Of a DNA stretch of 64,000 nucleotides, positions 1 to 64,000 are shown piece by piece (positions within the stretch are counted from its first letter, which is position 1; each line of letters opens with the position of its first letter). The notes beneath the pieces are model-generated. The model was not told where the DNA came from. It ran no database searches and was given only the letters and a program-made list of their open reading frames with translations. The position numbers and the translations under genes were made by a program. The stretch is taken from the sequence record MF158045, one strand, 5' to 3'. The stretch comes from Shigella phage Sf22.

Positions 1-503
1 TAGACCCTTTGGTTATTTCATTTAGAATGGATTCAGAAGCTTGTAACTATCGTGCAATGCAAGACTGGGTTAACTCCGTTCAAGACCCAGTAACTGGATT
101 ACGTGCTTTGCCACAAGATGTCGAGGCAGATATTCAGGTTAATCTTCATTCTCGTAATGGATTACCTCATACTGCGGTGATGTTCACTGGATGCATTCCA
201 ATATCAGTGAGCGCTCCTGATTTATCATATGATGGAGATAACCAAATAACTACATTTGATGTTACTTTTGCGTATAGAGTCATGCAGGCTGGAGCGGTTG
301 ATAGACAAGCTGCGCTTGAATGGCTTGAATCTGCTGCTATAAATGGTATTCAAAGCGTTCTCGGAAATAGTGGAGGTGTTACTGGACTATCTAATTCGCT
401 TTCACGACTTAGTAGATTAGGAGGAACTGCAGGAAGCATTTCAAACATTAATACTATGACAGGGATTGTCAATTCGCAGAGTAAAATATTAGGAGCAATA
501 TAA
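1..503 (+). CDS. 54: Baseplate/tail-tube junction protein, C-terminal part; gene starts upstream of the window
   Basis: Open frame runs from the window edge to a stop at 503; sits immediately before alt as gene 54 does in T4; Gly/Ser-rich C-terminus. Assignment by synteny only. Confidence 0.5.
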   Translation, partial: DPLVISFRMDSEACNYRAMQDWVNSVQDPVTGLRALPQDVEADIQVNLHSRNGLPHTAVMFTGCIPISVSAPDLSYDGDNQITTFDVTFAYRVMQAGAVDRQAALEWLESAAINGIQSVLGNSGGVTGLSNSLSRLSRLGGTAGSISNINTMTGIVNSQSKILGAI

Positions 504-531
504 CAATGGGGACCTTTCGGTCCCCACATTT

Positions 532-822
532 TTATTTACGGAATGAAATGAAAGCAGCAACTGAAGCAACTAAACTGTCTTCAATATAAACTTCAATTTT
601 TACCGGAGCTTCTGACTCAAATTTACCTGTTACTACACCTTGGAAAATACTTTCAGTTTGTTCTGGCTTTGAAAAATTTTCAGAAGGAAAAATTCCGAAC
701 TTTTTATCTGTTCCAAAAATTTTAATAAATTCATCGTAAACTGCTTCATTAAAAGCATTATCAGCAGGAATAACGCCTTCAACTACAAGTTCTTGACCTA
801 AAAAGCGTAAAGAAGATTTCAT
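532..822 (-). CDS. Hypothetical protein (96 aa) downstream of alt
   Basis: ORF track; start is preceded by GAGGA and the conserved promoter-leader cassette. Confidence 0.55.
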   Translation of the reverse strand: MKSSLRFLGQELVVEGVIPADNAFNEAVYDEFIKIFGTDKKFGIFPSENFSKPEQTESIFQGVVTGKFESEAPVKIEVYIEDSLVASVAAFISFRK

Positions 823-853
823 TTTGTGTTCCTCATGTTATGTCAGTAAGACT

Positions 854-883
854 ACTATAACACAACACGAGGGACTTGTAAAC
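854..883 (-). promoter_or_regulatory. Early sigma70-type promoter (-35 GTTTAC, -10 TATAGT), copy 1 of an exactly duplicated 54-bp promoter-leader cassette
   Basis: Minus-strand reading GTTTAC-N18-TATAGT then leader ending in GAGGA; identical sequence recurs at 16152-16205. Confidence 0.5.
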
Positions 884-2940
884 TACATTTTGAACTTTTT
901 AGACATTCCGTTGATGTTAACCAAAGAAGCTAAGATTTGAGAAACTTCATTTTCCTCTTCTTTTGATTCTTCTACAAGGAATTGATTAAATCCAGCCATT
1001 GGACGAACTTCACCAGTTTCCATTAAATGGTCGCCATCATATACTGATTCTTCTAATTGTTCAGAAGGAGGAACGATTGTACCTTCGATTAGATACTTGT
1101 TATAAGCAGTTTCTTTCATAAAGTACGTGCTCACTTTATTAATCTTCAGTAAAATTCCACGTGGTAGAATAACTTCAGCTTCTGATGGAAATCCTGATAA
1201 ATGACCCGGAACGATAACTTTGATTCGCTCAGCTCCTTTAATTACCATACCCACGCTAGTTTCAGCATCTTCATTAGCATATGTAGAATGACTACCCATA
1301 TGCATCAAATCTTCTGCATCAACAGAACCTTCTCCTTCGCCAGAAAATACTGCACCGGAATCATCTAGAGCCATATAGTTTTTACCATGCTCACCGAAGA
1401 TATTTGGTTTAAGTGATGTTGATACGAAGTTCTTGAAATAGAACATTTTATTTTCAATATTATGGCGTAAAGTTTTAAAGGTAACTTCTTGTCCACGATA
1501 AAGCGTAGTTCCTGGAGGAAGAACTGAACCTTTAGCGAATGCAGAATCCATTGTCTCGATGTGTTTAATAGCTCGTTCCATGTATTCTTCACGGGTAGAA
1601 TCTGGTTTACCCAAAAGGAACGAGTTCATTTCAACATATGAATCTGCACAATAATCTTCAATTACATCAGATTCAGCTTGAGTTAATCCTTTTGGAGTTA
1701 CTTCGGTGCTTGCGTATTCATATGCCTGGGCAGCAGATTCATTAATCAATTTATAAATGCCATTCATGACAAATTGAATAATAGCTGTCTTTTCATCTGG
1801 CGTAGCTTTAGAACCTTTAACTAAATCATTAATAATTTTCTTAATAACATCAAAGCTATTAGAAATATTAATGTCAGCAAGATCGCTTAAAATTTTATCA
1901 GTTTTATAATCAAAGAATTCTTTATTCTTTAAATATTCTTGAGAACCTTGATATGTTATATCGCTCTGCAACTTGATAGATGGATCACGTAAACGTGCAT
2001 GTGCTAATGCAATATGATTTCGGAAGTTTTCTAGTTCATAATCGTTAGATTTAAAACGAGAAGCACTTCTCATACCACCGATAGCTCCTTTGCTAAAGTT
2101 TGAACCAATCTGGATAACCCCGGAGTTCATTGGTCCTTCTGCTTTATATACCGGAACTTTAGATTCAAACTCTTGATATTTCTTGGCAGCGAAGCTATCA
2201 CCCTGAAGTGAAGCATCGACAGTAGAATATTGAGCTTGTGCTGCTAATCGACGACTAATTTTAGTTTTCTGAATAACAGCTTGATCAGTGCGCTTATCAT
2301 TTTCTAAAGCAATAGAAGCAGCAACAGCGACAGCTTTAGGAACAGCATTACCTGTTTTAACGTCTACATAAACATCACCAACCTTTGATTCAACTTTTGT
2401 GAATAACTCAGTTGAAATAGGAGGTACACCTGGAATGTCTTCTAAATTGGCATTTTTACGGTAAACCATAATATATGCGTACTTTTTATCATAGTCCCAG
2501 ATTTCCTTTAAAAGAACATACCGACCTGCTCCTTTAGTACGTACTAAACGGTCAGCAATAACTTGCATTTGACGAGCTGCGCCATTTGTTTTACTCTTTA
2601 GTACGCGGAATAGGCATGCGTCGATTTTATACTGCTTCATTGTTTGAAGAGCAGTATCAAAAACAGCATTAATGACGCCAATTGGATTTCCACCCAAGTT
2701 TCTAAGCTTAACCAGCGATAATTTCTCGTTGACACCTATCATTACGATATGCATCATTTTATCGCCTGGCTTAACGTTTTTATTCGTATCACCACCAGAG
2801 GTGTATGTACAAAATCTAAATCCAGGAAGCACGCTTTCTTCGCCGGCTTGAATAGCAAAAATTTGTGGTATTTTATGCTTAGGATTTAAGTTAACAACCG
2901 GCGCCGAAGCGCCGTCAAATAATTCTGTAATAAGTTCCAT
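883..2940 (-). CDS. alt: Alt-family mono-ADP-ribosyltransferase, paralog A (685 aa)
   Basis: N-terminal MELITELFD... matches recalled T4 Alt; C-terminal domain carries R / STS / E-x-E motifs (LYRGQ, FVSTS, SEAEVILPRG). Confidence 0.85.
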   Translation of the reverse strand: MELITELFDGASAPVVNLNPKHKIPQIFAIQAGEESVLPGFRFCTYTSGGDTNKNVKPGDKMMHIVMIGVNEKLSLVKLRNLGGNPIGVINAVFDTALQTMKQYKIDACLFRVLKSKTNGAARQMQVIADRLVRTKGAGRYVLLKEIWDYDKKYAYIMVYRKNANLEDIPGVPPISTELFTKVESKVGDVYVDVKTGNAVPKAVAVAASIALENDKRTDQAVIQKTKISRRLAAQAQYSTVDASLQGDSFAAKKYQEFESKVPVYKAEGPMNSGVIQIGSNFSKGAIGGMRSASRFKSNDYELENFRNHIALAHARLRDPSIKLQSDITYQGSQEYLKNKEFFDYKTDKILSDLADINISNSFDVIKKIINDLVKGSKATPDEKTAIIQFVMNGIYKLINESAAQAYEYASTEVTPKGLTQAESDVIEDYCADSYVEMNSFLLGKPDSTREEYMERAIKHIETMDSAFAKGSVLPPGTTLYRGQEVTFKTLRHNIENKMFYFKNFVSTSLKPNIFGEHGKNYMALDDSGAVFSGEGEGSVDAEDLMHMGSHSTYANEDAETSVGMVIKGAERIKVIVPGHLSGFPSEAEVILPRGILLKINKVSTYFMKETAYNKYLIEGTIVPPSEQLEESVYDGDHLMETGEVRPMAGFNQFLVEESKEEENEVSQILASLVNINGMSKKFKM

Positions 2941-2943
2941 GAT

Positions 2944-5040
2944 TTATCCTTGAACGAACTTGTAAGGCATGTTTGTAATATCTATGCAAGACGCAATAAT
3001 TCCAAGAGATGATTCTACTTTCTGTTTAACATTTGATGAAACAAATGATGCAAAGTCAACTCTGTCTTCTATTTCAATATCACCTGTCATTGCAACTACT
3101 TCGCCAGTTTCCATTAAACGGTCACCGTCATAAATTACCGATTCGGTGAGTTCTTCGGTGGTCATAACTTCAGCTTGAATGAGTTTTGTATTATTAGACG
3201 TGGTTCCGTCATTATTAGAAGCATCAGTTATTTTATTAACTTTGACCATCAATCCGCGCGGTAGAATAACTTCGGCTTCTGTTGCTATTCCGAGACTTCC
3301 TGGATATACAACATTAACTTTATGAGCTCCATCAATTGCCCATCCTATTTGAACTTTAACGTATTCAGGATTTTCTTTATACGCTCTTATTTCGTTTGGA
3401 TTAATAGTTATTCCTTCTTCATTTTTATCAACTGTTAATTCATTGCGAGCTTCTGGTTCTAAAAGACCAATACCAGCATGTGTAATTCCAAAACGTCCAA
3501 AAATGATAGGAGTTAAAGAAGTAGATACAAAATTTCTGAAATAGAACACTTTATTTTTAACTAGTGCTTCGTATATAGGAGCAGTCATACTTTGAGCACG
3601 ATAAACTGTAATGCCTTCCGGTATACGGTCACCATTTTCAAAAGCTGAATCTAAATTATTTATAGCAGATTCAATTTCTTTTTCACTCATTATATCATAT
3701 CGTTCTGGATTGTAACGACCTAAAAGAAGATTATTGATGTCTGTATATCCTGAACCACAATACTCTCTAATGCCGCGCTTTTGTGATGGAGTATATTTAG
3801 AACCATCACGGGCAATAGTAATATCAATCATTGGACCTGCACCAATTCCGGAAAAGCTATAAATCATTCGTTTGAGGAATTTAGTTTTTGCTGCATTCCA
3901 GGCATTTTTAGTTATTTCTCCCCAGACTTCATCTGGTTGCCCTTTACGAGTTTTATTATGTTTATCAAGCCAATTATCTTTATATTCTTCAAAGAATTTA
4001 TTAACAGCTGCTGCGTATTTCTCTAAACATTTTATTGAAGTAGTTGGTTCATTTTTGATTGCGTTAAAAATTACATCTTTAATTTTTTCGGAAACTTCAT
4101 CAACCTCACTTTTTGAAAAGAATTTATAGTCATAGTGAAGTTCATTCGCAGTTCCTTCGGCAATAATTTTTGCTGCCTTAGTTTTAGAAGCTAATGAATT
4201 AATTCCAAGCTTCATTTCTTCTGCTTCGGGAATTAAAGGAGCGGTAGCAGGTTTATTGAAATTAGCTGCGGTAGATTCATACTTCTGGAATAATTCACTT
4301 TCAAATCTAGAAGACTCTAACGATTGACTTTGTGCAATTGCTCTACGGGAAATTTTAACTTTAACGATTACAGCTTGGTCAGAACGTTTATCGTTTTCTT
4401 GTGCAATAGATGCTGCAATTGCCTCATTTTTAGTTACTTGAGCCCCAGTATCTTTATTGATATAAACATCACCGACCTTCGATTCAACTTTAGTAAAGAG
4501 CTCGGTACTAATTTCCGGAACTCCTGGAATGTCTTCTAGTGATACATTTTTGCGATGTATAAGAATATATGCATACTTTTTATCATAATCCCAGAGTTCC
4601 TTAAGAAGGACGTATCTGCCACCTGAACGACTACGGATAAGTCTATCAGCAATAACTTGAATTTGTCGAGCTTGACCAGCGGTTTTAGACTTAAGAATAC
4701 GGAGCATACAGGCATCAATTTTATACTGACGCATTGTTTGCATTGCAACAGTAAAAACTGAATTGATATAATTAATTGGGCTTGGACCAAGACCTTTTAA
4801 TTTAGCAATTGAACCTTTAGCAGTTAATGTAAAAGGAACAATATGCATCATTTTATCGCCCATCTTTAAATCGCGATTAGTATCACCTCCAGATGTATAG
4901 GTACATAAACGAAAGCCTGGCTGTTCAATTGCATCATCAACGTGAACTGAAAAAATTTGCGGTATTTTCTTCTTTGGATTTAAGTTTGTAATCGGAAGAG
5001 TAGTATCTTCGTCAAATAATTCTGTAATAAGTTCCATCAT
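2944..5040 (-). CDS. alt: Alt-family mono-ADP-ribosyltransferase, paralog B (698 aa)
   Basis: First ~230 aa closely similar to paralog A; central region diverged; catalytic motifs retained (VYRAQ, FVSTS, TEAEVILPRG). Which copy is the T4 alt orthologue cannot be decided without alignment. Confidence 0.85.
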   Translation of the reverse strand: MMELITELFDEDTTLPITNLNPKKKIPQIFSVHVDDAIEQPGFRLCTYTSGGDTNRDLKMGDKMMHIVPFTLTAKGSIAKLKGLGPSPINYINSVFTVAMQTMRQYKIDACMLRILKSKTAGQARQIQVIADRLIRSRSGGRYVLLKELWDYDKKYAYILIHRKNVSLEDIPGVPEISTELFTKVESKVGDVYINKDTGAQVTKNEAIAASIAQENDKRSDQAVIVKVKISRRAIAQSQSLESSRFESELFQKYESTAANFNKPATAPLIPEAEEMKLGINSLASKTKAAKIIAEGTANELHYDYKFFSKSEVDEVSEKIKDVIFNAIKNEPTTSIKCLEKYAAAVNKFFEEYKDNWLDKHNKTRKGQPDEVWGEITKNAWNAAKTKFLKRMIYSFSGIGAGPMIDITIARDGSKYTPSQKRGIREYCGSGYTDINNLLLGRYNPERYDIMSEKEIESAINNLDSAFENGDRIPEGITVYRAQSMTAPIYEALVKNKVFYFRNFVSTSLTPIIFGRFGITHAGIGLLEPEARNELTVDKNEEGITINPNEIRAYKENPEYVKVQIGWAIDGAHKVNVVYPGSLGIATEAEVILPRGLMVKVNKITDASNNDGTTSNNTKLIQAEVMTTEELTESVIYDGDRLMETGEVVAMTGDIEIEDRVDFASFVSSNVKQKVESSLGIIASCIDITNMPYKFVQG

Positions 5041-5061
5041 AGCCTCTCTAGTGTTTATTCT

Positions 5062-5069
5062 ATTTATAA
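5062..5069 (-). promoter_or_regulatory. Candidate late promoter (TATAAATA) upstream of the alt pair
   Basis: Exact TATAAATA on minus strand ~25 nt upstream of the paralog B start; Alt is a virion-packaged protein. Confidence 0.45.
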
Positions 5070-5073
5070 AATT

Positions 5074-5091
5074 AAAGGCCCGAAGGCCTTT
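5074..5091 (-). terminator. Stem-loop AAAGGCC-CGAA-GGCCTTT with adjacent T-rich tract
   Basis: Perfect 7-bp stem, 4-nt loop; same hairpin sequence recurs at 52626-52643. Confidence 0.45.
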
Positions 5092-5278
5092 AGTAATCTA
5101 GTGGTAAGAGAGTACGATATATTTCAAACTTTGGTCCTTTTTCATAGGCATCAAATGTTTCTGTAAATTTATTATAAGCGTATGCATCTACAAATTCGAG
5201 AATGACTTGTGATACAGAAGTAGAAACATCTCCACCTTCTTTTTGAGCAATGACAATTGTTTCTAAGTAAGCTTTCAT
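5090..5278 (-). CDS. Hypothetical protein (62 aa)
   Basis: ORF track; start overlaps the ligase stop. Confidence 0.5.
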   Translation of the reverse strand: MKAYLETIVIAQKEGGDVSTSVSQVILEFVDAYAYNKFTETFDAYEKGPKFEIYRTLLPLDY

Positions 5279-6738
5279 AGACCAGTTACCTCATGAAAAT
5301 CACCAAATACATCCTCGAATGTATTAGCTTTAGTTTTATCTTCACGTAAACGAATCGCAATCGGAAGAAATAATTTAACGTAATCAGTGCGGCCATCAGA
5401 TTTTAACCAACCGTTGCATTCGCACTCTAGAATTTTTCCAATATAATAATTTTGGTTTTCCATAATGCGAGTACGGTCAAGCTCATGTGATTTTACGCCG
5501 GCTTTATCTTTTAAGCCTGAACCAGCATTTACTTTAATTTTTCCACATTCTGATTCAAGAATAAATCCACCCGCTTTAGTAGGGTCTTTACGGTGAGGAT
5601 AAATTCCTACAATTTTTAAATCAACATCAATTACTTCTTTAAATTTATAAAGATTTTTTGAACGAGCATTTTCCCATAATCCATCGATATTTTTGAGAAT
5701 AATACCTTCAAGACCTTGGTCAATATACTTTTTGTAAATTACCTTAGCTTCATCTAGGTTATTTACTACCTGGTTTTCAATTAAAATTACTTTATCATAG
5801 CCTGATGTCATTTGTTCTAGTTTAGAAAAACGTACATCATACTTTAAACGAAATGCAGGAAGACCATATATTTCTACTAATGGAACATAGTCCCAGACCT
5901 GAAACTTCATGCATTGTGCTTCTTTTTCGGAAATGGTTCCCTTTAAAGATTTATTAGCGATTCCATTAGAAGCAGTACGTGATTCAGCTACTTCGGCGAA
6001 TTCTTTAGCTTTACTAATTTCAGGATAAGCATCAAAAAGAAAATCTAGGCCTTCTGGTTCCTTTTTAACTTGCTCATGGTATACCAATTCGCCATCAATT
6101 AACACACCTTCTGGATGAATCTGGCGGGCTTCAGCGGTCATTTTGATTAACTCTTCCTTGAGAAGATCTAATCCTAGATATTCATTACCAGCTCGTGATA
6201 AAAGACGAACATCATCTAATTCATCACCTCTGACTTCAGCAAAGCACCGAGCTCCATCAGCTTTTAATTGGGCAAAGGCTGGAAATTTGATATTCTTATT
6301 AATGCCTTTTTCATCATAAGAACTTGCCAGCATTTGAGGTTGTTCAGGAATTAAACCTGGCCAAACTTTGTTTGCAATAGATACTGATGCACCACATTCA
6401 AGGTCTCGCATCATCACCCGACGCAAAACTTCAACATCATCTTTTTTACCGTCAGCAATATATCCAGTTAATTCCTCAATTGCCGCATTTCCGGTCAATT
6501 TCCGAGTAGCTAACGTTAATTCAATGAAGTCAAGCATATCGGTAAGAGTCAACATTCCAAAACTCTGGGTAGCAATACCAGGTTTAGGCCATTTCTTGAT
6601 ATAATACTGTAACCCACGAGAATAAGTCAGACGATATACTCGTTTAAGCAATTCATTATCTTTATTCTTTTCAAGAATTGCTTGCTTCTGCTTAGTTGAA
6701 CCAATAGATGCTATTTCGTTCAGAATTTTAAGAATCAT
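5275..6738 (-). CDS. 30: ATP-dependent DNA ligase
   Basis: 487 aa, MILKILNEIASIGSTKQKQAILEKNKDNELLKRVYRLTY... matches recalled T4 DNA ligase throughout. Confidence 0.97.
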   Translation of the reverse strand: MILKILNEIASIGSTKQKQAILEKNKDNELLKRVYRLTYSRGLQYYIKKWPKPGIATQSFGMLTLTDMLDFIELTLATRKLTGNAAIEELTGYIADGKKDDVEVLRRVMMRDLECGASVSIANKVWPGLIPEQPQMLASSYDEKGINKNIKFPAFAQLKADGARCFAEVRGDELDDVRLLSRAGNEYLGLDLLKEELIKMTAEARQIHPEGVLIDGELVYHEQVKKEPEGLDFLFDAYPEISKAKEFAEVAESRTASNGIANKSLKGTISEKEAQCMKFQVWDYVPLVEIYGLPAFRLKYDVRFSKLEQMTSGYDKVILIENQVVNNLDEAKVIYKKYIDQGLEGIILKNIDGLWENARSKNLYKFKEVIDVDLKIVGIYPHRKDPTKAGGFILESECGKIKVNAGSGLKDKAGVKSHELDRTRIMENQNYYIGKILECECNGWLKSDGRTDYVKLFLPIAIRLREDKTKANTFEDVFGDFHEVTGL

Positions 6739-7004
6739 TGTTCATCCTTTAGAGTTTGGTTTACAGCTCTATTATAAATCAATTCATCATTAAGCTCAGT
6801 CAAAGACCTGTGGTACGTGGTTCTAACTTTATTTCCTTGCATCCAGTGCTTGACGTAAATGAAACCTTGCTCTACACATTTTTTAAAAATTCGTTCGTCT
6901 TTTTGAGCTCGAAATTCTGGATTGCATCTAAAAAATTGATTTACGTGACCGTAATCACGTGTAGTATTACCTTCATTTTCATAAATAGTGTGAACGACAA
7001 ACAT
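6735..7004 (-). CDS. Hypothetical protein (89 aa), 30.1 position
   Basis: ORF track; synteny. Confidence 0.55.
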   Translation of the reverse strand: MFVVHTIYENEGNTTRDYGHVNQFFRCNPEFRAQKDERIFKKCVEQGFIYVKHWMQGNKVRTTYHRSLTELNDELIYNRAVNQTLKDEQ

Positions 7005-7840
7005 TAGAATGCTCCTTGGAAAATATTATCACCACCAGTAGGTCTATTATACAAATACTCTATGCCACCAGGTTTAATATAGTTCCATGTCTGAAAAGGA
7101 TGCGTCTGATATGGATGATATAGATTATAAGGATTAAATCCAGGAGTTCTCCAGGTAGTGTTCCAAGGAAAAGAATCGTTTTTAATCATCTTCTCAATTA
7201 CATCTTTTATAACTTTTTCACTATCAAAACTTTCTTTATTTTCCTTCGATGGAAAAAGTTTATTCTCTACATCATTCCATGTATAAACTCGCTGCGCAGT
7301 TTTTGGAATATTGTCACGCTCCCCTCGAGCCATCCAATAAACAGGAACATTTAATAATTCACTTGCATGATCGCAGTGGTGAGCGAGATCGTCAATATAA
7401 CAAATTACGTTATATTTCTCTTTTGCCTTTTTGAACAACTCTTCTTTTGAAGAATCATGACTACACATCAGTACTTCTGAGAAGGCACCAGGAAAAAGAG
7501 CATTCAAATTAAATTGACGATTCAACAGAGCGTCAATAGAATCACCCAGTGCTGTAACAGCAACAAAATTATAATCTTCTTTTAATTTGTTAATTACACA
7601 CAGAGCATCTTTATATGGAGACAAGTAACGAATAAAATCCGAACGATTGTATTTTTCAATTAGCTTAACGCCAAGATCTTCATCACAGTTAAAGAGTTTA
7701 CCTGGAGAAATAAATTTTTCGTCCTGAATCATTTTTAAAATATGTTCTAACGGAAGATTATATTTCTGAGCAAAATAAGGAAGACCTGATTGCCAGCTTA
7801 AACATACACCATCAATATCAGTCAAAATAGTAGGCTTCAT
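7004..7840 (-). CDS. HAD-superfamily hydrolase-like protein (278 aa), 30.2 position
   Basis: N-terminal LTDIDGVCL resembles HAD motif I (DxDG[VT]). Confidence 0.6.
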   Translation of the reverse strand: MKPTILTDIDGVCLSWQSGLPYFAQKYNLPLEHILKMIQDEKFISPGKLFNCDEDLGVKLIEKYNRSDFIRYLSPYKDALCVINKLKEDYNFVAVTALGDSIDALLNRQFNLNALFPGAFSEVLMCSHDSSKEELFKKAKEKYNVICYIDDLAHHCDHASELLNVPVYWMARGERDNIPKTAQRVYTWNDVENKLFPSKENKESFDSEKVIKDVIEKMIKNDSFPWNTTWRTPGFNPYNLYHPYQTHPFQTWNYIKPGGIEYLYNRPTGGDNIFQGAF

Positions 7841-8301
7841 AGAGAGTCTCTTAGTAGGTTTAACACATCAATAAATTCAGCTTCGGTTAGTATTGTATCA
7901 TCTTTTGTTAGACCACTAGCCATGCTGTGCTTCAAAACTTTTCCTTTTGAGGCTTGTAAGGCATCACGAAAGCCCTTGTTTTGGATCGCTGCTTCAAAAT
8001 ATGCATTTGTATACAACTCTTTCCACGCTGGAGAGTATCTTGAAAATGGAACTCCAAGCCAGAAGAGGGTCCCACGGTCCTGAGCTCTAGCATAAGACCT
8101 TCCAGCTTGTTGGGCGGCAAGCCCGGATAACCCAAATACACGACGTTGTTGTTCAACATTTTTCACCTTGCATCCTTGGAGGAATCCTTCAAGACCTCCA
8201 AATTGAATACCATCCATGACGAAAGGCCATTGGGCGAAATTACTTAATGCACATGATGGCCACCTAAAATTGCTTCTAATCTCTAACTCAGACATTTTCA
8301 A
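7837..8301 (-). CDS. NADAR/YbiA-like (DUF1768) protein (154 aa), 30.3 position
   Basis: LSNFAQWPFVMDGIQFGGLEGFLQGCK resembles the NADAR signature. Confidence 0.55.
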   Translation of the reverse strand: MKMSELEIRSNFRWPSCALSNFAQWPFVMDGIQFGGLEGFLQGCKVKNVEQQRRVFGLSGLAAQQAGRSYARAQDRGTLFWLGVPFSRYSPAWKELYTNAYFEAAIQNKGFRDALQASKGKVLKHSMASGLTKDDTILTEAEFIDVLNLLRDSL

Positions 8302-8494
8302 TGCTTATAATTTCAACATCAGCCCAATGACCATAGCAAGGAAGACGAAATTCAACTGGCCAGTTAGGGTCCTTTTCTAATATAATAGACTCAACTTGTG
8401 GTTCTTCATGTTCATCAGTATATGGATTTTTATCTGTTACTTTATATGTGACCTTAATGTACTGAATTCCAAAAATCTTATTAATTATATTCAT
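8288..8494 (-). CDS. Hypothetical protein (68 aa)
   Basis: ORF track. Confidence 0.45.
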   Translation of the reverse strand: MNIINKIFGIQYIKVTYKVTDKNPYTDEHEEPQVESIILEKDPNWPVEFRLPCYGHWADVEIISIENV

Positions 8495-8688
8495 ACTAAT
8501 TCCTTTAATCCGTAAATAGGAGATAATTCATCACCCATGCGAAGGTCTTCATTTCCATCTACCCAGGAAACAATATAAGCCTCTTTTATTTGAATACCAC
8601 TCCATTTAAATGGAGGTAGAACCTTAGAAATTAATCCAGGTATACCAACTCCCTTTAATTCAACAGTTTGACCTAAAAAGAATTTCAT
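8491..8688 (-). CDS. Hypothetical protein (65 aa)
   Basis: ORF track; start overlaps upstream stop. Confidence 0.45.
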   Translation of the reverse strand: MKFFLGQTVELKGVGIPGLISKVLPPFKWSGIQIKEAYIVSWVDGNEDLRMGDELSPIYGLKELV

Positions 8689-8975
8689 TAGAACCTCATC
8701 TGAAAACCGTGCGATTTAACATTACCGCCGCCAATATCAGAAATGTTAATTTCACGCGCAATTGAAGGGTCAATGTCAATTTCACGATTGAGTTTAGTGA
8801 TAGCTAAAGTATCGCGCCCATTTACAGTACGAAACTCTAAAGGACAAACCACATCAACATAGTTTTTAATCGATTCGCTAGTAGGTTGCAAATGTGCAGG
8901 AAGGTCTTTAGGCGCCTTTGAGAAAACTACTTCGCAGAAGTTTTTACGGGTATCAAAATAAGTGGTCATAAACAT
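8688..8975 (-). CDS. Hypothetical protein (95 aa)
   Basis: ORF track; GAGG RBS. Confidence 0.5.
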   Translation of the reverse strand: MFMTTYFDTRKNFCEVVFSKAPKDLPAHLQPTSESIKNYVDVVCPLEFRTVNGRDTLAITKLNREIDIDPSIAREINISDIGGGNVKSHGFQMRF

Positions 8976-9015
8976 AATAATTCCTCAGTAAGGGGCTGAA
9001 GCCCCTCATTTTATT

Positions 9016-9381
9016 TTAAATATCAAATTCGTTAAGAACTACATCAAAGATTGCTTCCAAGTGCTCAGGTTTAGCTTTGTTACTCAGAATATGACGAATC
9101 CAAGTTTTAACCAAAAGCTTGCGATTAACGCCATTCCAGCAAGGATGAGCCCCTAAATCGCGTTGACGGAAATCATCATCCAGAGCGATTTTAAAGTTGG
9201 AACCTTCCATTGTGATTGAAACCGTGATACCGTTTTCAAATCGCATATAAACGTAATTAGGAGTCATATACTGTTCAATTTCGCATACTGAACCATTTTG
9301 ATGTTTCCAGAGGCAAATAGTATCAATAGAACCTGCAATACCATTAGAAACATATTTACGTTCAAAGTTAATGTAGTTCAT
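9016..9381 (-). CDS. Hypothetical protein (121 aa; start moved to MNYINF)
   Basis: Conserved leader TTGGAGAATAAAATG; the track start is a TTG inside the RBS. Confidence 0.5.
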   Translation of the reverse strand: MNYINFERKYVSNGIAGSIDTICLWKHQNGSVCEIEQYMTPNYVYMRFENGITVSITMEGSNFKIALDDDFRQRDLGAHPCWNGVNRKLLVKTWIRHILSNKAKPEHLEAIFDVVLNEFDI

Positions 9382-9406
9382 TTTATTCTCCAAGATGTTT
9401 AATTGC

Positions 9407-9446
9407 GGTACAGGTATATAATATCATATCCTGTACCAAAGTAAAC
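9407..9446 (-). promoter_or_regulatory. Early promoter (GTTTAC -35) with 8-bp inverted repeat GGTACAGG/CCTGTACC bracketing the -10
   Basis: GTTTAC-N17-TATTAT on minus strand; arms at about 9407-9414 and 9430-9437. Confidence 0.45.
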
Positions 9447-9448
9447 AA

Positions 9449-9781
9449 TTATTTTACTACTTTCCAGTGCTTCATGTCAAGTTTACCAACTTTTTTCATC
9501 TTCTCAATTAAGCGTTCGGCACGTTGGCGAGCTGTAACATAATACCATTCACCTAATTCATTTTGTTCAATTTTTCCAACGATTACTGTATTCAATTCAT
9601 AAATCCAACCAGTAAAGAAATTATGAACTTGAATTGTAAAGGTGAAATCTGTTCCCATACCTTCTGTTGTTTCTACTTCAATAATATCACCTTCAACTGC
9701 CATTAAGAACCACATAGTTTCATCATATTTACCATTGAAGCATTTAGTTTTAACTGCAGCGTTCAGATTAATCGTTTTCAT
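9449..9781 (-). CDS. Hypothetical protein (110 aa)
   Basis: ORF track; AGGAGAATAAAATG RBS. Confidence 0.5.
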   Translation of the reverse strand: MKTINLNAAVKTKCFNGKYDETMWFLMAVEGDIIEVETTEGMGTDFTFTIQVHNFFTGWIYELNTVIVGKIEQNELGEWYYVTARQRAERLIEKMKKVGKLDMKHWKVVK

Positions 9782-9865
9782 TTTATTCTCCTTTGTTTGT
9801 GTAAGATAATACTATCACAAAGGAGCTATACTGTAAACAACTTTATGCAATCTTTGGAAAATAAA

Positions 9866-9890
9866 AAAGGACTCCCGAAGGAGTCCTCAA
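9866..9890 (-). terminator. Rho-independent terminator (GGACTCC-CGAA-GGAGTCC + T-run)
   Basis: Perfect 7-bp stem followed by TTTTTTATTTT on minus strand; identical hairpin recurs after soc. Confidence 0.6.
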
Positions 9891-9891
9891 C

Positions 9892-10068
9892 TTATGCTTT
9901 CTGCTTACCAAAACGAGAAGCATCATCTCGAAGAACCGCACGTGCTCGGCGCATGATCTTCTCAACAGTTTGATTGATACGAGAGTTCGACCCACGCTTG
10001 TAACCAGCGCGTTTAGAATCACCAACTTTCTTTTCAACTGCTTTCTTTGCTTTAACTTGTTTTGCCAT
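9892..10068 (-). CDS. Small basic protein (58 aa; start at MAKQVKAKK)
   Basis: Lys/Arg-rich ORF with AAAGAG RBS; the track's N-terminal extension lacks an RBS. Confidence 0.5.
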   Translation of the reverse strand: MAKQVKAKKAVEKKVGDSKRAGYKRGSNSRINQTVEKIMRRARAVLRDDASRFGKQKA

Positions 10069-10356
10069 TAAAAATTCTCTTTTAAACGAAAATGCAGGAC
10101 TTATTGGCATTGCCTGCGAAAGCCCTCAAAGGGGTACTTAGGTTTTGAATATTTACCGACAGGATAACCATAAACCCGTCATCATACCACCAAGACTTAC
10201 ACAGATAACACTTTTCTGACGCATGATAGTAACATTCAAGAGGTACACCGTAAAACTGCCGGGGTCTTAAAACTATAATGATTCGCAAATCATTAATCAG
10301 ACAGTTCGACGGCTCCTCGATTTTAGCTCACACTAAGGCAGTGAATCTCCAATAAA

Positions 10357-10605
10357 TTACTTCAGTGTTACCACAAAGTGACGAACTGCTTTTCGTGCAG
10401 CAGAAGCCAGAGGCTTAGCATATTTAAGTTCATCTTTTTCCTGAAGCTCAGCAGCTAATGCAGTTTGAGCAGGATTCAGATGTTTGAAATAACGCAGGAT
10501 TTCAAGAGCTTCGGCTTCAACATCAATAGATGCGCCATAGTTTTCGTGACCATTATTCCATGCGTTTCGTTGCAGTTCAAGAGCGTGTTGTAATTGTTTA
10601 ATCAT
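10357..10605 (-). CDS. rIII: rIII lysis-inhibition accessory protein
   Basis: 82 aa, MIKQLQHALELQRNAWNNGHENYG... matches recalled T4 rIII; synteny. Confidence 0.9.
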   Translation of the reverse strand: MIKQLQHALELQRNAWNNGHENYGASIDVEAEALEILRYFKHLNPAQTALAAELQEKDELKYAKPLASAARKAVRHFVVTLK

Positions 10606-10744
10606 TTAAAAATTCTCGTTAGAGATTAAAACTCGGTAGTCACGTTCTTCTGAATTTCATCTTCTTTCGACAGATCTCTCAGTTGTAGACTACCACATAG
10701 AATTGTTCGGTTAACTTATTATTCCGACACCCAATTCATATTAT

Positions 10745-10752
10745 TATTTATA
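10745..10752 (-). promoter_or_regulatory. Candidate late promoter (TATAAATA) in the 31-rIII intergenic region
   Basis: Exact TATAAATA on minus strand ~140 nt upstream of the rIII start. Confidence 0.3.
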
Positions 10753-11088
10753 TCACTTATAAAGACACGGAATAGCTTTATAATGACAGGTAACGAATTT
10801 TTGTTTAATTTCTTTTGGCTGCTTAAGACCCAGAGCTACAAAAGGATGCGGAACATTTCGAATTTGACCAACTGGAAGAGAAGTCAAATCACCAACTTCG
10901 CAGAAACCTTCAGGAACATCAGGACCGACAGAGTGAACTACACACAGTTCAGGAACTTCACCTTGAACACGTTTACCGATGATAAGTCCTGATTCTGTAA
11001 CTTCTTCATCACCGGCTTGTGCAGGTTCAGAAACTAAAATAACATATTCACCGACAGCACGAATTGGTAGCTGTTGTACTTCAGACAT
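10753..11088 (-). CDS. 31: Co-chaperonin (GroES analogue)
   Basis: 111 aa, [22 protein letters not shown]... matches recalled T4 gp31. Confidence 0.93.
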
Positions 11089-11144
11089 CGTTTTTCCTTT
11101 TTGTTAACAGATGAATTAATAATAACAAATAATTCTTAAAGCAT

Positions 11145-11453
11145 TTATTTACCAATAAATTGGAGTAAATGCTCAACTTTCATACCATTAACAGAAATCA
11201 ATTTGTCAATAGAAAAACCTCGCCATGCACCAAGCTCAACATCAAATACTGGAATCATGTCAGTAGATTCTTTCCGAGTAGATTCAGTCAATTTACCAGT
11301 TTGCATGGTTGGCATAAAGTCTGCATCACGAGTACCTTTCATAGTACGAATAGTACCATCAGACTTTTCAAAAACTACGTTTGAAACACCCATGGACAAT
11401 TTAGTTTTCAAAATTTCACGAATTGCTACTTTCTGCTCAGTTGTCAGTTTCAT
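11145..11453 (-). CDS. Hypothetical protein (102 aa)
   Basis: ORF track; synteny (31.1 position). Confidence 0.5.
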   Translation of the reverse strand: MKLTTEQKVAIREILKTKLSMGVSNVVFEKSDGTIRTMKGTRDADFMPTMQTGKLTESTRKESTDMIPVFDVELGAWRGFSIDKLISVNGMKVEHLLQFIGK

Positions 11454-11690
11454 TTATTTACCTATTACAGTTTTAATATGAGTTGTTCCACGTTCTTTAA
11501 GGGTGGAAAGTAATTTTTGGCATTTTTCTAAATCAGATTTCCAACTATATGGTCTATCAATACTAGTCCAATCAGTTTTATAATACTGTTTCCATTTAGA
11601 GAAAAAATATTTCTTATACTCTACAGCAAATGAGATGTTCTCATTAGAATAAGAACTAATTGCTGTGAGCTTTACCAAACGAAATTTCAT
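11454..11690 (-). CDS. Hypothetical protein (78 aa)
   Basis: ORF track; synteny (31.2 position). Confidence 0.5.
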   Translation of the reverse strand: MKFRLVKLTAISSYSNENISFAVEYKKYFFSKWKQYYKTDWTSIDRPYSWKSDLEKCQKLLSTLKERGTTHIKTVIGK

Positions 11691-12271
11691 TATTCACCAC
11701 AGAATTCGTTGATATTTTCCCAGTTTAACTTATTCAAGTTTTTCTTAGGAACATTAAACACTTCAATACCTGCATTTCGCAGAATATCATCCCAACCAGG
11801 TTTATTTTTATCGTATGTTTCACAATAAACTAGCTTTTTAATACCAGATTGAGCTATCGCTTTTGCGCAATCCGGACAAGGAGAAAGTGTTACATACATA
11901 GTAGCACCTTCAATAGAAGAACCATTTCGTGCAGCAAACAAAATTGCATTTAGTTCAGCATGAATTTCATTTTTAGATGACCATTCCGAGTGAGCACTAC
12001 GATGTTCTTTCGCCAAGACAAAACGATCAGTTGAACCAAACGATACACATTCAGGCTTATGACCTTGAATGATAGTATGTTTAGGTTTATTCAACAACCA
12101 ACCTTGCTCAGCAGCATAATCACAGCAGTTCACACCACCAGCAGGTGAACCATTATATCCGGTAGAAATAATACGTCCATTCTTTTCAATTACTGCTCCT
12201 ACTTTCCAGGAGCAACATTTTGATTCTTGTGATACTAAATATGCAATTTGAAGTACTGTACTCGCTTTCAT
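11690..12271 (-). CDS. cd: dCMP deaminase
   Basis: 193 aa; cytidine/deoxycytidylate deaminase zinc motifs (HAELNA, PCPDC); matches recalled T4 Cd. Confidence 0.93.
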   Translation of the reverse strand: MKASTVLQIAYLVSQESKCCSWKVGAVIEKNGRIISTGYNGSPAGGVNCCDYAAEQGWLLNKPKHTIIQGHKPECVSFGSTDRFVLAKEHRSAHSEWSSKNEIHAELNAILFAARNGSSIEGATMYVTLSPCPDCAKAIAQSGIKKLVYCETYDKNKPGWDDILRNAGIEVFNVPKKNLNKLNWENINEFCGE

Positions 12272-12606
12272 TTCATAATCACCAGATAAGCAGATTTAGC
12301 AGTTTCAACACGATAAATTTCGTGACGAAGTTTAGTTATACTTTTAATAACAGAACTAATTATATTCTGCCCATCTTTAAAGCGGTTTTTCTTATCAATA
12401 AAAATTGCACCAGCCATCTTTTTGTGAAGCTCAACTGGATACTTCGTCACAATAATAGCATCATACACAGAAGGATGAATACTATTCACTAGAGTGTCAT
12501 TCATTAAAGTTATTCTAATGAACTGTGCTGTGTCAGAGTCAAGCGCTCTATGATCGCCAGTATCATTTTCAAGACAATTATCAATTATATCAGTTAAATT
12601 CATCAT
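12268..12606 (-). CDS. Hypothetical protein (112 aa)
   Basis: ORF track. Confidence 0.5.
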   Translation of the reverse strand: MMNLTDIIDNCLENDTGDHRALDSDTAQFIRITLMNDTLVNSIHPSVYDAIIVTKYPVELHKKMAGAIFIDKKNRFKDGQNIISSVIKSITKLRHEIYRVETAKSAYLVIMK

Positions 12607-12839
12607 AGTACGCCATACACCCTTTGTGCTTCAACTAATCCATCAAAATCCAATTTGAGATGTGTTATTTGGTCACCATCACCTGGATTCACAATTACTA
12701 ATACTGAACGAGGAGTTTCGGTAATAACACGAACCGATGTTTCAGGAAATCGTTCAGAAACCTTATTTACCAATTCCTGTGCAAATAGCTTAACTTTTTC
12801 TTGGAATTCTTTAACAGTAATTGGTTTTTCACTTAGCAT
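12603..12839 (-). CDS. Hypothetical protein (78 aa)
   Basis: ORF track. Confidence 0.5.
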   Translation of the reverse strand: MLSEKPITVKEFQEKVKLFAQELVNKVSERFPETSVRVITETPRSVLVIVNPGDGDQITHLKLDFDGLVEAQRVYGVL

Positions 12840-12901
12840 TTTGTTTTCCTCATTTGTTTTGGTAGAGCTATAATATCACAACTCTACCAAAAAGTAAACT
12901 A

Positions 12902-13177
12902 TTAAATTGCCTTGAATTCTGATGTCTGTGATTCAAAGCGAATATCGCCTTTGATGACTAGCTCAGCATCAAGACCAAATACGACAATGATATGCGCGGA
13001 ACCCGGATACAGCGTAATTGCAATAGAATCCACCTGGTCTGGAAGCAAAGTGTTCAATACATGAGTCACTTGAGCATGAATTCGAAGCTCGGCTGCATTA
13101 TCAAGCTTTTCAAACATATTATTAGCAATAATTTGGCTAAACACTACTTCTACGATTTTAGAATAAGTTGGAAACAT
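12902..13177 (-). CDS. Hypothetical protein (91 aa)
   Basis: ORF track. Confidence 0.5.
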   Translation of the reverse strand: MFPTYSKIVEVVFSQIIANNMFEKLDNAAELRIHAQVTHVLNTLLPDQVDSIAITLYPGSAHIIVVFGLDAELVIKGDIRFESQTSEFKAI

Positions 13178-13179
13178 AT

Positions 13180-13372
13180 TTACCTCACATAATTTTCTTC
13201 AAGCCAATTAATAACATCCAACGCATTATCAAAAGTTGAACCATCTACTCTGTCTTCTGTTTCATAATCAAGAACATCTAAGCCTACTCTTCCATCAACA
13301 ATAGGCCATAAACAAAATAGATATTTCTTTTCTTTTTCAATTTTATCACAAAGACGATAAATCTTTTCTATG

Positions 13373-13380
<8 letters not shown>
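13180..13380 (-). CDS. Hypothetical protein (66 aa)
   Basis: ORF track. Confidence 0.45.
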
Positions 13381-14773
<1,393 letters not shown>

Positions 14774-14777
<4 letters not shown>

Positions 14778-15010
14778 TTATTTTTCTCAACCAATGATTG
14801 AATATAATCATGCAGGTCTTTAGATGCTTTACCCCACTTATTTTGGTATTCATTTTTAAGATTAGCACGTGATTGAGCTAATAAAACATCATTAGTTGGA
14901 GGTAAAGATTCTAATCGTTGAATCTGGCGTCCATAAATCATTGCAGCCATCTCGGATTCATAAATCAATCCTTTGAGATGTTCAAATTGATGCCATGAAA
15001 TCATTTGCAT
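14774..15010 (-). CDS. Hypothetical protein (78 aa)
   Basis: ORF track. Confidence 0.5.
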
Positions 15011-15300
15011 TTATCCTCTTTTAACTCTTGGCGATAATAACATATCATAGTTTTCTGATCATGTACATATCGTTTTACATCATTAAGCCAAATACGAAAT
15101 TCCTGGGAATCTTCGAATGGCATACCGACCCAAGCTTTACCATCAATAACTTTAACTTGCCAAGATAGTTTGGCTTCGTCATATGACTTTATTTGCACAG
15201 GCCAATTAGGATGAACTGTTTCTTTCTTTACTTCTAGAGGCTTTGTAGAACAACCAACTAGAAGACCAATAGATAATATTACTGCTGATAGTTTAATCAT
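15001..15300 (-). CDS. pseT.2: Outer-membrane spanin (lipoprotein, 99 aa)
   Basis: Signal peptide with lipobox LLVGCS; directly downstream of and overlapping the inner-spanin candidate. Confidence 0.6.
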   Translation of the reverse strand: MIKLSAVILSIGLLVGCSTKPLEVKKETVHPNWPVQIKSYDEAKLSWQVKVIDGKAWVGMPFEDSQEFRIWLNDVKRYVHDQKTMICYYRQELKEDKCK

Positions 15301-15650
15301 TTAGAAAGGTCCTGGATGTCTTCTGCGAACTTGTTGAAGGAGTTGTTGATTTGTTTTTCAACCAATCCTGGCTTATGAGCCACCACATCCGCCTTCTTTG
15401 CGTCTTTGCGCAGTTTTTCATTTTCACGCTCAATAGCAGCAATCGCCTCACGATTTTTATTATTCATCGCATCAATATAATTATACTGAATTCGCAAATT
15501 ATTTAATGCTAAGGCGTTTTCATTGGCCGTTTTTGTAATTTCTACAACAGACGTTTCTAATCTTTCAATTTTATTTTTTAAAATTAAAGAAGTTCCGCCT
15601 AATGCAATTACAATTAATAGCAAACCTGCTGTCGTATTACTTAATTGCAT
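15297..15650 (-). CDS. pseT.3: Inner-membrane spanin (117 aa)
   Basis: N-terminal transmembrane helix followed by charged coiled-coil-like region; T4 spanins occupy this position. Confidence 0.6.
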   Translation of the reverse strand: MQLSNTTAGLLLIVIALGGTSLILKNKIERLETSVVEITKTANENALALNNLRIQYNYIDAMNNKNREAIAAIERENEKLRKDAKKADVVAHKPGLVEKQINNSFNKFAEDIQDLSK

Positions 15651-16147
15651 AAAGTTTTAATAACCTCTATAATATCGTCTTGAGAAAGACCGTTAATTAA
15701 AATATGATGTTCAGCTGGAGATTTAGAAATTTTAAAGCATGCCTCAACATCTTCTGCCATATCCGATGCACTACGATTTGGATTACTAATACCAAGGCGG
15801 TGTTTTCCCGTCAAAGGATTAACGATGATATAGCATTTGCAGCTATTGATATGAACATTGGGTTGAGTCTGATTAATGAACACTTCACAATCATACTTAG
15901 CGAGTTGATTTTCTAAAAAGACTTTCATCTCTTCAACCGCATCAGGAAGCATATCACGGGCTTGCTCAAGACGACGATTTCGATATTCTTTAATGGTCGT
16001 TTTCCGCTTGACTTGCTTAGCTAAATCTTTCTTAAGATCGGTGATATATCCAACTCGACGATTTCCTTTGAATACAGAAATCCCATCTGTAGTATCACCG
16101 TATGCTTCAACGACCATTTCAGTAGTAATAAGTTGTAAATCCATCAT
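15641..16147 (-). CDS. alc: Alc, inhibitor of host transcription on cytosine-containing DNA
   Basis: 168 aa, MMDLQLITTEMVVEAYGDTTDG... matches recalled T4 Alc; synteny. Confidence 0.9.
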   Translation of the reverse strand: MMDLQLITTEMVVEAYGDTTDGISVFKGNRRVGYITDLKKDLAKQVKRKTTIKEYRNRRLEQARDMLPDAVEEMKVFLENQLAKYDCEVFINQTQPNVHINSCKCYIIVNPLTGKHRLGISNPNRSASDMAEDVEACFKISKSPAEHHILINGLSQDDIIEVIKTLCN

Positions 16148-16175
16148 AAAGTCCTCATGTTATGTCAGTAAGACT

Positions 16176-16205
16176 ACTATAACACAACACGAGGGACTTG
16201 TAAAC
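16176..16205 (-). promoter_or_regulatory. Early promoter, copy 2 of the duplicated 54-bp promoter-leader cassette
   Basis: Sequence identical to 830-883; GTTTAC-N18-TATAGT, leader and GAGGA immediately upstream of the alc ATG. Confidence 0.5.
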
Positions 16206-16208
16206 AGC

Positions 16209-17796
<1,588 letters not shown>

Positions 17797-17823
17797 AATA
17801 AAATGGGCCTTGCGGCCCACTCC
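17797..17823 (-). terminator. Stem-loop GGGCC-TTGC-GGCCC between nrdB and denA
   Basis: Perfect 5-bp GC stem followed by ATTTTATT on minus strand. Confidence 0.4.
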
Positions 17824-19002
17824 TTAAAAGTATTTTTTAAAACTCATCATAACTTTATCATCAACATCATTATCAATCTGTGCAACAAGATAAGATGACA
17901 GTTCTACTTCTTGTGGCGCGGATTGAACATTATCAGAATTAAGATATTCACGAATCCAAGGATATGGATGTTTAACCGGAGCATCGGTAATTGGGCATGG
18001 AAGACCGCACTGTTTCATACGAGATACAGTTAAGTAATCAATAAAGCTCCACATGCTATTTGTATTTAATCCAGGAACATCGCCATCTTTAAATAAATGA
18101 ACTGCCCAATCTTTTTCTTGGCGGTTAACTTCCATGAAAATATCAACTGCTTCTTGTTCACACTCTTGAGCAATTTTAACCCATTGACCGCCATCAGTAC
18201 CAGATTGAAGTTGACGAATAATATATTGGGTGCCTTTAAGGTGAAGCTGTTCATCGCGTGCAATGAACTTCATAATCTTGGCATTACCTTCCATGATTTC
18301 CATGTTCTTATGGAAGTTAAAGGTACATGCGAAAGATACATAAAAACGAATAGCTTCCAATGCGTTGATTACATGCAAACAGAGGTAAAGAGATTTCATT
18401 AGCTCACGCTTCCAATATGTCTCATGCTCAATAGCATCTTCAATAACGTCTTCGTCTGCATTAATTTCTTTTTGGTATTCGATATCAGCTTTAGCGTTTT
18501 CCCAATAACGAGTTTTAATCAGAACATCATCATAATAACGTCCAATGGATTCAGCACGTTTCATAATAGCTTCATCTAATACAATTTCATCAAATACCTT
18601 CGATGGATCAGTATAAAGATTTCGCATGATATGAGTATATGAACGACTGTGAATAGTTTCACTAAAAGTCCATGTAGCAACCCATGTATCAAGACTTGGG
18701 TCTGAAATTAATGACATAAGTACAGCAGATGGCGCGCGACCCTGAATACTATCTAAAAGTGATTGATACTTCAAGTTGTTAGTAAAAATATTTTGCTGAT
18801 ACTGAGGAAGCTTATTAAACTGTGCAGCATCCATCATCAAGTTTACTTCTTCAGGACGCCAGAAAAATGATAATTGCTTTTCGGTTAAATCTTCAAAAAC
18901 TTTATGACGTTGAATATCATAACGCGCAATACCAAGACCTGAACCAAAAAACATAGGTTCTTTTAAAACATCAACTGGATTTGTATTAAAAACTGTGCTC
19001 AT
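17824..19002 (-). CDS. nrdB: Ribonucleotide reductase small subunit, uninterrupted
   Basis: 392 aa continuous ORF with di-iron ligand motifs; no intron or internal endonuclease ORF. Confidence 0.95.
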   Translation of the reverse strand: MSTVFNTNPVDVLKEPMFFGSGLGIARYDIQRHKVFEDLTEKQLSFFWRPEEVNLMMDAAQFNKLPQYQQNIFTNNLKYQSLLDSIQGRAPSAVLMSLISDPSLDTWVATWTFSETIHSRSYTHIMRNLYTDPSKVFDEIVLDEAIMKRAESIGRYYDDVLIKTRYWENAKADIEYQKEINADEDVIEDAIEHETYWKRELMKSLYLCLHVINALEAIRFYVSFACTFNFHKNMEIMEGNAKIMKFIARDEQLHLKGTQYIIRQLQSGTDGGQWVKIAQECEQEAVDIFMEVNRQEKDWAVHLFKDGDVPGLNTNSMWSFIDYLTVSRMKQCGLPCPITDAPVKHPYPWIREYLNSDNVQSAPQEVELSSYLVAQIDNDVDDKVMMSFKKYF

Positions 19003-19053
19003 AAATTTTCCGCTTAGTTAATAGTTGGTGACTCGTCCGTGAGTCAAATTATA

Positions 19054-21318
19054 TCATAATTTACAGGATGAACAATCTTCAGCTTTTGGAGTTTCTATTT
19101 CATAATCATCAGTACCAGAACCATCGCGGGTATTATGATAATAGAAATTTTTTCCGCCAAAATACCAAAAATACAAAAGGTCATCAATCATTATTGACAT
19201 TGGAACCTTGCCTTTAGGGAAGATTTGGGGGTCATAGTATGTATTCGCCGAAGCTGATTGACATACCCATTTCAGCATAATAGCTACCTGCGTAAGATAA
19301 GGTTTATTACCTTTCTTAGCTAATTTCCATGTATAGTCGTAAAGGTCTATGTTATGCTCAATATTGGGCACGACCTGATTAAAGGAGCCTTCTTTTGATT
19401 CTTTAACAGAGACTGGTCCACGTGGAGGCTCGATACCGTTTGTACTGTTAGAAACTTGGGAAGATGACTCACATGGCATAAGTGATGATAATGTGCTATT
19501 ACGGATGCCAAAGAGCTTAAGGTCTTCCCGCAGCGCCGACCAGTCACAAACGTATTTTGGAGCTGCGATTTGGTCAATCTTTTTATTGTACCAGTCGATA
19601 GGTAATTCGCCTCGAGACCAACGAGTGTCTGAATAATATTCGCAAGGTCCTTTTTCTTTGGCGAGCTTAATGGATGCTTTAATGAGTCCATACTGTAATC
19701 TCTCAAATAGTTCATGTGTTAAATCGTTAGCATCTTCATAAGAAGCAAAGTTACTTGCCAGCCAAGCTGCATAGTTAGTAACACCTACACCAAGGTTTCG
19801 ACGCTTTTTAGCTTTTTCTGCTTCAGGAACTGGATATCCTTGGTAATCCAAAAGATTATCAAGAGCACGAACTTGAACTTCTGCTAATTCATTAATTTTA
19901 TCTTGGTCTTGCCAATCGAAGTTATCCAGCACAAATGCAGATAACGTGCACAATCCAATTTCAGCATCAGGACTATTCACATCATTTGTTGGAATAGCAA
20001 TTTCACAACACAAGTTACTCTGACGAATAGGTGCCTTTTCACGAATAAACGGAGTGTAGTTATTCGTATTATCAATGAACTGCACATAAATCCTTGCTGT
20101 TCCTGAACGTTCAGTCATGAGCAATTCAAATAGTTCACGGGCTTTAATACGCTTTTTGCGAATATTAGGGTCTTTTTCTGCTGCTTCGTATAATTCACGG
20201 AAACGGTCTTGGTCTTTAAAATAAGAATAATAAAGCTCGCCACCCATTTCATGCGGACTGAACAAAGTAATGTAATCGTTCTTTCCGAATCGTTCCATCA
20301 TCAAATCATTCAGCTGAACACCATAATCCATGTGACGAATGCGGTTTTCTTCTACGCCTTTGTTATTTTTCAAAACGAGAAGATTTTCAACTTCCAAATG
20401 CCAAATAGGATAATAAGCAGTAGCAGCGCCGCCACGAATTCCACCCTGTGAGCATGATTTAACTGCAGTCTGAAAATGTTTCCAAAAAGGAATAACACCA
20501 GTATGGCGTACTTCACCCATGCCAATCTTAGAACCTTCAGCACGAATCATACCAACGTTAATACCAATTCCAGCGCGTTTAGAGATATATTCAACAATTG
20601 AAGCGGAAGCCTTATTGATAGACTTTAATGAATCACCTGCCTCAATAACAACGCATGAACTAAACTGTCGAGTCGGAGTACGACAACCAGCCATAATAGG
20701 AGTTGGCAATGAAATCTGTCGAGTAGATACCGCTTCATAAAAACGGATAACATGTTTTAATCTATCAACAGGTTCATCTTGATGCAGTGCCATTCCAATA
20801 GTCATAAATGCAAACTGTGGAGTTTCATAAATTTGACCAGTGGTTTTATCTTTAACTAAATATTTTTCTTTTAATTGCATCGCCCCGGAATAAGTAAATT
20901 CCATATCCCGCTCGTGCTTAATTTTTGATTCTAAAAATGTAATTTCTTCTGCTGAATATTTTGACAATAATTCAGGGTCATATTTACCTGCATTTACACA
21001 ATAAGAAATATGGTCAATAAATGAACGTGGTTCATACTGCCCATAAACATGCTTACGAAGAGCGAACATTAAACAGCGAGCGGCTACATATTGGTAATCA
21101 GGCTCTTCAACCGAAATAGAATTCGCAGCAGCCTTAATGACAATAGTCTGAATATCATCAGTTGTCATTCCATCACGGAGATAAGATTTAATATTTTCAT
21201 ATAATTCATAAGGATCTACTGATGTTCCCTCAGCTGCCCAAGATAAAACTTTAATAATTTTTTGTGGGTCAAAGCTCTGAGAAACACCACTACTTTTGAT
21301 AACATTAATTAATTGCAT
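19054..21318 (-). CDS. nrdA: Ribonucleotide reductase large subunit
   Basis: 754 aa; N-terminal ATP-cone region and conserved C-terminal Cys; synteny. Confidence 0.95.
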   Translation of the reverse strand: MQLINVIKSSGVSQSFDPQKIIKVLSWAAEGTSVDPYELYENIKSYLRDGMTTDDIQTIVIKAAANSISVEEPDYQYVAARCLMFALRKHVYGQYEPRSFIDHISYCVNAGKYDPELLSKYSAEEITFLESKIKHERDMEFTYSGAMQLKEKYLVKDKTTGQIYETPQFAFMTIGMALHQDEPVDRLKHVIRFYEAVSTRQISLPTPIMAGCRTPTRQFSSCVVIEAGDSLKSINKASASIVEYISKRAGIGINVGMIRAEGSKIGMGEVRHTGVIPFWKHFQTAVKSCSQGGIRGGAATAYYPIWHLEVENLLVLKNNKGVEENRIRHMDYGVQLNDLMMERFGKNDYITLFSPHEMGGELYYSYFKDQDRFRELYEAAEKDPNIRKKRIKARELFELLMTERSGTARIYVQFIDNTNNYTPFIREKAPIRQSNLCCEIAIPTNDVNSPDAEIGLCTLSAFVLDNFDWQDQDKINELAEVQVRALDNLLDYQGYPVPEAEKAKKRRNLGVGVTNYAAWLASNFASYEDANDLTHELFERLQYGLIKASIKLAKEKGPCEYYSDTRWSRGELPIDWYNKKIDQIAAPKYVCDWSALREDLKLFGIRNSTLSSLMPCESSSQVSNSTNGIEPPRGPVSVKESKEGSFNQVVPNIEHNIDLYDYTWKLAKKGNKPYLTQVAIMLKWVCQSASANTYYDPQIFPKGKVPMSIMIDDLLYFWYFGGKNFYYHNTRDGSGTDDYEIETPKAEDCSSCKL

Positions 21319-21635
21319 AAGTCCTCAACTTGAAAATCGTCTTTAAACAATCGGTTAACTATATGAGCTATTATATCACCATGACACGGCTTTGGTTTAC
21401 ATGTGCATCCTAGCCTCATTCCACGTAAAGGCTCTAAATGTGCTTTAGTTATTTCTCCGGATTTAATTCGACGTATAAAATCTTTTTTGAATAATTCAAT
21501 GGCAGCCTCCCGGCTGCCAGCATCTTTACCGACGTAATTTCCCCAAAATGTACCGCGGTGAATATTAACATCAAAGTCGGATTTATATTTATTCACTACC
21601 CGGCATAGACGGCCCACGCTGGAATAATTCGTCAT
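21309..21635 (-). CDS. Hypothetical Cys-rich protein (108 aa), nrdA.1 position
   Basis: ORF track; [13 protein letters not shown] motif; overlaps nrdA start and the upstream ORF. Confidence 0.5.
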
Positions 21636-21864
21636 ATTGTTTTTCCGTTAATACAGTAATATCATAGTAACAGTCAGAAGAAGTTTTAACTGTGGAAATT
21701 TTATTATCAAAATACTCACGAGTCATTTTATGAGTGTAGTATTTTTTACCATAAATGGTAATAGGCTGTTCTGGTCCTGGAACTTCTAACTCGCTTGGGT
21801 TAGGAAGTGTAAAAAGAACGGCACCAGAAGTATCTTTAAATCGTAAAATCATATATCCTCGCAA
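21589..21864 (-). CDS. Hypothetical protein (91 aa)
   Basis: ORF track; 47-nt out-of-frame overlap with the next ORF. Confidence 0.45.
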
Positions 21865-21872
21865 TAATAAAA

Positions 21873-22733
21873 TTACACCGCCATCTTTCCTTTAATAGGA
21901 GGGTGTGATTCATAGTTGTTAAGAACAAAATTATGCGGCTTTGCGAATTGACTCAACCAAAATACCTGCGATTCTGTGTCCCATTCATCAAATTCATCTG
22001 GAAATTTTAATTGCAATTCGCATAAATCCATAGGTTCACGACGCAAAATTTCTTTACATTGCTCTACGTGATTCATATAGATATGAGTATTACCACCAGA
22101 AAATATCAAATCTCCGGGAATAAGATTACACATCTTAGCTACAATATGCGTCAAGGCAGCGTACGAGGCAATGTTGAATGGCAAGCCCAAGAAAACATCT
22201 ACACTTCTTTGGTACCACTGCAAATCCAAATAGCCATTACGCACATTAAACTGATAGAACATATGACAAGGCGGTAATGCCATATATTTAAGTTCAGCTG
22301 GATTCCACGCAGAAACAATTTGACGCCTATCATTCGGCAGTTTTTTAATACGATCAATAACTTCTACAATTTGGTCTACACCGCCAAAATCACGCCATTG
22401 TTTTCCATAAATTGGACCAAGTTCACCGCTATGGTATCCTAAATCTTTTGCCTGATTTTCGTAATTTTCATCCCAAACTGTTTTGCCTTGGATTAATGAA
22501 TCATGCTGAATTAATCGTAAATCATTGACATTTGTGCTTCCTGACAAAAACCATATTAACTCAGCAATGCATGCATTCCAGGCGAGCTTTTTAGTTGTTA
22601 CTGCAGGAAAACCTTTGGTTAAATCCCAACGCAATTTAGTACCGAACAAAGCAATTGTTCCTGTGCCTGTTCGGTCATCGGTTTCATAACCATTTTCAAA
22701 AATGTCTTTAATTAAATCTTGGTATTGTTTCAT
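21873..22733 (-). CDS. td: Thymidylate synthase, uninterrupted
   Basis: 286 aa continuous [29 protein letters not shown]...; no intron. Confidence 0.95.
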
Positions 22734-22777
22734 TTAGTACCTTATATAAATTATAATACATTTTATGAAGCTAATAA

Positions 22778-23137
22778 TTAATACGGTTTAGCATCAAATT
22801 TTCTCTCAATTTCAGGCGTGAAATATAATTCTTTACCGCGTTTGGAAAAACGACCAATAATATGATAATTATTCTCATCAAACGTGATATTGCCGATATC
22901 CATAGCTTTCAACCAAATATCGATATTTCTGTCAAGCTTTATATCAAAATTCCAATACGGAGAACTATTACCAAAAATACTGCAAGCGGATTCAGTGAAA
23001 CAACTGCTATAAATTTTGTCTTTAGGAACTATTAATTGATAGACGCCTTTAATAAACTGAGGACCTTGCCATTTTGGTTGTTTCGCGTCTTTTTCTAATA
23101 GAATAGGGTAATAATTAAAATTCATATTTTCCGCCAC
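22778..23137 (-). CDS. Hypothetical protein (119 aa from GTG, or 115 aa from ATG at ~23125) between frd and td
   Basis: ORF track; not recalled at this position in T4, where frd and td abut. Confidence 0.5.
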   Translation of the reverse strand: MAENMNFNYYPILLEKDAKQPKWQGPQFIKGVYQLIVPKDKIYSSCFTESACSIFGNSSPYWNFDIKLDRNIDIWLKAMDIGNITFDENNYHIIGRFSKRGKELYFTPEIERKFDAKPY

Positions 23138-23145
23138 GTATTATT

Positions 23146-23972
<827 letters not shown>

Positions 23973-23983
23973 ATTATCTCCTA

Positions 23984-24316
23984 TTAAAAAGGATCAGGAA
24001 TATATCCGCTAGCTTTAATCATTTTAATTAACGTTAGCATTCCTTTATTAACCGCTAGTGAGATTTCATCAAAAACTTCATCACTAAAAAGTTCTAACAC
24101 ACCCTTCTGAACTTTTAATTTACAGCCAACAATTTCGTCATCGCCTATAGTAAATTCATTACCACCAATTCCTCCGAAAAACTTAATTACACCAGTTAAC
24201 TGTCTTCCACGAGAATATGGGTCGTGTGATAAAGTAATATGAGTCACCCCGGGTACAGTTTTAAATTGGCAGCGAATATTTACTTGTGAAATTCCAGTTA
24301 CATGAATATCAGACAT
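23984..24316 (-). CDS. Hypothetical protein (110 aa)
   Basis: ORF track. Confidence 0.5.
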   Translation of the reverse strand: MSDIHVTGISQVNIRCQFKTVPGVTHITLSHDPYSRGRQLTGVIKFFGGIGGNEFTIGDDEIVGCKLKVQKGVLELFSDEVFDEISLAVNKGMLTLIKMIKASGYIPDPF

Positions 24317-24326
24317 AATATTTTCC

Positions 24327-24569
24327 TCAAATAGACTTTTTCACAATTTTCCAATCAGCTTTAAACTGATCGACGTCAGAGTGATAAATCCAAAATCCTG
24401 CGCTTTCTCCATCCTCATAAAGAGGGCATCCATCACATTCATCTTCCCATCCCATATCACGCAAAAGACGTTCAGCTTTTTCAACAAGTTCAGAATCTTT
24501 ACCAATAATATTAAAATACCATTTACCTCTAACTTCTGAATCTTTGATACTCTGACGTTGTAATCTCAT
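24327..24569 (-). CDS. Hypothetical protein (80 aa; start moved to MRLQRQ)
   Basis: The track's N-terminal 19 aa read through a promoter (GTTTAC at ~24619-24624) and the AAGGAG RBS. Confidence 0.5.
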   Translation of the reverse strand: MRLQRQSIKDSEVRGKWYFNIIGKDSELVEKAERLLRDMGWEDECDGCPLYEDGESAGFWIYHSDVDQFKADWKIVKKSI

Positions 24570-24626
24570 TTTATTCTCCTTAGTTGATAAGGCTATAGTA
24601 TCACTACCATAGCCTGTTGTAAACAA

Positions 24627-24887
24627 TTATTTTTGAATTTTATCGAGCCACTTACCAAGCTTAATCATTTCTTTAGTAGCCTTTTCCATACTTCTGAACT
24701 TAACCAATAGAGGATAGGTATCGACACCCATAACTAAGCTGGTTACAAGACTGTGTTCACCCACAAGCCATAACGAATACGTTTGAATATCGAGCCCATA
24801 ATTTCTGTCTTTATGGACCCGTACACCCATCACTTCAAATTTCTCACTAGCTTTTTCTACCGCATCCAGGAAATCATCTTTAGTCAT
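24627..24887 (-). CDS. Hypothetical protein (86 aa; start moved to MTKDDF)
   Basis: ORF track; internal Met removes a 41-nt overlap with the upstream gene. Confidence 0.45.
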   Translation of the reverse strand: MTKDDFLDAVEKASEKFEVMGVRVHKDRNYGLDIQTYSLWLVGEHSLVTSLVMGVDTYPLLVKFRSMEKATKEMIKLGKWLDKIQK

Positions 24888-24888
24888 A

Positions 24889-25269
24889 TTAGGCCTTAAA
24901 AGTTTTTCGCAAAAGTTCAATGATTTCATCTACATTGTTTTCGTCAACAATGCAGTGAATTTTTGTTACGCCAGAAACCTTGTCTTTGACTTCATCTTTT
25001 TCAGAAGTCGGTTCTTTATACTCACGAAAACAATGAAATTCGTCTTCGCAAATTTCTAAAAGTCTATCTTTGAGGTAAAAATGCTTTCCATTTGCGCATT
25101 CAATGTGTTTTACTGCTTTATATCCATTAGCGACGGAAACTTCTTTAACTTCAAACCATCCGCCATTATCTCGAATCGCTTTAACTATTGATGAATTAGA
25201 ACGTGGGCTATAATTAATAAATGTATCAATAAGTCTTGGAACAAGTTCATACTTTTTGCCGATATACAT
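24889..25269 (-). CDS. Hypothetical protein (126 aa)
   Basis: ORF track. Confidence 0.5.
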   Translation of the reverse strand: MYIGKKYELVPRLIDTFINYSPRSNSSIVKAIRDNGGWFEVKEVSVANGYKAVKHIECANGKHFYLKDRLLEICEDEFHCFREYKEPTSEKDEVKDKVSGVTKIHCIVDENNVDEIIELLRKTFKA

Positions 25270-25313
25270 TACGTTTTCCTCATTTTAACGGGGCTGTAAT
25301 AGCCCCTTGATAA

Positions 25314-25544
25314 TTATTGTTCAATCAATCCCATGTAAAATTCTGCGTCTTCAGAATCCATGCCATCACAATATTCATTAGCCATAAAGCGGGTGAGGTC
25401 TTCAAGAGGACCTTCAATGACAATAGAAAAATTGCAATAATTGGGATCATCGTGAATACTTGTGATACTAAGTTCAGGATAACGATTACGAATAATTTCT
25501 TCGATATATTCAAAATCAACGATGTCAATATCAACTTTAGCCAT
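25314..25544 (-). CDS. Hypothetical acidic protein (76 aa; start moved to MAKVDIDIV)
   Basis: AAAGAGGAAAATAAT RBS upstream of the internal ATG; early promoter GTTTAC at ~25612. Confidence 0.5.
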
Positions 25545-25640
25545 ATTATTTTCCTCTTTAATCATCAGCAGTATTGCCGATAGTTGTATAGTACCATGGA
25601 AGAACAGGGATGTAAACAGTTTTGTGAAAAAATTTTTGAA

Positions 25641-25667
25641 ATAAAAAAGGGGACCCTAGAGGTCCCC
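25641..25667 (-). terminator. Rho-independent terminator downstream of gene 32
   Basis: GGGGACC-CTAGA-GGTCCCC stem followed by TTTTTTAT on minus strand. Confidence 0.6.
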
Positions 25668-25689
25668 AATTAATTAGTAATATAATCTA

Positions 25690-26598
25690 TTAAAGGTCAT
25701 TCAAAAGGTCATCCAGGTCCGTGTCATCAGCACTAGATGAACTGCCAGAGCTTGAGCTCATAAAATCATCTTCAGTTTTTGTATTGAAGTCATCAACATT
25801 GAATGCATCCAAATCATCAGCAACTTTATCAGCTTTCTTAGCGGCAGTTGCTGCGGCACCGCCCATCACAGCAGTTCCCATAACTTGACCGAATTTAGTG
25901 CTCAGTTCTTCAAACGATTTGAATTTATCTTTAGAAGTCATTTCAGAAAGGTCAACCATTTGTTCGAACAGTTCTTTCTGGAAAGATTCATCATCAATGT
26001 TTGGAATCGCAGATTGATTCAGGAATTTAGATTCGTCGTAGTTACTAAAACCAGAAACTTGTTTAACTTTCAGTACAAAGTTAGCACCTTCCCACGGACA
26101 AGTTACATCAACCGGAGTTTCACCCATTTCAACATCAACTGCAATCATTGCATTGATTTTATCCCAGATTTTCTTACCGAAACGGTATTTAAATACTTTA
26201 CCTTCGTTTTCTGGAGCAGCTGGGTCTTTTACTACAAGAATGTTAGCCCAGTAAGAAGTTTTACGTTTAACAAGACCGTACTCTTTATTGTCAGTGTTGT
26301 ACAGATCATTTTTACTAATGTATTGACATACTGGGCAAGAATCGTAATCACCGTGGGTAGATGAACAGTTTTCAATATACCATTTACCATTTTTCTTGAA
26401 ACCGTGATTTACAAGAATTGCGAATGGTGCTTGTTCATCATTTTTAGACGGAAGAAAACGAATTACTGCTTGACCGTTACCCGCATTATCGAGTTTCAGT
26501 TTCCACTCGCCTTTATCTTCAGAAGAAAAACCGCCTTTATTTCCAGCCAGTTTAGCCATTTGTGCAGCGAGTTCAGCAGTAGATTTACGTTTAAACAT
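25690..26598 (-). CDS. 32: Single-stranded DNA-binding protein
   Basis: 302 aa, [51 protein letters not shown]... with acidic Ser/Asp-rich C-terminus; matches recalled T4 gp32. Confidence 0.97.
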
Positions 26599-26664
26599 TT
26601 TTATTTCCTTTTTAATTTAATTAACAGTTGGTGCTATGACGATGTATGACCTCATAGCTGGTCA
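26599..26664 (-). promoter_or_regulatory. Gene 32 translational operator: AU-rich leader plus upstream pseudoknot-forming segment
   Basis: Leader on minus strand reads ...GUGCUAUGACGAUGUAUGACCUCAUAGCUGGU... followed by UUAAAUUAAAAAGGAAAUAAAAAUG, matching the recalled T4 autoregulatory site. Confidence 0.6.
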
Positions 26665-26681
26665 GTGAGATAATTATAATC

Positions 26682-26689
26682 TATTTATA
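26682..26689 (-). promoter_or_regulatory. Candidate late promoter (TATAAATA) upstream of gene 32
   Basis: Exact TATAAATA on minus strand. Confidence 0.4.
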
Positions 26690-26697
26690 ATAAGCAA

Positions 26698-27351
26698 TTA
26701 ATACTTGCAAGATTTCACAGTTTCAATAAAAACACTTTTAGCTTTCTGTGAATCAATATTTAAAATTTTTCTATAAGCCTTTAACTTTATAGAATAATTA
26801 TTCCAGACTAAATTATCAGTCTGTTCATCATGTTTATCAATTATATTTAAAAACGAATCAAGCAAGATAAACGTCTCAAACGAAATTATGTTCGATTGCA
26901 GAAGTTTAAAAATATAACTTGACTGAACCTTTGGATTATATTCAAAGATTTCTTTAAAAGCAGAAACTTCAACTTTTTTACTAAAATAATAAATGTTGCG
27001 AATATCTTCTTCAAACTTAAATTTAATTTGCTTTAAGCGTCCGATATATTCACGATAAAACACAAGTGCATCAGCGTCAGAGATGTCACCAATCCAAGCA
27101 TCTTGGTTAGCAACCAAATTGCTTATAAAGATTAAAGCAAGTTCCTTTAATTTATATTTTTCTGATAACTTCTGGAAAAAATACTTATCCCTTCGCTTTT
27201 GATAAGCGGCATCAGACACCCGCATGCACCAATTATACTTAATAACATCATACTTTCCATTCATATGCTGTTTTATCATTAAGTATAATTTATAAACTGA
27301 TTTACCATCAATGTATCTTTCACCACCAGCAGGCATGCGGAGTTTAATCAT
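26698..27351 (-). CDS. 59: Helicase loader
   Basis: 217 aa, MIKLRMPAGGERYIDGKSVYKLYLMIKQHMNGKYDV... matches recalled T4 gp59. Confidence 0.93.
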   Translation of the reverse strand: MIKLRMPAGGERYIDGKSVYKLYLMIKQHMNGKYDVIKYNWCMRVSDAAYQKRRDKYFFQKLSEKYKLKELALIFISNLVANQDAWIGDISDADALVFYREYIGRLKQIKFKFEEDIRNIYYFSKKVEVSAFKEIFEYNPKVQSSYIFKLLQSNIISFETFILLDSFLNIIDKHDEQTDNLVWNNYSIKLKAYRKILNIDSQKAKSVFIETVKSCKY

Positions 27352-27686
27352 AGCAGAAAATCTAATGTATTAGTTTTTTCACAACGAACAACAGAAGGAC
27401 GTAAAAGATTTTCGTCAATGGCTTCTGACTGAATTTTTTCAATTATACCCGAAGGAATAAATTTAGCAAATTGAGTTTCAGGAATAGAATTTTCTTCCAA
27501 GAATGCTGTCGTAGCTTCAAGATAACTCATTCCAAATTCTTCTACCATTTTTTCAATAATAAATCCATTTTCTTGACGATCGAGAAGCTTTGCTATTTCA
27601 TCCTTTTCTTTCTTGATTGAAAGTTCTTTTTCTGAAAGACCGGTCTCATCGACCGGACGAATATCATTTAGAGAAAACTGTGTCAT
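27348..27686 (-). CDS. 33: Late transcription co-activator
   Basis: Start set at MTQFSLNDIRPVDETG... (112 aa); the track start is a TTG inside the RBS. Confidence 0.9.
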   Translation of the reverse strand: MTQFSLNDIRPVDETGLSEKELSIKKEKDEIAKLLDRQENGFIIEKMVEEFGMSYLEATTAFLEENSIPETQFAKFIPSGIIEKIQSEAIDENLLRPSVVRCEKTNTLDFLL

Positions 27687-27933
27687 AAAGTTCAACTACC
27701 TCTTCAGTTTCAGCTTCAAACACATCACGGTTATCTTTATGATACAAAGCTAATAGACGATTAAACATCTTACTATCAACGCCAAGTTCATCTTTGGCAC
27801 GAATTCGAATATCTTTAATCAGTTCATTATAACCGGAAATTTTCAGTTTATGATCAGATGCTTCTTTAATAAATTTAGCCAAGTCTTCGCCATGGATAGC
27901 TTCATCAAATTCAACCATTTCTTTTTTAGCCAT
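27664..27933 (-). CDS. dsbA: Double-stranded DNA-binding protein
   Basis: 89 aa, MAKKEMVEFDEAIHGEDLAKFIKEASDHKLKISGYNELIKDIRIRAKDELG...; synteny. Confidence 0.9.
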   Translation of the reverse strand: MAKKEMVEFDEAIHGEDLAKFIKEASDHKLKISGYNELIKDIRIRAKDELGVDSKMFNRLLALYHKDNRDVFEAETEEVVELYDTVFSK

Positions 27934-27941
27934 TATTCACC

Positions 27942-28859
27942 TCAAAATTCATTAATGCTATTAGTTAATTTAGAAAGACCCGCTTTTACAAAATATGAAT
28001 AAATTTTGCCACGCGGTGGTAATTTATATGAATTATAGTAATTCACAATGTTTGAAGCAATATTATCAGGAATATAATCAAAATCAATTAGAACTAAATT
28101 TTCTTTATAACGATTATATTCAGATTCTGTGAGAAGCACCTTAGCTTGCTCACGGTCATTAGCAATAGCTTCAACGATTGAAGTTTTCATTGAAGGAGTT
28201 CGTTCACCTTCAACTTTGGTAAACCAAAAGTCAGATCGTACTTTAACTGAAGCAACGTTATCCTTTTTGTCTCCTTTAAGGATTTTAGTCATGCAATCAA
28301 TTTCAGCAGAACCGCTTTTAATTTTAACCCATTTCTTATGCATCGGTGACCATTGCTTAACATTTGGGTATTTGTGAAGCTGTGTAAAGTCACCATCCGA
28401 CGAAATGATTAAAATCTTATGTCCTTCTAAAGAGAACTTTTTAACAAGAACAGCAATGTGGTCATCTGCTTCATACTTATCAATATCCATAACAATGTAT
28501 GGCATATAAGCTTTCAATTCATCTATAACTTTGTGGCTGGATTCAAAATAACCTTCCCAGTCCCAAGTCGATTCTTCTCGTGCTTTTCCACGGTTTTTCT
28601 TATAATAATACGCGAAATCACGACGCCAGTATCCAGATTTCGCGTTATCAATACACAGTACAATTTTAGTGTATCCAAGCGTTTTTGCTTTTTTGACATT
28701 AAACTTAATTGAGTTCAATATCAAATGACGAACCATTGATAAATTAATTTTTTCTTTATCTGGGAAGTTTACTAAAGCAGTTGAAAGCGCAATTTGACTA
28801 AAGTCAATAAAGCAAATTCCTTCTTTGTAATCTTCATCCAACATCATTTCTAAATCCAT
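27942..28859 (-). CDS. rnh: RNase H (5'-3' exonuclease / flap endonuclease)
   Basis: Start set at MDLEMMLDEDYKEG... (305 aa) with GAGG RBS; matches recalled T4 RNase H. Confidence 0.95.
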   Translation of the reverse strand: MDLEMMLDEDYKEGICFIDFSQIALSTALVNFPDKEKINLSMVRHLILNSIKFNVKKAKTLGYTKIVLCIDNAKSGYWRRDFAYYYKKNRGKAREESTWDWEGYFESSHKVIDELKAYMPYIVMDIDKYEADDHIAVLVKKFSLEGHKILIISSDGDFTQLHKYPNVKQWSPMHKKWVKIKSGSAEIDCMTKILKGDKKDNVASVKVRSDFWFTKVEGERTPSMKTSIVEAIANDREQAKVLLTESEYNRYKENLVLIDFDYIPDNIASNIVNYYNSYKLPPRGKIYSYFVKAGLSKLTNSINEF

Positions 28860-28911
28860 ATGAACCTCGTTCAATTAGTGAGATTTCTATTATATACCAT
28901 CCAAATCTTAA

Positions 28912-28919
28912 AGTAAACA
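28912..28919 (+). promoter_or_regulatory. Late promoter (TATAAATA) for the 34-35 transcription unit
   Basis: Exact TATAAATA ~45 nt upstream of the gene 34 ATG. Confidence 0.6.
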
Positions 28920-28963
28920 AGTATAAATACTTATTATTGAAAACACAATAGGAGCCCGGGAGA

Positions 28964-31900
28964 ATGGCCGAGATTAAAAGAAAGTTCAGAGCAGAAGACG
29001 GTCTGGACGCAGGTGGTGATAAAATAATCAACGTAGCTTTAGCTGATCGTGCCGTAGGAACTGACGGTGTTAACGTTGATTACTTAATTCAAGAAAACAC
29101 AGTTCAACAATACGATCCAACTCGTGGATATTTAAAAGATTTTGTAATCATTTATGATAACCGCTTTTGGGCTGCTATAAATGATATTCCAAAACCGGCA
29201 GGAGCTTTTAATAGCGGACGCTGGAGAGCATTACGTACCGATGCTAACTGGATTACGGTTTCATCTGGTTCATATCAATTAAAATCTGGTGAAGCTATTT
29301 CGGTTAACACCGCAGCGGGTAATGACATTACATTTACTTTGCCATCTTCTCCAATTGATGGTGATACTATCGTTCTCCAAGATATTGGAGGAAAACCTGG
29401 AGTTAACCAAGTTTTAATTGTAGCTCCAGTGCAAAGTATTGTAAACTTCAGAGGTCAACAAGTACGTTCAGTACTAATGACTCATCCAAAATCGCAGATA
29501 GTTTTAATTTTTAGTAATCGTCTGTGGCAAATGTATGTTGCCGATTATAGTAGAGAAGCTGTCGTTGTAACACCAGCAAGTCTCTATCAGGCGCAATCTA
29601 ATGATTTTATCGTACGTAGATTTACTTCTGCTGCACCAATTAATGTTAAACTTCCAAGATTTGCTAATCATGGCGATATTATTAATTTCGTTGATTTAGA
29701 TAAACTGAATCCACTTTATCATACAATTGTTACTACATACGATGAAACGACTTCAGTACAAGAAGTTGGAACTCATTCCATTGAAGGCCGTACATCAATT
29801 GACGGTTTCTTGATGTTTGATGATAATGAGAAATTGTGGAGATTGTTTGACGGGGATAGTAAAGCACGTTTACGCATTATAACGACTAATTCTAATATTC
29901 GTCCAAACGAAGAAGTCATGGTATTTGGTGCGAATAACGGAACAACTCAAACAATTGAGCTTCAGCTTCCAACTAATATTTCTGTTGGTGATACTGTTAA
30001 AATTTCCATGAATTACATGAGAAAAGGACAAACAGTTAAAATCAAAGCTGCCGGTGAAGATAAAATTGCTTCTTCAGTTCAATTGCTGCAATTCCCAAAA
30101 CGCTCAGAATATCCGCCTGAAGCTGAGTGGGTTACAGTTCAAGAATTAGTTTTTAATGGCGAAACCAATTATGTTCCAGTTTTACAGCTTGCTTATATCG
30201 AAGATTCCGATGGAAAATATTGGGTTGTACAGCAAAACGTTCCAACTGTAGAAAGAGTAGACTCTTTAAATAATTCTACTAGAGCAAGATTAGGCGTAAT
30301 TGCTTTAGCTACACAAGCTCAAGCTAATGTCGATTTAGAAAATTCTCCACAAAAAGAATTAGCAATTACTCCAGAAACGTTAGCTAATCGTACTGCTACT
30401 GAAACTCGCAGAGGTATTGCAAGAATAGCAACTACTGCTCAAGTGAATCAGAACACCACATTCTCTTTTGCTGATGATATTATCATCACTCCTAAAAAGC
30501 TGAATGAAAGAACTGCTACAGAAACTCGCAGAGGTGTCGCAGAAATTGCTACACAACAGGAAACTAATACAGGTACTGATGATACTACAATCATCACTCC
30601 TAAAAAGCTTCAAGCTCGTCAAGGTTCTGAATCATTATCTGGTATTGTAACTTTTGTATCTACTGCAGGAGCTACTCCAGCTTCTAGTCGTGAATTAAAT
30701 GGTACGAATGTTTATAATAAAAACACTAATAATTTAGTTGTTTCACCTAAAGCTTTGGATCAGTATAAAGCTACTCCAACACAGCAAGGTGCAGTAATTT
30801 TAGCAGTTGAAAGTGAAGTAATTGCTGGACAAAGTCAGGAAGGATGGGCAAATGCTGTTGTAACGCCAGAAACGTTACATAAAAAGACATCAACTGATGG
30901 AAGAATTGGTTTAATTGAAATTGCTACGCAAAGTGAAGTTAATACAGGAACTGATTATACTCGTGCAGTCACTCCTAAAACTTTAAATGACCGTAGAGCA
31001 ACTGAAAGTTTAAGTGGTATAGCTGAAATTGCTACACAAGTTGAATTCGACGCAGGCGTCGACGATACTCGTATCTCTACACCATTAAAAATTAAAACTA
31101 GATTTAATAGTACTGATCGTACTTCTGTTGTTGCTCTATCTGGATTAGTTGAATCAGGAACTCTCTGGGACCATTATACCCTTAATATTCTTGAAGCAAA
31201 TGAGACGCAACGTGGTACACTTCGTGTAGCTACACAAGTTGAAGCTGCTGCAGGAACATTAGATAATGTTTTAATAACTCCTAAAAAGCTTTTAGGTACT
31301 AAATCTACCGAATCGCAAGAAGGTGTTATTAAAGTTGCAACTCAGTCTGAAACTGTGACTGGAACGTCAGCGAACACTGCTGTATCTCCAAAAAATTTAA
31401 AATGGATTGTGCAGAGTGAACCTACTTGGGCAGCTACTACTGCAATAAGAGGTTTTGTTAAAACTTCATCTGGTTCAATTACATTCGTTGGTAATGATAC
31501 AGTCGGTTCTACCCAAGATTTAGAACTGTATGAGAAAAATAGCTATGCGGTATCACCATATGAATTAAACCGTGTATTAGCAAATTATTTGCCATTAAAA
31601 GCAAAAGCTGCTGATACAAATTTATTGGATGGTCTAGATTCATCTCAGTTCATTCGTAGGGATATCGCACAGACGGTTAATGGTTCACTAACCTTAACCC
31701 AACAAACGAATCTGAGTGCCCCTCTTGTATCATCTAGTACTGCTACGTTTGGTGGATCAGTTTCGGCAAATAGTACATTAACTATTTCTAATACTGGAAC
31801 GGCAACTCGTCTGATTTTTGAGAAAGGACCTCAAACTGGAACTAACCCAGCACAGACGATGACTATTAGAGTTTGGGGAAATCAGTTTGGTGGCGGATCA

Positions 31901-32833
31901 GATACAACACGTTCTACTGTATTTGAAGTTGGTGATGAAACGTCTAATCATTTTTATTCTCAACGTAATAAAGATGGGAATATAGCGTTTAGCATTAATG
32001 GTACTGTAATGCCAATAAACATTAATGCTTCCGGTTTGATGAATGTTAATGGCGTTGCAACATTTGGTCGTTCAGTCACAGCCAATGGTGAATTCATTAG
32101 CAAGTCTGCAAATGCTTTCAGAGCAATTAGCGGTGATTACGGATTCTTTATTCGTAATGATGCTGCTAATACCTATTTTATGCTTACTGCATCCGGTGAT
32201 CAGACCGGTGGATTTAATGGATTACGTCCTTTGGCTATTAATAATGCATCTGGCCAAGTAACGATTGGTGAAGGCTTAATCATTGCCAAAGGTGCTACTA
32301 TAAATTCAGGTGGTTTAACTGTTAACTCGAGAATTCGTTCTCAGGGTACTAAAGCATCTGATTTATATACCCGTGCGCCAACATCTGATACTGTAGGATT
32401 CTGGTCAATCGATATTAACGATTCAGCCACTTATAACCAGTTCCCAGGTTATTTTAAAATGGTTGAAAAAACTAATGAAGTGACTGGGCTTCCATACTTA
32501 GAACGTGGCGAAGAAGTTAAATCTCCTGGTACACTGACTCAGTTTGGTAACACACTTGATTCGCTTTACCAAGATTGGATTACTTATCCAACGACGCCAG
32601 AAGCGCGTACCACTCGCTGGACACGTACATGGCAGAAAACCAAAAACTCTTGGTCAAGTTTTGTTCAGGTATTTGATGGAGGTAACCCTCCTCAACCATC
32701 TGATATCGGTGCTTTACCATCTGATAATGCTACAATGGGGAATCTTACTATTCGTGATTTCTTACGAATTGGTAATGTTCGCATTATTCCTGACCCAGTG
32801 AATAAAACGGTTAAATTTGAATGGGTTGAATAA
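28964..32833 (+). CDS. 34: Long tail fibre proximal subunit
   Basis: 1289 aa, the T4 gp34 length; repeated ~40-aa modules (TPKKL...RRG..EIATQ) typical of tail-fibre shafts; synteny. Confidence 0.95.
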   Translation: MAEIKRKFRAEDGLDAGGDKIINVALADRAVGTDGVNVDYLIQENTVQQYDPTRGYLKDFVIIYDNRFWAAINDIPKPAGAFNSGRWRALRTDANWITVSSGSYQLKSGEAISVNTAAGNDITFTLPSSPIDGDTIVLQDIGGKPGVNQVLIVAPVQSIVNFRGQQVRSVLMTHPKSQIVLIFSNRLWQMYVADYSREAVVVTPASLYQAQSNDFIVRRFTSAAPINVKLPRFANHGDIINFVDLDKLNPLYHTIVTTYDETTSVQEVGTHSIEGRTSIDGFLMFDDNEKLWRLFDGDSKARLRIITTNSNIRPNEEVMVFGANNGTTQTIELQLPTNISVGDTVKISMNYMRKGQTVKIKAAGEDKIASSVQLLQFPKRSEYPPEAEWVTVQELVFNGETNYVPVLQLAYIEDSDGKYWVVQQNVPTVERVDSLNNSTRARLGVIALATQAQANVDLENSPQKELAITPETLANRTATETRRGIARIATTAQVNQNTTFSFADDIIITPKKLNERTATETRRGVAEIATQQETNTGTDDTTIITPKKLQARQGSESLSGIVTFVSTAGATPASSRELNGTNVYNKNTNNLVVSPKALDQYKATPTQQGAVILAVESEVIAGQSQEGWANAVVTPETLHKKTSTDGRIGLIEIATQSEVNTGTDYTRAVTPKTLNDRRATESLSGIAEIATQVEFDAGVDDTRISTPLKIKTRFNSTDRTSVVALSGLVESGTLWDHYTLNILEANETQRGTLRVATQVEAAAGTLDNVLITPKKLLGTKSTESQEGVIKVATQSETVTGTSANTAVSPKNLKWIVQSEPTWAATTAIRGFVKTSSGSITFVGNDTVGSTQDLELYEKNSYAVSPYELNRVLANYLPLKAKAADTNLLDGLDSSQFIRRDIAQTVNGSLTLTQQTNLSAPLVSSSTATFGGSVSANSTLTISNTGTATRLIFEKGPQTGTNPAQTMTIRVWGNQFGGGSDTTRSTVFEVGDETSNHFYSQRNKDGNIAFSINGTVMPININASGLMNVNGVATFGRSVTANGEFISKSANAFRAISGDYGFFIRNDAANTYFMLTASGDQTGGFNGLRPLAINNASGQVTIGEGLIIAKGATINSGGLTVNSRIRSQGTKASDLYTRAPTSDTVGFWSIDINDSATYNQFPGYFKMVEKTNEVTGLPYLERGEEVKSPGTLTQFGNTLDSLYQDWITYPTTPEARTTRWTRTWQKTKNSWSSFVQVFDGGNPPQPSDIGALPSDNATMGNLTIRDFLRIGNVRIIPDPVNKTVKFEWVE

Positions 32834-32841
32834 GAGGTATT

Positions 32842-33957
32842 ATGGAAAAATTTATGGCAGAGTTTGGACAAGGATATGTCCAAACGCCATTTTTATCGGA
32901 AAGTAATTCAGTAAGATACAAAATAAGTATAGCGGGTTCTTGCCCGCTTTCTACAGCAGGACCATACGTTAAATTTCAGGATAATCCTGTAGGAAGTCAA
33001 ACATTTAGCGCAGGTCTTCATTTAAGAGTTTTTGACCCTTCCACCGGAGCATTAGTTGATAGTAAGTCATATGCTTTTTCGACTTCAAATGATACTACAT
33101 CAGCTGCTTTTGTTAGCTTCATGAATTCTTTGACAAATAATAGAATTGTTGCTATATTAACTAGTGGAAAGGTTAATTTTCCTCCTGAAGTAGTATCTTG
33201 GTTAAGAACCGCCGGAACGTCTGCTTTTCCATCTGATTCTATATTGTCAAGATTCGACGTATCATATGCTGCTTTTTACACTTCTTCTAAACGAGCTATT
33301 GCATTAGAACATGTTAAACTAAGTAATAGAAAAAGCACAGATGATTATCAAACTATTTTAGATGTAGTATTTGACAGTTTAGAAGATGTCGGAGCTACCG
33401 GGTTTCCAAGAAGAACGTATGAAAGCGTTGAGCAATTCATGTCAGCGGTTGGTGGAACTAATAACGAAATTGCGCGTCTACCAACTTCAGCTGCTATAAG
33501 TAAATTATCTGATTATAATTTAATTCCTGGAGATGTTCTTTATCTTAAAGCACAACTATATGCTGATGCTGATTTACTTGCTCTTGGAACTACGAATATA
33601 TCCATTCGATTTTATAATGCATCAAATGGATATATTTCCTCAACACAGGCTGAATTTACCGGGCAAGCTGGGTCATGGGAATTAAAGGAAGATTATGTAG
33701 TTGTTCCAGAAAACGCAGTAGGATTTACGATATACGCGCAGAGAACTGCTAAAGCTGGTCAAGGCGGAATGAGAAATTTAAGCTTTTCTGAAGTATCAAG
33801 AAACGGCGGTATTTCAAAACCTGCTGAATTTGGCGTCAATGGTATTCGTGTTAATTATATCTGTGAATCTGCTTCACCTCCGGATATAATGGTACTTCCT
33901 ACGCAAGCATCGTCTAAAACTGGTAAAGTGTTTGGACAAGAATTTAGAGAAGTATAA
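32842..33957 (+). CDS. 35: Long tail fibre hinge/knee connector
   Basis: 371 aa; position between 34 and 36. Confidence 0.9.
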   Translation: MEKFMAEFGQGYVQTPFLSESNSVRYKISIAGSCPLSTAGPYVKFQDNPVGSQTFSAGLHLRVFDPSTGALVDSKSYAFSTSNDTTSAAFVSFMNSLTNNRIVAILTSGKVNFPPEVVSWLRTAGTSAFPSDSILSRFDVSYAAFYTSSKRAIALEHVKLSNRKSTDDYQTILDVVFDSLEDVGATGFPRRTYESVEQFMSAVGGTNNEIARLPTSAAISKLSDYNLIPGDVLYLKAQLYADADLLALGTTNISIRFYNASNGYISSTQAEFTGQAGSWELKEDYVVVPENAVGFTIYAQRTAKAGQGGMRNLSFSEVSRNGGISKPAEFGVNGIRVNYICESASPPDIMVLPTQASSKTGKVFGQEFREV

Positions 33958-33960
33958 ATT

Positions 33961-33986
33961 GAGGGAGCCTTCGGGTTCCCTTTTTC
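33961..33986 (+). terminator. Rho-independent terminator after gene 35
   Basis: GGGAGCC-TTCG-GGTTCCC stem followed by TTTTTC. Confidence 0.55.
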
Positions 33987-33988
33987 TA

Positions 33989-33996
33989 TATAAATA
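33989..33996 (+). promoter_or_regulatory. Late promoter (TATAAATA) for gene 36
   Basis: Exact TATAAATA ~25 nt upstream of the gene 36 ATG. Confidence 0.6.
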
Positions 33997-34019
33997 CTAT
34001 TAAAATAAAGGGGCATACA

Positions 34020-34679
34020 ATGGCTGATTTAAAAGTAGGTTCAACAACTGGAGGCTCTGTCATTTGGCATCAAGGAAATTTTCCATTGAATCCAGCCGGT
34101 GACGATGTACTCTATAAATCATTTAAAATATATTCAGAATATAATAAACCACAAGCTGCTGATAACGATTTCGTTTCTAAAGCTAATGGTGGTACTTATT
34201 TAAATAAAGTAATTTTTAATAAAGGAATGACTGTTCCTGGCGCAGGGTCAGGTGACAATGGTATTTTTGCTGGTCCTGGTGATAATGCCACGTATGATAC
34301 TACAAATATGGATATTGTTTCGTGGTATGGTATTGGTTTTAAATCATCACAAGGATCAGCAGCCAGAACTGTGGTAATTAATACACGTAATGGCGATATT
34401 AGTACAAAAGGCGTTGTGTCGGCAACTGGTCAAGTAAGAAGTGATGCGGCTGCTCCTATAGCAGCGAATGACCTTACTAGAAAGGACTATGTTGATGGAG
34501 CAATAAATACTGTTACGGCAAATGCAAACTCTAGAGTGTTGCGTTCTGGCGACACTATGACAGGTAATTTAACGGCGCCAAACTTTTTCTCACAGAATCC
34601 AGCATCTCAACCTTCACATGTTCCACGATTTGACCAAATCGTGATTAAGGATTCTGTTCAAGATTTCGGCTATTATTAA
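34020..34679 (+). CDS. 36: Long tail fibre distal connector
   Basis: 219 aa; synteny. Confidence 0.9.
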   Translation: MADLKVGSTTGGSVIWHQGNFPLNPAGDDVLYKSFKIYSEYNKPQAADNDFVSKANGGTYLNKVIFNKGMTVPGAGSGDNGIFAGPGDNATYDTTNMDIVSWYGIGFKSSQGSAARTVVINTRNGDISTKGVVSATGQVRSDAAAPIAANDLTRKDYVDGAINTVTANANSRVLRSGDTMTGNLTAPNFFSQNPASQPSHVPRFDQIVIKDSVQDFGYY

Positions 34680-34687
34680 GAGGACTT

Positions 34688-37600
34688 ATGGCTACTTTAA
34701 AACAAATACAATTTAAAAGAAGCAAAACCGCAGGAGCACGTCCTGCTGCTTCAGTATTAGCCGAAGGTGAATTGGCTATAAACTTAAAAGATAGAACAAT
34801 TTTTACTAAAGATGATTCAGGAAATATCATTGATCTAGGTATTGCTAAAGGCGGTCAAATTGATGGAAATGTAACTATTGATGGAACTTTACGCGTCAAT
34901 GGACCAATAAACAACTTTGGAAATTTTTCTACAAGTGGTACTATTACGGCAAGTAATATTGTTTCTGCTACAGTATTCAGATCAACATCCGGTTCATTTT
35001 ATACAAGAGCAATAAATGATACTGCAAATGCCCATCTTTGGTTTGAAAATACGAATGGATCGGAGAGAGGGGTTTTATATTCAAAACCACAGTCTGAAAA
35101 TGAAGGCGTAATTACAATGCGCGTTCGCCAAGGAACCGCAGCAGGGGCTCAAAATTCAGAATTTCATTTCATTTCTACTGATGGCGGTATCTTCCAGGCA
35201 CGCAAATTAACTGCTTTAACTTCTATTAGTACACCAACTATTAGTGTTAATTTAATTAATCATGATTCTAAAGCCTTTGGACAATACGATTCACAATCAT
35301 TAGTTCAGTATGTTTATCCTGGAACCGGTGAAACAAATGGTGTAAACTATCTTCGTAAAGTTCGAGCTAAATCAGGTGGAACTATTTACCATGAAATTTG
35401 TACAGCTCAGACTGGGCTAGCTGATGAAGTTTCTTGGTGGACTGGTAATATACCGTTATTTAAACTATACGGTATTCGTAACGACGGTAGAATGATTATT
35501 CGCAATAGCTTGGCCATTGGTACTGTGACGGAAGGGTTTCCGTCAAGCGATTATGGAAATACTGGGGTAATGGGAGATAGGTATTTAGCTCTTGGCGATA
35601 ATGCTTCTGGACTTAAATGGGTTCGTACTGGCGTTATTGACTTAATGGCTAACGGTATTTCTGCGGCGTCTATTATTAATAATGGTATTAACAGTACTAA
35701 AAAATTAATGGTTGGTTATAGTCGAGATTCTGGTTCTACTTGGGATTTCCCAAATAACAACCAAGCAATGTTTACTGCGCGTACCGATGTTGATGGTAAT
35801 AATAACGGTGATGGTCAAACTCATATCGGTTATAGCAGTAATTCTAAAATGTATCACTATTTCCGTGGTACAGGTCGTATGTCCGTTAGTATGGGCGATG
35901 GACTTCTTGTTGAGCCTGGCATTTTAGATATTAAAACTGGTTCAAATTCATTAAATTTGCGTGCTGATGGTACTGTTGCATCTACTCAAGAAGTTAAGCT
36001 TAATAATGGGTTATTCTTTAATAGTAGTTCTTCTAACGCCGGTCTTAAATTTGGCGCTTCTTCTTCTATAAATGGAACTAAGACAATACAATGGAACGCA
36101 GGCACCCGCCCGGGTCAGAACAAAAGCTATGTGACCATGAAAGCATGGGGCAATGCATTTGAGGATAATACTAATAAAAACAGAGAAACTGTATTTGAAT
36201 TAGGCGATGGACAGGGTTGGCATTTTTATTCACAGCGCGTTGCTCCTGCAGCAGGTTCTACTGCCGGTTCTGTTGAATTTGCGATGGCCGGTAGTTTATT
36301 AACTTCTGGTTCTATTACAACAAGATCTTCCCTGAATGCTGATAATGGATTGTCTGTAAATGGACAAGCTAAATTTGGTGGAACGGCTGATGTATTAAGA
36401 ATTTGGAATGCTGAATACGGTGCTATTTTCCGTCGCTCAGAAAGTAATCTTTATATTATACCGACTCCTAAAGATGCTGGAGAATCGGGCGGTATAAGTA
36501 ATCTTAGACCATTGATAATAGAACTGAACACTGGCACAGTTAAAATGTCGCATGATGTTCATTTAGGAGATTCTGGATCTGGTACAGGACTTTTACAAGT
36601 AAGTAATAGTCTTAAAACTATTAAAATGATATGTCCAGTAACTATTAATGAACGCAATGCAGCGCTTACCCTGGATTCTCCTTCATCTTCTTCTGCTAAT
36701 TATTTACAGGGTTCTAAAGCTGGAACTAGATCATGGTACGTTGGTCTTGGCGGCGCTGGAAATGATTTATCTCTTTATAGCCAATCTTATGGACATGGTC
36801 TTGTTATAAGTGATAATTTCACGTCAATCACTAAGCCTCTTAAAGTCGGCAATGCCCAATTAGGAACTGACGGTAATATTACCAATGGTTCAGGAAACTT
36901 TGTCAACTTAAATACCACGTTAAATCGTAAAGTTAATTCTGGATTTATTACTTATGGAGCAACCTCTGGATGGTATAAGTTTGCAACAGTAACAATGCCA
37001 CAATCCACTTCGACGGTCTTCTTTAAAATAGTTGGAGGTTCTGGATTTAATAGCGGATTATTCACACAATGTAATATTGCTGAAATTGTTTTACGTACTA
37101 GTAATGAAAGACCTTCTGACTTAAATGCTGTATTATACACAAGAACAACTGGAATGTATAGCGCAGCATTTAGAAATATTGCAGTTAACAATGTCTCTGG
37201 AAATACATATGACATTTATGTTTATGCTGGAACATATTGTAATCAACTAGTTTGTGAATGGTCATGTACCGAAAATGCTACTGTTAGCGTTATTGGTATT
37301 AACTCATCTACCCAATCACCTGTGGATGCTCTTCCAGATACAGCAGTTGATGGGCAAGTTGCTAATGTTCTTAATAACTTGGTTGATCGTGGTAAAGTTA
37401 AGCGTTATGAAGCCGATTCTGAAATAGCTATTAATAGCCAAACCGGTATTCGTATCAGAAGCAATGCCGATAAAACTGGTTCTGTGGCTACAATGTTACG
37501 AAATGACGGTGGCAGTTTTTATATTCTGTTTACAGATAAAAATGCCACTGATGGCGCAGCAACTGTTAATGGTGATTGGAATAGTAAACGTCCTTTCGCA

Positions 37601-38377
37601 ATTAACTTAACAACCGGCGAAGTGATGATGAATAACGGCATAGCTGTTCGCAGCGCTGCTTTATTCTATAATAGCATAAACGTCAAAGATAATGGTTCTA
37701 TTAACTTTGATAAGTCCGGCGCTAACCCGAGAAACATGCGTATATTCCATGCAGGTGATGGCACTCGTGGTAATCGCATTGAAATTGCTGATGAAACAAA
37801 CTATATTGCTTACTTCCAAAAATTACCTGGTGGTCAAAATCAGGTTTCATTCAATAGTGCTACACTTTCTGGATTAACACAGTGTAATCAATTTGGTGTT
37901 AACACAACAAACGCACTTGGTGGAAACAGTATAACATTTGGTGATACTGATACTGGTATTAAGCAAAATGGCGATGGATTATTAGACATATATGCGAACA
38001 ACGTGCAAGTGTTCCGTTTCCAAAATGGTGATTTGTACTCATATAAAAATATAAATGCTCCAAACGTTTATATTCGTTCTGATATTCGTTTAAAATCTAA
38101 CTTCAAACCTATCGAAAATGCACTTGATAAAGTTGAAAAACTCAATGGTGTCATTTATGATAAAGCTGAATACATCGGTGGAGAGGCAATTGAAACTGAA
38201 GCGGGTATTGTAGCTCAAACGTTACAAGACGTTTTACCAGAAGCCGTCCGTGAAACAGAAGACAGCAAGGGTAATAAAATACTCACTGTTTCTTCTCAAG
38301 CCCAGATTGCTCTTCTGGTTGAAGCTGTGAAAACGCTTTCTTCTCGTGTAAAAGAACTTGAATCTAAACTTATGTAA
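34688..38377 (+). CDS. 37: Long tail fibre distal subunit with C-terminal intramolecular-chaperone-like domain
   Basis: 1229 aa; shares a WGN.F....TVFE.GD...HFYSQR motif with gp34; last ~105 aa (...YIRSDIRLKSNFKPIENALDKVEKLNGVIYDKAEY...) resemble a self-cleaving chaperone module. Confidence 0.9.
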   Translation: MATLKQIQFKRSKTAGARPAASVLAEGELAINLKDRTIFTKDDSGNIIDLGIAKGGQIDGNVTIDGTLRVNGPINNFGNFSTSGTITASNIVSATVFRSTSGSFYTRAINDTANAHLWFENTNGSERGVLYSKPQSENEGVITMRVRQGTAAGAQNSEFHFISTDGGIFQARKLTALTSISTPTISVNLINHDSKAFGQYDSQSLVQYVYPGTGETNGVNYLRKVRAKSGGTIYHEICTAQTGLADEVSWWTGNIPLFKLYGIRNDGRMIIRNSLAIGTVTEGFPSSDYGNTGVMGDRYLALGDNASGLKWVRTGVIDLMANGISAASIINNGINSTKKLMVGYSRDSGSTWDFPNNNQAMFTARTDVDGNNNGDGQTHIGYSSNSKMYHYFRGTGRMSVSMGDGLLVEPGILDIKTGSNSLNLRADGTVASTQEVKLNNGLFFNSSSSNAGLKFGASSSINGTKTIQWNAGTRPGQNKSYVTMKAWGNAFEDNTNKNRETVFELGDGQGWHFYSQRVAPAAGSTAGSVEFAMAGSLLTSGSITTRSSLNADNGLSVNGQAKFGGTADVLRIWNAEYGAIFRRSESNLYIIPTPKDAGESGGISNLRPLIIELNTGTVKMSHDVHLGDSGSGTGLLQVSNSLKTIKMICPVTINERNAALTLDSPSSSSANYLQGSKAGTRSWYVGLGGAGNDLSLYSQSYGHGLVISDNFTSITKPLKVGNAQLGTDGNITNGSGNFVNLNTTLNRKVNSGFITYGATSGWYKFATVTMPQSTSTVFFKIVGGSGFNSGLFTQCNIAEIVLRTSNERPSDLNAVLYTRTTGMYSAAFRNIAVNNVSGNTYDIYVYAGTYCNQLVCEWSCTENATVSVIGINSSTQSPVDALPDTAVDGQVANVLNNLVDRGKVKRYEADSEIAINSQTGIRIRSNADKTGSVATMLRNDGGSFYILFTDKNATDGAATVNGDWNSKRPFAINLTTGEVMMNNGIAVRSAALFYNSINVKDNGSINFDKSGANPRNMRIFHAGDGTRGNRIEIADETNYIAYFQKLPGGQNQVSFNSATLSGLTQCNQFGVNTTNALGGNSITFGDTDTGIKQNGDGLLDIYANNVQVFRFQNGDLYSYKNINAPNVYIRSDIRLKSNFKPIENALDKVEKLNGVIYDKAEYIGGEAIETEAGIVAQTLQDVLPEAVRETEDSKGNKILTVSSQAQIALLVEAVKTLSSRVKELESKLM

Positions 38378-38379
38378 AA

Positions 38380-38400
38380 GAGGGCTTCGGCCCTCTAAGG
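38380..38400 (+). terminator. Stem-loop AGAGGGC-TTCG-GCCCTCT after gene 37
   Basis: Perfect 7-bp stem; weak T-tract, so may be a stability element rather than a strong terminator. Confidence 0.4.
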
Positions 38401-38407
38401 ATTTTTA

Positions 38408-39202
38408 ATGGCAATTGTAGGTGTTCCTGGCTGGATTGGTGAATCTGCCGTGAATGAAACTGGACAGCGTTGGATGGATGCTGCGATGAGAGCAGTTCGT
38501 GTTTCAGTTCCTGGTTGGATGAGCTCAATGGCTGGGCAATCTAAAGAAGTATATTATAGCATTGGTGCTAGCAATTCTTACAATAAAGACACACTAATAA
38601 ATTATCTCAAATCTCAAGGTAGTACTCCTGTTGTTGTTACTATTACTGGTAACCTAGTTTCTTCATCTGCAAGGCAACCTTGCTTAGATTTTCCTAGCTC
38701 ATTAACTAATGCTTATGTAACGCTTATTATAAATGGCGGTGTAACAGTATATGGTCGCGGAGGACGCGGCGCGCAAGCGGGAAACCAGGCGGGTGAAGCT
38801 GGTGGTACTGCAATTAACAATGGTATAGGTACTCGTCTACGAATCACTAACAATGGAGCAATCGCTGGCGGTGGTGGTGGTGGCGGCGCCCAATCAACTG
38901 ATAATGGATGGGGAGGTAAATATGTTTCTGGCGGCGGCGGCGGACGTCCTTTCGGAGCTGGTGGTAATAATGGAGCAAAAGCTCCGGGTGCATCAGCATC
39001 TTTAACATCTCCAGGCGCAGGTGGAAAAATGTATTCCGGCGTTGGATACTACGGTGGTGACGGTGGTAATGTTGGTGAACGAGGTAAGGATGCGGTTAGA
39101 TTGAACGGCTATTCGAACTCACCTGGCGCAGCAGGTAAAGCTGTTACTGGTAACGCACCAACATGGACTAAGGTTGGTACAATATATGGTTCAAGAGTAT
39201 AA
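38408..39202 (+). CDS. 38: Receptor-recognising adhesin (T2-type gp38) with glycine-rich motifs
   Basis: 264 aa; several poly-Gly blocks (GGGGGGG, GGGGG) separating variable segments; position after 37. Confidence 0.85.
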   Translation: MAIVGVPGWIGESAVNETGQRWMDAAMRAVRVSVPGWMSSMAGQSKEVYYSIGASNSYNKDTLINYLKSQGSTPVVVTITGNLVSSSARQPCLDFPSSLTNAYVTLIINGGVTVYGRGGRGAQAGNQAGEAGGTAINNGIGTRLRITNNGAIAGGGGGGGAQSTDNGWGGKYVSGGGGGRPFGAGGNNGAKAPGASASLTSPGAGGKMYSGVGYYGGDGGNVGERGKDAVRLNGYSNSPGAAGKAVTGNAPTWTKVGTIYGSRV

Positions 39203-39234
39203 TTTTTGAATAAATATCCTTAAAAGGAGGGTCT

Positions 39235-39891
39235 ATGGCAGCACCTAGAATATCATTTTCGCCCTCTGATATTCTATTTGGTGTTCTAGATCGCTTGTTC
39301 AAAGATAACGCTACCGGGAAAGTTCTTGCTTCCCGGGTAGCTGTCGTAATTCTTTTATTTATGATGGCGATTGTTTGGTATAGGGGAGATAGTTTCTTTG
39401 AGTACTATAAGCAATCAAAGTATGAAACATACAGTGAAATTATTGAAAAGGAAAGAAATGCACGCTTTGAATCTGTCGCCCTGGAACAACTCCAGATAGT
39501 TCATATATCATCTGAGGCAGACTTTAGTGCGGTGTATTCTTTCCGCCCTAAAAACTTAAACTATTTTGTTGATATTATAGCATACGAAGGAAGATTACCT
39601 TCAACAATAACTGAAAAATCACTTGGAGGATATCCTGTTGATAAAACTATGGATGAATATACAGTTCATTTAAATGGACGTCATTATTATTCTGACTCAA
39701 AATTTGCTTTTTTACCAACTAAAAAGCCTACTCCCGAAATAAACTACATGTACAGTTGTCCATATTTTAATTTGGATAATATCTATGCTGGAACGATAAC
39801 AATGTACTGGTATAGAAATGATCATATAAGTAATGACCGCCTTGAATCAATATGTGCCCAGGCGGCCAGAATATTAGGAAGGGCTAAATAA
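39235..39891 (+). CDS. t: Holin
   Basis: 218 aa, MAAPRISFSPSDILFGVLDRLFKDNATGKVLASRVAVVILLFMMAIVWYRGDSF... matches recalled T4 holin T. Confidence 0.95.
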   Translation: MAAPRISFSPSDILFGVLDRLFKDNATGKVLASRVAVVILLFMMAIVWYRGDSFFEYYKQSKYETYSEIIEKERNARFESVALEQLQIVHISSEADFSAVYSFRPKNLNYFVDIIAYEGRLPSTITEKSLGGYPVDKTMDEYTVHLNGRHYYSDSKFAFLPTKKPTPEINYMYSCPYFNLDNIYAGTITMYWYRNDHISNDRLESICAQAARILGRAK

Positions 39892-40164
39892 TTATTTGTT
39901 CGTATACATCTCTAGATATCGATATACACCCTCAAAACCCTCGTTGAATTCGTCGATGAGGGTTTTCTTATCTTCTTGAGTTAATTCAGAAACAATTTTA
40001 CGGAATGAATTCTGATTTAATTTTCTACCTTCATGCGTTACTCCAATCTCATTCAGAAATGCAATAAAATTAGCACGATTCTCAACAATATCTTCTCTGG
40101 AAAATTTAATCAAAATAGACGCAACAGTAATAATTTCACGAACTGTATCAATGTTTTTATTCAT
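39892..40164 (-). CDS. asiA: Anti-sigma70 factor
   Basis: 90 aa, MNKNIDTVREIITVASILIKFSREDIVENRANFIAFLNEIGVTHEGRKLNQNSF... matches recalled T4 AsiA. Confidence 0.93.
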   Translation of the reverse strand: MNKNIDTVREIITVASILIKFSREDIVENRANFIAFLNEIGVTHEGRKLNQNSFRKIVSELTQEDKKTLIDEFNEGFEGVYRYLEMYTNK

Positions 40165-40325
40165 TAACTATACCACTCAATTAGTTGACTTTGTTATAAT
40201 ATCATCAGACGCTTGATTTGTAAACTGGTCTGTGTTATTTTCTTCAAAAATTTTTTCTACGAATTCTTTGAACGACTCACGTTCCTGAGCTACATTATGC
40301 TCAATTACCATTTCAAGATTATGAC

Positions 40326-40604
40326 TCATTCGAAATAATCTTCAATTTCGTAATCATGGACATAAATCATTATAGTTTTTAATACATCATCGATACTTTT
40401 TCCTGGAGCTGGAATTACGTAAAAATATCCTGCTTTTGAGAGGTCTTTATAAGTTCCAATCAAGAAATCATTATTCTCGAGATGTAGTTCTTCAACTAAT
40501 TCATTGACAATTGAGTGGTATAAATTTGGTAGAAACTTATATAGCTTTTCTAGAATATCAATTTTGATTGTATATTGAACCACGGATTGAGAATCAATAA
40601 TCAT
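40326..40604 (-). CDS. arn: Anti-restriction protein (inhibitor of McrBC)
   Basis: 92 aa acidic protein at the T4 arn position. Confidence 0.8.
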   Translation of the reverse strand: MIIDSQSVVQYTIKIDILEKLYKFLPNLYHSIVNELVEELHLENNDFLIGTYKDLSKAGYFYVIPAPGKSIDDVLKTIMIYVHDYEIEDYFE

Positions 40605-40687
40605 AGACCTTCCCCTTATGTTTCTGTTTGCGATTAGATTCTTTAAACGCTTTCTTCTTATCCTTATGAACAGAAGCTTTATTAAAA

Positions 40688-40906
40688 TTATGTTTTGCGA
40701 CTAAATTGTTCATAGTGCTGAATTACCTCTCTTAAACATTTGCGTGTGAATGAAAACTTTTTAGCTACACCACATTCAAATATATGTTCTCTTAAATCAC
40801 GTGTATCGGTATATCCCATCTCAACAATAAAATGCCGTATTAAATTTTTATCTTTATCATTGAGAGAATTAAAATAGTCAGATTTTGAATTAATTTCCCT
40901 GGCCAA
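40688..40906 (-). CDS. Hypothetical protein (72 aa)
   Basis: ORF track. Confidence 0.45.
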   Translation of the reverse strand: MAREINSKSDYFNSLNDKDKNLIRHFIVEMGYTDTRDLREHIFECGVAKKFSFTRKCLREVIQHYEQFSRKT

Positions 40907-41186
40907 ATTGAATCACCTTCAGTTGACGTTTTAATTCTTTTATCATTTCTTCGTTCATCGCAATATAAAGATCGCGTAAAGCAGGTTTTAGCATTCCATT
41001 TATTGGAGAACTAAATGGACATACATAATCTTTTCCTACGAGCTTTTTGGTGAATTCCATATTACAGAACTTAAATCCCGGTTCATTGGCATAAATTCCC
41101 CAATTAGTTGACATCATTTTATTGGCATATTCCAATGCCTGGATTTGATTCATAATTCCATCAATTTGAAACTTTTTAATATTCAT
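40890..41186 (-). CDS. Hypothetical protein (98 aa)
   Basis: ORF track. Confidence 0.5.
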   Translation of the reverse strand: MNIKKFQIDGIMNQIQALEYANKMMSTNWGIYANEPGFKFCNMEFTKKLVGKDYVCPFSSPINGMLKPALRDLYIAMNEEMIKELKRQLKVIQFGQGN

Positions 41187-41647
41187 TAGTAAAGGTCCTC
41201 AGAGTAAAGTTCTTTTTCACTACCACCGCGTTCAATACGTACTTGTCCGGCGTAAGTTGCAATAATCATTGCTTCTTCACGTGTCCAATAATTACTATAT
41301 TGGTCAATAAACCCTTGGTCATCATCACAAACTTGCTGAGTAACTAATTGAGGTTTAACTACATCTAAAACTTCTGCCATATCTTTAGAATAATGACGAG
41401 CACCTGGAATAATAAGAGTTCGTCCATCTTTTAATTTAAAACGGTTGGCTGCGCAAACAATTCGTCGTTGATATTTTTGATTTTCGTCCCAATATGCAGA
41501 CTGCCAACAGATTTCAGGAACTTCTTTCAGAATATCTTCTTCTGTGCATTTATAACCATGCGCTTTAAATTTTTCAACAAGACTTTCTGGAGTCTCACGA
41601 GATAAAGGAACATTCAACATTTTTAAACGATTAATAAATGGGTTCAT
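41186..41647 (-). CDS. Hypothetical protein (153 aa)
   Basis: ORF track. Confidence 0.5.
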
Positions 41648-41973
41648 TTAAACCATCCTTTAATACGCTGCCACAAAGTTTTCTGTTGAGCTTTGTTAAC
41701 ACCAATTGAGCGAATAACTGGTTGAGATTCCTGGAATTCTTTATAATCAGCAAGGTAAATTTCATAAGCCGCTTGAACAAAAGTACTGATCGCTGCCATA
41801 AAGTTCTTGCGAATTCCCATAGAGGCTTCAGAACCGCCACGGATGATTAAATATTTACCAGTCTTAATCTTTACGATACTTCCAAGATAAGCTCCATGGT
41901 ACCAGATATCCCAACCCTCTTGAGTAGGTTCTGCACAACGACGAAGTTCATTGATAATTTCTAACTTGTTCAT
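41644..41973 (-). CDS. Hypothetical protein (109 aa)
   Basis: ORF track. Confidence 0.5.
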
Positions 41974-41983
41974 TATTTATTCC

Positions 41984-42619
41984 TCACAGTTCAGATGCTA
42001 CAGTGATTACAGCTTCAATGTTTTCTGCTGAACGTTTAATGTCAAGATACACATTACCGTTTTTAGCGATTTTACATGACATTCCGATATCAGTAAATTT
42101 CTGAATATGATGTTCCATCATTTTGTATCCAAAAATTCGCATATTTCCATTATTGTTAATTTCAAAATTACGAATTCCGTGAGTGCGTTTTTCTAAAATA
42201 GCGAGATAGTTACTGCGATAAGTTTCAACCTTTTTAAGAACAAATCCATTTTCATCTAAAAGTTTTAACATGAAGTCTTTATCTTCTTCCATATCAGAAG
42301 TAATCTCACGAGATTTACGAGTTGCTCGTTTTTTCAGCAGTTCCGGAGCATTTTCCTGTGCGTATAAAGTTGCTGCGTTTGAAATAATATCCTGAGCTTC
42401 ACCAGTAATGATTAATCCATCACCAGATTTCTCTACCAGGCCCTTTTTAATCAATACACCAATATTACTATTAACTACTGCGTTACCTAAATCTGGATGC
42501 ACCTCACGAACTTCTGCAGCTGTAATGAAATCTTTCTTAGCAATAGTAATTAAAATCGCAGCAGTTTTTTCATTCAGAACATCGTTAGAAGCTTTGATGA
42601 TGTAAGTTACTTTAGACAT
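41984..42619 (-). CDS. motA: Middle-transcription activator
   Basis: 211 aa, MSKVTYIIKASNDVLNEKTAAILITIAKKDFITAAEVREVHPDLGNAVVNS... matches recalled T4 MotA. Confidence 0.93.
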   Translation of the reverse strand: MSKVTYIIKASNDVLNEKTAAILITIAKKDFITAAEVREVHPDLGNAVVNSNIGVLIKKGLVEKSGDGLIITGEAQDIISNAATLYAQENAPELLKKRATRKSREITSDMEEDKDFMLKLLDENGFVLKKVETYRSNYLAILEKRTHGIRNFEINNNGNMRIFGYKMMEHHIQKFTDIGMSCKIAKNGNVYLDIKRSAENIEAVITVASEL

Positions 42620-42656
42620 TTTCTAATCTCCGTAATTCTGTATCAGTAGTTGATAG

Positions 42657-42689
42657 TTGTATAGTACCACAGTATGCTTTGGTTGTAAA
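42657..42689 (-). promoter_or_regulatory. Early promoter for motA (GTTTAC -35, TG-extended TACTAT -10, AT-rich UP element)
   Basis: Minus strand AAAATTTTTTTCACAAAACGGTTTAC-N18-TACTATAC then leader CAACTACTGATACAG...GGAG...ATG. Confidence 0.5.
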
Positions 42690-42700
42690 CCGTTTTGTGA

Positions 42701-42730
42701 AAAAAATTTAAAATAAAAAGGGAGAGCCGA
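42701..42730 (-). terminator. Rho-independent terminator (GGGAGAGCC-GA-GGCTCTCCC + T-run)
   Basis: Perfect 9-bp stem followed by TTTTTATTTT on minus strand. Confidence 0.6.
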
Positions 42731-42745
42731 GGCTCTCCCTAAAAA

Positions 42746-42895
42746 TTACTGCATGACTGTGATAACTGTCATGATAACACGTTGAATTCCGAACGCAAGA
42801 AGACCTCCTGCTACGGCTGGAACAACGCCTAAACCCGCCAGTAAAATGCTACCAGATACTAATGCCGCGCTTGTAATACCTATGAATGGACTCAT
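42746..42895 (-). CDS. Small hydrophobic protein (49 aa) between 52 and motA
   Basis: MSPFIGITSAALVSGSILLAGLGVVPAVAGGLLAFGIQRVIMTVITVMQ; below the ORF-track size cut-off; start overlaps the gene 52 stop. Confidence 0.5.
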   Translation of the reverse strand: MSPFIGITSAALVSGSILLAGLGVVPAVAGGLLAFGIQRVIMTVITVMQ

Positions 42896-44220
42896 TTGAT
42901 TTCCTCTAAATCTTTGGTGTATTCTGTAACTACATCAGTAGTTTTCCAATATTCGTTTTCTTCTTTTTTAGCTTTAGCTTCTTCTGCAAGTTTCTTTGCT
43001 TCGTCGGAAGTCATATGAAAAATATTCATTCCGACTAGTTTATCAACATAAGAAGAATACATCTCAATTTTAGAAAGTTCTTCAGTCAGTTCTTTACGAG
43101 TTTTACCCTGTACAACAATTTCACCTGAAATTACTTTCTTAATGAAATGTGCCTTGGCAAAGGCTAAACGAAATGCTGATTCAGTTTCTTTAATTTTGTT
43201 ATCAATTCGTTTTTGGACATAAGTTTTACGAACTTCAACAAAGTCTTTAATTAAATCAACTACGTTATCGTAAACTTGTAGCTTTCCTTTCTCATTAATG
43301 ACTGTAATATTTTGGGAACGACGCTCAATCAACCCGAAGTCTTTCATAATTTTTGCATGGCGTTCTTCTTCGTTATCGCTCAAAGAATATTCTTTACGGA
43401 ATTTAACTTTGAATCCAAACCCGTGCTCACCGCAAGCATCATCCCATGTAATGAAGCCTTTATCTTCAAGCGGGTCTAAGATTTTACTCACATAAGTTTC
43501 ACGATCATACTTATACGGAATCTCGGTGATATGCATTTGAGTTCGTGAAGTAAACTTATATGTTCCACGAATTTCATATTGCCCATCAATTTCAACGACT
43601 TCACCACGAAATTCTGGGAATTCTACCTTCGGTTTAGTTACTTTCTTTCCTTGAAGAGCTTGCAGTACAGCTTTCTTAACAGAAGAAACACTATGAGGAA
43701 GAATGTAAGTTGCATAACCAGTTGCAATACCGGAAACACCATTAAGAAGAACAGTAGGAATAATAGGCAAATAGAAAGCAGGCGGAATGTGTTCTTTATC
43801 TTGATGTACCGGAGCATATTCAGTATCTTTATATACGTTATAGAAATTTTTACTTACACGAGCAAAAATATAACGACTTGCCGCTGCCTTTTGGACAGTA
43901 CGAGAACCAAAGTTTCCTTGACCATCTAACAGAGGAAAGTTATTATTCCAAGTATTAGCCATCAAAGCACCTGCATCTTGTGCAGAGTTTTCGCCATGGT
44001 GATATCCAAGGTCCGCTACACCGCCTGCAATAGAAGCGAGTTTGTGAAACTTATCTTTATTTCCTCGTGCCAAATCAAGAGCTCGAGCAATAACAAATCG
44101 TTGAACTGGCTTAAATCCGTCAATCATATTTGGGATAGCACGATTTTCAACCGTGTACATAGCATAAGCCAGTGCTTCATTATCAATGATACTTTTTAAA
44201 TCGCGATTATTCAGTTGCAT
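42892..44220 (-). CDS. 52: DNA topoisomerase II medium subunit
   Basis: 442 aa, MQLNNRDLKSIIDNEALAYAMYTVENRAIP... with GyrA/ParC-like motif; matches recalled T4 gp52. Confidence 0.95.
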   Translation of the reverse strand: MQLNNRDLKSIIDNEALAYAMYTVENRAIPNMIDGFKPVQRFVIARALDLARGNKDKFHKLASIAGGVADLGYHHGENSAQDAGALMANTWNNNFPLLDGQGNFGSRTVQKAAASRYIFARVSKNFYNVYKDTEYAPVHQDKEHIPPAFYLPIIPTVLLNGVSGIATGYATYILPHSVSSVKKAVLQALQGKKVTKPKVEFPEFRGEVVEIDGQYEIRGTYKFTSRTQMHITEIPYKYDRETYVSKILDPLEDKGFITWDDACGEHGFGFKVKFRKEYSLSDNEEERHAKIMKDFGLIERRSQNITVINEKGKLQVYDNVVDLIKDFVEVRKTYVQKRIDNKIKETESAFRLAFAKAHFIKKVISGEIVVQGKTRKELTEELSKIEMYSSYVDKLVGMNIFHMTSDEAKKLAEEAKAKKEENEYWKTTDVVTEYTKDLEEIK

Positions 44221-44224
44221 AAAT

Positions 44225-44365
44225 TTACCATACTAGTGAATGTAGTGCCATAATAACATCAGAAATGAAAAGCACGACTTGAATTAATCCGAACATTACT
44301 CCATAATATAGTGCTACCAATAAAGTAGCAAGGGCTAATGAATAGCCCAAGATTTTCTTAATCAT
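44225..44365 (-). CDS. Small hydrophobic protein (46 aa)
   Basis: MIKKILGYSLALATLLVALYYGVMFGLIQVVLFISDVIMALHSLVW; hand-translated, not in ORF track. Confidence 0.4.
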   Translation of the reverse strand: MIKKILGYSLALATLLVALYYGVMFGLIQVVLFISDVIMALHSLVW

Positions 44366-44516
44366 TAGTAGATAACAACACAAATGTTAAATATGCACAC
44401 ATACCCTGGGCTAAAGCTTGTGAAAACACACTGCTAGCATCGATACAGATAGTTAAAACACATGCTACTATCCAACAAATAAATGAAATAACTCCTAATA
44501 ATTTTGCGATATTCAT
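44358..44516 (-). CDS. Small membrane protein (52 aa; start moved to MNIAKLLG)
   Basis: GAGGAG RBS upstream of the internal ATG; paralogous to the next ORF. Confidence 0.5.
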   Translation of the reverse strand: MNIAKLLGVISFICWIVACVLTICIDASSVFSQALAQGMCAYLTFVLLSTND

Positions 44517-44526
44517 AATATTCTCC

Positions 44527-44682
44527 TCAACTATTTTTAGAACCAATGTACGCGAATAATGATAAAATCGCTAATACACCCTGAGCTGATGCTTGCAAAA
44601 ATACTGAAGTTTCTCCAGTTATTACTGTTCCGATGCATAAAAAGAACCAACAGAAAAAGGCTATACCGTGAACAAATTTCAT
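44527..44682 (-). CDS. Small membrane protein (51 aa), ac-like by position and size
   Basis: MKFVHGIAFFCWFFLCIGTVITGETSVFLQASAQGVLAILSLFAYIGSKNS; shares an S[VS]F.QA.AQG motif with the preceding ORF. Confidence 0.5.
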   Translation of the reverse strand: MKFVHGIAFFCWFFLCIGTVITGETSVFLQASAQGVLAILSLFAYIGSKNS

Positions 44683-44689
44683 ATTTTCC

Positions 44690-44770
44690 TCACTGGCGTC
44701 CGAAGACGCCTTTGGTTTTAAGATTGTTACGATAAAACTGCATCACATGTTCGTTATGGAAATTACTCAT
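44690..44770 (-). CDS. stp: Stp peptide (26 aa), activator of the host PrrC anticodon nuclease
   Basis: Hand-translated [26 protein letters not shown] matches recalled T4 Stp; lies between ndd and the ac-like ORF. Confidence 0.8.
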
Positions 44771-45213
44771 TAATATGCCTGCAAAACAAATTTAAAGTTA
44801 TCAGCCAACATACGGTTCATTTCTTCAAGTGTTTGATACTCAGAATGATGATTACGAGTAAACGCTAAAGCTAACTGACCTTTTCCAAATCCCGTCGTCA
44901 GAGGTTTCATCTTAGAAGCAGGCAGATAAAACACCGTGTATACCATATTATTATTTGCAATAGTACGCGCAAGTTGAGACCGTCGTTGACGAATATGACT
45001 TAAAACCGCGCTGAATCCTTGCTTAGAACGCTGATTACCTACATAAAATCGTGCAGATACACATGAACCATCGAATTCACTTACTAAAAAGTAAAATCCA
45101 GGTTTAGACAAAATGTCTTTGTGTGGAGTTCCCAAAAACCACTCACCGCCCTTGATTGTACCAATAACAGTAGCGCCTGCGTTGTTCAGATCAGTAACAG
45201 CCATATATTTCAT
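44770..45213 (-). CDS. ndd: Nucleoid disruption protein
   Basis: Start set at [45 protein letters not shown]...; matches recalled T4 Ndd. Confidence 0.9.
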
Positions 45214-45273
45214 TTTAATTTCCTCTAAATTATTTTCTACTCCAAGGCCGCATGAATACATACGGCCGATAAA

Positions 45274-45489
45274 TTAATCGTCGCAGTCGACGCTCAATTC
45301 CCAAAACTCTTCTACAGTATAAGTTTCAGTATCATTTTCAATACAGAAACGTTCATTACTGTTATTTGCTAAAGTAGCGTTAACTGTCGGTTTCTCGCTA
45401 GTGCTCTTAAGAGGTGAAATACGAATTAACTGATCACCGTTATCTAAACAAAAAATTTCACCAACTTTTACATCTTTAAAACTTTTCAT
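45274..45489 (-). CDS. Hypothetical protein (71 aa)
   Basis: ORF track. Confidence 0.5.
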   Translation of the reverse strand: MKSFKDVKVGEIFCLDNGDQLIRISPLKSTSEKPTVNATLANNSNERFCIENDTETYTVEEFWELSVDCDD

Positions 45490-45604
45490 AATTCACCTCA
45501 AGGAGTATAAAATCCAAATGCAGTTGTTGACCATCCCATCCAATATGGGAAATTTGCACCAATGTAAAACATAAGAATATAAAACCAACCGCTCAACAAA
45601 TTCA

Positions 45605-45823
45605 TCATTTTACACCATTCCAAATTGTTTCAACTACGGATTTTAAACCATTTTGATGAATATCCATTCCGACTACCGCCATCAAATAGATTCCAACTAC
45701 AACTGAACCTAAGGCAAAAATCAGCATGAAAATGAATAAAGCCGGAAAAATATTATCGAAAAACCATTCAATAAATGTAAAAGCACTACGTTTACGCTTC
45801 ATATTTTCCTCACATAAATCCAA
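45605..45823 (-). CDS. Hypothetical membrane protein (72 aa)
   Basis: ORF track; two predicted hydrophobic helices. Confidence 0.5.
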   Translation of the reverse strand: MDLCEENMKRKRSAFTFIEWFFDNIFPALFIFMLIFALGSVVVGIYLMAVVGMDIHQNGLKSVVETIWNGVK

Positions 45824-45923
45824 AGTAAACGTTTAATACATCAATCATTAAAACGATTGGGAATATACTCAAAACTATTAGTATTATAACTACATTCCAT
45901 ATAGCTTTAATAATCTTTTTCAT
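45810..45923 (-). CDS. Small membrane protein (37 aa; start moved to MKKIIKAIW)
   Basis: The 82-aa track ORF reads through a promoter; the internal ATG has a GGAGG RBS. Confidence 0.45.
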   Translation of the reverse strand: MKKIIKAIWNVVIILIVLSIFPIVLMIDVLNVYFGFM

Positions 45924-46166
45924 TTTCTGTTCCTCCGTAGTTGATAGGGTAATAGTACCACGGAAGAACAGTCTTGTAAACAACTTTTTTAAAAATATTC
46001 GTAATAAATGTGAATACCAACTACTACCGCTGAAACCTGTGCAACCCACCACGCGCAAGCAATAAGTACAGAATTCAAAATTTTCATAATAACCTCATTA
46101 CAAAAGTAAATGTTAAACAAATTACTGGAATACTAATTAACCAAACAAAACACCACCATAATGAAC

Positions 46167-46430
46167 TCATAGCTCAATCTCAGCGATTTTCATTTCATTA
46201 CTATTAATAGCCTCTTTAAGACTATCTGAAAGAATTACATTCCAGTGGTCATTCATATGACCATTAACTAAGCGTGTAATTTCTTCAGGAGTTGAAAAAT
46301 AAGGCTGATCAGACTCCCAATGCGATAATCCTAAGCGAGTATAAATCATGCCTTCATCATCGCTCGAATATTCAACTGACACAAACTCATCAGTTATTTT
46401 ATGTTTAGCGTAATAAAATTTAAATTTCAT
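46167..46430 (-). CDS. Hypothetical protein (87 aa; start moved to MKFKFYY)
   Basis: Conserved leader TTGGAGAATAAAATG. Confidence 0.5.
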   Translation of the reverse strand: MKFKFYYAKHKITDEFVSVEYSSDDEGMIYTRLGLSHWESDQPYFSTPEEITRLVNGHMNDHWNVILSDSLKEAINSNEMKIAEIEL

Positions 46431-46464
46431 TTTATTCTCCAAATCCGTATCAGTAGTTGATAGT

Positions 46465-46497
46465 TGTATAGTACCACGGTCCTTGTGGTATGTAAAC
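46465..46497 (-). promoter_or_regulatory. Early promoter (GTTTAC -35, TG-extended TACTAT -10) with conserved leader
   Basis: Near-identical module to the motA promoter at 42657-42689. Confidence 0.5.
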
Positions 46498-46512
46498 TGT
46501 TTTGTGAAATTT

Positions 46513-47070
46513 TTAAATGGAAAGATACCATCCGCTGTAGTTGCTTTTTCTTACAACTTTACGAAGGTCTTCTCTGTCACCGATGAACTTCGGAGTGTAC
46601 TGGATGACACCTGGATGAATTTCTTTAGTGTTGAATATAATTATACAGTCAGCGACTTGATGATTTAGAATGGGCCCTAGATTTATTCCAGAACCATATG
46701 GATACTCTCCGCTGCATCCTGTTGTTACCGAAATCCAACGCGAGTCAGTTTGATGTGTCTTAACTTCTACGCGAAGCCCGCAGTATTTTGGATGCGCCAA
46801 TACATCCCATGCATATGTGTACGGATCATCGACATCTTCTTGGCCTTTATTGACATATCCGCTTAGCCAATCTGCCACAAAAAACTCTGCGTACACAGCG
46901 ATACGGCATCTTTCGATAACTTCTGCCTTATCCTGATTTGGATTTTGTTTTAAAGAGTATCTTGCTGTATCAGCAATTTTGACCTTCATTTCACTAGTCA
47001 AGTCACTGTTCGATAGGGTAAATGTCGGAATCTGAAATAGTCTCCGTAAACCCGGATTCGTTTTCTGCAT
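46513..47070 (-). CDS. denB: Endonuclease IV
   Basis: 185 aa, MQKTNPGLRRLFQIPTFTLSNSDLTSEMKVKIADTARYSLKQNPNQDKAEVIERC... matches recalled T4 DenB. Confidence 0.9.
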   Translation of the reverse strand: MQKTNPGLRRLFQIPTFTLSNSDLTSEMKVKIADTARYSLKQNPNQDKAEVIERCRIAVYAEFFVADWLSGYVNKGQEDVDDPYTYAWDVLAHPKYCGLRVEVKTHQTDSRWISVTTGCSGEYPYGSGINLGPILNHQVADCIIIFNTKEIHPGVIQYTPKFIGDREDLRKVVRKSNYSGWYLSI

Positions 47071-47113
47071 TAAACTTTCCTTTATGTCGGAATCATAATT
47101 TCTCTTAAAACAA

Positions 47114-47129
47114 AAGGGCCGAAGCCCTT
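47114..47129 (-). terminator. Stem-loop AAGGGC-CGAA-GCCCTT, copy 1
   Basis: Perfect 6-bp stem with T-rich flank; identical copy at 47346-47361. Confidence 0.45.
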
Positions 47130-47132
47130 ATT

Positions 47133-47327
47133 TTATTTGAATTGTGCGATTCTTTTCTCTAGACACTCAGCATAAGATTTCATTGAGATGAACTGTGAAA
47201 GCAGCAGTTCTTGCTCAACTGCACTAACCGTTAGAAACTTTGTGCTTTCTAAAAATTTGCTCAGTGCATTAATTTTGAGCATTAATTGATCGTATTCTTC
47301 TTTTACTCGTGCTTGATAACCTAACAT
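47133..47327 (-). CDS. Hypothetical protein (64 aa)
   Basis: ORF track; bracketed by two identical hairpins. Confidence 0.5.
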   Translation of the reverse strand: MLGYQARVKEEYDQLMLKINALSKFLESTKFLTVSAVEQELLLSQFISMKSYAECLEKRIAQFK

Positions 47328-47345
47328 AATTTTCCTTAATATGAT

Positions 47346-47361
47346 AAGGGCCGAAGCCCTT
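47346..47361 (-). terminator. Stem-loop AAGGGC-CGAA-GCCCTT, copy 2
   Basis: Identical to the hairpin at 47114-47129. Confidence 0.45.
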
Positions 47362-48298
47362 ATTTAAATTGTTCAGTAACGTCTTCAACTACTTCGTATT
47401 GGCAGGTACGCATTTTAGCATCGTTGTAATCAATCGGAATTGATACTACATCACGCGGATGTACTTTAACTTTTACAACTCGGCTGGTTGAACTGCCAAA
47501 GTGACGAATATAAGATTTAGAACACACATGCAGACCACGAGAACAAGTTTGTGTATCATCGTCATTTACACGAGTACGTGGCATTTTAACTACTTTACCA
47601 GGACTGTTATCAAAGGTATTTGAGTGACAGTCAAAGTAATTGCTACGAACTACTTTCCAAGCATAGAAGTAACCATCTTCTGTAATTTCAATATCGTTTG
47701 CTACCAAGAAATCAAAGAGTCGAGATACCGCTTTCTGGCTTGGGTTTTCCAGCAGATTTTCCAAGAACGGAAAATAAAATTCAAAGTTTTCGCCTTTTTC
47801 CATCGAGTCAAGAATACGATCAACCAAACCAGACCGCAATTCGATATTTTGATAGAACAAGCTTCCACCTTCAATTCGAACATCGCCGGAAATATATTTT
47901 TCAACAGCGCGACGAACATTAATTTTTTGTGCCGCTTCTTCCAACTTATCTGCTACGAGCAGATTAAGAATTTCCTGGAAGTTTGAATGAGTATTAGGAG
48001 TTGCGTTATAAGTTACGCCATCAACAGTAATTGAAATGAATTTTTTAGATGCATTCCAAATAATGTCAGATTTAGCAACTGGAGCAATAACTGCATCGCT
48101 ATTAACTTTAACTGTAATATCACCGCTAATAGTAACTTTAGGGTGTTTAGCTTCTTCAGCATTTTTCAAAACACGACGGATTGTGTCAACCGATACATCC
48201 TTCCAATAAGCTAATTCCTGCTGAGTGTAATTACCACTTGAATACAGTTTAACAATTTCAGCTTGTTCGTTTTTGGTCAGGCATTTAATATTGTACAT
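47360..48298 (-). CDS. rIIB: rIIB protein
   Basis: 312 aa, MYNIKCLTKNEQAEIVKLYSSGNYTQQELA...; immediately downstream of rIIA. Confidence 0.95.
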   Translation of the reverse strand: MYNIKCLTKNEQAEIVKLYSSGNYTQQELAYWKDVSVDTIRRVLKNAEEAKHPKVTISGDITVKVNSDAVIAPVAKSDIIWNASKKFISITVDGVTYNATPNTHSNFQEILNLLVADKLEEAAQKINVRRAVEKYISGDVRIEGGSLFYQNIELRSGLVDRILDSMEKGENFEFYFPFLENLLENPSQKAVSRLFDFLVANDIEITEDGYFYAWKVVRSNYFDCHSNTFDNSPGKVVKMPRTRVNDDDTQTCSRGLHVCSKSYIRHFGSSTSRVVKVKVHPRDVVSIPIDYNDAKMRTCQYEVVEDVTEQFK

Positions 48299-48309
48299 AA
48301 TTTTCCTTA

Positions 48310-50487
48310 TTAGGCCGCAAGGGCCTTCATAGTTTTGGCGATTTGGGAAACTTCATCATCACTTAAAGAGTTGCGATATCCGATGAAGTCGGAAACAATA
48401 CGGAATTTCTTGGTAAACTCAGCAACCATTTTATCACTATTTTTTGAAGCATTACGTGATAATTCATCAAAAAGATTAGTTACCGTCCAGATGTCATGAC
48501 CGATGGTATCTTTTCCACCATTAAAATATACACCACGCAATGAACTAACTATATTAGCGAGTCGTGTATATTCTTCAGAAACTTCATCTGTACTGAAGTA
48601 CTTCATCATAAAATCTAGTTCAGGATACTTGATAATTTTATCAATATATCGTTGAGCTGAACTTGAATAACCTACGTACTTATCATAATCTACATCATCA
48701 AAAGCATCTACATATAAATCACGCAAAGCTTCAAAAATACATTGGCACTGACCGAGTTCTTTTACCTTTTTCTGTAAAAGCGGACGAATAACATAAAATT
48801 CATTAATGCCAATAAGATTAGCCATACGAATCAAAATATTCATAGATGGATGACAAAGAGATGTAGTACCATCCATAGAGAAAATATCAGAACGATGCAT
48901 ATACGCTACATACCCAGTAATTTCATCTGCTTCTGATGTGAGCGTAAATAATTCCTCTTTTTCCCAGCGCCCGTCTTTAATTTCAAACTTAAATGCTGTA
49001 GCAGCTTTAGGACGAGGAGCTTTACTTTTAACTATCTTTGGAATATAGCTTTTAACTAAAGCTTCAATTTCTGACAAATAATGAATGTTAACTTCATCAC
49101 TTTCAAACATCGCCATAATATCAGGAAGCAAATCAATCTGCGATTCTACTTCTGGATTAATAAACAGAAGGCGTTCGTTGTGATGAATATTCAAAGTGTT
49201 ATTAAATTCACTATCATCTAGCGCATGTGCTAATCCACGGACAATATTAACACGATTTTTAATATTATCAATAACGATATTAATTTTTGTTGTATTAATA
49301 CCAAACAGACGATAACTTGACGCAACGGCTGATGTTTCATGACTTTGCTTAATGCGTTTCAGTCGAGGGTCAAGATTTACTTCATACACAACTCCTGCAT
49401 TGCATAACTTACTGTCAGGTTCAAACATGCTCTGCATCTTTTTATATGACAGATTTTTAGTCGTGAATTTGACTGAATTACTAATCATATAATCTCGAGC
49501 AGAATACCCCATCTTCATTAATTCGCGATATGCGTGACGAGGAGATGTAGATTCTTTAAATCGTTTTACATCTTCATTAAATGCTTTCTCACTGAGTTCT
49601 TTAACTCGTTCAATGATATTTTTACGAGTGCGATCATCTAGTGAAAGAGCCTCGCGAGATGGAGCAATATCAAGTGAACCCATTGGAAACTTAATGTAAT
49701 TCACTTCATTGCGAATGCTTAGCCAGTTACGGTCTCTAATAACACCATCGATAGGATAAACAATACCGCCATAGATAGCATATAATCCACCACGATCAGG
49801 CCAGTATCTTTCTGGATTTACACCATAATAATCATCAAAATCAGGAAAATAATCAATTTCGCGGTCAAGACCATTAATGATAGCCAAATCTTTGAACGGT
49901 CGCATGATATAAGAAACTTCATAAGCAAAGTTTCTAAAGTCTTTTTCTTCAACTGGAACTACGATTTCAATACCAGTTTTATCATCTGGACCCATTTCTT
50001 TTACGAATGTAGGTTTAATCTGTGGGCCATCACCATCCATGTAAGCTACATAACCACGAATTTCACCTTTATGATACGAAGTAATACTAAACGTATCAGT
50101 ATAACTAAACGGAGATTTAGAACCTAAACCAAATCCGCCAATAAAGTCATTAGATTCAGCCTTAGATGAACTGAAGTATGAATTATACAGCCCAGGAGAA
50201 TTATCATCACCCTGAATATCAAAATCACTCATACCCGGACCAAAATCTCGACAAACAAATCGTGGATCTAATCGTCCTGGAACTTGAATGATAAATTTTT
50301 CAGGATTTCCATTAAGTGCATGAGCATCAATCATGTTAGTAATCAATTCACGGACTACTGCGCGAATCTTGTTTGTATACAAATCAGATGACAGAATTTT
50401 AAATACTTTAGGATTTGCTGCGATGCTAAATGCTTTTGATTTAGAACCATTGCCAAGAATTGTTTCTTTTTCAGTGGTGATAATCAT
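48310..50487 (-). CDS. rIIA: rIIA protein
   Basis: 725 aa; N-terminal GHKL-type ATPase-like region. Confidence 0.95.
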
Positions 50488-50497
50488 AATTTCCTCA

Positions 50498-50701
50498 TTA
50501 ATTCATATTACGTTTAATAACTTCAGCAACTTCTAGTAGTTCATCTTTAGTTGCGGTGTCGGATTGAATTTTATCTCTAATATCTTTAAAGCGGTTTTTA
50601 AATTCTTCGGCTTCTCCCATATCGAAAAAGCGTTGAATGATTCTATATTCTCGATGAACTGCTTTATCAAAAAGTTCTAAATTTACTCTATATGATTTCA
50701 T
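50498..50701 (-). CDS. Hypothetical protein (67 aa), rIIA.1 position
   Basis: ORF track. Confidence 0.55.
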
Positions 50702-50755
50702 TTCAATATCCTCATTTGCCCAATTAATTATACCACATCCTTGTGGTAAAGTAAA

Positions 50756-52576
50756 CTACTGGCTCATCCATTCTTTACGAAGGTCAGCATTATCTCCCAT
50801 GAGCATTTCAAAAAGCTCTTTCCAATTCTCAGGAAGTTTAACAACATCATATACTGGATTTTGAATCATCTCACGATATTCAGATTTTTCCAAAGAGCCA
50901 AGTCCCTTAATATAACGGATGCTATGTTTAGGTAGAGCATCTTTGGCACTCTCATATTCAGCGACTGTATAAAACCATTCTTGTTTTTTACCGACCTGAG
51001 CGATGATTACAGGAGTTTTGACAAAGCGAATTCGTCCTTGCTCAAACAATTCTGGCCAATTACTAAAAAATCCGAGCAGAGAAGGATAAATGCTTCCTAA
51101 ACCATCATGGTCAGCATCAGTCATAATAGCAATATTATGATAATTCAAGTTTTCAGCTTTTTCACCGAGAACTAGACCAGTGATTGCGCAAATATCAAAT
51201 AATTCTTTGTTTTTAAGCATATCTGCATAAGACATACCCCAACTGTTGAGAACTTTACCACGCAATGGATAACCACCGTGAAGTTCTTTATCACGAACAT
51301 CAATAAGATATCCGATAGCCGAATCACCCTCAGTCAAGAAAAGAGTAGTATCAGCATCTTTACCGCAAAGATTCGCTTTGATATGTTTATGAACTTTAGC
51401 TTTAGAAGCCTTTTTAGCTGCTTTAGTTTCAGCTGCTTTTTCTGCTGCCAATTTACGGGCCAAGGCAGCTTCAATAATCGGCATTAAAATTGCTTCATTA
51501 TTTAGAATAGCGCGTGAAATCTTTTTAGCATCAAGCTGAATATGACTACGAATTTCGCCAAATGGAGAAGTCAAACGCTCTTTAGTTTGAGAATCAAATC
51601 GCATGTTTTTCATATCACGGACAAACATAACGATAGTCAAACATTCTTTGACACGTGCTTTAGTTACATCAATTTTGAACTTACGTTTGATTTGTGGAAT
51701 AAGGTCTTCACAAATATCATCCATAACACAGTCAATGTGATGGCCACCATTCTTAGTGTGAATGTTATTCACATAAGTTAATTGGCGAAATCCATCCGGT
51801 GAACGACCAACCGCAATAGAACAATTTTCTTGTTCTTGAACAATAGCATGTTCATCATACTGTCGTGCATATTTCTTAAAATTGCCCTGAACCTTTTTAC
51901 CATTAAAGGTAAATTGAATATCAGGATAAACTACTGCAAGTGTCTGGAGACGATCCAGTGTAATGTCAAGATAAACTTGGGACAGCTCATTAGTTTCAAA
52001 TGACATAAAATCTGGAATGAAAGTAACACGAGTTCCTTTCCATTTTCCAGGAATAGTTTCCCAGGATTTATTTTCCATGCCATTTGAACAACGAACTACA
52101 ATATTATTTTGACCATCGCCAGTTTCACCGACAAACATCACAGAAAAAATGTTAGTTAAACTAGAACCAACACCATTCATACCACCGGTGACACGTTCTT
52201 TATCATCACCAAAGTTACCACCCGCTTTTGGAATAGTCCAAGCAGCAACTGGACCAGGAATTTCTTCACCGGTAGGTGTTTTAACCATCGCTTGTGGAAT
52301 ACCACGACCGTTATCTTCAACTGTTACTTGATTGTTTTTGATAGTAACATTAATTTTATTTGCGAATTTAAACTTAGTACGAATACCTTCATCTACTGAG
52401 TTATCGATAATTTCATCAATAAGCTTAACAAGACCAGGTACATACTGAACACTTTCCCATTTACCAAACAGAAAGCGCTCATGCATTTCATTAGCAGAAG
52501 AGCCAATATACATGCCGCTACGCTTTTTGATATGTTCAATATCGCTCAGAATTTTAATTTCATTCTTAATCATCAC
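50756..52576 (-). CDS. 39: DNA topoisomerase II large (ATPase) subunit, single uninterrupted ORF
   Basis: 606 aa GyrB-like protein; continuous, so it covers the regions that T4 splits into genes 39 and 60. Confidence 0.93.
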   Translation of the reverse strand: MMIKNEIKILSDIEHIKKRSGMYIGSSANEMHERFLFGKWESVQYVPGLVKLIDEIIDNSVDEGIRTKFKFANKINVTIKNNQVTVEDNGRGIPQAMVKTPTGEEIPGPVAAWTIPKAGGNFGDDKERVTGGMNGVGSSLTNIFSVMFVGETGDGQNNIVVRCSNGMENKSWETIPGKWKGTRVTFIPDFMSFETNELSQVYLDITLDRLQTLAVVYPDIQFTFNGKKVQGNFKKYARQYDEHAIVQEQENCSIAVGRSPDGFRQLTYVNNIHTKNGGHHIDCVMDDICEDLIPQIKRKFKIDVTKARVKECLTIVMFVRDMKNMRFDSQTKERLTSPFGEIRSHIQLDAKKISRAILNNEAILMPIIEAALARKLAAEKAAETKAAKKASKAKVHKHIKANLCGKDADTTLFLTEGDSAIGYLIDVRDKELHGGYPLRGKVLNSWGMSYADMLKNKELFDICAITGLVLGEKAENLNYHNIAIMTDADHDGLGSIYPSLLGFFSNWPELFEQGRIRFVKTPVIIAQVGKKQEWFYTVAEYESAKDALPKHSIRYIKGLGSLEKSEYREMIQNPVYDVVKLPENWKELFEMLMGDNADLRKEWMSQ

Positions 52577-52625
52577 TTATCCTCGTTTGGTTTCGGGAAT
52601 ATTATACTCCGGTAATCATAAAGCT

Positions 52626-52643
52626 AAAGGCCCGAAGGCCTTT
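52626..52643 (-). terminator. Stem-loop AAAGGCC-CGAA-GGCCTTT
   Basis: Same hairpin as 5074-5091; lies between the lipoprotein ORF stop and the gene 39 start. Confidence 0.4.
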
Positions 52644-52912
52644 TATTTAAAACGAATAGTTGAATCCTTAAAGAACAGCCCAGAACATACTGTTCCTTCT
52701 ACTTTCTGCCCAGTAGGTCCAACAGCACGAAATCCAGTATGTTGGAAATCATTTTCAGAGCAACCAAACCAATTATATCCAGTGATTTCAATATTAGTAA
52801 AACCGCTTGATGACAAAATTTTGGTTGCATTATCAGCATCAGTACATCCTGCTAAAGACACTGCTAATACTAATGCTGCGATAGAACGATTAATATATTT
52901 CATAATTTTCAC
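52643..52912 (-). CDS. Predicted lipoprotein (89 aa)
   Basis: Signal peptide with lipobox LAGC. Confidence 0.55.
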   Translation of the reverse strand: MKIMKYINRSIAALVLAVSLAGCTDADNATKILSSSGFTNIEITGYNWFGCSENDFQHTGFRAVGPTGQKVEGTVCSGLFFKDSTIRFK

Positions 52913-53280
52913 TTAAATTTAATGGCTTGAAGAAGACTAATAATTCTCAAGCGACTTCTTTCATCTTTAACTGTAAAAGAAAGAGGGTCACCAGATTTCA
53001 TAGTAATAGTACATTCAAAATCAAAATCTTCGGAAACTTCTTTGAAGAAGTCAAATTCTTCATCATAAATTAGAACATTACTCTGACAACTATGAAGAAT
53101 TTTTCCATCATTTCCGGATGCTGTACTAATCATTGTAACATTATGACCTTTCATATCTTCAACGATAAATTCGCTTGTAGATATTACAGCATTAATAGAA
53201 CCATTCCTATAAATAGCAGACATTAGATATTTCTTTTCTTCGCCTTTGCGAATACGATACTTCTTACCGATTTTAAACAT
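52909..53280 (-). CDS. Hypothetical protein (123 aa)
   Basis: ORF track. Confidence 0.5.
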   Translation of the reverse strand: MFKIGKKYRIRKGEEKKYLMSAIYRNGSINAVISTSEFIVEDMKGHNVTMISTASGNDGKILHSCQSNVLIYDEEFDFFKEVSEDFDFECTITMKSGDPLSFTVKDERSRLRIISLLQAIKFK

Positions 53281-53282
53281 AA

Positions 53283-53459
53283 TTATCCTTTAAGTAAGTC
53301 GTAAAATCCACCATTCACATGCTTAGGAGCAGAAGGCCGACGAATAGACAGACGATGACATTTAGGGCAAACATCATTTTCTCGTTCAGAAATCTTTTTA
53401 ATTTTTTCATATTCATGCCCGCAATCTTCGGATTGGCATTTATAATCATACATTGGCAT
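53283..53459 (-). CDS. Small zinc-ribbon protein (58 aa), FmdB-like
   Basis: Hand-translated MPMYDYKCQSEDCGHEYEKIKKISERENDVCPKCHRLSIRRPSAPKHVNGGFYDLLKG; two CxxC pairs; below the ORF-track cut-off. Confidence 0.5.
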   Translation of the reverse strand: MPMYDYKCQSEDCGHEYEKIKKISERENDVCPKCHRLSIRRPSAPKHVNGGFYDLLKG

Positions 53460-53461
53460 AA

Positions 53462-53887
53462 TTATTCCTTAAAGTGAGCTTTCAACATCTGATACAAGGA
53501 CCATGCCTGTTCATTATTTTCAATAGTAACTTTCATGACTGGGAATTCTGTGAAATCTTCTATTTGTTCTTGCTCTTTCTCTTCCTGCTCTTGCTCTTCA
53601 ACTGCCTGATATGGATTTTCCACTTCATCAAAGAACTCGGCTTCGTTAGTAGAGAGCCAGATAAAGTTTTCGTCAAGGATATCACCATGTGTTGCATATC
53701 CAATTGTGCCAGTAAATGACATAATTTTAGTAGGACGACCAAGATGGTCAACATCTAAAATTTTAAAAGGATGCATACCTAAACGTCGTGCATAAATTCC
53801 ATTATCAGTATGGTCTTTAATAAAAGCTTCTTGAGCTTGTTTATTTTTAAATTGATACCATTTATTAACTTCAAATTTAATAGCCAT
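53462..53887 (-). CDS. Hypothetical acidic protein (141 aa)
   Basis: ORF track; Glu/Gln-rich central linker. Confidence 0.5.
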
Positions 53888-54102
53888 TAATAAATTTCCT
53901 TCCAGTAAGTTGTGCCATCTTCAGTAATTTCACGAAATACACCGTAAATTGGTTGTTTATCACCAACCTTTTCATACACATAAACCGAAGTCAAGTGAGT
54001 AAACTTAACGGTATGTTCCTTTTGAACCACTACCAAATCTGGATCAAATAATACATCTTCAAATTCGTCATTAGTGCAATTCTGAACAATTTTACGTTTC
54101 AT
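53887..54102 (-). CDS. Hypothetical protein (71 aa)
   Basis: ORF track. Confidence 0.45.
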
Positions 54103-54208
54103 TACAATTTCCTCATTAATTAAACATTGGAGCGATACGTTTCAGAAGAGTAGCAGCACCTTTAGCGAATTTTACATCATGAAAAACAGTTTCTTCTTCT
54201 GTAACAAC

Positions 54209-54385
54209 TCAAACTTTAATATTTTCACAATCCCAATTTTTACGAACAATCTTCAAAAGCTGCAGTAAATCTTTACATTCAGCAATATCGATAACACATC
54301 CACGAGAATCTTCCATTATCGCACGATAACCGTAAGCCATACCATAATCATTAAAAGATTGCTCGATGATAATTAAGTTTTCCAT
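54209..54385 (-). CDS. Hypothetical protein (58 aa; start moved to MENLIIIEQ)
   Basis: Conserved leader TTGGAGAATAAAATG. Confidence 0.45.
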   Translation of the reverse strand: MENLIIIEQSFNDYGMAYGYRAIMEDSRGCVIDIAECKDLLQLLKIVRKNWDCENIKV

Positions 54386-54409
54386 TTTATTCTCCAAGTT
54401 GTTTTCTGT

Positions 54410-54450
54410 ATCAGTAGTTGATATTGATATAGTACCATAATCAACTACTG
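54410..54450 (-). promoter_or_regulatory. 13-bp perfect inverted repeat (ATCAGTAGTTGAT / ATCAACTACTGAT) bracketing a TACTAT -10-like element
   Basis: Arms separated by 17 nt; overlaps the conserved early-promoter/leader module. Confidence 0.4.
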
Positions 54451-54482
54451 ATGTATATAGTTTTATGAAAAAATTTTAAACT

Positions 54483-54974
54483 TTATGCATAGCGAGCTTT
54501 GCTGTAGTGTTTAATCCAACTTTCAGGAATGACTTTGTATGTTCCTAAAAATACCGCGTTGTATAACTTAACGCCATCTTCTACCCATTGATCAGTAATG
54601 TATGCACACATAGCGCGAGTACGGTTAACAACACCTTCCTCACCTTCAGTAAATTCAAACTCATAAGGAGCAACGAACTTGATAGCTTGACCGAGTTTCC
54701 ACTTAAAGTCTACACCTACATGCGAAGTATCAATCGTTTCAATTCCTTTAGCGGGAACAGCTTTCAAAAACGCAGGCTCAAGAAATTTCCATCGAACATA
54801 ACCAAACTGAGGTTTAGACATTCCATCTTTAGGAATGATACGCACTTTTACTTCAGAATCTTCATCTTTAACACCATGTTTAAGCTGAATGCTTACGACT
54901 TCAACCAATTTTCCTGCTGCCTTAGAACGGGATTTATCAGATACACGAGCAATTTCACCGATATTAATATTCAT
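54483..54974 (-). CDS. MotB-like protein (163 aa), by position and size
   Basis: ORF track; C-terminal region paralogous to the next ORF. Confidence 0.5.
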   Translation of the reverse strand: MNINIGEIARVSDKSRSKAAGKLVEVVSIQLKHGVKDEDSEVKVRIIPKDGMSKPQFGYVRWKFLEPAFLKAVPAKGIETIDTSHVGVDFKWKLGQAIKFVAPYEFEFTEGEEGVVNRTRAMCAYITDQWVEDGVKLYNAVFLGTYKVIPESWIKHYSKARYA

Positions 54975-55047
54975 AATTATCTCTCACTTGTTAAAAAGAT
55001 TTTATACTCCACGGGACCATTATACTCTGGTCCCAAGAGTTTGTAAA

Positions 55048-55485
55048 CTAGCTTACACGAACATTAATCACTGCGCTGCGAGGAACTACAGAGTACTCTC
55101 CAGCATGAACTACGTTCAGAAGTTCAACACCATCTTCAATCCACTGATCAGTCACCCATCCACCCACAGGATTCGCGAATGGACGACGAATATAAACTGC
55201 CTTACACAGCAGATCAGTTGGATCTTCAGGTTTTTCAATTTCTGTCAATAGACTAAAATCTTTTTCATAAATAATAAGCGGTGATACCATTCCATAATAG
55301 TTTCTAATTTCAATATACATCATACCGATAAGAATTCCGCTATTAACACTAATAACAGTAAAAGGATATCCGCCAGTTAAACCAAGAAGTTCACAAAACT
55401 TATTATGAGCTGTATTAGACAGTACCGAAAAATTCTTAATTTCATCAAATTTTTTCAATTGATAAACAGCATTATTTTTAATCAT
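55048..55485 (-). CDS. Hypothetical protein (145 aa), paralog of the C-terminal domain of the preceding ORF
   Basis: Shared segment ...TDQW[IV]EDGV.L.N.V..G.Y.V.P.S... Confidence 0.5.
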   Translation of the reverse strand: MIKNNAVYQLKKFDEIKNFSVLSNTAHNKFCELLGLTGGYPFTVISVNSGILIGMMYIEIRNYYGMVSPLIIYEKDFSLLTEIEKPEDPTDLLCKAVYIRRPFANPVGGWVTDQWIEDGVELLNVVHAGEYSVVPRSAVINVRVS

Positions 55486-55495
55486 AATTTTCTCT

Positions 55496-56038
55496 TTAAT
55501 CTAAGGTAATAAAGCCTTTTAATTCGGCATGGGATTTACGGAACATTACTTGGTGCCCGCCAATGATAACTTGATCATCTGGAACTTCGTATACAGCGAG
55601 ATAAAATCCTTTAGAAGATAATTCTTCACGCTCTTCTCGTGTGAACCATCTCATCATATCATATTCGCTAGCGAAAGCAAAATGATAAAGAGCTATAAAC
55701 CATCCTGGAATATAGTGATCTACGCCTACATATTCTTCTTTCTCAAAATTAGTATTAATTGCTATATTAGCATTTTTAACTAATAATTTGTCTTCGTGTG
55801 GAAGAGGAATTCTTTTATTATCATTACTATGATGCATAAAATTAGGTCTGTCATAACCTACGTGTAATAACCACTCTTCGCTCCATGAATCTATTATACT
55901 CCTGTATGGCGTTATTTGAACACAAAGATCTCGACGTATTGTTATAGCATCTTCATAATTAAGAATACTAAACGATGATTCAACACGATAAATTTTCATT
56001 TTATTATCCTCAGTAGCTATGGTGTTATAATACCACAA
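55496..56038 (-). CDS. Hypothetical protein (180 aa)
   Basis: ORF track. Confidence 0.5.
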   Translation of the reverse strand: MWYYNTIATEDNKMKIYRVESSFSILNYEDAITIRRDLCVQITPYRSIIDSWSEEWLLHVGYDRPNFMHHSNDNKRIPLPHEDKLLVKNANIAINTNFEKEEYVGVDHYIPGWFIALYHFAFASEYDMMRWFTREEREELSSKGFYLAVYEVPDDQVIIGGHQVMFRKSHAELKGFITLD

Positions 56039-56062
56039 CTAACCGAGGAAGTAAACAACTTT

Positions 56063-56746
56063 TTATCGTTTAGTTGGAAGAGATAGAGGATCGCATTCTT
56101 CCTCTGACGGAGCATCTTCAAGACCCATAGCATATCGCAAAGCATACTTCATCATCAGGATGTCTTTCGCACAGTCATGAATAGAATCATGTGCAACGAA
56201 TCCATCTAAAGTTCCTTTTGGAAGAGGACACGTGGTCATATCACGAACAAGCAGAAGTGCTTCAATTCTGGTACGAATATCACGCTGATTCCAGAATTTA
56301 CATGGTTCTAACTTAAATGTATCAAGCTCATTCTCGGAAACGCCATTAAGACGTTGAATATCGCGAATGAGATCGACTAAAATTGGAAAATCAAACGACA
56401 TTCCACGGCACCAGCCTTGAGATTTCCAAGGATCGATATTATGTGCATTGATGTAATCGTTGAATTTTGCAATACCATCAATGGTGCTTACATCTTCATC
56501 GGATGGTGCAATATTTTTTCGAGCTTCAGGAGACTGATTTTTCCACCATTCGATAGTGCTTTTAGTAAAAAGACGATGTCCTTTTTGGCTTTTTAAATCA
56601 AATTTGATTTTAATGCCACGTGAAACTAGTTCATCGAATGATTCAACTACTTCTGGGTTAGGGTCAAAAGCAATTACAGCCAAATCAATAACAGCTGCTT
56701 TTTCACCGCTTCCCATTGTTTCAAAATCTATAATAAAATCAAACAT
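56063..56746 (-). CDS. dexA: Exonuclease A (DnaQ-like 3'-5' exonuclease)
   Basis: 227 aa, MFDFIIDFETMGSGEKAAVIDLAVIAF... with DEDD-type motif; matches recalled T4 DexA. Confidence 0.9.
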   Translation of the reverse strand: MFDFIIDFETMGSGEKAAVIDLAVIAFDPNPEVVESFDELVSRGIKIKFDLKSQKGHRLFTKSTIEWWKNQSPEARKNIAPSDEDVSTIDGIAKFNDYINAHNIDPWKSQGWCRGMSFDFPILVDLIRDIQRLNGVSENELDTFKLEPCKFWNQRDIRTRIEALLLVRDMTTCPLPKGTLDGFVAHDSIHDCAKDILMMKYALRYAMGLEDAPSEEECDPLSLPTKR

Positions 56747-57003
56747 TAAATTTTCCTCGCTAAATCACGAATTTGGCCTACAGTATAGTCTTGAATATAA
56801 ACTTTATTAATAGGCTCATCAATAAATTTTGCCATAGATTCAATATCTTTTTGTATCTCTTCAAGACTGTATACTATCTTTAAAGCTTTTTCGCGAATAG
56901 TAACATTATCAGGTCCTGAATTTTCTTGAATGACAGCTTTAACATTTGCCATAAGAGATTTAAACTGGTACCAACTTAATTCAATCATTAATAATCGCCT
57001 CAT
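56746..57003 (-). CDS. Hypothetical protein (85 aa)
   Basis: ORF track; similar in size and charge pattern to the next ORF. Confidence 0.5.
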   Translation of the reverse strand: MRRLLMIELSWYQFKSLMANVKAVIQENSGPDNVTIREKALKIVYSLEEIQKDIESMAKFIDEPINKVYIQDYTVGQIRDLARKI

Positions 57004-57241
57004 AAAGATAGCTAATTTCGCCTAAAACGTAATCATTGATTGTAACAGTTTTCACTTCACCACAAAAGAATTCTAACGCAATTAAATCTCGTTCAATTTC
57101 TTCTAATTGAAGCATCAACTTACTAGATTCAATTTTTACAGTTTCACGATTTTTACCATGAGCAATTTCATAAATTTCGCTAACTTTATCCTGAAGAAGA
57201 TAAAACTGATCTTTAGTTATTTCCACGAATAGCTTCCTCAA
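56981..57241 (-). CDS. Hypothetical protein (86 aa)
   Basis: ORF track. Confidence 0.5.
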   Translation of the reverse strand: MRKLFVEITKDQFYLLQDKVSEIYEIAHGKNRETVKIESSKLMLQLEEIERDLIALEFFCGEVKTVTINDYVLGEISYLYEAIIND

Positions 57242-57473
57242 ATTTAATTAGTAATTTACAGACACTTTCATCTAGTGTAATTACCGTATCTGTATTACTG
57301 TGATATGATTGTTTTTCAATTCGTTTAATTGCTAATATAGTATCACTTATAAGATAAAGCTTATGAAGGAGCTCAGCTCCTGTTACCATAACATTAAGAT
57401 TATCTTGCTTATTAGTATGCTTCCTTATACCATCTATTAGACGATTTAAATATTTTGAATTGATGTTAATCAT
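57213..57473 (-). CDS. Hypothetical protein (86 aa)
   Basis: ORF track. Confidence 0.45.
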   Translation of the reverse strand: MININSKYLNRLIDGIRKHTNKQDNLNVMVTGAELLHKLYLISDTILAIKRIEKQSYHSNTDTVITLDESVCKLLIKFEEAIRGNN

Positions 57474-57479
57474 ATATCC

Positions 57480-58799
57480 TCACACATAAAACACATCATA
57501 ACGACCACGAGTGACACCTACATAAAGAAGTTGCTGAGCTAATTCAGCATCTGCATAATGAATACAAGGCGTATAAATGAAAGCACGGTCTACAGACATA
57601 CCCTGAGCTTTATGGAATGTTGATGCAGGAAGTGCTTTCACTTTACTGAACTGTGATTTAGCATCCCAAAAATCACTCCATGGAGCTTTTCCGCCTTTGT
57701 TCCAATTTTTATAAGTTTCTGCCGTTTTACCTAAAAATAGGTTAAACTTATATAGCTCTTCATCAGATGAAATTATTTTAATCTTTTCACGATAATATTC
57801 ATCATCGCCGTAAGTTTCTACTGTTAAATCCCAATGACGAATTAAGTATTCTCCAGGAACACCACGAGCTTTAACAAACGTTGATGTATACTCTGCTTCT
57901 ATAATACGAACTAATTGTCCATTATTAAAAATAATTTCTGATACAGGCTTTCCATCAATTTTATATGTTTTAATTAATGGTTCCTGCATTACAATAATTT
58001 CACCGACAATAAAATCTTTATCAGTTTCAAAAATCTTTTTACGAATAATGCTATTTAACTTGTCAACAGATTTATTCGTAAATGCCATTACGCGATTTTC
58101 AAACAAATCATCTAGAGATTTGACGATTGAAAAATAATTTACCATAAAATCGCGTAAAGCGGTATCACCAGTAAATCCACGTACTCCATGCCCGTCAACA
58201 ACTTTATCATAAATCCACTTACCGTTGCGAACATCAGTAGCTACATCAATAATAGGAGCATTACTGCGTTTAACTTCAGTGAGTTCACACTGATAAAAAT
58301 CTTTATGTGTAAAGAATGGACTGATATAAGCAGTGTTTTCTCCTGGGTCAACAGGTCTAATTTGCTTATTATCGCCTATTCCAATTATAGTACACCACGG
58401 TGGGATAGTTGAAAGCAAAATTTTGAAGAGCTTTCTATCATACATTGACACTTCGTCGCAGATTAATACCCTGCATTTAGCTAAATCTGGTACTTCTTTT
58501 TGTTCAAAAAGAACGTTTTCTTCATACGTAACTGGGTTAATTTTAAGAATACTGTGAATAGTACTCGCTTCTTTCCCCGACAGTTTTGAAAGAATCTTTT
58601 TAGCTGCATGAGTAGGAGCTGCTAAAATAATACCAGTTTCACCCGTAGATATTAAAGCTTCAATGATGAATTTTGTAAGAGTAGTCTTACCAGTACCAGC
58701 AGGTCCATTAATAGTTACATGATGTTTCTTTTCTTTAATAGCCCTCATAACGATGTTAAAGGCATTTTTTTGGCCTTCTGTCAAATCATCAAATGTCAT
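57480..58799 (-). CDS. dda: Dda DNA helicase (SF1B)
   Basis: 439 aa; Walker A GPAGTGKTT; matches recalled T4 Dda. Confidence 0.95.
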   Translation of the reverse strand: MTFDDLTEGQKNAFNIVMRAIKEKKHHVTINGPAGTGKTTLTKFIIEALISTGETGIILAAPTHAAKKILSKLSGKEASTIHSILKINPVTYEENVLFEQKEVPDLAKCRVLICDEVSMYDRKLFKILLSTIPPWCTIIGIGDNKQIRPVDPGENTAYISPFFTHKDFYQCELTEVKRSNAPIIDVATDVRNGKWIYDKVVDGHGVRGFTGDTALRDFMVNYFSIVKSLDDLFENRVMAFTNKSVDKLNSIIRKKIFETDKDFIVGEIIVMQEPLIKTYKIDGKPVSEIIFNNGQLVRIIEAEYTSTFVKARGVPGEYLIRHWDLTVETYGDDEYYREKIKIISSDEELYKFNLFLGKTAETYKNWNKGGKAPWSDFWDAKSQFSKVKALPASTFHKAQGMSVDRAFIYTPCIHYADAELAQQLLYVGVTRGRYDVFYV

Positions 58800-59107
58800 C
58801 GGAAAGTCCCTGCAATTGGAATACTAACAATACGCCCAGTATCTAGAATTCGTTGATATAATCTTTGTGTATCTACATCAGGCTTAACATGTTTAACTTC
58901 TATTTTATTAAACCAAAACTTGCGTGGAGTCTCAACTAATCTTGGAATTCCTTTACCTAAAGCTAATCGATACTGCTCTTTAAGAGTAGTAAATACTTTA
59001 TCAGCAATATTCCATTCAAAAAATACAGCAGGACGATGTTCATCAAGCGGAACTGGCGCCGTAAATCCGTCTTTGTCTCGGTAAACTATCGCATATACAT
59101 AAACCAT
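58796..59107 (-). CDS. Hypothetical protein (103 aa), dda.1 position
   Basis: ORF track. Confidence 0.5.
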   Translation of the reverse strand: MVYVYAIVYRDKDGFTAPVPLDEHRPAVFFEWNIADKVFTTLKEQYRLALGKGIPRLVETPRKFWFNKIEVKHVKPDVDTQRLYQRILDTGRIVSIPIAGTFR

Positions 59108-59108
59108 A

Positions 59109-59855
59109 TTATCCTCGGATAAGTTTAAAAATTGAACAATTCAGCGGATATCCTCTTTTCAGTTTAAGTTTATCAATAAAAGACAAGTTTTGATACCGCT
59201 CTACACCTTGAATAATTTTATCACACATATCATATTGCATTTCTGCTTCTGACAACTTTTTCACAGTTTTCCAATCCGAGCCTTTAAGAAGAACGTTCAG
59301 TTTAACAACTTCAGCGCCTTCTGCTATGCGAGAACCATCAATACGAGCTTTAAGTGCTATAATTCTTAGCTTAATGTCAGAGGTCTGTTTTGATTTAGAA
59401 AGCTGAGAAATGTGTTCAATTCGGTTTTCACGTTTTTTCTGTATAGCTTTAATTTGATTATAAGTCTTTTTGATTTTAGCCCATTTCTTTTCATCTAAAT
59501 TTAGTTTATGAACTTTTTTCGCAGATGAACGACCAATTCGCAAAGCAAATAAATCACGCTTTTCAATCAACTCTTCTAAAGTATAATCAGAACGAAATGT
59601 ATTATACTTTTTCTTTACTGCAATAACATTCCCTTTAATGTATCCAACGTTATTATCAAAACGTTCTAATGATAATTTCTCTCCTTCAATACGATTATCA
59701 AAAGGTTCTCCCGAGTAAGCGCAAACTTTCTGATCTAAAATGTTCTTAATGTAATTGAAGTCTAAGTTAAAATCTTTAGAACGTCTTTTTGCAGATGCCT
59801 GAGTATGCTCTAAACGACGTTTAATTTTACGAATTTGATTATTAGACAGTTTCAT
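59109..59855 (-). CDS. Basic protein (248 aa), possibly Srd-like
   Basis: Lys/Arg-rich; lies between dda.1 and modA where T4 has srd; assignment by position and size only. Confidence 0.4.
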   Translation of the reverse strand: MKLSNNQIRKIKRRLEHTQASAKRRSKDFNLDFNYIKNILDQKVCAYSGEPFDNRIEGEKLSLERFDNNVGYIKGNVIAVKKKYNTFRSDYTLEELIEKRDLFALRIGRSSAKKVHKLNLDEKKWAKIKKTYNQIKAIQKKRENRIEHISQLSKSKQTSDIKLRIIALKARIDGSRIAEGAEVVKLNVLLKGSDWKTVKKLSEAEMQYDMCDKIIQGVERYQNLSFIDKLKLKRGYPLNCSIFKLIRG

Positions 59856-59977
59856 ATTTTTCTCACATCTTACGGACGATTGACTACTATACTATAACAT
59901 TTTTACTTTAACTTGTAAACAACTTTATGTAAAAATGCTTTAAAAATTTCATGGTATAATGAATCTAAGTCCTTCCA

Positions 59978-60580
59978 TTATAGATTAAATCCTTCAAAAT
60001 CAAGAGTATAGATAGTGTATGTTGAATACTTTTTGTACTCATATCTATCTGCAATTTTAAATACACTTCCAGCTGGTATCATTACTTCTTGTTCATCTGA
60101 AACTAATTCCATATTACGATAACGATGGCTATCCGGAAACTTAAAGTTTGGATTGTATTCTTTACAGCGTAGAGCTTTTATAGCATACTCCTGGAAATTG
60201 AATACCATAGGAGCTTTGAATTCAAAAATAACTTGTGTGTTATACTCTAAACCGGAAGCAAAATGTAGAGCTATATTTTTATCATATGAAGCTGATACTA
60301 CTTTATCAAATGTAATAATATCAATTCCTTGATTTAATATTTGTTTAGTCTCAACTGGAACACCTCTCCAAAGAGGTTTATCGTTTGGAACCAAACGAGA
60401 TTTGATTATTTCATTTAACCAAGTATGGTCATCTGGCTTATTAGTAATACAATGAATTAAAAGTTCAATTTCAGATAAATTAAACCCTTCAGAAAGTAAT
60501 TCTTCACGAATAGAAGCACGCACCGATGCATCCATTGATTTTATTTTAAAATCTTTTAGTTGCATTACTGAGTATTTCAT
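59978..60580 (-). CDS. modA: ADP-ribosyltransferase ModA
   Basis: 200 aa, MKYSVMQLKDFKIKSMDASVRASIREELLSEGF...; Arg / S-x-S / Q-E-V motifs. Confidence 0.85.
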   Translation of the reverse strand: MKYSVMQLKDFKIKSMDASVRASIREELLSEGFNLSEIELLIHCITNKPDDHTWLNEIIKSRLVPNDKPLWRGVPVETKQILNQGIDIITFDKVVSASYDKNIALHFASGLEYNTQVIFEFKAPMVFNFQEYAIKALRCKEYNPNFKFPDSHRYRNMELVSDEQEVMIPAGSVFKIADRYEYKKYSTYTIYTLDFEGFNL

Positions 60581-61200
60581 TCAACTACCTCAATATCATA
60601 AACTTTAAATGTTCCAAATGAATCGTGTAATTTTTCTTTTGAAATAGAAGTTATTTTATACTTTCCAATTGGAATCATCCATTCTTGTTCATGTACAATC
60701 ATCATTAAGTTATCAGTACGCTCTGAATCTAATCCATCAGTATCTTCATACGTGTACTTAAACTCAGTATTAGGAGAAGAAAGTATAATATCGCTGATAT
60801 GGTCAGAGTAATTAAAAGCTTTATCAGTTTTTAAACGAAGTATTGTTTCAGTGAAATATTCAGCATAAGAAAAAGAACACGCTGTATGCAAACTAGTAGT
60901 AAATGAATCTACCCTGTTCGTTGAAAACACTTCTCCAACTTGTAAATCTTTAATAAGTTCTTTTGTCGATTTTGATATACCACGATATAACTGATAAGGC
61001 GATTTAGTTAAATGCTTTTTAATGATTTTATTCAATTGCCGATGAAGAGCTTCATTCTTTTTAGCTTCCATACATTGCCAAAGAACAGACTGCTCAAAAT
61101 CAGTAAATTTTTCACAGACCTTTTTATACATATCATATTGAAAATCAACGCTTTCAGCTTTTATAGATAACTGTTCAACATCTGCAAGATTAATAATCAT
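60577..61200 (-). CDS. modB: ADP-ribosyltransferase ModB
   Basis: 207 aa, MIINLADVEQLSIKAESVDFQYDMYKKVCEKFTDF...; overlaps the modA start. Confidence 0.85.
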   Translation of the reverse strand: MIINLADVEQLSIKAESVDFQYDMYKKVCEKFTDFEQSVLWQCMEAKKNEALHRQLNKIIKKHLTKSPYQLYRGISKSTKELIKDLQVGEVFSTNRVDSFTTSLHTACSFSYAEYFTETILRLKTDKAFNYSDHISDIILSSPNTEFKYTYEDTDGLDSERTDNLMMIVHEQEWMIPIGKYKITSISKEKLHDSFGTFKVYDIEVVE

Positions 61201-61267
61201 GATAGCCTCCGTATACTTCAGAAGCTATCATATCATCGTTAGAAAGGAAAGTAAACAACTTTTTGAA

Positions 61268-61450
61268 TTATTTTGCCCAGGGAGCCCAGGGCGGAGGGTC
61301 AAGATGGTATGAAGCTAGTTCTTCTAGAAGAGCATCTGGGGCTTCAATTCCATAATTCTGTAATACTATACGGTACTCTTTCTTATAATCACTAGAATCA
61401 TTCTGGATATTCGTAGAATGATTATCTTCTAACATCTCAAATAAATCCAT
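61268..61450 (-). CDS. Hypothetical acidic protein (60 aa)
   Basis: ORF track. Confidence 0.45.
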   Translation of the reverse strand: MDLFEMLEDNHSTNIQNDSSDYKKEYRIVLQNYGIEAPDALLEELASYHLDPPPWAPWAK

Positions 61451-61458
61451 ATTAATTC

Positions 61459-61929
61459 CTAGCGATAAAAACCAAAGTGACGATTAGCTTCAACAATCTT
61501 TCTTTCTTCTTCAGACATTCTCCAGCGTAGTCCAACATCAAAATGAGCCCAGACCATCTTAACAAATGCGTTTATATCTTTAATATCTTCAATAATGAAT
61601 GTTTTACTTTTAGAAGGTTGACTCGCTAATTTAACTTTATCGTCTTCAAACATGTCAAAAAGACCATATTCATGAGCTCTTTTATAGCCTTTAATAGTTA
61701 AAGCTTCAGAAGAAGAAAATGGTGAATCTGTATTCTGCAAAATATCTTCAGTATGCTTTATAATTAGAATAACATTTTCTGGATATTTTCTTTCTTTTAT
61801 ATCTTTAATTAAAATATCCGGATTTTCTGCTAAAGGAATAATTAACGAGCATTTTTTATCAAGTGTATTTACTGATTTACCTTCTTTAGACATAAATTCT
61901 ATTGAATATAATTTTGCTACTTCAATCAT
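61459..61929 (-). CDS. Hypothetical protein (156 aa)
   Basis: ORF track. Confidence 0.5.
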
Positions 61930-62082
61930 GTGATTTCCTTTTGCCTACTAATGGACCGTCAGGAATTTTGTTTTCCTGAATGTATTTCTCATTTTCTTCC
62001 ATCATTTTACTACCGATTTTAAGAAGCAAATCTAAGGCTTCATTTGCTTTAGCTTTAGCCTCTTCTAACGTCATGTTCTTGT

Positions 62083-62286
62083 TCATGATTTATCCCCATA
62101 GATATCTCTCATCAATTTAAGTGCTGAGCGTTCTAATTTCTTTTCTTTCTCAGCACTAATCATTGATTTCATCCATTCTTCCGATTCGTTCTGCATTTCT
62201 TTATTTGCCTGTTCAACCCAACCATCGTCAATATACATTGAGTTTGGTCTACTGAACCATTCAAGCATCTTCTTCAGAACTTTCAT
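62083..62286 (-). CDS. Hypothetical protein (67 aa)
   Basis: ORF track. Confidence 0.45.
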
Positions 62287-62746
62287 TTGTTTTACCTAAA
62301 ACAATAGTAGGAGCATCGTCAAATTCATGAATTTTTAGCAATTTTGGATTTAAATTATTCCATACATAATAAATAAAGTATGATAAAGCATCTTCACTCG
62401 CAATTATAAATTTATTTCCTTCATTTATTTTCCAGTCATATACTGAATCGTACGAATAAAAAGATAAAGGATTACCATTATATTGTTCTGCGCTAACATT
62501 AATGTATTCGGATTTAGTAAATGCTTCAATTGCTCTAAACGGACTATTTGGCACAGTTTCAATAATTCCGATCTTTTTAAGTTTTATTTCAACATCTTCT
62601 GGAACTGGCATTGAAACGAAATTTTCTACGAGATACATAGGGTTACAATAACCCTTATCAATCACTACGGCTACAGTAATTGGAACATCTTTAGCAAACG
62701 ACATGCTATTACTGCTAATATACATTTCAAACAAAATCGCTTCCAT
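62261..62746 (-). CDS. Hypothetical protein (161 aa)
   Basis: ORF track. Confidence 0.5.
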
Positions 62747-62754
62747 AATTTTCC

Positions 62755-63249
62755 TCAGTCACAAGATGTAGATGAACAACCAGAATCACAAGAACTTCCA
62801 CATGAATCACCAGTCCAAGAACTAACAGCCGTGACTGTTATAATAGGAGCGGTATCGATATAGCTTTCTGAACGTCTTGAATCTAAATGTTCTTTTAACT
62901 TTTTAGAATTCAATGGAAGCGCACCTGCACCAACATTACCAGCTTTTTCTGGTTGACGAATAATTTCTTCCATCGTATCGTCGCTCGCATAAACATTAGT
63001 ATCATATGAATCAGAACTAGACTGTGTATTAGATGATGTAGTAGGTACTGACCAGCGCCAAGGATTTTTATAATATTCTTGGGCTTCTTCATAAGTCATA
63101 GTAACTGCTTCTACTGTTCCATCTCCCATATAAACATATTCAACTACAGTTAAAGGAAGATAGTCATTTGAAATAGGAACTACACCTTCTCCCGGAGTTG
63201 TAGAGAAAAAATCTGTAAAGAAATTTTTAAACCAATTAAAGATAAACAT
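62755..63249 (-). CDS. Hypothetical protein (164 aa) with Cys/Ser-rich C-terminal tail
   Basis: C-terminus ...[22 protein letters not shown]. Confidence 0.5.
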
Positions 63250-63455
63250 TACAAAAAGCCTCTTTTGAATTCGACCTGCTTCTCACCATAATCATATCGA
63301 ATCTCTGCGTTAAATTCAACAGAACCATCTGCGTACATCATAAATGAATGCACAACAACTTCTGTAGACCATGGTTGCAATTCATATTTCTTCATTACAT
63401 GCCGTGAAATGATAATATCTAAATCTTCATTTGGTTTAATCCAACGATTTAACAT
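63249..63455 (-). CDS. Hypothetical protein (68 aa)
   Basis: ORF track. Confidence 0.45.
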   Translation of the reverse strand: MLNRWIKPNEDLDIIISRHVMKKYELQPWSTEVVVHSFMMYADGSVEFNAEIRYDYGEKQVEFKRGFL

Positions 63456-63520
63456 AGTGCTCTCCTCTATAAGATAATTCTATTATACCATACTCATTTT
63501 GATATGTAAACCATTTAAAT

Positions 63521-63544
63521 GAAAAAGGACTCCCGAAGGAGTCC
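63521..63544 (-). terminator. Rho-independent terminator after soc (GGACTCC-CGAA-GGAGTCC + T-run)
   Basis: Identical hairpin to 9866-9890. Confidence 0.6.
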
Positions 63545-63553
63545 TTAAATTAT

Positions 63554-63811
63554 TTAACCACCTACACCTGGTGTAGGTGTAACAGTCCAAAGACCTTCAT
63601 TAGCAGTGATCCATTCAGTACGCTGATTTTCTTCATATACTGTAGAATATGCTGCTTTTTCAGAAGGGAATGTCTGATAATGAGCACCAGAAATTTTGTG
63701 AACATCAGAATAAAGAGGGAAAGCTACAGAAATTTCTTTACCCTGAATTGTACCACCATCAACTGCTTGGTCAAATGTTTTGATATTAACATAACCGCGA
63801 GTACTAGCCAT
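63554..63811 (-). CDS. soc: Small outer capsid protein
   Basis: 85 aa, MASTRGYVNIKTF...EISVAFPLYSDVHKISGAHYQTFPSEKAAYSTVYEENQRTEW... matches recalled T4 Soc with a variant C-terminus. Confidence 0.9.
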   Translation of the reverse strand: MASTRGYVNIKTFDQAVDGGTIQGKEISVAFPLYSDVHKISGAHYQTFPSEKAAYSTVYEENQRTEWITANEGLWTVTPTPGVGG

Positions 63812-63833
63812 GTAATTCTCCTTTTATTTAAAT

Positions 63834-64000
63834 TACATGATTATTTATAATAAATTCTCGCGGAACGTTAAAATACCCGATTTTAGTTAATATAACAACA
63901 TCACCGTTAATAATTACCGGAGAATAATCTTCTGGAGCATTAAATTTCCAATGGGCTCTAATATTATATCCATCAGAACCAAATGCTCGAGTAGCCGGTC
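63834..64000 (-). CDS. 3' end of an unidentified minus-strand gene that starts beyond the window
   Basis: Open frame from the window edge to a stop at ~63834 (...GYFNVPREFIINNHVI*). Confidence 0.4.
63843..63850 (-). promoter_or_regulatory. Late promoter (TATAAATA) for soc
   Basis: Exact TATAAATA on minus strand ~30 nt upstream of the soc ATG, inside the 3' end of the upstream ORF. Confidence 0.55.

Follow-up and report, generated by a model that had tools for sequence, protein, structure and literature searches.

The region between motB and cef in T4-like phages contains a predicted early promoter whose -10 hexamer is enclosed by the two arms of a perfect 13-bp inverted repeat. Here, we describe this element in Shigella phage Sf22 and compare it with other early promoters and with the same region of related phages. 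The reading that we favour, with moderate confidence, is that it is a composite early-promoter/stem-loop cassette of T4-like phages, of the PeSL type and with a stem-loop that overlaps the -10, and that it punctuates RNA that reads through from motB. We infer the start site, the activity of the promoter and what the hairpin does to the RNA, which may be attenuation or the protection of a 3' end.

Results

The motB-cef locus

The stretch of DNA that was analysed, hereafter the window, is 64 kb long and comes from a T4-like phage of the genus Tequatrovirus; the genes at the site are on the minus strand (Table 1). The 601 nt around the site (54150-54750) are 98-99.5% identical to many Tequatrovirus phages. 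With T4, the 88-nt intergenic region shares 97.7% identity, and the promoter and the repeat are the same base for base there (NC_000866, about 6567-6652). The 58-aa ORF that the promoter precedes is present in the window and in many relatives. In T4, a deletion in this ORF, which reads ATGGAAAA followed by TTCGCTAAAGG across its junction (T4 locus L002, about 1985-2075), leaves a 20-codon remnant and retains the element. The junction falls outside the promoter cassette. According to Durand et al. 2006 (PMC1702504), motB and the DNA around it can be deleted. The T4 GenBank records carry no annotated promoter or terminator features across the motB-cef region. In phage Kha5h, the depositors annotated a 10-bp 'ori type 2 repeat' (locus L001, 2050-2059); it lies inside motB, is unrelated to the inverted repeat and was rejected as a candidate for the element.

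Table 1 Features of the motB-cef region in the window, in the direction of transcription.
Feature	Coordinates	Strand	Basis or remark
motB, 163 aa, upstream gene	54483..54974	-	ORF list; phrog_1671 MotB-like, E 2e-76; MotB annotated in relatives
motB stop codon	54483-54485	-	
A/T-rich stretch, UP-element-like, AGTTTAAAATTTTTTCATAAAAC	54460..54482	-	motif aaattttttcacaaaac also at other early promoters
Predicted -35 hexamer TATACA	54452..54457	-	alignment with promoters at 42711 and 46518
Upstream (5') arm, coding strand ATCAGTAGTTGAT, in the -35/-10 spacer	54440..54452	-	no other copy in this orientation in the window
Loop TATGGTACTATATCAAT with predicted extended -10	54423..54439	-	TGG 54435-54437, TACTAT 54429-54434
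Downstream (3') arm ATCAACTACTGAT, predicted +1 to +13	54410..54422	-	leader repeated at 42654-42642 and 46461-46449
Shine-Dalgarno and RegB/S1-type candidate site GGAGAAUAAAA	54385..54395	-	sequence; GGAG at 54392-54395; runs into ATG
ATG of the 58-aa ORF	54383-54385	-	
58-aa ORF, function unassigned, downstream gene of the promoter	54209..54385	-	phrog_3720, E 3e-28
cef, after the 58-aa ORF	53887-54102	-	phrog_1354

The inverted repeat and its promoter

On direct recount, the two arms, which read ATCAGTAGTTGAT (54410-54422) and ATCAACTACTGAT (54440-54452) on the plus strand, are exact reverse complements at 13/13 positions. The 17 nt between them, ATTGATATAGTACCATA on the plus strand and TATGGTACTATATCAAT on the minus strand, contain TACTAT. 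A sequence-only reading of this DNA had proposed just such a perfect 13-bp repeat around a 17-nt spacer with a TACTAT -10-like element, and it was right on both points; of the span that it gave, 54410-54450, the start is correct and the end lies 2 bases short of the true end at 54452. When 3 mismatches are allowed, the dyad grows to arms of 20 nt with a 3-nt loop. In the whole window, the plus-strand word ATCAGTAGTTGAT also occurs exactly at 42642 and 46449, each time just downstream of a minus-strand early promoter, while its inverted copy is found at the motB-cef site only and the full palindrome is unique. The left arm is thus part of a leader common to several early promoters and its inverted partner occurs only here, in agreement with the same reading.

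A perfect 13-bp repeat with a loop of 3-40 nt appears somewhere in 7% of simulated 64-kb first-order Markov sequences, with a mean of 0.08 such repeats per simulated window against 2 observed. Around a fixed -10, with the spacer and the leader shuffled, arms of at least 13 were obtained in 1 of 20,000 trials. The DNA fold of the element has a z-score of -4.7 to -5.0, and the DNA hairpins of the two strands are about equally stable at this site. The second perfect 13-bp repeat of the window (27231-27243 and 27278-27290; AATTATACTTAAT, 34-nt loop) sits within a 217-aa minus-strand ORF (26698-27351).

As far as its sequence allows, the promoter can be assigned to the T4 early type; its -35 is slightly degraded and its -10 is extended. 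TATACA matches TTGACA at 4/6 positions and the T4-type TTTACA at 5/6; it deviates from TTTACW at one position and falls short of the family consensus. The upstream arm begins on the last base of this hexamer. The distance from -35 to -10 is 17 nt, and TGG-TACTAT is followed on the minus strand by ATCAACTACTGATACAG. The consensus early promoters at about 42711 and 46518 have GTTTACA as -35 and, from the -10 onward, share exactly the sequence of the motB-cef site. A generic sigma-70 scan gave the combination TATACA-17-TACTAT a score of 8/12, which is under the threshold at which the scan lists a promoter. The predicted +1 was placed 7 nt past the -10 by the usual sigma-70 spacing. Both this anatomy and the sequence shared with 42711 and 46518 agree with the earlier proposal of an early promoter whose -10 is bracketed by the repeat. 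Moreover, the segment GGAGAAUAAAA begins 14 nt past the stem, and GGAGAAUAAAA-UG fits the RegB/S1 target consensus, GGAG + AAUAAAA (Durand et al. 2006, PMC1702504). The motB stop, the element (54410-54482), the GGAG and the ATG follow each other in the order of a PeSL-type intergenic layout.

The leader shared by these promoters, ATCAACTACTGATAC..., is identical at 42642-42654, 46449-46461 and 54410-54422, and it is also found in loci L019 and L020 (about 340-400). The shared part sometimes extends through GGAGAAT, and the loci that carry it are unrelated and include other phages. Many of these leaders finish in the RegB/S1 consensus GGAGAAUAAAAUG. Such repeated leader cassettes could be recombination substrates.

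Folding of the RNA

The 106-nt intergenic RNA folds with a z-score of -4.4. Its hairpin, located 30 nt past the motB stop codon, has a predicted free energy of -20.2 kcal/mol and is composed of the 13 bp of the repeat, a 2x2 internal loop and an inner 5-bp helix, UGGUA/UAUCA, which includes one G.U pair. Overall, it is an interrupted hairpin of 18 bp. Since the upstream arm lies within the -35/-10 spacer, before the predicted start, RNA made from the promoter itself cannot hold both arms, and the hairpin is predicted to form only in RNA that reads through from motB. A stem-loop in this read-through RNA, and in no other, is the best-supported reading of the repeat. The 5' stem-loop in the leader that the sequence-only reading had put forward was therefore wrong as stated: folding does give a stable hairpin, and the promoter's own leader does not contain it, so that a 5' stem-loop of the promoter's own transcript is ruled out by geometry.

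The hairpin is not a canonical intrinsic (Rho-independent) terminator, which is ruled out because only 4/13 pairs of the stem are G-C and there is no U-tract after the stem on either strand; the stem is followed by ACAGAAAAC. A terminator scan returned nothing at the motB-cef site, and the Rfam covariance models gave no match with E up to 1 in the interval 53800-55200.

Embedded repeats at other early promoters

The set of early promoters that was compared, 13 in the window (minus strand) and 14 in 100 kb of T4 as an independent sample, consists of regular-expression predictions and is not an experimental set. A promoter was counted as having an embedded repeat when a perfect repeat of at least 7 bp had the -10 in its loop, and 3,000 random sites served as control. 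Such a repeat was found at 5/13 promoters of the window and 4/14 of T4, that is, at 9/27 combined, whereas 3.6% of the control sites reached 7 bp (binomial p = 3e-7 for the combined enrichment). The five repeats of the window are GGGACCA/TGGTCCC at the motB promoter, the 13-mer ATCAGTAGTTGAT/ATCAACTACTGAT at the motB-cef promoter, AGGCTAT/ATAGCCT, TTTTGGTAGAG/CTCTACCAAAA and GGTACAGG/CCTGTACC. Two further promoters of the window have long imperfect stems. In T4, the perfect repeats are 7-10 bp long and the promoters that have them include those of denV and of ipI, with 10 bp around the -10 in the latter; long imperfect stems occur at two further T4 promoters, among them that of regB. The arm sequences differ at each of the nine promoters with perfect repeats.

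A canonical upstream terminator, defined as a G+C-rich hairpin with a T-tract, precedes 7/27 promoters. None of these seven has an embedded hairpin, as compared with 13/20 of the promoters that lack such a terminator (Fisher p = 0.004). This mutual exclusion suggests that the hairpin acts where the upstream message ends. The remaining 7/20 terminator-less promoters have no hairpin, and the hairpin is thus not obligatory. The promoters at 42711 and 46518, with the identical leader, lack the upstream arm, and 46518 also lacks an upstream terminator. Furthermore, over the 27 promoters folding is more stable for the sense RNA than for the antisense RNA (Wilcoxon p = 0.0009); the mean difference between the two is -2.8 kcal/mol for promoters and -0.9 kcal/mol for random segments. 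This sense bias is the pattern that G.U pairs selected in RNA would produce.

Terminator-plus-promoter cassettes are present in the window at 42740-42660, about 25700-25590 and about 63600-63480. In these, a G+C-rich hairpin with a T-tract (e.g. AGGGAGAGCCTCGGCTCTCCCTTTTT) abuts the A/T-rich region of the promoter, and their promoters have no embedded hairpin.

Conservation in Tequatrovirus and in other genera

The Tequatrovirus orthologues compared were those of T4, Kha5h, five IMG/VR contigs, RB3, G29, O157 typing phage 7 and Manna. A MotB scan of viral contigs contributed 5 loci, and phage records in GenBank supplied the more distant relatives. The segment from -35 to +13 is invariant in all Tequatrovirus orthologues compared, and the variation is confined to the length of the A/T run and to the region past the stem. 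In RB3 and Manna the MotB-like allele upstream is divergent (about 44% amino acid identity for Manna), and the element is identical. At the joint between this allele and the element, GCATAAA is duplicated (GCATAAATTTGCATAAAG; L017 of RB3, 45-75, and L023 of Manna, 1591-1620), which looks like a recombination scar at the edge of the A/T-rich cassette.

The paralogous promoters of L019 and L020 share the leader up to the Shine-Dalgarno and have a consensus -35; their spacer, CCCTGTTCTTC, is not complementary to the leader.

Outside Tequatrovirus, the motB-cef gap has other stems. In Dhakavirus the stem is TAGGGTA/TACCCTA or GGGTAGTAGT/ACTATTACCC. In Yersinia phage vB_YenM_P8 it is GATAGGGTA-ATTT-TGCCCTATC, with one U.G pair (L012, 1256-1303). 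In Mosigvirus, the gap after a second motB-like gene (cef is not annotated there) contains TTCTCCTCTGGTT/AACCAGAGGAGAA, in which the Shine-Dalgarno is included. The gap of the Yersinia phage is 48 nt long and has the hairpin with its 4-nt loop and no recognisable -35/-10; the hairpin appears to be kept there in the absence of the promoter. The motB promoter, too, has another hairpin in other genera, with GAGAGCCAT/ATGGCTCTC in place of GGGACCA/TGGTCCC. These genera, compared by position and not by formal alignment, seem from their sequences to retain a stem at the same place while the sequence itself turns over. The comparison of related phages that had been suggested as a check thus gave invariant arms within Tequatrovirus and different stems in the other genera.

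Discussion

Alternative explanations

The repeat could also be a neutral by-product, made in one step by a templated mutation (quasi-palindrome or strand-switch) or by recombination of promoter cassettes, that persists since the phages compared are closely related. We consider this improbable, although it fares better than the other alternatives. The Tequatrovirus orthologues show no sequence variation and hence no covariation, and with invariant arms there is no compensatory change to assess at the motB-cef locus. The spacer differs from that of the paralogous promoters at 8/13 positions, and so many differences at once would be reached more easily by a single templated event. A frequency of 7% for a 13-bp repeat anywhere in 64 kb is not extreme, and the upstream arm makes no difference to the predicted accessibility of the Shine-Dalgarno. 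Neutrality, however, leaves aside the enrichment of the whole class at this promoter position, its mutual exclusion with upstream terminators and the sense-strand bias. It also fits poorly with an element that stays invariant when both flanks, and even the allele of the upstream gene, change, and with stems of other sequence at the same place in other genera.

A second alternative, which we hold to be less probable still, is that the repeat acts as DNA, either as a recombination site of the PeSL-shuffling kind or as a cruciform that modulates the promoter, and that the RNA hairpin is incidental. A role of PeSLs in the formation of indels and mini-circles has been proposed and in part demonstrated (PMC2839356; PMC4122927). 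Several loci share the leader between the -10 and the Shine-Dalgarno. In RB3 and Manna, a different motB-like allele is joined to the upstream side of an identical element, with the GCATAAA duplication at the joint, and the DNA hairpins of the two strands are of nearly equal stability at the motB-cef site. For recombination, however, the shared promoter homology is needed and not the hairpin, and the T4 deletion beside the element has its junction outside the cassette. A 17-nt loop is unfavourable to cruciform extrusion, and a function in DNA does not predict that sense RNA folds better across the class.

It is very unlikely that the element is a translational gate of the kind known from T4 e, soc, 49 and I-TevI, in which the read-through hairpin hides the ribosome-binding site and only promoter-proximal transcripts are translated. 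T4 late promoters provide documented cases of this logic (PMC3014915), and at several sister promoters the Shine-Dalgarno does lie inside the downstream arm: 45957 and 56032 in the window, and 65390 (denV), 62773 (regB) and 53919 in T4. The same is seen in Mosigvirus and in loci L010, L013 and L021 (about 1620-1670). At such promoters, read-through RNA would hide the ribosome-binding site and promoter-proximal RNA would not, which would be an early-gene version of the e/soc/49 logic. At the motB-cef site, however, the GGAG is 14 nt outside the stem, and partition-function folding gives the Shine-Dalgarno a mean unpaired probability of 0.21 in the promoter's own RNA and of 0.24-0.26 in read-through RNA, which is about the same. 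Sequestration of the Shine-Dalgarno was rejected for this site on these grounds.

The remaining alternative, an operator at which a dimeric phage or host repressor would shut the promoter off, had been raised by the sequence-only reading and is equally hard to uphold: perfect dyad symmetry centred on the -10 is a classical operator position, and the mechanism of T4 early-promoter shut-off has been called incompletely understood (PMC3014915), but the palindrome occurs once, at least 8 other early promoters have unrelated arms at the same position, other genera change the arm sequence and retain the pairing, G.U pairs included, no candidate regulator is known, and half-sites 30 bp apart from centre to centre are unusually distant for a dimer. 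No palindromic word recurs among the early promoters of the window and of T4, and the orthologous sites of the other genera retain the pairing without the word. What the promoters share is pairing and not sequence, and a sequence-specific operator is therefore unsupported; we rejected it.

Proposed role of the hairpin

If the element is a promoter/stem-loop cassette that punctuates read-through RNA, as we favour, it would work as follows. The sigma-70 early promoter would consist of the A/T-rich stretch, TATACA, 17 nt and TGn-TACTAT, and its two sequence-free parts, the spacer and the first 13 transcribed bases, would have been made complementary to each other. RNA started locally would begin at the first base of the downstream arm and form no hairpin. 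RNA that reads through from motB would hold both arms, and a hairpin would form between the motB stop and the next Shine-Dalgarno/RegB site. On this RNA the hairpin most likely serves as intercistronic punctuation, by attenuation of read-through, by giving the motB message a nuclease-resistant 3' end, or by both. A 3' hairpin may possibly protect motB RNA after RegB cleavage at the nearby GGAG. Elsewhere in the genome, a separate terminator hairpin upstream of the promoter would do this job. The stem would bracket the -10 because the promoter nearly fills the gap of about 97 nt, in which only the spacer and the initial transcribed region are free.

Taken by itself, the result at this site is mainly clarifying: an early promoter with a built-in hairpin, identical in T4. 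In the predicted set, between roughly a third and a half of the T-even early promoters have hairpins of this kind. It is tempting, though speculative, to see in the -10-bracketing hairpins a general device of the T-even early region that tells transcripts apart by their origin. Polymerase arriving from upstream would make structured RNA and polymerase that started locally would make unstructured RNA, and the content of the downstream arm would set the outcome, which might be attenuation, protection of the 3' end after cleavage by RegB or RNase E, or a hidden Shine-Dalgarno. If this is true, hairpins would replace a separate terminator at about half of the early promoters, and the logic of the late genes e, soc, 49 and I-TevI would extend to the early programme. 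The pattern may bear on how densely packed early genes are insulated without canonical terminators, and on how mRNA ends are defined in a phage in which the decay of early mRNA (RegB, RNase E) is well studied. The motB region of T4, which can be deleted and engineered, may be suited to bench work on the wider pattern.

Comparison with known systems

The PeSL cassettes of phages RB49 and phi1 combine a sigma-70-type promoter with an A/T-rich region and a stem-loop, which mostly lies between -35 and -10 or over the -10 (Arbiol et al. 2010, PMC2839356). The PeSL211/210 stem-loop, the sole one tested, cut expression of a downstream lacZ like a strong terminator. In the proposal of the same authors, the stem-loop would terminate or attenuate transcription that arrives from upstream, and the cassettes would also be sites of recombination (PMC2839356). 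The motB-cef element resembles PeSLs in having an intergenic A/T-rich stretch, a -35/N17/-10 promoter, a stable stem-loop and a Shine-Dalgarno/ATG. It may also be alike in its location in a dispensable, indel-rich region, and for both a stop or attenuation of upstream transcription is proposed. However, its 13-bp arms are A/T-rich, whereas PeSLs are of the GGGG/CCCC type, and its downstream arm is the leader of a promoter subfamily, unlike in PeSLs. Terminator activity has been shown for one PeSL and is putative here. The PST/T4 PeSLs have the promoter consensus TTTACW-N17-TAYWAT, and according to a figure legend their stem-loops lie immediately upstream of that promoter (Comeau et al. 2014, PMC4122927), whereas the motB-cef stem spans the -10. 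As cited in PMC2839356, Repoila et al. 1994 described weaker PeSL-like elements, with A/T-rich stems of variable size, at the internal-protein loci of T-even phages. As far as that citation describes them, these are alike in their T4 early promoters and A/T-rich stems and differ in the locus, which is motB-cef here.

Two other systems share part of this design. At T4 e, soc, 49 and I-TevI (PMC3014915) the geometry is the same, with the promoter between the arms and only the read-through RNA able to fold; those promoters are late and the hairpin hides the Shine-Dalgarno/AUG, whereas the motB-cef promoter is predicted to be early and its Shine-Dalgarno is outside the stem. In the bacterial promoter-coupled terminators (Fletcher et al. 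2026 preprint, 10.64898/2026.08.19.745784), as in the element proposed here, one stretch of DNA ends the upstream unit and starts the downstream one. There, however, the stem-loop DNA is the -35 and a T-tract comes before the -10, whereas the motB-cef stem brackets the -10 and lacks a T-tract; these bacterial elements resemble the cassettes of the window at 42740-42660 and not the motB-cef stem. By this comparison, the motB-cef dyad fits best among the PeSLs already known, as a candidate example from the T4 group in which the stem overlaps the -10.

What the first reader, a model, noticed from the sequence alone, without database searches (positions are those of the whole stretch)
54483..55485. 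Two adjacent ORFs share a C-terminal domain (MotB-like region)
The 163-aa and 145-aa ORFs share ...TDQW[IV]EDGV.L.N.V..G.Y.V.P.S... near their C-termini but have unrelated N-termini. This looks like domain duplication with N-terminal swapping.
Basis: seen in the sequence. Interest (0 to 1): 0.35.

Follow-up and report, generated by a model that had tools for sequence, protein, structure and literature searches.

The report
T4 motB and motB.1 paralogue pair
The two neighbouring genes are the known phage T4-type early genes motB and motB.1, which share a small C-terminal beta-barrel domain behind different N-terminal domains; this was published in 2021, so the finding is real but ordinary.

Summary
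The 163-aa ORF (54483-54974, minus strand) is MotB and the 145-aa ORF (55048-55485, minus strand) is MotB.1 of a Tequatrovirus (T4-like phage, 99.4% identical to phage JLBYU22). They share 16/29 identical residues around TDQW[IV]EDGV. The Smith-Waterman score is 98 against 28 +/- 4.6 for shuffles, with 0 of 2000 shuffles reaching it.

Family profiles extend the homology to about 50 aligned columns (hhalign 98.1%, E 1.2e-13). That covers the whole C-terminal domain, and MotB carries a 13-15 residue insertion. The N-terminal domains are unrelated in sequence (hhalign probability 1%). MotB has a basic KOW-like barrel. MotB.1 has a GoF-type LSm/SH3-like barrel.

AlphaFold2 models (pLDDT 82 and 85) show both proteins as tandem small beta-barrels.

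The shared C-terminal domain, the differing N-terminal domains and the duplication idea were published by Son et al. 2021 (PMC7827196). The MotB.1 N-terminal fold was published by Kim et al. 2025 (PMC12152347).

- Hybrid proteins with a KOW-type N-terminus and a MotB.1-type C-terminal domain exist. They suggest that KOW plus this C-terminal domain is the ancestral form.
- The T4 reference motB.1 (119 aa) is cut inside the shared motif by one extra G that a re-sequenced T4 clone lacks.

Verdict: already known, low interest.

The parts
54483..54974 (-). motB CDS (163 aa plus stop): T4-type early DNA-binding protein MotB
   Evidence: Pfam PF17613 over its full length, 1.1e-96, 321.5 bits. PHROG 1671, 2.2e-76. 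Annotated MotB in the syntenic phage Kha5h and in T4.
54768..54974 (-). MotB N-terminal domain (aa 1-69): basic KOW/SH3-like small barrel
   Evidence: AF2 strands at 8-11, 23-30, 41-46, 56-61 and 65-67. pI 9.6. KOW assignment by HHpred in PMC7827196.
54714..54767 (-). MotB interdomain linker (aa 70-87), predicted disordered
   Evidence: pLDDT below 50 for aa 70-83. Length is variable in the family alignment A1.
54486..54713 (-). MotB C-terminal domain (aa 88-163). The part homologous to MotB.1 is aa 93-156 (54507-54698); the core BLAST match is aa 124-152 (54519-54605).
   Evidence: hhalign 98.1%, E 1.2e-13. BLASTP E 7e-10. AF2 strands at 97-110, 115-132, 135-142, 145-150 and 154-157. pI 6.8.
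55019..55047 (-). Sigma-70-type early-promoter-like site (TTTACA-17-TATAAT, 11 of 12) in the 73-bp spacer between the motB.1 stop and the motB start
   Evidence: Promoter scan. The same site is annotated as host-promoter-like in phage Kha5h. The spacer is conserved base for base in T4. This is a consensus match only; it was not tested.
55048..55485 (-). motB.1 CDS (145 aa plus stop), intact full-length form
   Evidence: PHROG 2333, 9.3e-68. Homologues named MotB.1. Sits in the position of T4 motB.1.
55237..55485 (-). MotB.1 N-terminal domain (aa 1-83): LSm/SH3-like barrel of the GoF/Frd.2 type
   Evidence: AF2 strands at 7-10, 42-49, 55-61, 67-73 and 80-83, with helix 26-37. Foldseek hit to GoF of phage VR7, E 5.1e-3, TM 0.47. 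Kim et al. 2025.
55051..55224 (-). MotB.1 C-terminal domain (aa 88-145). The part homologous to MotB is aa 92-141 (55063-55212); the core BLAST match is aa 109-137 (55075-55161).
   Evidence: AF2 strands at 96-99, 107-117, 120-127, 130-135 and 139-141. pI 5.0.

Best explanation
The two ORFs are the tandem early genes motB.1 (upstream) and motB (downstream) of a T4-like phage. They lie in the 'non-essential' block 39-goF-cef-motB-motB.1-motB.2-dexA-dda and are transcribed on the minus strand.

Each protein consists of two small beta-barrels joined by a linker. The C-terminal barrels (about 58 aa in MotB.1 and about 76 aa in MotB) are homologous. They share an invariant hairpin G-[WYF]-[IV]-[TS]-D-Q-W-x-E-x-G-x-x-L-x-N-x-V, and MotB has a 13-15 residue insertion that lengthens the first hairpin.

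The N-terminal barrels come from different sequence families. MotB has a basic KOW-like barrel. MotB.1 has a near-neutral LSm/SH3-like barrel of the GoF/Frd.2 family.

The most likely history is an old duplication of a KOW-plus-C-terminal-domain gene, followed by replacement of the N-terminal barrel in the motB.1 lineage. The shared part has since been kept by selection on the protein, not by gene conversion.

Function is inferred here, not shown. MotB is known from published experiments to bind DNA tightly and non-specifically, to co-purify with H-NS and StpA, and to change H-NS footprints. I infer that its basic KOW barrel supplies most of the DNA affinity. I infer that the shared, uncharged C-terminal barrel is a common platform for partner binding, self-association or a second ligand, which MotB.1 couples to a different N-terminal barrel, possibly one directed at RNA. 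I put this functional division at no more than about 0.35. The identity and evolutionary parts I put at about 0.9.
For: Identity and synteny: the window is 99.4% identical to phage JLBYU22. Annotation of Kha5h and T4 agrees. Pfam and PHROG hits agree.

Homology of the C-terminal domains.

Different N-terminal domains: hhalign probability 1%. The KOW-type and LSm-type N-terminal HMMs each hit only their own class. Kim 2025 describes the GoF/MotB.1/Frd.2 N-terminal family.

Two-barrel models: pLDDT 82.2 and 84.7. Both models retrieve the same tandem Tudor, Agenet and KOW6-KOW7 entries. The MotB.1 model aligns to a MotB-like protein over 137 columns, E 6.6e-6.

Ancestral KOW-plus-C-terminal-domain form: hybrids P0230-P0234, P0236, P0237 and P0240 combine a KOW-type N-terminus (1e-5 to 1e-7) with a MotB.1-type C-terminal domain. 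The clade split has bootstrap 86/100. Klebsiella phage KLB31 (Kanagawavirus) has a single such gene in the slot between the motB.2-like gene and cef.

Old duplication without recent conversion: 51/87 nt identity over the core, and 6 of 16 identical residues use different codons.

Charge: MotB N-terminal domain pI 9.6, its C-terminal domain 6.8; MotB.1 C-terminal domain 5.0.

Published function of MotB: abstracts and text of PMC7827196 and PMC6070864.
Against: The functional split between the domains is inference from charge and fold class only. Son et al. 2021 state that either domain could bind DNA, and cold-shock-type barrels bind nucleic acid although they are acidic.

The fold class of the C-terminal domain is not settled. 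HHpred in the 2021 paper gave an OB-fold like the aIF5A C-terminal domain. My Foldseek hits are weak (E 5e-4 to 1e-2, TM 0.25-0.40), and I could not superpose isolated domains.

The tree is neighbour-joining on about 60-90 columns, rooted at the midpoint, with support of 86%.

Deletion of T4 motB.1 has no phenotype in the laboratory, and MotB.1 had no effect in an RNA reporter assay. Nothing therefore shows that MotB.1 binds RNA.
Confidence: 0.85

Rival explanations
1. The whole gene was duplicated in tandem and the N-terminal barrel of one copy then diverged beyond recognition, with no domain replacement.
For: All four domains in the models are five-stranded barrels with a short helical turn before the last strand. 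Foldseek aligns the MotB.1 model to MotB-like and KOW-domain phage proteins across both domains. Both models hit the same tandem-barrel PDB entries.
Against: N-terminal profile against N-terminal profile gives probability 1%. The MotB.1 N-terminus is reported as homologous to the GoF and Frd.2 N-termini and hits GoF structurally. Relatives carry one, two or three LSm-type barrels, or a KOW barrel, in front of the same C-terminal domain, which shows rearrangement at the level of modules. SH3-like barrels are too common for shared fold alone to prove common descent.
Confidence: 0.12
2. The shared motif is chance similarity or independent convergence on a short structural motif.
For: The pairwise BLAST match is only 29 residues long.
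Against: None of 2000 shuffles reached the score, z about 15. The profile-profile E-value is 1.2e-13 over 50 columns. Nine columns are invariant across both families. A profile of the C-terminal domain finds only about 29 small phage protein clusters among 1.84 billion representatives. The genes are adjacent.
Confidence: 0.01
3. The similarity of the core is maintained by recent gene conversion between the two adjacent copies rather than by selection on the protein.
For: A 44-nt direct repeat at 75% identity links the two genes (54570-54613 and 55126-55169). A 43-aa deletion product that joins motB.2 to the MotB.1 tail exists in databases (P0243), so recombination does occur in this region.
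Against: Over the 29 aligned codons only 51 of 87 nt are identical, and 6 of 16 identical residues use different codons. The two types of C-terminal domain form separate clades across many phages.
Confidence: 0.02
4. Functional rival: the shared C-terminal domain is itself the DNA-binding OB-fold, as proposed for MotB in 2021. MotB.1 would then be a second DNA-binding protein, and the N-terminal barrels would be the partner-binding parts.
For: HHpred assigned the MotB C-terminal domain to the cold-shock DNA-binding OB-fold family, with aIF5A as closest hit. IF5A appears among my Foldseek hits (8put_F, E 1.6e-2). Conserved aromatic residues (two Trp and Phe/Tyr) lie on the strands.
Against: The C-terminal domain is uncharged or acidic and MotB.1 as a whole has pI 5.35. 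The top structural hits are SH3-like tandem Tudor, Agenet and KOW domains, not OB folds. No sequence relative has a solved structure.
Confidence: 0.3

Closest known systems
Bacteriophage T4 MotB (NP_049626, 162 aa; Pfam PF17613; Patterson-West 2018, Son 2021)
   Same: The window's 163-aa protein is its orthologue. It matches PF17613 over the full length, is about 86% identical to the T4-type cluster P0126, and lies in the same position between cef and motB.1.
   Different: Only a few substitutions and one extra residue. Nothing of note.
Bacteriophage T4 MotB.1 (NP_049627, annotated 119 aa, 13.8 kDa; intact 143-aa form P0017)
   Same: Orthologue of the window's 145-aa protein, about 80% identical, in the same position upstream of motB.
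   Different: The T4 reference entry is truncated within the shared motif (TDQWI|GRWR) by one extra G. The window's gene, the 143-aa form P0017 (seen on 256 contigs) and the re-sequenced T4 clone MZ375356.1 are intact. The last residues differ: INVRVS here, VAILN in T4.
[quoted passage not shown] 2025, PMC12152347)
   Same: The N-terminal domain of MotB.1 is a bent five-stranded barrel of this family. GoF itself (53462-53887) and a second PHROG-622 member (52909-53280) lie in the same block of the window.
   Different: GoF and Frd.2 do not carry the MotB-type C-terminal domain. No copy of it exists elsewhere in the window.
Tandem SH3-like barrel proteins: Spt5/NusG KOW repeats, 53BP1 and UHRF1 tandem Tudor, Agenet; and aIF5A (KOW plus OB)
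   Same: They share the two-small-barrel architecture. Both models retrieve these entries.
   Different: There is no sequence relation and TM-scores are low (0.25-0.40). No aromatic cage or hypusine loop was tested. This is resemblance of fold class only, not membership.

Membership tests
T4 MotB family (Pfam PF17613 'Modifier of transcription') | Full-length match to the family profile above the curated cut-off | tested here: met
   The 163-aa ORF scores 321.5 bits over profile positions 1-162 of 162. The 145-aa ORF passes the cut-off (32.7 against 25 bits) only through profile positions 118-153, so it shares one domain and is not a full member.
T4 MotB family (Pfam PF17613 'Modifier of transcription') | N-terminal KOW-like barrel with the VS-x-x-SRSK-x-AG motif | tested here: met
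   Met for MotB: the motif is invariant in alignment A1 and the KOW-type N-terminal HMM scores 6e-36. Not met for MotB.1: there is no KOW-type HMM hit and N-terminus against N-terminus gives hhalign probability 1%.
T4 MotB family (Pfam PF17613 'Modifier of transcription') | Genomic position between cef and dexA in the early, leftward-transcribed block | tested here: met
   The order goF-cef-(62-aa ORF)-motB-motB.1-motB.2-dexA-dda is the same as in Kha5h and T4.
T4 MotB family (Pfam PF17613 'Modifier of transcription') | Tight non-specific DNA binding and co-purification with H-NS/StpA | not testable with these tools
   Known for T4 MotB from PMC6070864 and PMC7827196. Assumed for this 86%-identical orthologue.
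MotB.1 group (PHROG 2333; 'Category 2' of Son et al. 2021) | MotB-type C-terminal domain behind a non-KOW N-terminal domain, encoded immediately upstream of motB | tested here: met
   PHROG 2333 scores 9.3e-68. Alignment A2. Position confirmed. Definition from the paper.
LSm-like fold family GoF/MotB.1/Frd.2 (Kim et al. 2025) | N-terminal bent five-stranded antiparallel barrel structurally similar to GoF | tested here: met
   The AF2 model has five strands in aa 7-83. Foldseek hits GoF of phage VR7 over 89 columns, rmsd 3.8, TM 0.47, E 5.1e-3. This is modest support and agrees with the paper.
OB-fold, cold-shock DNA-binding domain (assignment of the MotB C-terminal domain in Son et al. 2021) | Five-stranded Greek-key OB barrel topology | tested here: inconclusive
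   The models give five strands with a short helical turn between strands 4 and 5, which is typical of SH3-like barrels. Top Foldseek hits are Tudor, Agenet and KOW; IF5A ranks 14th with probability 0.63. I could not crop or superpose single domains.
Tudor / 'Royal family' methyl-lysine readers | Aromatic cage that binds methylated Lys or Arg | not tested
   Only a whole-model fold resemblance with TM 0.25-0.40. I do not claim membership.
Flagellar stator MotB (OmpA-like), considered only because of the shared name | N-terminal transmembrane helix and C-terminal OmpA/peptidoglycan-binding domain | tested here: not met
   No Pfam family other than PF17613 appears, even at E up to 1. The protein is an all-beta soluble two-barrel model.

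The most novel reading that the evidence does not exclude
The shared C-terminal barrel might be a dedicated docking or oligomerisation module. It could bind H-NS/StpA or mediate MotB-MotB.1 hetero-association. T4-like phages would then recombine it with interchangeable nucleic-acid-binding barrels (KOW, or one to three LSm-type barrels). That would make a modular adapter family aimed at host nucleoid or RNA-associated proteins, not a simple pair of paralogues.
Probability: 0.12. Interest if true: 0.5.

Novelty: already known. Interest (0 to 1): 0.13.

Why it matters
It matters little as a discovery. The shared C-terminal domain of MotB and MotB.1, their different N-termini and the duplication hypothesis were published in 2021, and the fold of the MotB.1 N-terminus was published in 2025.

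The pair remains a clean small example of how T4-like phages build early proteins by recombining small beta-barrel modules.

Two practical points follow:
- The T4 reference annotation of motB.1 (119 aa) probably lacks the second half of the shared domain because of one extra base. Experiments based on that sequence may have used a truncated protein.
- Single-gene hybrids with a KOW N-terminus and a MotB.1-type C-terminal domain, found in Klebsiella phages and in metagenomes, give a natural starting point for working out what the shared domain does.

Tried and rejected
1. Further copies of the motif in the window: none in any of the six frames.

2. Sequence relatives with solved structures: none for MotB, MotB.1 or the C-terminal-domain profile, even at E up to 10.

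3. Sequence relation between the two N-terminal domains: hhalign probability 1%, rejected.

4. Wider distribution of the C-terminal domain: a profile search of 1.84 billion representatives gave only 33 hits. Four long proteins (P0242, P0244, P0247, P0250; 601-842 aa) matched through 4-7 short repeated stretches. I read the sequence of P0242 only; its matches fall on repeats of the type GYQWQKNGV in a repetitive protein. I set all four aside as spurious.

5. Recent gene conversion: rejected on codon usage.

6. The 23-nt direct repeat around the two start codons is short and AT-rich. I treated it as a typical T4 translation-initiation context, not as evidence of duplication.

7. Terminator scan: the only minus-strand hit (55212-55197) lies inside the motB.1 coding sequence, and the number of hits is at the level expected by chance. 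It was not used.

The SH3-versus-OB question therefore stays open.

Full report
**What is there.**
The window is a Tequatrovirus (T4-like phage). The stretch 54200-56100 is 99.4% identical to Escherichia phage JLBYU22 and more than 90% identical to several hundred T4-like phages.

On the minus strand the gene order is 39, 39.1-like, a 123-aa ORF, 39.2, goF, cef, a 62-aa ORF, the 163-aa ORF (54483-54974), the 145-aa ORF (55048-55485), motB.2, dexA, dexA.1/.2 and dda. This matches the annotated order in phage Kha5h and in T4.

The 163-aa protein matches Pfam PF17613 ('motB, modifier of transcription') over its full length (1.1e-96), so it is MotB. The 145-aa protein is MotB.1 (PHROG 2333, 9.3e-68; named homologues). 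This 'MotB' is not the flagellar stator protein; no other Pfam family matches.

**Checking the observation.**
- BLASTP aligns MotB 124-152 with MotB.1 109-137: 16/29 identical, E 7e-10.
- The Smith-Waterman score is 98. For 2000 shuffles the mean was 28.1, sd 4.6 and maximum 51.
- In a six-frame search of the whole window each protein finds only itself and the other, at E 1e-7.
- Profile methods lengthen the match. hhalign of a 30-sequence MotB alignment against a 17-sequence MotB.1 alignment gives probability 98.1%, E 1.2e-13, over 50 columns (MotB 93-156, MotB.1 92-141).
- A joint alignment of the C-terminal domains has nine invariant columns and a 13-15 residue insertion in MotB.
- The N-terminal domains are unrelated in sequence (hhalign probability 1%).

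**Structure.**
The AlphaFold2 model of MotB has pLDDT 82.2. It shows a barrel at aa 1-69, a disordered linker at 70-83, and five strands between 97 and 157.

The model of MotB.1 has pLDDT 84.7. It shows a barrel with a helix insert at aa 1-83, and five strands between 96 and 141.

All four domains show a short helical turn before the last strand, as SH3-like barrels do. Both models independently retrieve the same solved structures: 53BP1 and UHRF1 tandem Tudor, Agenet pairs, and Spt5 KOW6-KOW7. The scores are weak (E 5e-4 to 1e-2, TM 0.25-0.40), as expected when the orientation between domains differs.

Against predicted viral structures, the MotB.1 model hits MotB.1 relatives first. It then hits a 163-aa MotB-like protein over 137 columns (E 6.6e-6), a 'KOW domain-containing protein', and GoF (E 5.1e-3, TM 0.47).

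No sequence relative has a solved structure. Son et al. assigned the MotB C-terminal domain to the OB-fold by HHpred, with aIF5A as closest hit. My models lean towards SH3-like, but I could not superpose isolated domains, so this stays open.

**What is already published.**
Son et al. [quoted passage not shown] They state that motB.1 lies immediately upstream of motB and that one gene might have arisen by duplication of the other. They also define four categories of homologue.

Kim et al. 2025 (PMC12152347) show that the MotB.1 N-terminal domain (aa 1-82) belongs with the GoF and Frd.2 N-terminal domains to an LSm/SH3-like barrel family. They also report that deletion of motB.1 has no laboratory phenotype.

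**Evolutionary detail added here.**
A profile of the C-terminal domain searched against 1.84 billion representative proteins finds only 33 clusters. About 29 of them are real, and all of those are small proteins.

Several of them (P0230-P0234, P0236, P0237, P0240) combine a MotB-type KOW N-terminus (HMM 1e-5 to 1e-7) with a MotB.1-type C-terminal domain. One such protein is the only gene in the motB slot of Klebsiella phage KLB31 (Kanagawavirus): dexA, motB.2-like, KOW-plus-C-terminal-domain, cef, goF.

In a neighbour-joining tree of the C-terminal domain there are two clades. The MotB type is all-KOW. The MotB.1 type has KOW-linked members at its base and the LSm-linked 'category 2' and 'category 4' proteins nested inside (split bootstrap 86/100).

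Longer relatives carry two LSm-type barrels before the C-terminal domain (P0044). This favours an ancestral KOW-plus-C-terminal-domain gene, duplication, and replacement of the N-terminal barrel in the motB.1 lineage. The tree is short and simple, so this is an inference.

Over the 29 core codons only 51 of 87 nt are identical, and 6 of 16 identical residues use different codons. The similarity is therefore old and kept by selection on the protein, not by recent gene conversion.

**How it probably works.**
A near-consensus sigma-70-type promoter-like site (TTTACA-17-TATAAT) fills the 73-bp spacer between the motB.1 stop and the motB start. It is conserved in T4.

Published work shows that MotB binds DNA tightly and non-specifically, co-purifies with H-NS and StpA, alters H-NS footprints and improves burst size.

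The MotB N-terminal barrel is basic (pI 9.6). The shared C-terminal domain is uncharged in MotB (pI 6.8) and acidic in MotB.1 (pI 5.0; whole protein 5.35).

I therefore infer, with confidence no higher than about 0.35, that the KOW barrel carries most of the DNA affinity. On the same footing I infer that the shared barrel is a common platform for a partner, for self-association or for a second ligand, which MotB.1 couples to a different barrel. The published alternative, that the C-terminal domain is the DNA-binding OB-fold, is not excluded.

**Verdict.**
The feature is already known, and interest is low.

Noticed in passing
L002 2719-3151 (T4 NC_000866.4 7218-7650), compared with window 55048-55485: The T4 reference motB.1 (119 aa, '13.8 kDa') is ended by one extra G (ATTGGAAGATGG against ATT-GAAGATGG) inside the shared motif TDQWI|EDGV. 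The rest of the domain is left as a 29-aa TTG ORF (MEDGVELLNVVHAGEYSVVPRSAVVAILN). A re-sequenced T4 clone (MZ375356.1) is identical in the aligned stretch except for that G and encodes 143 aa. The intact form P0017 is seen on 256 contigs, against 2 for the truncated form. This is probably a legacy sequencing error or a strain polymorphism. The motB.1 amber-mutant construct of Kim et al. 2025 was built from NC_000866.4 sequence, and the paper quotes 13.8 kDa for MotB.1.
   Followed up: yes
P0243 (43 aa, metagenome); corresponds to window about 55051-55137 joined to about 55949-55999: A 43-aa protein, MKIYRVESSFSILDYEDGVELLNVVHAGDFSVVPRSAVVAILN, joins the first 16-17 residues of MotB.2 to the last 26-27 residues of the MotB.1 C-terminal domain at a shared 'YED/IEDG' junction. 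It looks like a deletion remnant. The '29-aa RB69 peptide' (category 3 of Son et al. 2021) may be a similar remnant or frameshift product.
   Followed up: partly
Homologues P0004, P0020, P0025, P0027, P0028, P0091, P0232-P0234, P0237, P0240: A conserved short linker motif, roughly [IF]-D-[MFT]-D-[VIL]-x-[SCH]-[MT]-Y-[VGL]-x-P, recurs between barrels and in front of the first barrel in longer relatives. It is absent from the window's 145-aa MotB.1, which lacks the 22-aa insert seen in P0004. Its role is unknown; it could be a recombination joint or a binding peptide.
   Followed up: no
window 52909-53280 (-), 123 aa: An ORF between 39.1 and 39.2 has no annotated counterpart in T4 or Kha5h. It falls in the same PHROG as GoF (phrog_622, 9.4e-30) and hits goF PHROGs, although pairwise BLAST to the window's GoF finds nothing. 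It is a likely second GoF-type (LSm-like barrel) paralogue. This 2.6-kb block would then hold four small-barrel early proteins.
   Followed up: partly
window 54209-54397 (-), 62 aa: A small ORF lies between cef and motB (phrog_3720, 1.6e-28, unknown function). T4 has only a 170-bp gap at this position.
   Followed up: no
window 50756-52576 (-), 606 aa: Gene 39 (topoisomerase II large subunit) is a single ORF of about 606 aa here, as in Kha5h (605 aa). In T4 it is 516 aa.
   Followed up: no
L003 3001-4526 (Klebsiella phage vB_KM5a1-KLB31): This Kanagawavirus has one KOW-plus-MotB.1-type-C-terminal-domain gene where Tequatrovirus has motB plus motB.1. Its goF homologue is 263 aa, about twice the usual length, which suggests further duplication of barrel modules.
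   Followed up: no
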